Translations under genes and position numbers: made by a program
The notes under the pieces: generated by a model
Told to the model about the DNA's origin: nothing
The model's input: only the letters and a program-made list of their open reading frames with translations
Database searches by the model: none
Source: a virus
Taxonomy: Duplodnaviria; Caudoviricetes
DNA length: 32,117 nucleotides
IMG/VR virus record: IMGVR_UViG_3300014775_000960
Coordinates: 1 to 32,117 of that record
Strand: one strand, 5' to 3'
In this document: piece after piece, positions 1-32,117 of the stretch
Position numbering within the stretch: the stretch's first letter is position 1
Layout of the letters: each line of letters opens with the position of its first letter

Positions 1-22
1 GTCAGATTGTTTTGACTTGGAA
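1..22. repeat. Terminal direct repeat copy 1 (identical to 32096-32117); circular-assembly overlap
   Basis: gtcagattgttttgacttggaa occurs at both ends, and an ORF reads in frame across the join. Confidence 0.95.
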
Positions 23-161
23 GGTTTGTCTTTGGTTTATGACCCTCGATGACCCAACAACACAGCAAAGCGCGTTCGTATCTTTGGTTACTGCGATGCT
101 TTCAGCATCTTTCGCATTGTGGTTAGGCAAAGAAGCTAAGACAGATAGGGTAAGCGAATGA
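1..161 (+). CDS. 3' part of a 74-aa two-TM membrane protein (holin-like) starting at 32032 across the join
   Basis: Manual translation across the join: MVKITANAIDQLKILPRLAFLCQIVLTWKVCLWFMTLDDPTTQQSAFVSLVTAMLSASFALWLGKEAKTDRVSE*. Two hydrophobic segments; its TGA overlaps the next ATG. Confidence 0.75.
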   Translation, partial: QIVLTWKVCLWFMTLDDPTTQQSAFVSLVTAMLSASFALWLGKEAKTDRVSE

Positions 162-499
162 TTGGTATAGTCAAAAGTATTGCGGGGTTAGCAACAACAA
201 TTATAGATTCAAAAGCTAAAGTAAAAGCTGCTGAAGCTGAGACAAAAATGAAGCTAGCTACTGGTGAAATTAGTTGGGAGCAAGCTGCTATCGAGGCAAG
301 TAAAGACAGCTGGAAAGATGAGTTGTGGACTATTGTTTTTGTTTTGATACTTTGCGCTAATTTTATACCTGCTTTACAAGAGCCTATGAAGCAAGGCTTT
401 GAGAATCTTAAACAATGCCCTGCGTGGGTATCTTGGGGAATGTATGCTTCAATAGCAGCCAGTTTTGGAATCCGAACAATGAGAGGTTTTGGAAAATGA
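158..499 (+). CDS. Holin-like membrane protein (3TM/GTA-holin type)
   Basis: SWKDE motif followed by hydrophobic helices and a C-terminal FGIR; directly upstream of the endolysin. Confidence 0.7.
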   Translation: MIGIVKSIAGLATTIIDSKAKVKAAEAETKMKLATGEISWEQAAIEASKDSWKDELWTIVFVLILCANFIPALQEPMKQGFENLKQCPAWVSWGMYASIAASFGIRTMRGFGK

Positions 500-957
500 C
501 ATACAAGTTAAGCAACAGGTCTTTAGAAAGATTAGAGGGCGTTGATGATAAATTAATAGCATTAGCTAAGTATGCTATAGGAATAACTAAGGTTGATTTT
601 GGGATACCGCATTTAGGTGGACTAAGAACAATGGAGCAACAGCGTGAGTTAGTTAATAAAGGTGCTAGTCAGACTATGAAGTCTAAACATCTTGAAGGTA
701 TTGCAATAGATACTGTTGCTTACATTGGTCCAAGAGTATCTTGGGAATTAAATCTTTATGATGATATTGCTGATGCTATGAAGCAATCAGCTAATGATCT
801 TGGAATTAAAATTCGTTGGGGTGCAGCTTGGCATATAGATTCTATTGGTGATTATGAAGGTACAATGGAAGATGCAATGAATGAGTACATCGATCTTCGA
901 AGGTCGCAAGGTAAGAGACCTTTCATCGATGCACCACATTACGAGTTAAGCGTTTAG
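496..957 (+). CDS. Endolysin, peptidase M15 family (L-Ala-D-Glu endopeptidase type)
   Basis: Motifs GLRTxEQQ, SKHLxGxAxD and FIDAPHYEL; start moved to MTYKLS (ATGA overlap at 496-499). Confidence 0.88.
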   Translation: MTYKLSNRSLERLEGVDDKLIALAKYAIGITKVDFGIPHLGGLRTMEQQRELVNKGASQTMKSKHLEGIAIDTVAYIGPRVSWELNLYDDIADAMKQSANDLGIKIRWGAAWHIDSIGDYEGTMEDAMNEYIDLRRSQGKRPFIDAPHYELSV

Positions 958-1110
958 AACATCGTCCAAAACTTGACGCGCTGATCTCATGGCTTTTCTT
1001 TGTTTTCTAGAATAGCCACCATACTCAGTGTCGCCATCGTTAGCTACCCAAGCATCATAGCCATGTAACAACATTTCTATTTCATCTTCAGTAAGCTTTA
1101 CTGTTTTCAT
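946..1110 (-). CDS. Hypothetical protein, 54 aa (not in ORF track)
   Basis: MKTVKLTEDEIEMLLHGYDAWVANDGDTEYGGYSRKQRKAMRSARQVLDDVLNA*; ATGA-coupled to 1107-1424. Confidence 0.7.
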   Translation of the reverse strand: MKTVKLTEDEIEMLLHGYDAWVANDGDTEYGGYSRKQRKAMRSARQVLDDVLNA

Positions 1111-1424
1111 TGGTCACTCCATCTTGATTTATATTTCTGAACACTGCTTACGCTAACGCCAACTATTTTTGCAGTTGAAGAGGCGCACCATCCTCTAGCT
1201 AAAAAATATCCTATGTCAGAGATTTCTTTTTTGGTTAGCTTTGAGTTGCGCCATCCATCACCTTTAGTTATTGGCGGTGGTTTGCTTGGTGATGGCGGAT
1301 TTTGTTTCATGTGTGGGTCAATGTGGGATTTTTTTCTGCCATTGAGTGAGAAGCGTTTTGAAAATCTGTTATTAATTTTTTTTGCTTCTTCAGCCATTTT
1401 TTTTCCGAGTTGTTCTTCAGTCAT
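1107..1424 (-). CDS. Protein with C-terminal helix-turn-helix
   Basis: LTKKEISDIGYFLARGWCASSTAKIVGVSVSSVQKYK fits an HTH pattern; SD-like GGTGAG upstream. Confidence 0.65.
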   Translation of the reverse strand: MTEEQLGKKMAEEAKKINNRFSKRFSLNGRKKSHIDPHMKQNPPSPSKPPPITKGDGWRNSKLTKKEISDIGYFLARGWCASSTAKIVGVSVSSVQKYKSRWSDQ

Positions 1425-1434
1425 TTTTTTGTTC

Positions 1435-1641
1435 TCACCAAGGTCTTATTTTTGGTTTAATTAATTGTGATATGACCTCGCTAACATCACAATAACCTTC
1501 TTGTGCATTGATTTGATCGTAGAGTGTGTTGTTATTTAATAGCACTTTCCAACAATCTTCTTCACTTGGAAACCAAATGCTAACGTACATTGTTTGTTCG
1601 AGTACATTGTATCCAAGTGTAAGTAGAGTCCAGTATTCCAT
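1435..1641 (-). CDS. Hypothetical phage protein
   Basis: ORF in the early operon with AAGG upstream. Confidence 0.65.
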   Translation of the reverse strand: MEYWTLLTLGYNVLEQTMYVSIWFPSEEDCWKVLLNNNTLYDQINAQEGYCDVSEVISQLIKPKIRPW

Positions 1642-1651
1642 TTTATACCTT

Positions 1652-1680
1652 TAAAAAAAGCTAGCCCCGAAAGGCTAGCT
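1652..1680 (-). terminator. Rho-independent terminator after the recombination/SSB operon
   Basis: Minus strand reads AGCTAGCC-TTTCGG-GGCTAGCT followed by a T run. Confidence 0.85.
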
Positions 1681-1739
1681 AGTTAAACAGAGGATTTAGT
1701 CTCAAAACAGGCAGTGTTTTTCCTCTGTGGAGAACGTTT

Positions 1740-2078
1740 CTAAAACGGTATGTCTTTGTTACCGCTTTTTTGTTCTGTTACTTCAAGTGATAGATATGGC
1801 GCACCGTCCTTTTCTTTCTGCCAAGCTGCTAGTCTTTGCTTGTCACCAAGTGGGCCTGAAAATTTAGGCGCACCTTCTTTTGGATTATCGTTGAGGAATA
1901 ATCTACCGAGTTTGCCGTAAACATCAATAGCTGTTTTGCCATCTCTGGTTTCGTTTGTAATTAATGCTATCTGATGATCTTTGTAATCGATTTGTAACTT
2001 GCCTTGCAAAAATAATTTTTGCTCAGGATAAGGTGTGAAAGCTGCACCTCGATTGTTGTTGTCGTACTGTTCAGCCAT
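1740..2078 (-). CDS. SSB-like protein (DUF736-like) with a DIPF tail
   Basis: APKFSG and RLAAW...PYLSL motifs; C-terminal DIPF typical of SSB tails; follows ERF. Confidence 0.7.
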   Translation of the reverse strand: MAEQYDNNNRGAAFTPYPEQKLFLQGKLQIDYKDHQIALITNETRDGKTAIDVYGKLGRLFLNDNPKEGAPKFSGPLGDKQRLAAWQKEKDGAPYLSLEVTEQKSGNKDIPF

Positions 2079-2548
2079 TATTTAATATCCTTCCATATGT
2101 TGGTTACTGGGCTATTAGACTTATTGTCGCTCGCGCTGCTCTTTGGTGGCGCGCTCGCTAAGTTGCCATCATCATCTTCAGTGGGAAGATTAAGCAATGA
2201 CAATATACCGTAGCGTCTAGCGTATGTAATTGCACCGCCAAGTGCTTGCATATCTTTCTTATGCAGTACGATTGGTATGTCAGTGCTTAGTACCAAGTTC
2301 CTGTCGTCTTGATGTATGATCGATGTTTGGACAAACATACCATGCTCATTGCCAAATGTTCGATGTGTAAGAATAAATCCTGCATCATCTAAAGGGCTAG
2401 TTACTGCCTCTATTACATTATCTAATGTAGCATAGTGGTTTCCAAAGTGAGGGTTCTTACCGTCACGTTTGATAGGCTGTATCTTTTTACGAACCTCTCT
2501 TAGTAGTGTGATAACATTAACTGGTGTATCAGGAAATGCTTTTGCCAT
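2078..2548 (-). CDS. erf: ERF-family single-strand annealing protein
   Basis: KNPHFGNHYATLD and QALGGAITYARRY...EDDDG signature motifs. Confidence 0.92.
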   Translation of the reverse strand: MAKAFPDTPVNVITLLREVRKKIQPIKRDGKNPHFGNHYATLDNVIEAVTSPLDDAGFILTHRTFGNEHGMFVQTSIIHQDDRNLVLSTDIPIVLHKKDMQALGGAITYARRYGILSLLNLPTEDDDGNLASAPPKSSASDNKSNSPVTNIWKDIK

Positions 2549-2569
2549 TGTGTTCTCCTTTCTGGCTGT

Positions 2570-3346
2570 TTAGTTTCTTTTAGTTATTCTTAGGTGTCCG
2601 CGCTTGTCGCGTTTTACCGTGAGGTAATCACAGTAAACCTCTCTCTCATTACTTCCGACCATGTTCTTAAGGTCTTTCTTCGCGTTCTCAAATGTTTTAT
2701 TAGTTTCAAGTCCATTGATGTAGGTGACTGCTGCATCAACGAACATGTTATCAGAAGTCGCATCTCTCTTGACCATTTCATCGACTTCAATGCTGTCCGT
2801 AGAGATACTTGGTGTATCGATACCGATTGGTTCTTCGTCACGTTGAACGTAACCCCAGAAGTCTGATACCACTGCCCACATAGAACTGAAATACTCTTGG
2901 TCGAACGCAACATGCCGTGTACTCCAATCACTGTTACCAAAAATTACTGAAAGATAAGCTCCTTTCGCTTGGGCGAGAGCGGCATACAATTGAATTTGAG
3001 GCATATAATACTCAACCACATCATCCATTTTCCAGAAAGTATTTGTATGTTTGGCTTCAACAACAGATGATTTAGCCCACCAGAACGCATCGATAGTACC
3101 GCGCACTGGCACATTGCCAATGTCTTTCTCATATTCTCTTTGATGATCTGACAGTATGCAACCTTTGTGTTCTTTTTCAAACCAACTTAGATTAAAGTCT
3201 TCAGTTATTGTACCTAGTTGCACTGCTAGATTGTTTGTCAAATCTTCTGGCAATTCTCTACCAGTTTTAATTTGCCATAGTTCGAGCCAGTTACCTTGCA
3301 TTATTTTTACACAATCACTGCCTCCAATAAATCCTTTACGATTCAT
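2570..3346 (-). CDS. YqaJ-like viral recombinase / lambda-exonuclease family nuclease
   Basis: RKGFIGGSD, IDA...VEAKHT and YYMPQIQLY motifs; adjacent to ERF. Confidence 0.88.
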   Translation of the reverse strand: MNRKGFIGGSDCVKIMQGNWLELWQIKTGRELPEDLTNNLAVQLGTITEDFNLSWFEKEHKGCILSDHQREYEKDIGNVPVRGTIDAFWWAKSSVVEAKHTNTFWKMDDVVEYYMPQIQLYAALAQAKGAYLSVIFGNSDWSTRHVAFDQEYFSSMWAVVSDFWGYVQRDEEPIGIDTPSISTDSIEVDEMVKRDATSDNMFVDAAVTYINGLETNKTFENAKKDLKNMVGSNEREVYCDYLTVKRDKRGHLRITKRN

Positions 3347-3521
3347 TATCTTGTACCTCTTTTACACTTAGTACTTCAAAATCTTTTGAGTGATCATAGC
3401 CAACATCATCTCTTAGATCCATCAATGCAACAGATTCCACAAGGTCTGGATCATTGCATTCAACATGATATGTCATTCTAAAAGTTTCACACGGCACAAA
3501 TGTGACTTCATAATTAGCCAT
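3336..3521 (-). CDS. Small acidic hypothetical protein (61 aa)
   Basis: Start moved to MANYEV, behind the AGGAGAAC SD at 3526-3533. Confidence 0.7.
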   Translation of the reverse strand: MANYEVTFVPCETFRMTYHVECNDPDLVESVALMDLRDDVGYDHSKDFEVLSVKEVQDNES

Positions 3522-3630
3522 TTTAGTTCTCCTTTTTTGTGAGGGGTTCTTGGGAAACCTCCCCCTCGTTAAGGCTTTACAGGTCAAAAAGGATAAACCC
3601 TTCCCAAGAATTTGTTTGTTTATAACAACT

Positions 3631-3659
3631 TATTTACTGCATATAAGCAGCATTGTCAA
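3631..3659 (-). promoter_or_regulatory. Sigma70-like promoter with a palindromic operator in the spacer
   Basis: TTGACA (3659-3654), 17 bp, TAAATA; TGCTGC-TTATAT-GCAGTA palindrome at 3635-3652. Confidence 0.7.
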
Positions 3660-3895
3660 TAGTTGTCACCTAAATAATTTTTGAAATCTTGTTCTGTGAT
3701 GTCAGTAGTTTCGAGCAAGCGTTGTTTACCTCTGCCTCGAAGATGATACTCACCCACTGATTGGCCTCGTTTGATTTGGTTGGCAATCATTTGGTCAGAG
3801 GTAGGTAGCTTGTTGTAAAATACTTTTTTCATGTCACGCGCTACATGTTTGTTATTTAATGCAGCTTGAACTTTGTTCATCCAATCATCAGTCAT
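3656..3895 (-). CDS. Hypothetical protein
   Basis: ORF overlapping its upstream neighbour in the early operon. Confidence 0.65.
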   Translation of the reverse strand: MTDDWMNKVQAALNNKHVARDMKKVFYNKLPTSDQMIANQIKRGQSVGEYHLRGRGKQRLLETTDITEQDFKNYLGDNY

Positions 3896-4097
3896 CTAAC
3901 TCGCCAGATTTGTAATAGTAAGTAATGTACTTATCATTTTCCATGCGTCTGTAAGATTCTATTGGAAAGCCTTCTTGTTTTAGGTCATAGATTCTAGCAG
4001 CTAATCGCATCGACTTGATCCATCGAAGGGCATCGAGTGCAGATATGTGCGAGCCTCTATTTAATATTTCTTTCAGTTGTTTTGTTTGGGATTCCAT
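3888..4097 (-). CDS. Winged helix-turn-helix protein (HTH_39-like)
   Basis: ISALDAL...MRLAARIYDLKQEGFPI pattern; GGAGAAC SD. Confidence 0.8.
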   Translation of the reverse strand: MESQTKQLKEILNRGSHISALDALRWIKSMRLAARIYDLKQEGFPIESYRRMENDKYITYYYKSGELDD

Positions 4098-4416
4098 TGT
4101 TGTTCTCCATTAGTTGTTGGAATGTATCGCCATCCATGATGACTAGTGTTTGCGGAGTTCCTTTCCGTCTTTTATAAAATGCTATGTCTCGTCCTTCGAG
4201 GACTGAGAACGGGTTGGGAAATTTTGATTTATCTCTGTATTTAACTTCTCCCACAAGTTCAGTGTTGTTGATTTGGAGTTTAATGTCTCCAGAATATTCT
4301 CCTCCCAGACTTCCAGAGAGGGGTTGTCTTTTGGCTTTGATGCCGATGATTTTGTTGAGCCATTCGACGAACCACTTTTCATGATAGGTTCCTTTCGATT
4401 TGTTTCGGTTGGGCAT
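4057..4416 (-). CDS. Hjc-like PD-(D/E)xK Holliday junction resolvase
   Basis: KSKGTYHE, SGDI and GEVK motifs. Confidence 0.8.
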   Translation of the reverse strand: MPNRNKSKGTYHEKWFVEWLNKIIGIKAKRQPLSGSLGGEYSGDIKLQINNTELVGEVKYRDKSKFPNPFSVLEGRDIAFYKRRKGTPQTLVIMDGDTFQQLMENNNGIPNKTTERNIK

Positions 4417-4559
4417 AATTCTTTTAGCTCTCTTTCATAACAATTAATGCAGTAAAAATTGCATGGTTCTGTCGAGCCTTTTGGATTATCCTTAAGTATT
4501 GCAACGAAGTTGTATGCTTTTTGTTTACAAGTTAAGCAGTAAATAGATTTTCGTTTCAA
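4182..4559 (-). CDS. Zn-finger protein (CxxC...CxxC) with a tail overlapping the resolvase
   Basis: CLTC and CINC motifs; ATGA-coupled to the upstream HTH gene. Confidence 0.55.
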   Translation of the reverse strand: MKRKSIYCLTCKQKAYNFVAILKDNPKGSTEPCNFYCINCYERELKELCPTETNRKEPIMKSGSSNGSTKSSASKPKDNPSLEVWEENILETLNSKSTTLNLWEKLNTEINQNFPTRSQSSKDET

Positions 4560-4801
4560 TATCTATAGACTCTTTTTCGTGTGATAGTAGGATGTCCTTT
4601 GCGTTCTAAATATTTATCACGTTTGATTTTTTCATCAACGGCCTTAAAGATCTTCAAAGCGGTCTCATACCTTAGTTCTGTTGCATTATTTATTGTACGA
4701 TAATAAGTACTGGTTGGTATATCTGCTACCCGAAATGCTTCTTTGAGTTCTACATTTCGGGAAGCAGCATATTCTGTTATAGTATCAAGATAACTTTTCA
4801 T
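4556..4801 (-). CDS. Cro/XRE-like HTH transcriptional regulator, probably leaderless
   Basis: LKEAFRVADIPTSTYYRTINNATELRYETALKI HTH; start moved to MKSYLD, just downstream of the promoter, with no SD. Confidence 0.78.
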   Translation of the reverse strand: MKSYLDTITEYAASRNVELKEAFRVADIPTSTYYRTINNATELRYETALKIFKAVDEKIKRDKYLERKGHPTITRKRVYRY

Positions 4802-4961
4802 GCTGCGAATATGCAGCAGAATCATTTAAAGTGTCAACTACTTTATTACAATTAGGACAAGGAATAATCTCTGCCCAAGTGTAATAAATTTTTCCGTTTG
4901 GATAATGTAAGTGGTGCCAATCTTTTATTTGAGAATGATTGTTGCAATAATCACAATTCAT
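4785..4961 (-). CDS. Small Zn-ribbon protein, 58 aa (not in ORF track)
   Basis: MNCDYCNNHSQIKDWHHLHYPNGKIYYTWAEIIPCPNCNKVVDTLNDSAAYSQHEKLS*; GGAGA upstream. Confidence 0.7.
   Translation of the reverse strand: MNCDYCNNHSQIKDWHHLHYPNGKIYYTWAEIIPCPNCNKVVDTLNDSAAYSQHEKLS
4801..4837 (-). promoter_or_regulatory. Sigma70-like promoter with a palindromic operator over -10/+1
   Basis: TTGACA (4837-4832), 18 bp, CATATT, 6 nt, ATG; TGCTGC-GAATAT-GCAGCA at 4801-4818. Confidence 0.72.
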
Positions 4962-5118
4962 TTTCTATCTCTCCGTGTCCATCACATTCCTCACATGTGA
5001 CTAGTTTTTCATCGAAGAAACCACCATTGACGTAATCTACAACAGGTACATCAATGTAGTATTCACCAATACCTTCACAGTTCTTACAAGTTACTTGATT
5101 AGATTCTGTACTCGACAT
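4951..5118 (-). CDS. DnaJ-type Zn-finger mini-protein, 55 aa (not in ORF track)
   Basis: Two CxxCxGxG repeats: CKNCEGIG and CEECDGHG. Confidence 0.78.
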   Translation of the reverse strand: MSSTESNQVTCKNCEGIGEYYIDVPVVDYVNGGFFDEKLVTCEECDGHGEIENEL

Positions 5119-5366
5119 TCCTTATCTTCTTTCATTTGCAAATACACTTTGTTGATAAACTTTTTTAGCTTTTCAACTTCTTCCATACTGTAAGAATGTA
5201 ATGTACCTTTCTTAAAATCTGGATGATGTATTCTTAGATAAAGTTTTTCAGGATGAGTGTCCGCATATTCAAGAACCATGTAACGTTCTTTTAGTTTATG
5301 TTCATCGTCAAGATAAATTCTATCTATATGCAGTGTTTGAGAAGCAGACATTTTTTTTTCTGTCAT
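5091..5366 (-). CDS. Hypothetical protein
   Basis: Likely start MTEKKM, ATGA-coupled to the DUF932 gene with GAGG SD. Confidence 0.65.
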   Translation of the reverse strand: MTEKKMSASQTLHIDRIYLDDEHKLKERYMVLEYADTHPEKLYLRIHHPDFKKGTLHSYSMEEVEKLKKFINKVYLQMKEDKECRVQNLIK

Positions 5367-6235
5367 AGTATTACCTCTTGTTCTAGTTTTTGCCATGCTG
5401 CTGAGTTTAGTGCATTTTCAACAGCACCCTCACGTTGGAAAGCAGTGATGTGAGGCGATCTACTGTCCTCTGAGGTGTGGGTAGACCAATATGTAAGGCA
5501 GTTGTACAATGCCCACAAATTGGGGCCTAAATGGCGGCTCTCGTTAGAATAAATACCTAACAATTTTTCAAGCTGCTTCTCATTTGTCTTGGTGATGCCG
5601 CGCTGTCTGGTGAAAGCTTTAGCGACTGTAGCTTTGAAGAATGATTCTACATCTTCCTGTTCTACTTTGGTGCGTGTCCAAGTTGCCCATCGATCACGAT
5701 TGCTGATGAATGTTTCCAAACCCAACTTTATTTTGTTGGCACTACCTTCAATATTGATTGATGTAGTATGTTTGTATTTAGAAGTAGCAATAGCTAAACC
5801 AGATACCATACCGTTTTTGCATAGTAGTCTGTAACCTTTACTCTTTTGTAAGAAACTCCAAGACGCATCGTAACTGTTCATGAAGTCAACTCTGAAGTTT
5901 ACAATGTCACCAACTTCTGCTGAATATTTGTTTTCGATATACAAGTCGCGGAAATGTACAGTGCCGCGCATTTTAGCACCGTTGTCATACACTTCTGGTA
6001 TTATCTCATAATCTTTAGATACATCAGATTGAATTACAGCATCTTCGATTGAGTTTACTACATCGTCGTGTAGTACTGGTTTGTATGATCTACCATGTAC
6101 GCCTAGAACTTCATTAGTATCTGTGCGTATGATCTGTTGACTGTTTGGTAATAACTCACCAGTTACAGCGTTGGGCGTTGGAAAAACTTCTATTGGAAAG
6201 TTCCAAGGTTTTTCTTGAGGTAATGCGTCAAACAT
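5363..6235 (-). CDS. DUF932/DUF945-family protein
   Basis: IRTDTNEVLGVHGRSYKPVLH, NSYDAS, RLLCKNG and NLWALYNCLTYWSTH motifs; start moved to MFDALP behind AGGAGAAC. Confidence 0.85.
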   Translation of the reverse strand: MFDALPQEKPWNFPIEVFPTPNAVTGELLPNSQQIIRTDTNEVLGVHGRSYKPVLHDDVVNSIEDAVIQSDVSKDYEIIPEVYDNGAKMRGTVHFRDLYIENKYSAEVGDIVNFRVDFMNSYDASWSFLQKSKGYRLLCKNGMVSGLAIATSKYKHTTSINIEGSANKIKLGLETFISNRDRWATWTRTKVEQEDVESFFKATVAKAFTRQRGITKTNEKQLEKLLGIYSNESRHLGPNLWALYNCLTYWSTHTSEDSRSPHITAFQREGAVENALNSAAWQKLEQEVIL

Positions 6236-6458
6236 TTTGTTCTCCTTTTGCATGACAGATTGCGTAACAGCCATTGTATTTTCCATTGGCTTGCCAGACA
6301 TGAAGGTTTTCTAACCTTTTGTCTTCAAGCTCTTTCCAAGCTTCTTTCATAGCTGCTTTTTTACTTTTGTGCTTGGTTGATAATACATAGATTGATGAAT
6401 CGCTTTCTTTGCTGAACCACCAACTACTTTTTCTTTTAAACACTTTCCCTATTCTCAT
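6228..6458 (-). CDS. Hypothetical protein
   Basis: ORF with GGAGA SD, tightly packed in the operon. Confidence 0.65.
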   Translation of the reverse strand: MRIGKVFKRKSSWWFSKESDSSIYVLSTKHKSKKAAMKEAWKELEDKRLENLHVWQANGKYNGCYAICHAKGEQNV

Positions 6459-6725
6459 TTAATTATCTCCATCGATGTGTTTCATTACATCGTACAGTGC
6501 ATTGATTAATGAGTTTGGTGACTCATTGTAATAAACAATAAACATATCGTCATCAGTTCCTTCAGGGAAAACACCTATTTCCATAGTGGTTAATGGTTCA
6601 CCGTGGTCGTCCTTTCCATGTACATGTTGTGCAATAGAAATGATTCTTTTGTTGTACATTAAAGTTACTGTATTAAATCTCGATTTTCGTTCCAAAATGT
6701 CATTTGGTAAACTTGATGGTCGCAT
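6459..6725 (-). CDS. Hypothetical protein
   Basis: Start moved to MRPSSL behind AGGAGAAC (6731-6738). Confidence 0.65.
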   Translation of the reverse strand: MRPSSLPNDILERKSRFNTVTLMYNKRIISIAQHVHGKDDHGEPLTTMEIGVFPEGTDDDMFIVYYNESPNSLINALYDVMKHIDGDN

Positions 6726-6772
6726 ACTTCGTTCTCCTTTCAGTTGTACGAATCTCACCGTAGTAGTCCATG

Positions 6773-6984
6773 CTATAGGTGGGGGCGCTCCGCAAGGAGC
6801 GCGAGTTTGGAAGGTTTGGAAACCTTATGAAAGGTTTCCATTGCACGGTGTAAGCCGTGCGGTTTTGGTCAAGCTTTTTTAAAAGCTTGTGGCATGCGCG
6901 GGTGGGCGGGTGGAGCATGCCACGACCCGAGGATGCCTGGCTGCAGCGAAGCGGAAGCCAAGCCCCGCAGGGTCTCCTATAGGT
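6773..6984 (+). other. Structured non-coding element A: six-hairpin multiloop (ncRNA or ssDNA origin signal)
   Basis: Hairpins at 6785-6802, 6817-6840, 6841-6862, 6870-6889, 6889-6923 and 6924-6974, closed by CTATAGG/CCTATAG; GNRA loops and G-T pairs on the + strand. Confidence 0.7.
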
Positions 6985-7210
6985 TGTAATACTTGATGTT
7001 GCCAGATTCGAGAGCATAGTCGTCGATATCTTCAAAGTATGGATCATCCTCGTCGAAAGGGTTGAGTGGATTGAATAAAGGTTCGAGATCTTTTTGAACG
7101 AATAGTAAAGGCTCTCGCTCGTATTGAATGATTGTAGCGTTTTCGTCAGACAAAGGGATCTCAATGCCAATGTCGAGTAACTGACGAATACGAGAAGTAA
7201 CTGTAAGCAT
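6977..7210 (-). CDS. Small, highly acidic hypothetical protein
   Basis: GGAGA/AGGA SD-like sequence upstream; FDEDDPYFEDIDDY segment. Confidence 0.6.
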   Translation of the reverse strand: MLTVTSRIRQLLDIGIEIPLSDENATIIQYEREPLLFVQKDLEPLFNPLNPFDEDDPYFEDIDDYALESGNIKYYNL

Positions 7211-7228
7211 AGCTGCATCCTATCTCCA

Positions 7229-7264
7229 TGCGGCGAGGCGAAGCCGAGCCGCGAAATTTTTTTT
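7229..7264 (+). other. GAA-triloop hairpin with tandem GA mismatches, followed by a T8 tract
   Basis: GCGGC-GA-GGC-GAA-GCC-GA-GCCGC then GAAATTTTTTTT. Confidence 0.6.
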
Positions 7265-7270
7265 GGGGTT

Positions 7271-7298
7271 AAAAAAAAAGAGCGGCCGAAACCGCTCT
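7271..7298 (-). terminator. Rho-independent terminator of the 7321-7881 gene
   Basis: Minus strand reads AGAGCGGT-TTCG-GCCGCTCT followed by a T run. Confidence 0.85.
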
Positions 7299-7320
7299 AG
7301 TTCTCGAGGTGTGGGAGGTA

Positions 7321-7881
7321 TTAAACTTGCCTTTTCTGAACTTTTTTTCCTCGGTATTTTTCTCTTATTGCGTCCTGATTAACTTTTAACTGCTCTGCCT
7401 GCTGATCAGCTAGCCGTTGCGCTGCTGAACGGTGGACTTTGTTTGGCGTTGTTTTCTTTTGCAACGGCTCGTATTTCTTACCTACGGTTATAAAGTAAGC
7501 GTGTTTTGAAGACTCCAAATAAAGCTGCAAATCTTCTAGTTCTATTTCGCAATTCTCTTGAAGAAACTGCGCTTTTTCTATGGCTGTCTGAGACATTGCC
7601 ATACCGCGCTGTTGATTCTCTTCAGCTATCTGCACTTCCATTGCGTATTTCGTGATCTGCTTGTTTTTATTCGAGATTAGATATTCAGCCTGCGAGACAA
7701 AACCTCTAGCAACATTTTCTTTCTGCCATTCAGTACCTCCGATTAATTCGATAAGTTCAACAAAACGATCAACTGCATAATTCATGGCATGAGTAACTGC
7801 GGTTGCGTCTGTCATTGCTTCTTGATTTCCATTAGCTTCTTCTAATGCTTTCGTATCTACTTTTGATCTAGCCATTTTCAT
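7321..7881 (-). CDS. Orphan helical/coiled-coil protein with basic C-terminus; first gene of the early arm
   Basis: GGAGA SD (start may be the second Met, MARSK); has its own terminator. Confidence 0.8.
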   Translation of the reverse strand: MKMARSKVDTKALEEANGNQEAMTDATAVTHAMNYAVDRFVELIELIGGTEWQKENVARGFVSQAEYLISNKNKQITKYAMEVQIAEENQQRGMAMSQTAIEKAQFLQENCEIELEDLQLYLESSKHAYFITVGKKYEPLQKKTTPNKVHRSAAQRLADQQAEQLKVNQDAIREKYRGKKVQKRQV

Positions 7882-7919
7882 TCTCCATTTACTTGACTAT
7901 GTTTTAGTTTGTAGTCCCC

Positions 7920-8193
7920 AAATTGAACCGGCCGGAAGAGGACGGCAGGGGCGCACCTTGTCTGACTTTCACCTAAGCAAAATCTGGCTACAACAAGAAT
8001 CAGCCTATCTCTTATTCTTGTTGACGCTATTCCGATTGCCCTGCACTCCCTGCCCCTGCCACTTCGGCAGGTTAACAGGCAGGAGAATAATTGCAGGTTA
8101 ACAGCAATCGGAACACTGGGAATGTGGTTAGCCAGATTTTGCTTAGGTTACAAGTCAGCGCGCCCCTGTCTCCTCTTCCAACGTGTTCAATTT
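7920..8193. ncRNA. Structured non-coding element B: ~275-nt branched rod (candidate large ncRNA)
   Basis: Nested stems 7920-7928/8185-8193, 7934-7942/8171-8179, 7944-7954/8160-8170, 7962-7968/8152-8158, 7971-7990/8129-8148 (perfect 20 bp), 7991-8000/8014-8023, 8030-8039/8104-8113, 8040-8045/8092-8097 and 8055-8060/8066-8071. Confidence 0.65.
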
Positions 8194-8205
8194 AATTAGT
8201 TAGTT

Positions 8206-8317
8206 AATTCGTGAATACGAATTCCGTTAAAAGCGGTTTATGGGACGACCGAAGGGAATCTCGGTCGGGGGATTTACAAGACAAATCCCCAACTACAAAG
8301 CGGTGCGTCTGCACCGC
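8206..8317. other. Train of five hairpins adjoining element B
   Basis: 8206-8223, 8224-8236, 8246-8267, 8268-8290, 8300-8317. Confidence 0.6.
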
Positions 8318-8422
8318 AATAATGGACAAGCGCACAAGGCAAGCTGAAGAAGAAGACTGGTCACTTTATCCATCAACTCCGTTATAGCCCCGATCGAAGA
8401 GCGGGTTAACAGCTCCAAAAGA

Positions 8423-8460
8423 ACGCAACGTAATTGTACTTGTGACGTAACGTAATTGTA
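8423..8460. repeat. Tandem 16-bp direct repeat with 22-bp period
   Basis: ACGCAACGTAATTGTA (8423-8438) and ACGTAACGTAATTGTA (8445-8460). Confidence 0.85.
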
Positions 8461-8512
8461 GACAAAGCGGTGATAAACAGGAAATCGTTGGGGAAAAGAA
8501 AAGGGGGCTAGA

Positions 8513-8896
8513 GTGAATAACAACCTGCCAGTTGCAAGAAAGCTAACACGGAAACAGACAGCGTTGGTGGATACGATAGTAGCAAAAGGCTGCAGTATTA
8601 CACAGGCCGCGCCGCTTGCGGGATATGCAGATGGGGAGTCGGGAAGAGTGAGTGCTAGCAAGGCGTTAAAGCAACCGCATGTGCAGCAATACCTGATGGA
8701 AAGAATGAATGAGGAGTTTGGGCTAAGTGCTACAGTTGCTGCAGGGCAGTTACGAAGGCTAGTGACTAACGCAAAGTCCGAGTATGTCCAGTTGGAAGCG
8801 GCTAAGGATTTGTTAGACCGTGCAGGATATAAGCCGATAGATAGATCGCAAGTGCAAGTGGCTGGAGACATACGAGTCCAGATTGATTTGGCTTGA
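8513..8896 (+). CDS. terS: Terminase small subunit
   Basis: LTRKQ...AGY...KALKQPHVQQY HTH and QLEAAKDLLDRAG; first late gene; GTG start after AGGGGG. Confidence 0.8.
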   Translation: MNNNLPVARKLTRKQTALVDTIVAKGCSITQAAPLAGYADGESGRVSASKALKQPHVQQYLMERMNEEFGLSATVAAGQLRRLVTNAKSEYVQLEAAKDLLDRAGYKPIDRSQVQVAGDIRVQIDLA

Positions 8897-9048
8897 ATTC
8901 TGCATTTCGTATCGTGGACTGTCGCTTAGTTTAGTTAGGGGGGTCAAAACTTAGCTTACTGTCGTGTTAGTGTCTCCTTCCCTCGTATTTTTTTCTATCA
9001 AGGTTCGTTTTTCTTTTCAGAATTATTTTTTTATGCTAAAGGACGATT

Positions 9049-9159
9049 ATGAGATATACAAAAGACCCAGAGCCTACTCCCAAGAAGGGAGATAACAAAA
9101 CGGCTAAAGAAAAGTTAGAGAGCGAAGGCTATGCCCGCGAAGAAGTATCAGAATCCTAA
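9049..9159 (+). CDS. Small hypothetical protein, 36 aa (not in ORF track)
   Basis: MRYTKDPEPTPKKGDNKTAKEKLESEGYAREEVSES*; AAGGA SD. Confidence 0.5.
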   Translation: MRYTKDPEPTPKKGDNKTAKEKLESEGYAREEVSES

Positions 9160-9421
9160 AGGCGGTTTGAATGCCGCAGGTCGTGCTTATTTTAAGCGTA
9201 AAGAGGGTTCTAATCTAAAGCCGCCTGTTAAAGATAAGCCAAAGGCGGGTTCGAGGAGAATGGCTCGTAAGGTTTCTTTTGCTGCTAGATTTGCGGGAAT
9301 GAAAGGTCCAATGAAAGATGAGAAGGGTAGGCCAACGCGCAAGGCTTTAGCTTTGAGGGCGTGGGGTTTTAGAAGTGTTGAGTCTGCTAGAAACTTTGCA
9401 AAGAGGCATAAGAAGAAGTAA
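9131..9421 (+). CDS. Small basic phage protein (DUF6321-like)
   Basis: NPKGGLNAAGR...GSNLKPPV...SFAARF...ALRAW pattern recalled from marine phages. Confidence 0.7.
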   Translation: MPAKKYQNPKGGLNAAGRAYFKRKEGSNLKPPVKDKPKAGSRRMARKVSFAARFAGMKGPMKDEKGRPTRKALALRAWGFRSVESARNFAKRHKKK

Positions 9422-9687
9422 TGCCTAGTTCTAAGAATTACATTCGAGATTATTCTTCTAAGGGTGAAGGCAAATATGATAAGTCACCTAAGAGAATGAA
9501 AGACAACCGCGCCAGAAAAAGGGCGCGTTATTTGTTAGAGAAGTCTGGTAAGGCATCGAAGGGCGATGGCAAGGATGTTGACCATAAGAATGGCAATCCA
9601 AGAGACAACAGTAAGAATAATTTGCGTTTAGTTGGAAGGGCGCGTAATAGATCTATTAAGAGAAACAAAAATGCAGGAAAGGCATAA
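9421..9687 (+). CDS. HNH endonuclease-like protein
   Basis: DVDHKNGNPRDNSKNNLR...NR motif. Confidence 0.8.
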   Translation: MPSSKNYIRDYSSKGEGKYDKSPKRMKDNRARKRARYLLEKSGKASKGDGKDVDHKNGNPRDNSKNNLRLVGRARNRSIKRNKNAGKA

Positions 9688-9689
9688 CT

Positions 9690-9890
9690 ATGTGTTTTGG
9701 TGGTAAAAGTGCAGAGCAAATGTACCAAGAGATGAAACCTGAGCCTGTTCCCTTACCTTCTTTATCTTTTGATTCGGTTACGGGTGCAAAGCCTCAGTTT
9801 AAAGATATCAAGAAACCTTCTACAAAAAGAAAAGGTATGACAAAACGATCTTCCCTTCTCAGCACTGAAGTTAAACCTATGGAATATTAA
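9690..9890 (+). CDS. Small virion protein, T7 gp6.7-like architecture
   Basis: MCFGG N-terminus, PEPVPLP segment and KRSSLL near the C-terminus. Confidence 0.55.
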   Translation: MCFGGKSAEQMYQEMKPEPVPLPSLSFDSVTGAKPQFKDIKKPSTKRKGMTKRSSLLSTEVKPMEY

Positions 9891-9891
9891 G

Positions 9892-10158
9892 ATGTCTCAG
9901 AAAAGAATATCACTTCTTATTAAAGAAATAGCCGCGCTTGAAAAGGAACTTGAGTCGCTTAATCCTACATTAACACTCTTTCAGAAGCTAAAGCAGGGTA
10001 TTCGATACGGACTAAGTAGAGACAGTGAAGTGTATAAGGGCAAATCAAATCCAAAACGACAAAAAATAATAGACGCTATAAAACGCAAAGAGCAGCAACT
10101 AAATAAACTGCAAGATAAGATGCCGCAACCTAAAAAAGGAGATCCTAATTTCCCATGA
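9892..10158 (+). CDS. Hypothetical basic coiled-coil protein
   Basis: ORF in the tightly packed late operon. Confidence 0.7.
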   Translation: MSQKRISLLIKEIAALEKELESLNPTLTLFQKLKQGIRYGLSRDSEVYKGKSNPKRQKIIDAIKRKEQQLNKLQDKMPQPKKGDPNFP

Positions 10159-10325
10159 GTACGGTTAATAAAGCAGGTAATTATACAAAACCAAAGATGC
10201 GTAAATCTTTATTCCAAAGTATAAAAGCAAGGGCTACACATGGTACGGCGGCAGGTCAGTGGTCTGCTCGAAAGGCGCAGTTGCTTGCCAAGGAATATAA
10301 AAAGCGTGGTGGAGGATATAAGTAA
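10155..10325 (+). CDS. DUF5872-like N-terminal half, 56 aa (not in ORF track)
   Basis: NYTKP...GQWSARKAQLLAKEYKKRGGGYK; ATGA and TAATG coupling on either side. Confidence 0.8.
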   Translation: MSTVNKAGNYTKPKMRKSLFQSIKARATHGTAAGQWSARKAQLLAKEYKKRGGGYK

Positions 10326-10750
10326 TGAGTGACACACAACAAAACGCACAAGTAACCCAAAGAGATGCATTTAAAAATGCTCAAAAAGGTTTGACGAATA
10401 CAGAAATAAGAAAGGTAAATTCTTTTTTTCAACCTGTTATGAATTTAATTAACAGAGGTGAATTTGATAAAGCTAGAGAAAATTTTAGCCGAAGAATGGA
10501 ACAAGGTGATAAGAAAGCAAACCTTGGTATTAACAGTAAAATGGAAACTGCTCTAAAGAATATGTTTAGAGTTATGACTCAAGGGCCAAGCTCTAAAGAA
10601 AAAAGAGAGGCTCTTAAAAAAGATGTAGCTAAATCCACAAAGCGAAAAAGTCTAATGAGAAGAGCTGCTAGGTTTGGAGGCCGAGGTGGTGGTGGCAGTA
10701 TGAAGATGCCACAAGAGTATGCAAAAACAAGTTTGTTTAGAAAGAACTAA
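10325..10750 (+). CDS. Hypothetical basic protein with Gly-rich tail
   Basis: Coupled ORF containing KRKSLM and GGRGGGG. Confidence 0.7.
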   Translation: MSDTQQNAQVTQRDAFKNAQKGLTNTEIRKVNSFFQPVMNLINRGEFDKARENFSRRMEQGDKKANLGINSKMETALKNMFRVMTQGPSSKEKREALKKDVAKSTKRKSLMRRAARFGGRGGGGSMKMPQEYAKTSLFRKN

Positions 10751-10986
10751 TGAAGAAGTCACAGAAGTCATTACTAAACTGGGGCAAGCAAAAGTGGCGC
10801 ACCAAGTCTGGGAAGAAGTCTAGTGAGACAGGTGAACGGTACTTACCTAGCAAGGCTATTGCTGCTCTTAGTGATGCTGAATATGCAGCTACAACCAGAG
10901 CTAAACGAAAGGGTAAGGCTGCGGGTAAGCAATTTGTGGCTCAACCGAAAGCGATTGCTAGGAAAGTAAAACAATATAGGAGCTAG
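10750..10986 (+). CDS. DUF5872-like C-terminal half
   Basis: SQKSLLNW...W...RYLPSKA..ALS...GKQFV pattern. Confidence 0.75.
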   Translation: MKKSQKSLLNWGKQKWRTKSGKKSSETGERYLPSKAIAALSDAEYAATTRAKRKGKAAGKQFVAQPKAIARKVKQYRS

Positions 10987-10988
10987 TT

Positions 10989-11117
10989 ATGCCTCAAGGA
11001 AAAGGAACTTATGGTTCACAGGTCGGAAGACCAAAAAAGAAAACAATGCTGAAAGGTAAGCAAAAAAACTTGCCACCTGCTTTAAAGAAAAAAATTATGG
11101 AAGCAAAGAAGAAGTAA
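10989..11117 (+). CDS. Very basic 42-aa protein (not in ORF track)
   Basis: MPQGKGTYGSQVGRPKKKTMLKGKQKNLPPALKKKIMEAKKK*; AGGAG SD. Confidence 0.75.
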   Translation: MPQGKGTYGSQVGRPKKKTMLKGKQKNLPPALKKKIMEAKKK

Positions 11118-11342
11118 ATGGCTTGGTATATAAAATCAACTGGTGAACTCTGGACAGGCCCAACACATGAATTACATGGTTTTACTTGGACTGAAATAAA
11201 TCATATGAGCTACTCAGTTAAGCTCGAACAGGGTGATGAACCAGTTAAAGCACGAACAAAGAAGGGTACATTTAAATCAGATGACCCTTCTACGCCTAAT
11301 GTTGATGAATCAAAGAAAAAACCTAAGAAGAAAACAAAATGA
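11118..11342 (+). CDS. Hypothetical protein with ARxxKGxFxxDDPSTP motif
   Basis: Packed ORF; motif recalled from marine phage small proteins. Confidence 0.7.
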   Translation: MAWYIKSTGELWTGPTHELHGFTWTEINHMSYSVKLEQGDEPVKARTKKGTFKSDDPSTPNVDESKKKPKKKTK

Positions 11343-11539
11343 GTTTTGTTGATATGCTCAAGCCTGAAGAATTACGGATGCTTCGAGGTATTGTAAAAAA
11401 AGTTCATTTTAAACACTTTGATGAAAAACATGGAGCTGCTTTTGTAACGAATAAAATGATTGATGGGGTAATAGATAATATTGGCCCTGATGTTGCGGAA
11501 GCAATGATAAAAGCGGGTGTTGATAAAGGCTTGCGTTAA
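11339..11539 (+). CDS. Hypothetical protein
   Basis: ATGA-coupled ORF. Confidence 0.7.
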   Translation: MSFVDMLKPEELRMLRGIVKKVHFKHFDEKHGAAFVTNKMIDGVIDNIGPDVAEAMIKAGVDKGLR

Positions 11540-11871
11540 TGGAACTTACAGAAGTTGAAAAATCTGTTTTGTCTGTAATGGTTCAATATGGACCTCCTTG
11601 GTTTTTTAGAGCTATAGATCCATCCACACCTACTTTAAATGGCAAAACAATATTTAGCTATACTCATGAAATAGATGGTAAAAATTTTTTATATCCTTCT
11701 ATAAGAATGAAAAATGGCAAATTAAAAGATTATGATGAAGAAGCTTTTAAGAAAGCAGTTGAAAATCAGGACTATGTAATTTTACCTGATGATGTAGATC
11801 CAGAATTTTTTTCTAAAACATTAAGTGATGTAATAGATAAGTTTAGAAAAAGATCTATAGATGGCAATTGA
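11539..11871 (+). CDS. Hypothetical protein
   Basis: TAATG-coupled ORF. Confidence 0.7.
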   Translation: MELTEVEKSVLSVMVQYGPPWFFRAIDPSTPTLNGKTIFSYTHEIDGKNFLYPSIRMKNGKLKDYDEEAFKKAVENQDYVILPDDVDPEFFSKTLSDVIDKFRKRSIDGN

Positions 11872-13387
11872 TTTTTCATATAAACCTGATGGTGAAGTTT
11901 TAAAAACTTTTATGAAAGACAATACCTTTTTTCGTGGTATAAGAGGACCAGTTGGGTCTGGGAAATCAGTAGGATGTTGTGTTGAAGTTTTTAGAAGAGC
12001 TTTGGAGCAAAAAAAATCTCAAGACGGATTACGAAAATCCAGATGGGCTATTATACGAAACACAAACCCACAGTTACGAACTACAACTATTAAAACATGG
12101 CTTGATTGGTTCCCAGAAAATGAATGGGGAAAATTTAACTGGTCAGTCCCATACACCCATAGAATTAAAAAAGGCGAAGTAGACCTTGAAGTTATCTTCT
12201 TAGCATTAGACAGACCTGAAGATGTAAAAAAACTTTTATCTTTGGAACTTACTGGCATATGGATTAACGAAGCAAGAGAAATACCAAAATCTATTATTGA
12301 TGCTTGCACTATGCGTGTTGGCCGCTTTCCTTCTATGCGAGATGGTGGACCGTCTTGGACAGGAGTTATTGCAGACACAAATGCTCCTGAAGAAGATCAC
12401 TGGTGGCCTATTATGTCTGGAGAAGTTCCTATTCCTGATCATATACCAAAAGAGCAAGCAAAAATGCTTGTAAAACCTGATAACTGGGAATTTTTTGTTC
12501 AACCTGCCGCAATGATTGAAGAAAAGCATGAAGATGGAGAAATAAAAGATTACATAGAAAATCCTATTGCTGAAAACAAAAAAAATATGTTGAAGTCTTA
12601 TTATAAAAATTTAATACGAGGTAAGACTAAAAGTTGGATAGATGTTTATGTTATGAACAAACTAGGCTCTATCCAAGATGGGAAACCTATATATCCAATG
12701 TTTGCATCTGAAGTACATATTGCCAAAGAAGAAATACCTATTGCAGCTAATTTACCTGTGTATGTTGGTCTTGATTTTGGTTTAACTCCTGCAGCAACTA
12801 TTGGTCAAAAGGTAAGGGGTCGTTGGTTTATTCAACAAGAAATTGTCGCTATTGATATGGGAATAGTTCGTTTTGCAGAAGTACTTCGGCAAGAATTAGC
12901 GACAAGGTTCTCCGCAGCATCAGAGGTAATTATTTTTGGTGATCCTGCAGGAGATTTTAGAGCGCAAACTGATGAATCCACTCCCTTTCATATTTTGCGC
13001 GGTGCGGGTTTGAGGGCTTTTCCCGCTCCCTCCAACTCTGTTGACCTTCGTCTTGAAGCTGTCTCTTCCCAGCTTAATAAGATGTCTGAAGGTAAACCCG
13101 CATTTTTAGTTGACAGAAGATGCTTGCAGTTAATTAAAGGATTTGAGGGTGGGTATCAGTATAAACGTATGGAAGTATCTGGTGAAAGATATTCAGATAA
13201 ACCTGATAAGAATATGTTCTCTCATATACATGACGCTTTGCAATATATGTTACTTGGAGCAGGAGAGGGTCGAGCTTTGATGAACACTCAAAAACCAATT
13301 AAACCTGTTATCGCAACAAGAAATTTTGACGTTTTCAAAAAAAATCGTATAAGTGTAAAAAAACAACCATTTTGGCAAAGGATGTAG
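11861..13387 (+). CDS. terL: Terminase large subunit
   Basis: Walker A GPVGSGKS, Walker B GIWINEARE, DTN coupling motif, nuclease motifs VGLDFG and HIHDALQY. Confidence 0.95.
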   Translation: MAIDFSYKPDGEVLKTFMKDNTFFRGIRGPVGSGKSVGCCVEVFRRALEQKKSQDGLRKSRWAIIRNTNPQLRTTTIKTWLDWFPENEWGKFNWSVPYTHRIKKGEVDLEVIFLALDRPEDVKKLLSLELTGIWINEAREIPKSIIDACTMRVGRFPSMRDGGPSWTGVIADTNAPEEDHWWPIMSGEVPIPDHIPKEQAKMLVKPDNWEFFVQPAAMIEEKHEDGEIKDYIENPIAENKKNMLKSYYKNLIRGKTKSWIDVYVMNKLGSIQDGKPIYPMFASEVHIAKEEIPIAANLPVYVGLDFGLTPAATIGQKVRGRWFIQQEIVAIDMGIVRFAEVLRQELATRFSAASEVIIFGDPAGDFRAQTDESTPFHILRGAGLRAFPAPSNSVDLRLEAVSSQLNKMSEGKPAFLVDRRCLQLIKGFEGGYQYKRMEVSGERYSDKPDKNMFSHIHDALQYMLLGAGEGRALMNTQKPIKPVIATRNFDVFKKNRISVKKQPFWQRM

Positions 13388-13389
13388 AT

Positions 13390-13656
13390 ATGTGTTTTGG
13401 TCCATCAAAAGCAGAAAAAAAAGCAGCAGCAGAAGCAAGAATTGCTGCTGATGAAAAGAAACAAGAAGAAATAAATGAAAAAGCTAAAAAGAAAAAAGAA
13501 GATATTGTTGTTGCAATAAAAGAATCAAATACTGGTGGTAAAGGCACTGGTCGAGGTGGCAGTTCTTCAACAAGCACTAAATCATCATATGGTAGAGAAT
13601 CTCTTATGATGGCAGCGGGTCAAGGTTCACAAGGATTCTTAGGACGATATGGATAA
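13390..13656 (+). CDS. Small virion protein upstream of portal (T7 gp6.7/gp7.3-like architecture)
   Basis: Start moved to MCFGPS; GRESLM motif and Gly-rich C-terminus; position before the portal. Confidence 0.65.
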   Translation: MCFGPSKAEKKAAAEARIAADEKKQEEINEKAKKKKEDIVVAIKESNTGGKGTGRGGSSSTSTKSSYGRESLMMAAGQGSQGFLGRYG

Positions 13657-15179
13657 TGCACGATTTAGCAAAAGATAAATTAAAACGATATAAAAAAGCA
13701 AAAGCTTTTCGAGAAAAATGGGTTCCTCTATTTGAGGAGTGTTATGATTATTCCCTGCCTATGCGTCAATCATTTTACTATGAAGAAGCAGGTCAAAGGC
13801 GTGATGAAAAGATTTTTGATGAAACTGCTGTTGTAGGTGTTCAAGAATTTGCTTCACGATTGCAAGCAGGTATTGTTCCAAATTTTGCCAGATGGGCTGA
13901 TTTAATAGCAGGAAGTGAAGTTCCTAAAGAACAAAAAGAAGCTGTTGATAATGATTTAGACCAGATTACTGACTATGTTTTTGAGGTGTTGCAGAACTCA
14001 AACTTTAGTCAGGAAGTCCATGAATCTTTTATGGACCTAGCCGTTGGGACAGGTGTTCTTTGCGTTGAGGAAGGAGATTCAATAAACCCCGTGAATTTCC
14101 GAGCGATCCCTCTCCCTCAAGTTGTTTTAGACACTGGCCCCAACGGTGACGTTGATCATATTTTTCGAGAGCGTAAAAATATACGTTTTGATGATTTACC
14201 TATACTTTATCCAAAAAGTACATTTGATCAAAAAGTATTAAATAATATGAACTCCGAAAAAGAAACAACTATTCTTGAGATTGTTTGCAGAGATTATTCT
14301 AAGAAAAACCAAAATGCTTATTATCATTATGCTATTTGTATGCAAACAGATACAATATTACATGAAAAAAGCATGTCAGGTGTAGGGTCTAATCCTTTTA
14401 TTTGCTTTAGATGGAGTCCATCATCTGGTGAAATATATGGTCGAGGTCCATTAATAAATGCATTAGCAGCTATTAAAACATGTAATCTTACTGTTGAGAT
14501 GATTTTAGAAAATGCTCAAATGGCAATGTCTGGAATTTATCAAATGGAAGATGATGGTGTTGTTAATCCTGATACAATAAATCTTGTTCCAGGGACTATA
14601 ATCCCAAAAGCTATGGGATCGGCAGGACTTACACCAATAACTCCTGCAGGTAATTTCAATGTTTCTCAACTTATATTGTCGGATATGAGAACAAATATAA
14701 AAGAAGCATTGTATAATCAAATGTTGGGAGATCCAAATAAAACTCCTGCATCGGCAACAGAAGTTGCTGAAAGAATGGCTGACTTATCTCGAAGGATGGG
14801 CGCAGCGTTTGGAAGACTTCAGGCAGAACTTGTTCAGCCAGTTTTACAAAGAGTTATATATATTCTTAAAAAACAAGGTCGCATTGAATTGCCAACAGTT
14901 AACGGTAGAGAAGTAAAAATAAGATCTGTTTCACCTTTGGCTCAGGCACAAAACAATCAAGATATAGCAACTGTTGGTCGTTTTTTAGAAATGGTTCAAG
15001 GAACTTTTGGTCAACAAATAACACCAATAATTATAGATCCTGAACAAGTTGCTATTTATTTAGCTAAAAAATTTAGCGTGCCAGACAGTTTAGTAAGAGA
15101 TGAAGAGCAAAGAAAACAAATACAAACAATGATGCAACAAATGGCAACTGAAGCACAGGGAGAGCAAATTGCAAACTAA
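13656..15179 (+). CDS. Portal (head-to-tail connector), T7 gp8/BPP-1 type
   Basis: 507 aa; IFDETA, DLAVGTG, RW...GEIYGRGP, SATEV and SPLAQAQ motifs. Confidence 0.93.
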   Translation: MHDLAKDKLKRYKKAKAFREKWVPLFEECYDYSLPMRQSFYYEEAGQRRDEKIFDETAVVGVQEFASRLQAGIVPNFARWADLIAGSEVPKEQKEAVDNDLDQITDYVFEVLQNSNFSQEVHESFMDLAVGTGVLCVEEGDSINPVNFRAIPLPQVVLDTGPNGDVDHIFRERKNIRFDDLPILYPKSTFDQKVLNNMNSEKETTILEIVCRDYSKKNQNAYYHYAICMQTDTILHEKSMSGVGSNPFICFRWSPSSGEIYGRGPLINALAAIKTCNLTVEMILENAQMAMSGIYQMEDDGVVNPDTINLVPGTIIPKAMGSAGLTPITPAGNFNVSQLILSDMRTNIKEALYNQMLGDPNKTPASATEVAERMADLSRRMGAAFGRLQAELVQPVLQRVIYILKKQGRIELPTVNGREVKIRSVSPLAQAQNNQDIATVGRFLEMVQGTFGQQITPIIIDPEQVAIYLAKKFSVPDSLVRDEEQRKQIQTMMQQMATEAQGEQIAN

Positions 15180-15438
15180 AAAAGATATTCCATTTATGGG
15201 AATCGATGGGGTTCAACGCAAATCAGATATTGATGAGCAAATAAGTCAAAATGTAGCTGAGATTTTTAAAACGCCAACTGGGAAAGAAGTTTTGAAATAT
15301 TTAAGATCAATTACTATTGAACTTGTTCATGGACCAAATGTATCAACAGAAAATTTACGTCATGTTGAAGGTCAGAGATATATTGTTGGTTTGATTGAGC
15401 AAAGAATACAGCATGCACATAGGAGTAAAAATAAATGA
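15169..15438 (+). CDS. Bbp19-like conserved phage protein
   Basis: FKTPTGKEVLKYL...EGQR motif; position after the portal; TTG start. Confidence 0.75.
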   Translation: MQTKKDIPFMGIDGVQRKSDIDEQISQNVAEIFKTPTGKEVLKYLRSITIELVHGPNVSTENLRHVEGQRYIVGLIEQRIQHAHRSKNK

Positions 15439-16163
15439 GTACGGAAGAAGCTGTTGAAGTAGCACAAGCTGATGGAAGAGATTTTGTTACTGAAGAAGAT
15501 GTTCAGGCAACAGAAACACCAAGTAAACCAGAATGGCTACCAGAAAAATATAATACACCAGAAGATTTAGCAAAAGGGTATAAAGAGCTTGAAGCAAAGC
15601 TTGGGGCTAAAGAAGAAGATATAAGAAATGCTATTATTGAAGAGATTCAGACTGAAGCATTTAGTGAAAGGCCAGAAACTGTTGGTGATTATGAGGTTCC
15701 AGATATTATTGATAGTGATTCTGCAAATGATAATGAATTGTTTCAATGGTGGGCTAATCATGCATTTGAAAATGGTTTTAGCCAAGAAGAGTTTGAGCAG
15801 GGTATTAATATGTATGCTGAAGCAATACAAAGTAATGCACCTGATTTAGATGCAGAAGAAGCTAAACTTGGAGATAATGCTCAAACTCGAATAGAAGCTG
15901 CTTCCATGTTTGCTCATAAAATGTTTAGCGAAGATCAAATTCCTGCAATAGAAAGACTTTTTCAAACTGCTGATGGAGTAATGGTTATGGAAACTATTAT
16001 GGAAGCAATGAAAGATGGTAATTTTTCAGAAGGCGCACAGCCAGTAGCAGGTAAAACCGAACAACAGCTAAGGGAAATGATGAATGACCCAAGATACTGG
16101 AAAGACAGAGATCCCCATTTTATTAAAGAGGTCACAGAAGGATATCAGCAAATCTATAAATGA
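15435..16163 (+). CDS. Capsid assembly scaffolding protein
   Basis: Acidic; KPEWLPEKY...DLAKGYKELE motif; lies between portal and capsid. Confidence 0.85.
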   Translation: MSTEEAVEVAQADGRDFVTEEDVQATETPSKPEWLPEKYNTPEDLAKGYKELEAKLGAKEEDIRNAIIEEIQTEAFSERPETVGDYEVPDIIDSDSANDNELFQWWANHAFENGFSQEEFEQGINMYAEAIQSNAPDLDAEEAKLGDNAQTRIEAASMFAHKMFSEDQIPAIERLFQTADGVMVMETIMEAMKDGNFSEGAQPVAGKTEQQLREMMNDPRYWKDRDPHFIKEVTEGYQQIYK

Positions 16164-16680
16164 ACCACGAATATTAAAACGTGGTGATTTTTATCTAACA
16201 TGTTTGCACTCTCATCATATTGATGAAATAGATATTACCCTTTCACCAGAAAATAAAAGAGAGTTAAAACTTTTAGGATATCCAACAACAAGAGCCGCTT
16301 TAGATTTGATGTATCGAGAGGCTCAAGCTTATGTTGTTAAAACAGAAGGCGGTCCGATTATAATGACGGGCGGCCTTTTATTTAATGAAGATCAAGATAT
16401 TCCTCAAATGTTTGCAATGTTTTCGAATAATGCATTTAAAAATTTTACTTTATTAGCAAGAGGTTCAAAAATGCTATTAGAGTATTTAACAAGTTATCAT
16501 CCAAAGCTAAGTATGACTATTTTGGGTGATTATGACGGTGTAAAACGATGGGCTGAGTGGTTGGGTTTTGAGCCTGTTGGTGTTTTTCATATAAACGAAA
16601 ATAAATATATTGAATTTATTTATTGTAATTTAGATAAAAATTGTGTTTATGATGAACCACAACGACCCGTAATACACTGA
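16084..16680 (+). CDS. T7 gp13-like / GNAT-fold protein
   Basis: NKREL, LLARGSK and RWAEWLGFE patterns; start uncertain. Confidence 0.6.
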   Translation: MTQDTGKTEIPILLKRSQKDISKSINEPRILKRGDFYLTCLHSHHIDEIDITLSPENKRELKLLGYPTTRAALDLMYREAQAYVVKTEGGPIIMTGGLLFNEDQDIPQMFAMFSNNAFKNFTLLARGSKMLLEYLTSYHPKLSMTILGDYDGVKRWAEWLGFEPVGVFHINENKYIEFIYCNLDKNCVYDEPQRPVIH

Positions 16681-16759
16681 TTGGCCCGATAGGATACCCA
16701 AGTTGAAGTAGAAAAACGGATACTCGTCGAAACCAGAAACTTCAATTAAGGACTGAAAA

Positions 16760-17569
16760 ATGGCAAATACAATAGATCAAGCCTTTATCAAACAGTTCGA
16801 GACAGAAGTACACATGGCGTATCAGCGTATGGGTTCGAAACTTCGTAACACAGTACGCTCTACAAATGTTACTGGCTCGACTGCAAGATTCCAAGTAATT
16901 GGAAAAGGCACAGCAAATACAAAATCCAGAAATGGTAATGTAACTCCAATGGAGCTTGCACACACAACTGTAGAAGTCACTATGGCTGACTACTATGCAC
17001 CAGAGTATATCGACAAACTTGATGAGTTGAAAATTAATATCAACGAGCGTCAAGCTGTTGCTCAATCTGCTGCTGCTGCTCTAGGTCGTAAGACTGATGA
17101 GATTATTACAACAGCATTGGATGCAGGTGCTAACTCAACTCAAATTCATGATACAAGTTCAGCTTTAGAAAAAGCAGATCTTCTTTCATTGTTTGAAACT
17201 TTTGGCAATGCAGATATTCCTGAAGATGGGCAACGCTATTTAGCAATGTCTCCTGCAGGTTTTGCAGACTTGTTTGCAATTAATGAATTTGCTTCAAGTG
17301 ACTTTGTTGGTCCACAAAACTTACCATTCGCAGGTGGTATGACAATGAAAGAGTTCTTAGGCTTTAAGATCTTTTCAACGTCTGCTGTCGCAGGTGGTAA
17401 AAACTTCGCATATCATACAACTGCTGTTGGACTTGGTATTAACTCTGATGTACAAACAGAAGTTAATTATGTTGCAGAGAAAGTATCTCACTTAACCACA
17501 TCTATGATGTCTATGGGTTCTGTCGTTATTGATGACGATGGTGTCTATGAAGTCTTAGATAACAACTAG
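16760..17569 (+). CDS. Major capsid protein (HTVC010P/BPP-1 type)
   Basis: AFIKQF...YQRMGSKLR, IDKLDELK and AALGRKTDEII motifs; AAGGA SD. Confidence 0.9.
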   Translation: MANTIDQAFIKQFETEVHMAYQRMGSKLRNTVRSTNVTGSTARFQVIGKGTANTKSRNGNVTPMELAHTTVEVTMADYYAPEYIDKLDELKININERQAVAQSAAAALGRKTDEIITTALDAGANSTQIHDTSSALEKADLLSLFETFGNADIPEDGQRYLAMSPAGFADLFAINEFASSDFVGPQNLPFAGGMTMKEFLGFKIFSTSAVAGGKNFAYHTTAVGLGINSDVQTEVNYVAEKVSHLTTSMMSMGSVVIDDDGVYEVLDNN

Positions 17570-17581
17570 GAGGGTTGAATT

Positions 17582-17845
17582 ATGGCTTATAGTGCAAGTG
17601 GTTTAACCCGCGTTGGCGGTGACTCAAACGGAAGCTTATGGATGTATCGTTCAGCCGATGCTATAGCTACTGTTCGAGCATCAGGATATTTTAATAGTGC
17701 AGCTAGTATGTTAGGTGTTCGTGATATTATCATAGTAAATGATACAAACACACCTACTGCTCATTTATGCATTGTTTTATCTAATACTGGTACTGTTGTT
17801 GACTGTTCAGATGGAACAGCAATAGCAGAAACTGACACTGACTAA
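17582..17845 (+). CDS. Probable capsid decoration/cement protein
   Basis: Small ORF after MCP with strong AGGAGG SD; WxYxSxD...GYFN; followed by a hairpin. Confidence 0.6.
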   Translation: MAYSASGLTRVGGDSNGSLWMYRSADAIATVRASGYFNSAASMLGVRDIIIVNDTNTPTAHLCIVLSNTGTVVDCSDGTAIAETDTD

Positions 17846-17849
17846 GGGA

Positions 17850-17874
17850 TGGGGGCTTCGGCCCCCAACTTTCT
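17850..17874 (+). terminator. Probably leaky terminator after the capsid genes
   Basis: TGGGGGC-TTCG-GCCCCCA followed by a weak ACTTTCT tail. Confidence 0.65.
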
Positions 17875-18459
17875 ATGCCTTCAGTTGCAGATACATCAAT
17901 TAAAATTTGTTCAAGAGCTTCTGTTCTTATTGGTGGTAATGACATTCAATCATTTGTTGATGGAACAGCCGAATCACAAGTTGCTGATGCTGTTTATGAA
18001 GATATAGCAAGAACAGCTTTAACAAACACTCGTTGGCGATTTGCATCAGATCAAGCTGTTTTAAATCGATTGGAGGAAGCTCCAACAGGAAGATTTGATG
18101 CTGCTTATCAATTACCATCTAATTCAATTATGGTTCATGCAATAACTGTAAATGATGTTGTTATTAAATATAACACATATGGCAGTAAAATATTTTGTAA
18201 TGCTTCTTCTTCAGATGAAGTTATCGCTGATTTTAATTTTAGAGCAGATGAGAATACTTGGCCTCCTTATTTTACTTTAGCTGTTCAATATATGCTTGCA
18301 GGAGCTTTTGCTGTTTCTTTAGCAAGAGATGCACAACTAGGTCAGCTAATGGATGAAAAAGCCTTAATATACATGGCACAAGCTAGAAGGCTTGACTCAC
18401 AACAACAAACAACAGTTAAGCTTAATACATCGAGGCTCATTGCACAAAGGCGTAGTTAA
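17875..18459 (+). CDS. Tail tubular protein A (adaptor, gp11-like)
   Basis: ICSRA...IG, WRFA, YQLP and WPPYF motifs; size and position. Confidence 0.85.
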   Translation: MPSVADTSIKICSRASVLIGGNDIQSFVDGTAESQVADAVYEDIARTALTNTRWRFASDQAVLNRLEEAPTGRFDAAYQLPSNSIMVHAITVNDVVIKYNTYGSKIFCNASSSDEVIADFNFRADENTWPPYFTLAVQYMLAGAFAVSLARDAQLGQLMDEKALIYMAQARRLDSQQQTTVKLNTSRLIAQRRS

Positions 18460-20699
18460 TGCAAAAAGTAAGAGTTGCACAAAACAGCTTTCAGTATGGT
18501 GAGGCAAGTGATTCATTAATAATGAGAACAGACAGCCAAGTTTATAGAGGCTCTGCTCAATCTCTTCAAAATATGCTTGTTATGGCAGAAGGCTCTGTAA
18601 AGAAGCGTTTTGGTTTAAAACATATTTACGATTATTCCATTACTTTTAATTCGTCTTATCCAGAGCAATCTCACTTAATGCCTTTTGTTTTTGATTCAAA
18701 TGAAGAATATATTATTTCTTTAGAGCATCAGAAGGTAAGGTGTTTTCGGCTGCTTACAGACGGAACGATAAGTTTAGTTGCTACTATTACTCAGGATGTA
18801 GATTCAGCAACTTTACCATTTGATAGAGAATATTTGCAAGAATATACATATGCACAGTCAGGTGATGTAATGTGGATTTGTCATCCATTATTTGCACCAA
18901 GATTATTAGTTAGAACAAGTTTAACTGCATTTCAGGTAGAAACATATTCATTTGACAAAAGTGCAGATAATAAAAGAAATTTTCAACCATATACAAGTTT
19001 TCATGCAGCAGGTGTTACTTTAGATCCAAGTGCAACAACAGGAAGCGGTGTAACTTTAACAACAAGTGTATCATATTGGGATACAACTGGCTCTCAAAGC
19101 GGAGGTAATTATCCTAATTCAAAACATGTTGGAGCTATTGTAAGATATCAGCAAGCAGAAATAGAAATAACAAGTGTTCAATCTGGAACCCAAGCCACAG
19201 GAACAATAACAGATGAATTAAAAACAAGGCTTTCTGTTTTAAATCCATTTAGAACAATTGATGGAAGTACAACTGTTGAAGTAACTCATATAAATCATGG
19301 TTTTTCAGGTAGTGAGTCAATAACAATAGAAGAAGCATCTGCAACAGGTGGTATATCTGCTTCTAACTTAAATGGCTCAAGAACTGTTGGCGATATTATT
19401 GATCAAAATACTTATCAAATTACGGCAGGAGCGGCAGCTACAAGTGCAGAAGATGGCGGGGGTAGAGTCAAAGTTGTTTGTCATGCCCCCACATCGGATT
19501 GGGATGAGCAAGCTTATTCTGCAAAACGTGGTTATCCTGCGGCTGTAGCTTTTCATGAAAATAGATTAGTTTTTGGTGGAACAATAGCAGAGCCAGATAC
19601 TATCTGGATGTCAAAAGTAGGTGAATATTTTAATTATGATGTTGGTGATGGTGCTGATACTGATTCAATAGTTTTGACTGCTGCAACAGGTGATGTAAAT
19701 GAAATACGATATTTAAAATCAAATAGAGATTTGCAAGTTTTTACAAATGAAGCTGAACTTTATGTACCAACTTATTTAAATCAAGCAACAACACCAACTA
19801 ATGCACAAATAAGAAAGCAAACAACATATGGTTCAGCGTTTGTAATGCCTCATGTTGTAGATGGTGCAACTATTTTTACACAACAAAATGGAAAAATAAT
19901 AAGAGAATATATTTATACCGATTCTGAAGATGCTTATACATCGGTTGCTATCTCTACTATATCAAGTCATTTGTTTCAAAGTTCACCAAAGTACTTAGCT
20001 GTTGCTAATAGTGGTTTTGATTTACCTGATACCTATGCTGTTATGACATTAGACAATGGTAATTTAGCTGTATTTTCTTCTAATAGAGTTGAAAAAAGAG
20101 CATCATGGGTAAATTTTACTGTTGATGGAAATTTTTCATCTGCCGTTGCTATCAAAAATAGAATTTTTATAAATGCTTATGATAGTGATAATAAATTACA
20201 GCTTTGTGAATTTAAAGATGATATAGGTTTAGATTTTTATTTATATGTTTCTGTAAGTTCAAGCCTTGCTGATGTAAGTGATTTATATTCGAGTGGTGAT
20301 GTTGTAGATGTTTTAGGTTTTAATGGCACTACAGAAGATTTTCTTGGTTCTTTTACTGTAAATGGTTCAGATCAAGTAGATATTACTGGTTACTCAGGAT
20401 ACACACATCTTTATGTTGGTAAAAAATTTGATTCTAAAATAATTACAAATCCTGTTGATGCTTCTTTTGGCTCTGGTCCATCAACAGGTGATGTAAGGGG
20501 AGTCACTAATATTGTTGTTGATTTTAAAAATACTAAATCAGCTAAAGTTAATACAAAACCAATGATAAATTATGGAAGTTTTACGGGTAAAAAAGAGTTT
20601 CGATCACTTGGATATGATCGTAATCCTCAAGTTACTATTGAGCAGAATGAACCACTTCCAATGCAAGTAAATGGTATTATAGCGGAGTTAATTATCTAA
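18459..20699 (+). CDS. Tail tubular protein B (nozzle, gp12-like)
   Basis: QNSFQYGE, GSVKKRFG, YAQSGD and GYPAAVAFHENRLVFGG motifs. Confidence 0.88.
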   Translation: MQKVRVAQNSFQYGEASDSLIMRTDSQVYRGSAQSLQNMLVMAEGSVKKRFGLKHIYDYSITFNSSYPEQSHLMPFVFDSNEEYIISLEHQKVRCFRLLTDGTISLVATITQDVDSATLPFDREYLQEYTYAQSGDVMWICHPLFAPRLLVRTSLTAFQVETYSFDKSADNKRNFQPYTSFHAAGVTLDPSATTGSGVTLTTSVSYWDTTGSQSGGNYPNSKHVGAIVRYQQAEIEITSVQSGTQATGTITDELKTRLSVLNPFRTIDGSTTVEVTHINHGFSGSESITIEEASATGGISASNLNGSRTVGDIIDQNTYQITAGAAATSAEDGGGRVKVVCHAPTSDWDEQAYSAKRGYPAAVAFHENRLVFGGTIAEPDTIWMSKVGEYFNYDVGDGADTDSIVLTAATGDVNEIRYLKSNRDLQVFTNEAELYVPTYLNQATTPTNAQIRKQTTYGSAFVMPHVVDGATIFTQQNGKIIREYIYTDSEDAYTSVAISTISSHLFQSSPKYLAVANSGFDLPDTYAVMTLDNGNLAVFSSNRVEKRASWVNFTVDGNFSSAVAIKNRIFINAYDSDNKLQLCEFKDDIGLDFYLYVSVSSSLADVSDLYSSGDVVDVLGFNGTTEDFLGSFTVNGSDQVDITGYSGYTHLYVGKKFDSKIITNPVDASFGSGPSTGDVRGVTNIVVDFKNTKSAKVNTKPMINYGSFTGKKEFRSLGYDRNPQVTIEQNEPLPMQVNGIIAELII

Positions 20700-21166
20700 T
20701 GGACCCAATGGTAATAGCTGGAATGGCAAAAGGACTTGGATTTTTTATTCAAGGTGTTGCTGCTAAAAATCAAGCAAAATTAGATGCTTTTAATTTAGAA
20801 ACAGAAAGCGTTATGGCAAAAGCACAGGGTTTAAGAGAAGGCCGTATGCTTCTAGAACAGTTTGAAGATATATATAAAAGTAATTTTGCTTTTACTTTAA
20901 CAAAATTAAATAGAAAAATTACTCCTGATTTGAAAGCTGCATTTGGTAAAGATAGAGATAATGTCGAAGATTCCATTTCTGATATTGATTTTATGACTTT
21001 TATAAATGAACTTGGATACAAACAAGAAATAGCTGCTACTAAAAGGAGAGGAAAAGATGCTTTTATGTCTGGTTTGTTAGCAATGGGTCAAACTGGTTTA
21101 GAAACATATCAAGATTATCAAGATACAAAACGAACAACTCTATTAATTAAAAAATTAAGTGCATAA
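20699..21166 (+). CDS. Internal virion protein (gp14-like)
   Basis: Hydrophobic Gly/Ala N-terminus, helical body, position after the nozzle. Confidence 0.6.
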   Translation: MDPMVIAGMAKGLGFFIQGVAAKNQAKLDAFNLETESVMAKAQGLREGRMLLEQFEDIYKSNFAFTLTKLNRKITPDLKAAFGKDRDNVEDSISDIDFMTFINELGYKQEIAATKRRGKDAFMSGLLAMGQTGLETYQDYQDTKRTTLLIKKLSA

Positions 21167-21168
21167 AA

Positions 21169-24100
21169 ATGGCTATAAAAAGAATAGAAAGGCAATCTCT
21201 TTTAGGACCCATTAGAATTAATACTTCTTCTTCTGGGGAAAGCTCGGTAGGGCAACAGATTGTTCAATTTGCTGATAATCAAAGAGACAGACACTATAAA
21301 GTTGCAGTTGCTGCTGCTGAAAACAGTGGCAAACTTTTAGCTGCTGAAGCAGATCTAACATCAATTTTAGATATTGATAAAAATACTGGTAAACCTGATA
21401 TAATAAATCAGGCAATAAATTTAGGTACTTTTCAAAAAGAAGCTTTTGAAAGTGCTGTTTTTTTAAGATTTAAAAATGCTATTGAAGATAAAATAGCAAG
21501 TAAAGCAACTCAACTAACTGCAAAATACGAAAATGAAAATAATGCTCCTGAATTATTTACTCAGGAATTTACAAGTTTTTTAGATGGTTTGGGTAGTGAT
21601 ACAACAGGTTTTTATAAACAATATATAGTAGATCGAGGCGGTAATTATTTAGAAGCCAAAAGAACAGATTTAGAAGTTGCAAGAACAAAACGTATATACG
21701 AAGAAACTGTTGCTGAAAAAGAAAGAAAAATTGCACAAAATAAAGAATTCTTTTTTCAATTAGGTTATAATTTAGATTACTCTGAATTTGCAGGACGTTT
21801 CCAAGAAGAAGTAAATACTTTAAAAATTTATCAAGGAATAAATGCTACTACCGAAAAAGAAATCACAAACTTAAAAAAAGATTTTCGCAAAATAGCTGTT
21901 TCAGGTGCTATATCAAAATTATTAGAAGATCCTGATGTTGCAAAAGATGCTCCATCTATACTTCAATATTTTCAAAGCATGGGTAGCAAGAGTTATTATA
22001 ATATACTTAGTCCTACTGCTAAAGATACCGTTAAAAAAATTAAAAATTTATATGGTAATTTTGCAGAAGGTAACCCAAATGATTATTTGGAAATAGCTAA
22101 TGATAATCTGCCATTTTTTCAAAATGCAATAAGTATTGGGGAAACCTATCAAAAAATAGACAATGATAGGATGACAAGACTTACTAATTTAATGAAAGCT
22201 TTAAATACGGAAACAGAAGAAAGTATTATAGTAGGTATTGATAAAGCAACTAACAACATAACAGAATCTATAAATGATGATGACTATTTGGTTTTAGGAT
22301 CAGCAGGATCAATTACACAAATTCAAGAACGATTAAAATATTTAAATCTATTGCCAAGTCAACTTATGTCTTCTGAAGAGAGAGATGTTGAGAAACATAG
22401 AAAACTTCTTGGTGAAATAGAAAAGGCAAAAGATCAAATTGCAGAAGGTCTTGTTGTTAGAATGATGAGAACTTCTGATGGGCGTCAAAATGCAGAACAA
22501 ATTGCTAATATTTTTCAAAGTAGCGATTTTACTGGAATTTCTAATTATATGCCATCTTTGCAATTTAATTTATTTAATGAAATAGCTGATAGTAATAGTG
22601 CAAAAGCTTTTGAAGAAATTGCAAAAGGTGTAAGAGATTTTACACAAGTTAATATTAATAAAGTAGAAGCAGCTAAAGAAATAGAAGCAGTTAATCAAGC
22701 AAATTATTTAAAAAGATTAGCGGCAAGTAATTCTTCTAATCATGTAGAAATTGATTTATTAGCAAAACGCTTAGAAGAAATGCATAAAAACTCTTCTGAT
22801 AAAATCAAAAAACAAATTGGTGAAGCTGTTAATTCTGTTCAAAGCTCAATAAATACTAAATTAAAAGCTTCTCAAGTTTTACAATTTACTGAACAATCTG
22901 AAAATATAATTCATAATACTGATTTATCGAATTATTTAGATAATATTGATTTAGTTCAAAAAATTGGAACAGATTTAAATATTGAAAGAGAGGCTATTTC
23001 GCTAGCAATTCAACAAATATTTGACGAAATAGTATCAGATAGATTTGCTATAGCTTTTACATCAAAACCATCACAGAGCAAAATAGATTTTTTAACAGCT
23101 TTGAAAGGTTTTACTGCCAAATCAGGTGGAACTTTATCTAGTCAGCTTGATCCGCAACTTAGAAAAGAAATTAAAAGTCTTTTAAATGAAACAATAAAAG
23201 TTGGTGGTAAAATTTACAAAGTAGATCAAGAAAAAGTTTATAAGCAAGTAAGTGAAGCTCTCACAAATGCAAAAACAGTATTCGAGGTTGAGCAAAGAAA
23301 TGATCAAAAACGTGTTTTAATAGAAACCTTACAAAATGGAATATATACACCTAATTTACATACAAACGCAGAAGGTAGAGAAACGCTTATTAATCACATT
23401 GAAGAGCAAACAGGCGGCGCAATCGATGAAAGAATATACACTCTTCGATTAGATGAAATACAATCAATGCCTGAAGAAAAACAAATTAGAATTTTTAAGC
23501 AGCTAGATCTTTTAAAAAATTCAGGATCATTAACATCTCATTTTGAAGATACTTTTAATCAATTTGAAAGAGGTGTTTTAAATGAAACTGAAATGGGTGA
23601 GTTTTTAAGAAATACAAGAGAGCTAGCAATGACAGATGCTTCTGGTCGTTTAAATATGACTAGAGGGGCGTATGATTTATTAGGAAAAGAAAAAGCTACA
23701 AAACTCAAAGCATATTATCAAATATATAATTTCTTTCCTGCACAAAGTAGAGCTGCTGAAACTCTTAAAGCAATTAGAAGTGCAAATGAAACTCCAATGA
23801 CTAATGAAGAGTTTAGAAAATTAACAAAAACAAAAGGCGTCTATGAGTTACTTGATAGTATAGCAACTATACCAGATGAAATTATTCAAGAATTTGTTCC
23901 TGCTGCTGAATTATTAGCTCCTATTTATCAAACAGATTTAAAAACTGTTTTAACAAATATGATAGATGCTCGTTTTATGAGCCATCCACAAATGTACTCA
24001 CCAATTACAAATTCTTCTTTAGTGCCTAATGATTTTGGAACAGACACAAGAAAAAATTTAAATCCATTATTTTATGCAGTTCAACAAAAAGTAAATGATA

Positions 24101-24486
24101 TAAATCAAGCTTTACCTGACGCTCAATATTTCTTTGATCGAGATATAGATATAACTGTTGAAGATTTTGCGGCAGGACAGGCAATAGCCCCAATCCAATT
24201 ATTTGATGATCTAGGTCAAGGTAACGAAACAGATTTGGCAGCTAGAATAAGTGCAGGACAAAAAAGAGTTTTAGTTGGGCCAACACTTCAATCATCAGCA
24301 AGTTTTCCTGAAGCTCAGTTATATGCAATTGTTTCTGCAACAGGAGCAATACAACCAATCCCTAATACTGTTTTTACTTTACAAGATGAATGGGTTCAAA
24401 AAGCTTTTGCAGAATATGCAGAAAAACAAACCGCTCTTAAAAATCAACCGCCTCCTATGATGATGTATTATTTAGGTAAGTTTTAA
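21169..24486 (+). CDS. Large internal virion (ejectosome) protein, gp15-like
   Basis: 1105-aa helical protein; assignment by synteny. Confidence 0.6.
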   Translation: MAIKRIERQSLLGPIRINTSSSGESSVGQQIVQFADNQRDRHYKVAVAAAENSGKLLAAEADLTSILDIDKNTGKPDIINQAINLGTFQKEAFESAVFLRFKNAIEDKIASKATQLTAKYENENNAPELFTQEFTSFLDGLGSDTTGFYKQYIVDRGGNYLEAKRTDLEVARTKRIYEETVAEKERKIAQNKEFFFQLGYNLDYSEFAGRFQEEVNTLKIYQGINATTEKEITNLKKDFRKIAVSGAISKLLEDPDVAKDAPSILQYFQSMGSKSYYNILSPTAKDTVKKIKNLYGNFAEGNPNDYLEIANDNLPFFQNAISIGETYQKIDNDRMTRLTNLMKALNTETEESIIVGIDKATNNITESINDDDYLVLGSAGSITQIQERLKYLNLLPSQLMSSEERDVEKHRKLLGEIEKAKDQIAEGLVVRMMRTSDGRQNAEQIANIFQSSDFTGISNYMPSLQFNLFNEIADSNSAKAFEEIAKGVRDFTQVNINKVEAAKEIEAVNQANYLKRLAASNSSNHVEIDLLAKRLEEMHKNSSDKIKKQIGEAVNSVQSSINTKLKASQVLQFTEQSENIIHNTDLSNYLDNIDLVQKIGTDLNIEREAISLAIQQIFDEIVSDRFAIAFTSKPSQSKIDFLTALKGFTAKSGGTLSSQLDPQLRKEIKSLLNETIKVGGKIYKVDQEKVYKQVSEALTNAKTVFEVEQRNDQKRVLIETLQNGIYTPNLHTNAEGRETLINHIEEQTGGAIDERIYTLRLDEIQSMPEEKQIRIFKQLDLLKNSGSLTSHFEDTFNQFERGVLNETEMGEFLRNTRELAMTDASGRLNMTRGAYDLLGKEKATKLKAYYQIYNFFPAQSRAAETLKAIRSANETPMTNEEFRKLTKTKGVYELLDSIATIPDEIIQEFVPAAELLAPIYQTDLKTVLTNMIDARFMSHPQMYSPITNSSLVPNDFGTDTRKNLNPLFYAVQQKVNDINQALPDAQYFFDRDIDITVEDFAAGQAIAPIQLFDDLGQGNETDLAARISAGQKRVLVGPTLQSSASFPEAQLYAIVSATGAIQPIPNTVFTLQDEWVQKAFAEYAEKQTALKNQPPPMMMYYLGKF

Positions 24487-24487
24487 A

Positions 24488-27400
24488 ATGGCTTATTCTT
24501 TTGCACCAGTAGCTGATGGACGTGTGCAAGCAAGACCGTCTACATTATCTGCTGCATATTCTCAAATAAGTCGTTTTAAAGATCCTATTATGGCTATGCC
24601 ACATTTTGTTCAGGACTGGTTTTCTGAAAGAGAGCAGTTTGATAGGACAATAGAGCCTATGTTTAATGCTATAGCTGAAGATTTAAAACTTACAAAATCA
24701 GAATATTTGTTTAATAAGAAAAAAGAATTATTCAGAAAAGATCTTAAAGATAGAAATGTTTTTCAGAATGTTACTTTTGGTCAGAACTTTACAGCCGCAT
24801 TTTTAAATCCAACATCATATGTCCCTGTGTTCAGGGCATTGAAGGCAGGAACAATCTTAGGTGGTGCTACTAATTTTTCTTTGACTGCGGGTGCTATTTC
24901 TGCTGCTGAAGAGCTTCCTAGAGCTTTAGTATACGATAATTATGATCCTCGAGAAGGTGCTTTTTATGTTGCTTCTAATGCTGCATTTGGTTTTGGTTTT
25001 GGTGGCGTTATTAAAGGAGCGCAAATTGCTATAACAAATGGCTTCGATACAACTCATAGAGCATTAAATTTGCATGCCCAAACAATTAGAGAACAAGAAA
25101 TATTTATTAAAAAAGAAAAAGATTTACCAAGATTATCAAAAAAAGTCAGAAATCAATATGTTGATTATACTGATACTAGATTAAGAGCGGAAGCTATGGC
25201 TAATCATGGTCAAGCTATGGGCAAACAAAAAAAGCTTGAGGCTGCATTAAGAGGGAATGTTGCTGGTTTTGATGCTAACCCTTTAGCTATTGAAACAATG
25301 CAAAGAGACATAGCTAGTTTGTTAAATACAAGAGACAAAATGAATACAGAATTGGCAGCTAGAAGGCTAGACAAAGGTTTATCTAGAATTGATAATCCTT
25401 ATAGTTTGGCAAAAAGTTTTTATGATACTATTGATATTTTACCTACGCCAATGAAAACAATATTGCGTAGAACCGCAAAACCAACTGATTCTAGAAAATT
25501 TAAAAATGCTTTAAATAATTTTCATAGAACAGCTTTGTTGATAGCAAATGATAGTTCACTTTTATATTCTGGCACACAATTTGGTCTTTCATTACCACCA
25601 AGTGTAGCTATTAAAAATAATTTACGAAAAGCAGATTTATATACTTTTGAAAAAGGTATGACAAATCTTTGGCAAAAACATTATGACATGAAAGAAACAA
25701 TGTTTTTTCCAGAAACTCAGCAAAAAATAAGTGGTCAAGGTATTGGTTTAGACGAGTGGATGGACGCTTTAAATATAAGAAGAATAGCAGGTGATGTTGC
25801 TAATTTAACTACAGAAGAATCTGCTGCTATTGAATTAATAGAACAATATTTTAAAAAAATGAAACAAGAAGGAATAGATTCAGGAGTTTTAGGGTCTACA
25901 GATTTCTTGGGTATGCGTGTTATTGCAAAAGAAACAGAAATAGATTTAGCGCAAGTAAAATTACAAACAATTTTAGCTAAAGAGCCACCTAAAAGTGCAA
26001 AAGGATTAGCTCAAAGAGAAGACCAAATAAAATATTGGGAAGAAAGGGTTAAAGGGCTTCGAGAAGAACTTGGTGAACTTTCTACTAATCTAGAATATTT
26101 AAAAAATGCTGAGTTTAAAACATCAGGGCCTGATGAGCCATTTTTTATGCGTGAGTTTGATTCAGAAGCTATAGCTAAAGATGAACTTGGTCCTAAAATA
26201 TTTAGAAAAACATTATTAGAGCATGTAAAAAAGAATCCAAACGGTTTTGAATATAATAAAAAAAGTGGTTTATGGGAAGCAAAAGATTTTTCTAATAAAC
26301 CTGCTGCTCAAAGTGATTATGTTGATGCTATTATAAGAGGTATTACATCTGAACCTGATGGAACAACAGGTGTAACAAGAGATAGCGTTCATTATCCTAG
26401 TAGAAATTTAACAATACCTAATAAAGATATATTACCATTTATAAATACTAGTGTTCGAGACATTATTCGAAAATATAATATTAAAATAGGATCTAAAATA
26501 GATTTTGCTAATCAATTTGGAAATAAAACATTTAAAGAAGTTGCTGATGAAGCAACAGATGATTTAATTACAAATGGAATGTCAGTAAAAGAAGCAAATG
26601 CCCTTAGAAAAAATCTTACAATATTATATAGGCGTGTAACTGCAACTTCCATTTCGGACCCTACAAGTCTTACCAATAGATCCGTACAATTTTTAAAAGA
26701 ATTTACCTCATTAAACTATTTAGGTTCTGCAGGGCCTACTGCTTTAGGTGATATTCCTAAAATTATTATGGAACAAGGTTTTAGAAACACTGTTAAAGGT
26801 CTAGTTTCTATATTTGATAATCCAGAATTTAATAAACAGTTTCATCAAGTAAAAGAAATTTACGCTGAAGCATTAGAGTTATCTCTTGGATTTGTTCAAC
26901 GTCAAATTCTTGAAGAGTCTGGTTCTACTGTAGGCAGTAAAGCTTGGGATAGTATTAAACAGGGTGGTTTTATTTTAAATGGTTTAGGACCAATGACTGT
27001 TGGCCTTAAAGGTTTAAGCGGCGTTCTTTCTGTTCATAGATTTGTTGAAACATCTATAAAGGTTAGCAATGGTTCTGCTTCTAAATTTGATTTAGAGTAT
27101 CTTGCTAGACATGGCATCGATGTAATTACTGCGAAGGAAATCGCTAAAGCCCCAGTACAAAGAACTAAAGGTTTAAATAAAGGCCTTATTATTTCTAATA
27201 TAGAAGAATGGGGAGACAAAGGCATTTCTTTAGAAACACAAATAAAATTCAAAGCTGCTGTAAATCAGTCAGTAAACAACACAATACTTAGCTCTTCTCC
27301 TGCAACTAGATTTACCTATGCAGATGGTTCTATCTTTTTGCCTCTTAATCAAGCGACTAAAATGTTTCCTTTGTTTAAAGAAGATCCTGATTTTCCGGGC

Positions 27401-27958
27401 TATGTGCGTTTAGAATCAGGTGTAATGACTTTACCATTTCAGTTTTACAACTGGTCAATGTCTGCTGCTACGAACATTTTACATACTGCGGCTCAAGGTC
27501 AGATAAAAAATAGATATGGTGGTTTTGCTGCTATGTTAGGCATTGGTTATTTAATGGCTAAGATAAGAACGCCAGAATATGTTTGGGATCAACTTGACTC
27601 TGATCAAAAGTTTTTAGCGGCTATAGAACGTAGTGGTATATCATCTGTTTATGGTGATGTAGCAATGAATAGTATTCGAGCATTAACTCAAGCAGGAATT
27701 AATGATCCTAACAATGATACTTTTAATTTAGCTTTTTATGGCAGAGATGGTTATACAGAAGCTGCTACTACTATTTTAGGTTCTGGTGTTTCAACAATTA
27801 AAGATTTTAGTGATGGTGTTATTGATGTTTATTCGGGTGAATATGGAAGTGCATTAAAAGAATTTTATTTAATGTTGCCATATTCTGAATTGTTTTGGCT
27901 TAAAGAAGATTCAAGAGCAATGATTAATAATCTTGCTAGAACAATAGATTCGAATTAA
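24488..27958 (+). CDS. Large internal virion (ejectosome) protein, gp16-like
   Basis: 1156 aa; hydrophobic Gly-rich segments, LPFQFY and AIERSG C-terminal motifs; synteny. Confidence 0.7.
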   Translation: MAYSFAPVADGRVQARPSTLSAAYSQISRFKDPIMAMPHFVQDWFSEREQFDRTIEPMFNAIAEDLKLTKSEYLFNKKKELFRKDLKDRNVFQNVTFGQNFTAAFLNPTSYVPVFRALKAGTILGGATNFSLTAGAISAAEELPRALVYDNYDPREGAFYVASNAAFGFGFGGVIKGAQIAITNGFDTTHRALNLHAQTIREQEIFIKKEKDLPRLSKKVRNQYVDYTDTRLRAEAMANHGQAMGKQKKLEAALRGNVAGFDANPLAIETMQRDIASLLNTRDKMNTELAARRLDKGLSRIDNPYSLAKSFYDTIDILPTPMKTILRRTAKPTDSRKFKNALNNFHRTALLIANDSSLLYSGTQFGLSLPPSVAIKNNLRKADLYTFEKGMTNLWQKHYDMKETMFFPETQQKISGQGIGLDEWMDALNIRRIAGDVANLTTEESAAIELIEQYFKKMKQEGIDSGVLGSTDFLGMRVIAKETEIDLAQVKLQTILAKEPPKSAKGLAQREDQIKYWEERVKGLREELGELSTNLEYLKNAEFKTSGPDEPFFMREFDSEAIAKDELGPKIFRKTLLEHVKKNPNGFEYNKKSGLWEAKDFSNKPAAQSDYVDAIIRGITSEPDGTTGVTRDSVHYPSRNLTIPNKDILPFINTSVRDIIRKYNIKIGSKIDFANQFGNKTFKEVADEATDDLITNGMSVKEANALRKNLTILYRRVTATSISDPTSLTNRSVQFLKEFTSLNYLGSAGPTALGDIPKIIMEQGFRNTVKGLVSIFDNPEFNKQFHQVKEIYAEALELSLGFVQRQILEESGSTVGSKAWDSIKQGGFILNGLGPMTVGLKGLSGVLSVHRFVETSIKVSNGSASKFDLEYLARHGIDVITAKEIAKAPVQRTKGLNKGLIISNIEEWGDKGISLETQIKFKAAVNQSVNNTILSSSPATRFTYADGSIFLPLNQATKMFPLFKEDPDFPGYVRLESGVMTLPFQFYNWSMSAATNILHTAAQGQIKNRYGGFAAMLGIGYLMAKIRTPEYVWDQLDSDQKFLAAIERSGISSVYGDVAMNSIRALTQAGINDPNNDTFNLAFYGRDGYTEAATTILGSGVSTIKDFSDGVIDVYSGEYGSALKEFYLMLPYSELFWLKEDSRAMINNLARTIDSN

Positions 27959-27981
27959 GAAAGGTATAGTAAGGAGCTAAA

Positions 27982-30237
27982 ATGACAATAGTTATTGCAA
28001 ACAACAATCCAAGGGTGAATTATACCGTTGCCCAAGGAGCAACGCAAAGTAGTTTTACTATTCCATTTGATTTTTTTGAAACAGATGAAGTAAAATTATA
28101 TGTCGATGGCGTTCTCAAAAGTATAACAACTCATTATACTGTAAGTGGTGGATCTGGCACTACTGGAACCATAACAATGGTATCGGCTATCACAGGCGGC
28201 ACTGGCGGCACAAAAGTAGCGGTTGTGCGCGACATTCCAATAGAACGAATTACAAATTTCGCTTCTGGGCAAGCAATAAGCAGAGATGCTTTAAATGAGC
28301 AGTTGGATACTTTAACTGCTTTAGCTGCTGATTTAGATGATCGTGTATCTAGAACAGTGCGGCAAAATGATTATGAGGTTACAACCGATTTAACTTTACC
28401 TGTTGCAGCAGATAGAGCTGATAAAATTTTAGCATTTAATTCTAGTGGTGATATTTCTATGGGAACCTCTAGTTCCTTAGATTTAAATTTAGACACTGTA
28501 ACTATTGCAACTATAAACTCTACTAGTGACTTAGATTTAAAACCGTCAGGTGGTCAGGTTAATATTCTTGGTACTGCGGGACAGGAAAGAATAAAATTTA
28601 ACAATGACGCTACTCCTTCTATGTTTGCTTATGGCAGTTTTATTATTGATGGCGATAGTGCTGTTTCAATAAACAGTGGTGGCACATTTACTGTTGATGC
28701 TTCTGGCGACATAAACATGGACGCTGATGGTGGTGATGTTCGTTTTAAAGATAACGGAACAACTCAGTATACATTTAGAATGACAGGAAATCCAAGGCTA
28801 TTATCTCATCAAAATGGTTTTTTAATTGAAGCTGCCTCAAATGGAGACATAGATATTCAAGCTGATGGAGGTCAGGTTAATATTCTCGGTACAAGTGGCG
28901 ATCAGCGCATTACTTTTGATAATGATGCTACTCCTACTATGCAATATTATCAAAACAGTTATAATGTAAGTTTAGGTTCTGATACACTTACCGCCAACAG
29001 GACAATTACTTTACCTGATGCTAGCGGTACAGTTTTATTAGCTAATGGTGATGGCAGTGGTTTAACAGGCGTACAGCCAGATATTAATGATGCTGACCCA
29101 GACTCAAGTTCTCAGCATTATATTGTAGGCGTTGCTTCCACTGGTTCTGGTGAAAAAACATTAGAGATGGATGGTGGTATTACTTTTACTCCATCTAGTA
29201 ATAGAATGACTATGCAGCAGTTAGCAATTTATGGCGCGCCAACTGGCACTGGCTATATTATGTTTGAAGGTGCAACTGAAAATGCATTTGAAACATTTAT
29301 TTATGCGGTAGACCCTACAGCTGATAGGGCTATTTATTTTCCAGATAAAGGTGGAACACTTTTAATAGATGTTGTTGATGATACAACACCACAGCTAGGC
29401 GGCGACTTAGCTTCTAATGGTAATGACATTCTTTTTGCTGATAATGACAAAGCTAAGTTTGGCGATAGTGGCGATTTAGAAATTTTTCACGATAGTTTTA
29501 AATCTATAATTACAGATGTTGGAACTGGTCAATTAGCTATTCGCGGAGAAAATAGCATTGTTTTAGAGGAAACAGATGGAACTAATTATGTTTCTTGTGT
29601 TAAAGATGGAACTGTTGCTTTATATTATGCAGGTACAGAAACTTTTAAAACTACTTCTACTGGTGTAGATGTTACTGGTAATGTTGAGTTTGATGATAAT
29701 GGTAAAGCTATTTTTGGCGCAGGGTCTGACCTACAAATTTACCATGATGGTAGTCGCAGCATAATTCAAGATAATGGGACGGGCAATCTTAGAATACAAG
29801 CTAACAATTTAGAGTTAAACAATGCTGATAACAGTGAAAACTATTTGTTTGCCGCTAATAACGGTGCAGTAACTCTGTATTATGATAATGTAGCTAAACT
29901 CGCTACTACCTCCGCAGGTGTTGACATAACTGGCACAGCAACAGCAACACAATTTACTGCTACTTCAGATTTAGCTAAGAAAGAAAACTTGGAAGTTGTA
30001 CATAATGCGCTTAACAAAGTAAAAACTCTTACTGGCTATACTTATAACATGAAAGAAGATGGCAGTCGTAAGGCAGGTCTTATAGCGCAAGATGTTGAAA
30101 AAATATTACCAGAAGCTGTAAGTGGTGAAGAAGGTAATAAAGCATTAGATTACAGTGCCACAATAGCTTTACTAGTTAATGCTATTAAAGAACAGCAAGA
30201 ACAAATAAATTATTTAAGAAGGGAAATTGAGGCATGA
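27982..30237 (+). CDS. Tail fibre with T7 gp17-like N-terminus, internal repeats and a C-terminal intramolecular chaperone (peptidase S74)
   Basis: N-terminal FTIPFDF...LNEQLD; C-terminal TSDLAKKENL...GLIAQDVEKILPEAV...LLVNAIKEQ. Confidence 0.9.
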   Translation: MTIVIANNNPRVNYTVAQGATQSSFTIPFDFFETDEVKLYVDGVLKSITTHYTVSGGSGTTGTITMVSAITGGTGGTKVAVVRDIPIERITNFASGQAISRDALNEQLDTLTALAADLDDRVSRTVRQNDYEVTTDLTLPVAADRADKILAFNSSGDISMGTSSSLDLNLDTVTIATINSTSDLDLKPSGGQVNILGTAGQERIKFNNDATPSMFAYGSFIIDGDSAVSINSGGTFTVDASGDINMDADGGDVRFKDNGTTQYTFRMTGNPRLLSHQNGFLIEAASNGDIDIQADGGQVNILGTSGDQRITFDNDATPTMQYYQNSYNVSLGSDTLTANRTITLPDASGTVLLANGDGSGLTGVQPDINDADPDSSSQHYIVGVASTGSGEKTLEMDGGITFTPSSNRMTMQQLAIYGAPTGTGYIMFEGATENAFETFIYAVDPTADRAIYFPDKGGTLLIDVVDDTTPQLGGDLASNGNDILFADNDKAKFGDSGDLEIFHDSFKSIITDVGTGQLAIRGENSIVLEETDGTNYVSCVKDGTVALYYAGTETFKTTSTGVDVTGNVEFDDNGKAIFGAGSDLQIYHDGSRSIIQDNGTGNLRIQANNLELNNADNSENYLFAANNGAVTLYYDNVAKLATTSAGVDITGTATATQFTATSDLAKKENLEVVHNALNKVKTLTGYTYNMKEDGSRKAGLIAQDVEKILPEAVSGEEGNKALDYSATIALLVNAIKEQQEQINYLRREIEA

Positions 30238-30785
30238 CAGTAACTCTAAGCGGTAATGGTGTTTCACCTTTTGATGAAGTAACTCTTTCTACAGATGCGG
30301 CTTCTGTTGAAATTGATATTCGAGATGACACTTCACAGAATATTATTCTTGTTTCGGGGACTGTAGGTGCTGATACTGATAATGTTTACGGACGTTTTAA
30401 ATTGTTGGATAGCGGTGGTAGTGACATTAACAATGCTAGAGGCAGAATGATGAGTTCTGGAACAACTTCCACAAGTTATTGGAATTTAAGTGCATTAGCT
30501 ACAAATTATTATGGATTGGGAAATAGTAATGCAGACACTAATATTGCGGGTGAAAGATTGAGTTTTATGACTTGGATTACTTGTTCCCAAAATGCGAGTG
30601 AACCTTTTTATGATGTAGGGATGCAAGGTTTTATTGTAAGTCATGGTACTGGCACAACTACTTATCTTAGCAGAGCTGGCAATTACTATGAAGGAACGGC
30701 TGACCCTCGTAAATTTAAAGTTTATTTTTCTTCTGGCAATGTATCAACTGCCAGTCTTAAATCTTACATTATAGGAACAGATTAA
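30234..30785 (+). CDS. Tail-fibre-associated beta-rich protein
   Basis: Ser/Thr/Gly-rich ORF coupled to the fibre gene. Confidence 0.55.
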   Translation: MTVTLSGNGVSPFDEVTLSTDAASVEIDIRDDTSQNIILVSGTVGADTDNVYGRFKLLDSGGSDINNARGRMMSSGTTSTSYWNLSALATNYYGLGNSNADTNIAGERLSFMTWITCSQNASEPFYDVGMQGFIVSHGTGTTTYLSRAGNYYEGTADPRKFKVYFSSGNVSTASLKSYIIGTD

Positions 30786-31102
30786 TGGGTGCTTATACAA
30801 TTACGCGAGCAAAAGGCGATGGTACTTTTGACCTTGTGAAAATAGATACAAAAACAAATGAAGAAACAATAGTTGGCAATGTTACTGATGCTCAGTATCC
30901 CAATGGTAGAGAGAGTGATGATGAAGTCGCGGAAAGAAATAGAAGTTTTCGCAATGACAAACTTGCTGAAACAGATTGGTGGGCAAACTCAGATGTTACT
31001 ATGACTGAAGCGCAAAGAGCTTATCGAGTTGCTTTGAGAGATTTACCTACTCATTCTAACTGGCCTAATCTAAGTGATAGTGATTGGCCTACAAAGCCTT
31101 AA
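30785..31102 (+). CDS. Phage tail (fibre) assembly chaperone
   Basis: RNDKLAETDWW...YRVALRDLP...WPTKP motif. Confidence 0.85.
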   Translation: MGAYTITRAKGDGTFDLVKIDTKTNEETIVGNVTDAQYPNGRESDDEVAERNRSFRNDKLAETDWWANSDVTMTEAQRAYRVALRDLPTHSNWPNLSDSDWPTKP

Positions 31103-31114
31103 TCGGATGATAAT

Positions 31115-31474
31115 TTGGACGGTTTACCTAAAGTATCAATTGGCATTATTGGGGTAGTTATACTTCAAATTGGTGGTTTTATTTGGTGGACTGCACAACA
31201 GGCATCAACAATATCTAATCTTGAATCTACTGTTTCTCAGCTTTCCGCACAATCTGAGGTGCAAGACAAAGTAAATATGCAAAGAGATATATTAGCTAAT
31301 GCTGATAGATTAGATGATATTGAGCTTGATATAAATGATGTTTGGGATGATCTTGAAATGGCTTGGGATGATCTTGAGGGGATGACTCAACACATGATGG
31401 AGATTGTTAAATTGCAATCTCGCATAGCAATATTAGAAAAGACACTAGAGTTTACGCGTAAAGATGGGATGTAG
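31115..31474 (+). CDS. Membrane-anchored coiled-coil protein
   Basis: N-terminal TM helix then heptad pattern; TTG start. Confidence 0.65.
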   Translation: MDGLPKVSIGIIGVVILQIGGFIWWTAQQASTISNLESTVSQLSAQSEVQDKVNMQRDILANADRLDDIELDINDVWDDLEMAWDDLEGMTQHMMEIVKLQSRIAILEKTLEFTRKDGM

Positions 31475-31476
31475 TT

Positions 31477-31932
31477 ATGGACCCATTGACAATATTAGCA
31501 GGTTTAAAAACAGGACTTGCAGCAGGTAAAACTATTGCTTCTTTATCAAAAGATATTGGTAAATTTTTTGATGCAACAGATGCAGCAAAGAAAACACTTC
31601 AACAAAAAGGTGTGTCTGCAAAAAGCACAAACTCTACAGCATTAGACAGATGGGCTAAGTTGCGTCAGGCTGCTGAAGCTGAGGAAGAACTTAAAGAATG
31701 GATAACTCAAACCTATGGCAGATCTAAATACTTAGAGCTTTTAAAGATAAGGCGTGAGGTTTTAGCAGAAAAGCGTGAGGCAGAGGCTCAGGCGAGGCGT
31801 GAGGCTATAGAACGTCAGGAGATGATGGTTACCATAGCAGGAATCGTTGTGCTGCTCCTGTTCTCAGCTGTTGGCTCTATGGCCTATATGCATTATATGG
31901 GTTGGATTGACGTTAGAGATTGGATGAGGTGA
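31477..31932 (+). CDS. Hypothetical protein with C-terminal TM helix
   Basis: MDPLT start, coiled coil, hydrophobic C-terminus. Confidence 0.7.
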   Translation: MDPLTILAGLKTGLAAGKTIASLSKDIGKFFDATDAAKKTLQQKGVSAKSTNSTALDRWAKLRQAAEAEEELKEWITQTYGRSKYLELLKIRREVLAEKREAEAQARREAIERQEMMVTIAGIVVLLLFSAVGSMAYMHYMGWIDVRDWMR

Positions 31933-32081
31933 GATTAGTTGAAGTTAAGTACAATAGATGGGTTGTATATACAGATGATAATAAATTAGTTATACAAGTA
32001 AGTGATGCAAAGATAGCAAGGAAATTTTTAGATGGTAAAGATAACAGCAAACGCAATAGACCAACTGAAGATACTACCTAG
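31929..32081 (+). CDS. Small hypothetical protein, 50 aa (not in ORF track)
   Basis: GTG start overlapping the previous stop; MRLVEVKYNRWVVYTDDNKLVIQVSDAKIARKFLDGKDNSKRNRPTEDTT*. Confidence 0.55.
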   Translation: MRLVEVKYNRWVVYTDDNKLVIQVSDAKIARKFLDGKDNSKRNRPTEDTT

Positions 32082-32117
32082 ACTAGCATTTCTTTGTCAG
32101 ATTGTTTTGACTTGGAA
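32032..32117 (+). CDS. 5' part of the holin-like gene that continues at position 1
   Basis: ATG at 32032 with AAGGA SD; the frame continues through the terminal repeat. Confidence 0.75.
   Translation, partial: MVKITANAIDQLKILPRLAFLCQIVLTW
32096..32117. repeat. Terminal direct repeat copy 2
   Basis: Identical to 1-22. Confidence 0.95.

Follow-up and report, generated by a model that had tools for sequence, protein, structure and literature searches.

A covarying fold-back at the early/late junction of marine podoviruses as a possible single-stranded DNA promoter

Folded single-stranded DNA (ssDNA) that is read by RNA polymerase is known from the minus-strand origins of the ssoA and M13 type and from the hairpin promoters of phage N4, which are short and use a phage enzyme. 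A promoter-like shape is also found in 6S RNA, a long irregular duplex with a bubble that is readable as an open promoter and with the template on the 5' arm, and this promoter-mimic geometry is common to 6S-type RNA and Frpo. On the Frpo and ssi ssDNA promoters, later papers cite Masai and Arai (1997).

In plasmids, ssDNA promoters have been divided into classes 1-3, of which class 1 comprises Frpo1 and Frpo2 of plasmid F and ssi1-3 of ColIb-P9/pESBL, and classes 2 and 3 are found in pESBL; as far as the accessible text of these papers goes, such promoters have so far been shown for host RNA polymerase only in conjugative plasmids, whose DNA enters as one strand (PMC9849209, PMC11541004, PMC12672017).

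The window studied here, that is the whole 32,117-base virus record, is complete, carries direct terminal repeats and belongs to a podovirus. Its early arm runs leftward and includes genes for DUF932, HTH proteins, a Holliday-junction nuclease, a YqaJ exonuclease and Erf (PHROGs/Pfam), and its late arm runs rightward, starting with the gene of the terminase small subunit (terS) at 8513. A small HNH endonuclease gene, possibly a packaging helper, is located at 9421-9687 between terS and terL. Scans of 49 ORFs against PHROGs and 25 against Pfam, many of them orphans, recognised neither a polymerase, primase or helicase nor a relaxase or rolling-circle initiator. Phages of the HTVC010P type are described as polymerase-less (PMC8477408). 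Among cultured phages, the nearest relative is the SAR11 phage Hodr (Pelagibacter phage EXVC031P, OQ414635.1; TerL 66%, terS 49%), whose record bears this name, yet has locus tags reading EXVC032PBaldr. No host was assigned to the window, since the three genome matches of the host search, in MAGs labelled archaeon, Opitutae and Rhodobacterales, are probably binned phage contigs.

Between the two arms lies a fold-back element that is real, conserved and undescribed. In the literature searched, mostly open papers, no report was found on the element, on the genome of Hodr or on ssDNA promoters in tailed phages. Six motifs gave 0 matches in six supplementary files of PMC10690425; files 1, 2 and 4 of that paper, which lay outside this search, may list the element.

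The fold-back and its class I homologues

All helices named in the original prediction, which had described a branched rod with an interrupted basal stem, a perfect 20-bp helix, a 10-bp hairpin and a long bulged arm, were recovered in the MFE fold of 7915-8198 (Table 1), the basal stem running from 7920/8193 through 9 bp + 2 bp + 9 + 11 bp and then into a 7-bp helix. The mini-hairpin was present as 3 bp and is the weakest part of the element. Fold energies were -148.5 (z -14.3) for RNA of the + strand, -153.7 (z -13.0) for RNA of the - strand and -89.6 (z -14.2) for DNA of the + strand, and in each case 0 of 200 shuffles reached the energy of the element. When the genome was divided into 398 windows of 320 nt and corrected for GC, none folded more strongly than this one (residual z -8.8). 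The third-strongest fold window is found at 6760-6990, a second GC-rich structured stretch with several short hairpins and no long rod, upstream of the rest of the early arm.

The sole ORF inside the element is an unsupported 47-aa TTG frame, in line with the earlier statement that a credible ORF was lacking. Nor does the element belong to a described RNA family: ARAGORN found no tRNA or tmRNA in it, and searches of Rfam gave no family at gathering score and no match overlapping 7920-8193 at E<=10. An assembly fold-back artefact, which had been named as grounds for refutation, was ruled out because diverged full-length copies occur in nine other contigs and a Logan contig spans 7787-8973.

Table 1. 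Features at and around the early/late junction of the window (positions of the window; strand; basis or remark)
Feature	Position	Strand	Basis or remark
Hairpin of intrinsic-terminator type with T-tail; ends the helical gene, which forms a single-gene unit	7279..7298	-	Computed
First early gene, orphan all-helical coiled-coil protein	7321..7881	-	Likely start 7875; RBS GGAG 7886-7883
Whole fold-back, ~104 bp	7920..8193	+ (template of leftward early gene)	Fold, covariation, strand bias
Basal stem, 5' arm (partner 8160-8193); taken as the downstream duplex in the model	7920..7954	+	Fold
Unpaired template bulge ACCTT	7955..7959	+	5/5 columns invariant in 10 sequences
5' arm of perfect 20-bp helix, pairs with 8129-8148; -35/-10 spacer in the model	7971..7990	+	Fold
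Template of proposed -35, across helix/side-hairpin junction	7988..7993	+	Reads TTGTAG; TTGATC in L014
10-bp side hairpin	7991..8023	+	In individual folds of homologues shown
Apical arm, two nested bulged-helix copies (TTAACA bulges 8072-8077, 8098-8103)	8030..8113	+	Fold
3-bp mini-hairpin	8114..8126	+	Weakly supported, 74% of cells paired
-10-like hexamer TACAAG in 2x3 bubble	8149..8154	+	TATAAG, TATAAA, TATCAA in homologues; TA invariant
Terminator-like hairpin right of element	8300..8317	-	Also in L011, L014, L102, L104
Separate small hairpin with third TTAACA-bulged helix copy	8384..8413	+	-109/-110 from terS in 5/6 class I loci
Two CGYAACGTAATTGTA repeats and G-rich tract	8424..8507 (8424-8438, 8446-8460; 8490-8507)	+	Family k-mers; outside element
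Terminase small subunit, first late gene	8513..8896	+	PHROGs/Pfam

The search for covarying homologues yielded nine further full-length copies, which were aligned with the window copy as class I (10 sequences). In this alignment 24 of the 104 pairs, and 61 cells, were changed on both sides, a level that 0 of 500 shuffles reached, and slid controls gave 2-11 such pairs. Template switching between the arms can make double-sided changes without selection; since this is possible and the sequences are related, the changes show that pairing has been kept and leave undecided by what means. Both the fold and its covariation are established, and a branched rod rather than a plain inverted duplication is supported. 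Double-sided changes were found in 9/20 pairs of helix 2 of the basal stem and in 7/20 pairs of the 20-bp helix, of which 95.5% of cells are paired; the side hairpin reaches only 54% of cells paired because it is misaligned in A3.

The unpaired parts are conserved as well, including the ACCTT bulge, the TA of the 2x3 bubble and five of the six positions of the TTAACA bulge. The length of the element ranges from 231 to 286 nt, with the variation located in the apical arm and loops, and the distance from the bulge to the CAA of the junction is 36 nt in all ten copies. A gapped DNA pattern search returned seven matches, namely five known copies and two chance ones in GC-rich phages (L088, L093). 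By BLASTN the element had no match among cultured phages and plasmids, with none in plasmids at E<=0.01.

The TTAACA-bulged helix is a candidate protein-binding motif. GGTTAAYAG occurs three times in the genome (expected 0.49; 2/100 shuffles reach three), twice in the apical arm and once in the small hairpin, at 8404. The window copy contains an extra nested repeat of the bulged motif, which only 2/10 aligned copies have. The small hairpin (8382-8412), which lies outside the element, was tried as Flavo-1 and rejected (19.9 bits against a threshold of 42); the two ends of the Flavo-1 consensus have a likeness in it, but the middle does not. Some motifs recall dif, attC and CtrA sites, but their layout is wrong for such sites, and these identities were rejected.

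The hairpin at 8300-8317, on the right of the element, could shield the helical gene from leftward read-through. Palindromic boxes of the form GTGACG-N3-CGTCAC, followed by TTGACA and a purine/G-rich tract, are found family-wide, at 8424-8507 in the window and upstream of terS in most of L015-L086, and G6-type heptamers are present upstream of terS in up to 33 of 38 regions. The boxes at 8424-8507 may represent a late promoter or a packaging site or region, and the G tract behind TTGACA could form an R-loop.

Counterparts in relatives, the linked gene and the folding strand

Among 80 terS relatives, most of those with enough flank fold strongly at the same place, and the position of the element, like its fold, is established. 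These fold-backs fall in several sequence classes that BLAST does not join, and Rfam gave no match in 20 related loci; position, shared short motifs and the shared gene are what suggests homology between the divergent classes. Hodr has a fold-back of ~390 nt at the same place (z -12.7), which is the strongest in its genome, is absent from the annotation of the record and is unrelated in sequence to that of the window. The Hodr fold extends over the RBS and some 105 nt into the gene, and in Hodr and several classes taken together 40-145 nt of the first early gene are covered along with the RBS; in class I the RBS lies outside the stem. A further class, reached via a distant protein, contains 150-167 pairs; two distant protein relatives yielded no loci.

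The gene directly downstream of the fold-back, in the leftward direction, encodes the helical protein of Table 1. These helical proteins constitute one divergent family of 193 clusters (AlphaFold pLDDT 87.5), for which searches of PHROGs, Pfam, PDB sequences and the ESM Atlas, and with Foldseek and VIA-align, gave no clue to function: the matches were to coiled coils of a generic kind or to phage proteins that are themselves uncharacterised. Gre-, Gam- and Psu-like identities found no support. The protein of L044 had no tblastn match in cultured phages, and Hodr gene 022 matches the helical-protein profile at E 4e-7; this profile was built from 29 such proteins, so that many match by construction.

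When 44 loci were compared, the 35 with the helical gene folded at -37 to -83 kcal/mol per best 260 nt, and seven of the nine without it at -22 to -29 kcal/mol; the two gene-less loci outside this weak range are L036, which is cut short, and L099, a true exception. The link of fold and gene is established, but the energy split is a good hint and no proof, because the gene-less loci have lower GC and fall in only two clusters and because the two groups are not separated by crude z-scores (with the gene, -0.7 in L019 and -0.4 in L025; without it, -4.8 in L060 and -5.1 in L067). A complete gene-less relative has no copy of the helical gene elsewhere (1 of 2 near-complete records matched). The element and the orphan early gene form a module across a large family of marine phages.

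Several loci are arranged differently. In L099 the fold (~5100-5450) lies upstream of a gene without a match to the helical-protein profile, and the junctions of L100 (~4850-5400) and L062 contain additional small genes and more than one or two distinct folds each. ArdC is the first early gene in four relatives without fold and helical gene (L035, L039, L060 and L061) and is located further down the early arm in Hodr (L094:4501-5385). Hodr also encodes, at L094:3000-3527, an HTH plus DnaT-domain protein, a candidate replication initiator, of a domain that was not found in the scanned ORFs of the window. Contig ends near the element are scattered among the terS relatives, with no sharp terminus seen; L001-L003, L007, L009, L010, L021, L025, L038 and L086 are among those ending ~40-200 nt past the stop of the helical gene, more likely through an assembly break at a variable gene than at a genome end.

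The folding strand had originally been called ambiguous, which remains true of the window copy alone, where the - strand folds as well (6 G-U against 1 on the + strand), but not of the family, in which the mismatches favour the + strand. In folds forbidding G-T, the isolated mismatches counted on the + strand of 35 regions were G-T 43, C-T 34, T-T 15, A-A 12, A-G 8, G-G 3, A-C 2 and C-C 0 (n=117), against an expectation of 21 for G-T and 17.5 for A-C and a late-gene control of 7 vs 4, the numbers of independent mismatches being lower than these because related loci share sites. A first pass over 38 regions had given G-T 39 vs A-C 3.5, and 12 further loci gave 25 vs 6. Fourfold sites of both arms have relatively more G and T on the + strand, but this skew is modest and by itself could not yield 43 vs 2 mismatches. 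The + strand bias is established family-wide, and the + strand is the template of the helical gene.

As to the nature of the folded molecule, C-T and T-T are frequent among the mismatches and G-A and G-G scarce, a spectrum that on thermodynamic grounds is at least as compatible with an RNA helix as with DNA. Twenty-three of 60 loops are tetraloops, among which 2 GNRA, 0 UNCG and 4 gCUUGc were counted, and no conserved rightward (+ strand) promoter was found left of the fold in 40 regions. Of the large non-coding RNA that had been proposed, the undescribed structured element stands, but the RNA part found no support in transcripts, in stable RNA loops or in a conserved + strand promoter; we infer DNA rather than RNA. 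Of 12 sequencing runs listed, all as assembled contigs, four were checked for RNA: the sole RNA-recorded run did not cover the element, and a 250-nt contig over the element, from a run that is probably DNA, lies among short pieces of similar depth and is uninformative on transcription.

Proposed promoter geometry and competing explanations

In class I, the 3' side of the bubble holds one of the four -10-like hexamers of Table 1, and the template arm has no consensus there, encoding no -10-like box at the register of 8149..8154. Seventeen pairs above the bubble, TTGTAG or TTGATC is read on the template across the junction; the TTG of this proposed -35 is supplied by 8021-8023 in the fold only, and coaxial stacking would be expected because the junction has no unpaired bases. 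The predicted +1 lies in ACCTT, 73-86 nt before the ATG, and in the window would be T7959, giving a - strand transcript that starts with A. This geometry fits in 7/7 class I copies and then in 3/3 among new loci, and is established as a fixed property of the class. In all ten class II loci a conserved TTGCGA, with spacers of 16-19, puts the predicted +1 38-41 nt ahead of the ATG, and in eight other loci this distance is 62-75 nt.

A structure-aware test (paired TTG, spacing 17/18, YA in a bubble, facing the gene), with criteria set after seeing the data, was passed in the gene-facing direction by 19/32 elements, against 2 and 6/32 in the wrong directions and 11/32 on the mirrored - strand; 5/37 rows had been left out (three without element, one with a short stem, one near-duplicate). 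Applied prospectively to 15 new loci, it was passed by three, all class I, with controls of 3, 7 and 2. Since it detects 1/5 of the F leading-region sites, the test is insensitive, yet gives no support. In the 3' arm of a new class TTGACA or TTGTCA is retained, with no YA at -10; conservation at -7 is weak in Alphaproteobacteria.

The plain promoter score of the 3' arm was 7.15 vs 6.80, 7.11 and 6.93 in controls and hence showed no gain, and it beat shuffles at p<0.05 in 5/32 loci (window, p=0.78; Hodr, which fails the structure-aware geometric test, p 0.045). None of the seven class I intergenic regions contained a strong ordinary leftward promoter, and when class I is read as an ordinary rightward promoter, TTG is missing at -35. 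A TTGACA-17-TATACT promoter facing terS is located inside the 3' arm of Hodr (L094:6830-6860), its spacer being partly looped out in the fold. Architecture and position therefore match the known Frpo device, and box-level promoter evidence is good only within some classes.

The element may be a Frpo-like ssDNA promoter for the first early gene, which we regard as the best of the explanations, a distinct possibility somewhat short of probable; in its manner of working it most likely resembles Frpo, without being a Frpo member by sequence or setting. Once the + strand of the early/late junction is single-stranded, it would fold into the ~104-bp rod, in which the 5' arm would be transcribed and the 3' side would play the part of the non-template strand. 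The stacked junction would create a -35 of the TTG type, and a TA-type -10 would be pre-melted in the bubble 17 bp lower, where host sigma-70 RNA polymerase could bind, start in the ACCTT bulge (about 7959) and run leftward into the helical gene as far as the terminator at 7279-7298. The gene would be on only while the + strand is exposed, because the boxes are out of register in dsDNA. Exposure might be brought about by the YqaJ exonuclease or host nucleases resecting an end after injection, or by displacement during one-way replication. Where the fold of a relative extends over the RBS and first codons, new mRNA could be driven off the template by the duplex, which would permit ribosome loading. 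The absence of a relaxase or rolling-circle initiator among the ORFs scanned counts against the ssDNA-promoter reading. On a wider view, which we hold more tentatively, a widespread family of tailed dsDNA marine podoviruses would pass through a programmed stage with the early/late junction single-stranded on one strand, and a fast-evolving, junction-built hairpin promoter would express a dedicated helical protein only then.

The main rival, transcription of the + strand as a structured RNA controlling the first early gene, whether by binding host polymerase as a 6S-like mimic, by antisense action of the fold-back or in partnership with the helical protein, would need no ssDNA stage and would share the promoter-mimic geometry of 6S-type RNA; mismatches rich in G-T, C-T and T-T, multi-way junctions, protein-site-like bulges and, in many relatives, a 5' arm antisense to the RBS and first 15-50 codons also speak for it. 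We consider it unlikely, since 6S and other Rfam families are unmatched in the window and related loci, the tetraloops and the missing rightward promoter point the other way, the window copy has just 1 G-U in 104 pairs, and the predicted start is aimed at an RBS-bearing gene at a fixed distance, which is needless for a decoy. The folded ssDNA origin named in the original prediction fares better as to ssDNA, though as a promoter tied to the adjacent early gene and not as an origin. At a single-strand origin of the ssi/sso type, a polymerase or primosome would prime - strand synthesis on the displaced + strand, the gene link being secondary; the scanned ORFs, which lack polymerase, primase and helicase, the occurrence of the fold once per genome, with repeats and a G-rich tract directly downstream, a strand skew that fits one-way replication and the priming role reported for Frpo itself (PMC12672017) are all in keeping with this. 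Such an origin is nevertheless quite improbable, as seven relatives (one complete) have no strong fold at the junction, the long downstream duplex would tend to displace the primer, and the scan of 49 (PHROGs) and 25 (Pfam) ORFs gave no rolling-circle initiator.

More improbable still is an ssDNA hairpin that serves packaging, recombination or the protection of an end as the binding site of a protein (terminase, a host factor or the helical protein) and whose promoter-like boxes are due to chance. The TTAACA-bulged helix, which occurs three times, only at this junction, and is duplicated inside the arm, would suit such binding, as would the CTTG-rich loops that recur across classes and the negative promoter-score tests, but the fixed spacing of TTG, TA bubble and bulge and the constant distance to the ATG would be left unexplained, and the contig ends have no sharp terminus at the junction. 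We give least credence to a - strand mRNA leader gating translation, or to back-to-back ordinary promoters kept alike by template switching. In favour are the slightly better fold of the - strand of the window copy, the RBS inside the stem in several classes, a plausible ordinary leftward promoter in L123 and the canonical rightward one in the Hodr 3' arm. Against are the family mismatches, which on the - strand would become A-C 43 and G-U 2, the class I RBS outside the stem, the - strand terminator-like hairpin at 8300-8317 and the lack of a -35 TTG in the ordinary rightward reading of class I.

Comparison with known systems

If the ssDNA-promoter reading is true, a virion-borne dsDNA phage would carry a plasmid-style leading region whose duplex reaches past the RBS and so releases the mRNA. 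These marine viruses would then lay bare and transcribe one strand at a set point, a matter of relevance to the start of infection and to replication in small polymerase-less podoviruses. If the element acts as RNA instead, it would represent a new family of large phage RNAs, conserved in structure and divergent in sequence, that is linked to an orphan protein. Hodr, which shares with the window the gene order, the helical-profile gene and a fold-back at the same place, forms with Pelagibacter HTCC1062 a cultured pair that makes either reading testable now.

Like 6S RNA, the element is a long irregular duplex with a promoter-like bubble and the template on the 5' arm; it differs in having no Rfam match, no large central bubble in class I and no own promoter found, and in a template that continues into a gene. 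With the ssoA/M13 origins and N4 hairpins it would share folded ssDNA that an RNA polymerase reads close to packaging or origin signals, whereas no rolling-circle initiator or virion RNA polymerase was found in the scanned ORFs of the window.

From Frpo and ssi the element differs in sequence, a comparison of 37 elements with the F leading region having given two weak matches, in L084 only. It also differs in its setting, a tailed dsDNA phage without known single-stranded entry, without a relaxase among the scanned ORFs and without a conjugative leading region, in being present as one copy per genome against several, in being branched, with a -35 that depends on the junction, and in the duplex of relatives, which reaches up to about 145 nt into the coding sequence. 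The resemblance lies in architecture and gene company. Folded with the same script on the template strand, Frpo1 and Frpo2 of plasmid F gave irregular rods of 118 pairs with 6-10 G-T, running from +29/+46 to about +365 nt upstream of the ATG, compared with +42/+55 to about +290/+318 in class I. Genes of leading-region type occur in the same early arm, DUF932 in the window and ArdC in Hodr, and DUF932 also lies behind Frpo1 in F. Both systems present, on the template strand, an irregular rod of ~250-330 nt with about 100-120 pairs and a few G-T, whose base is located 30-55 nt upstream of an early gene.
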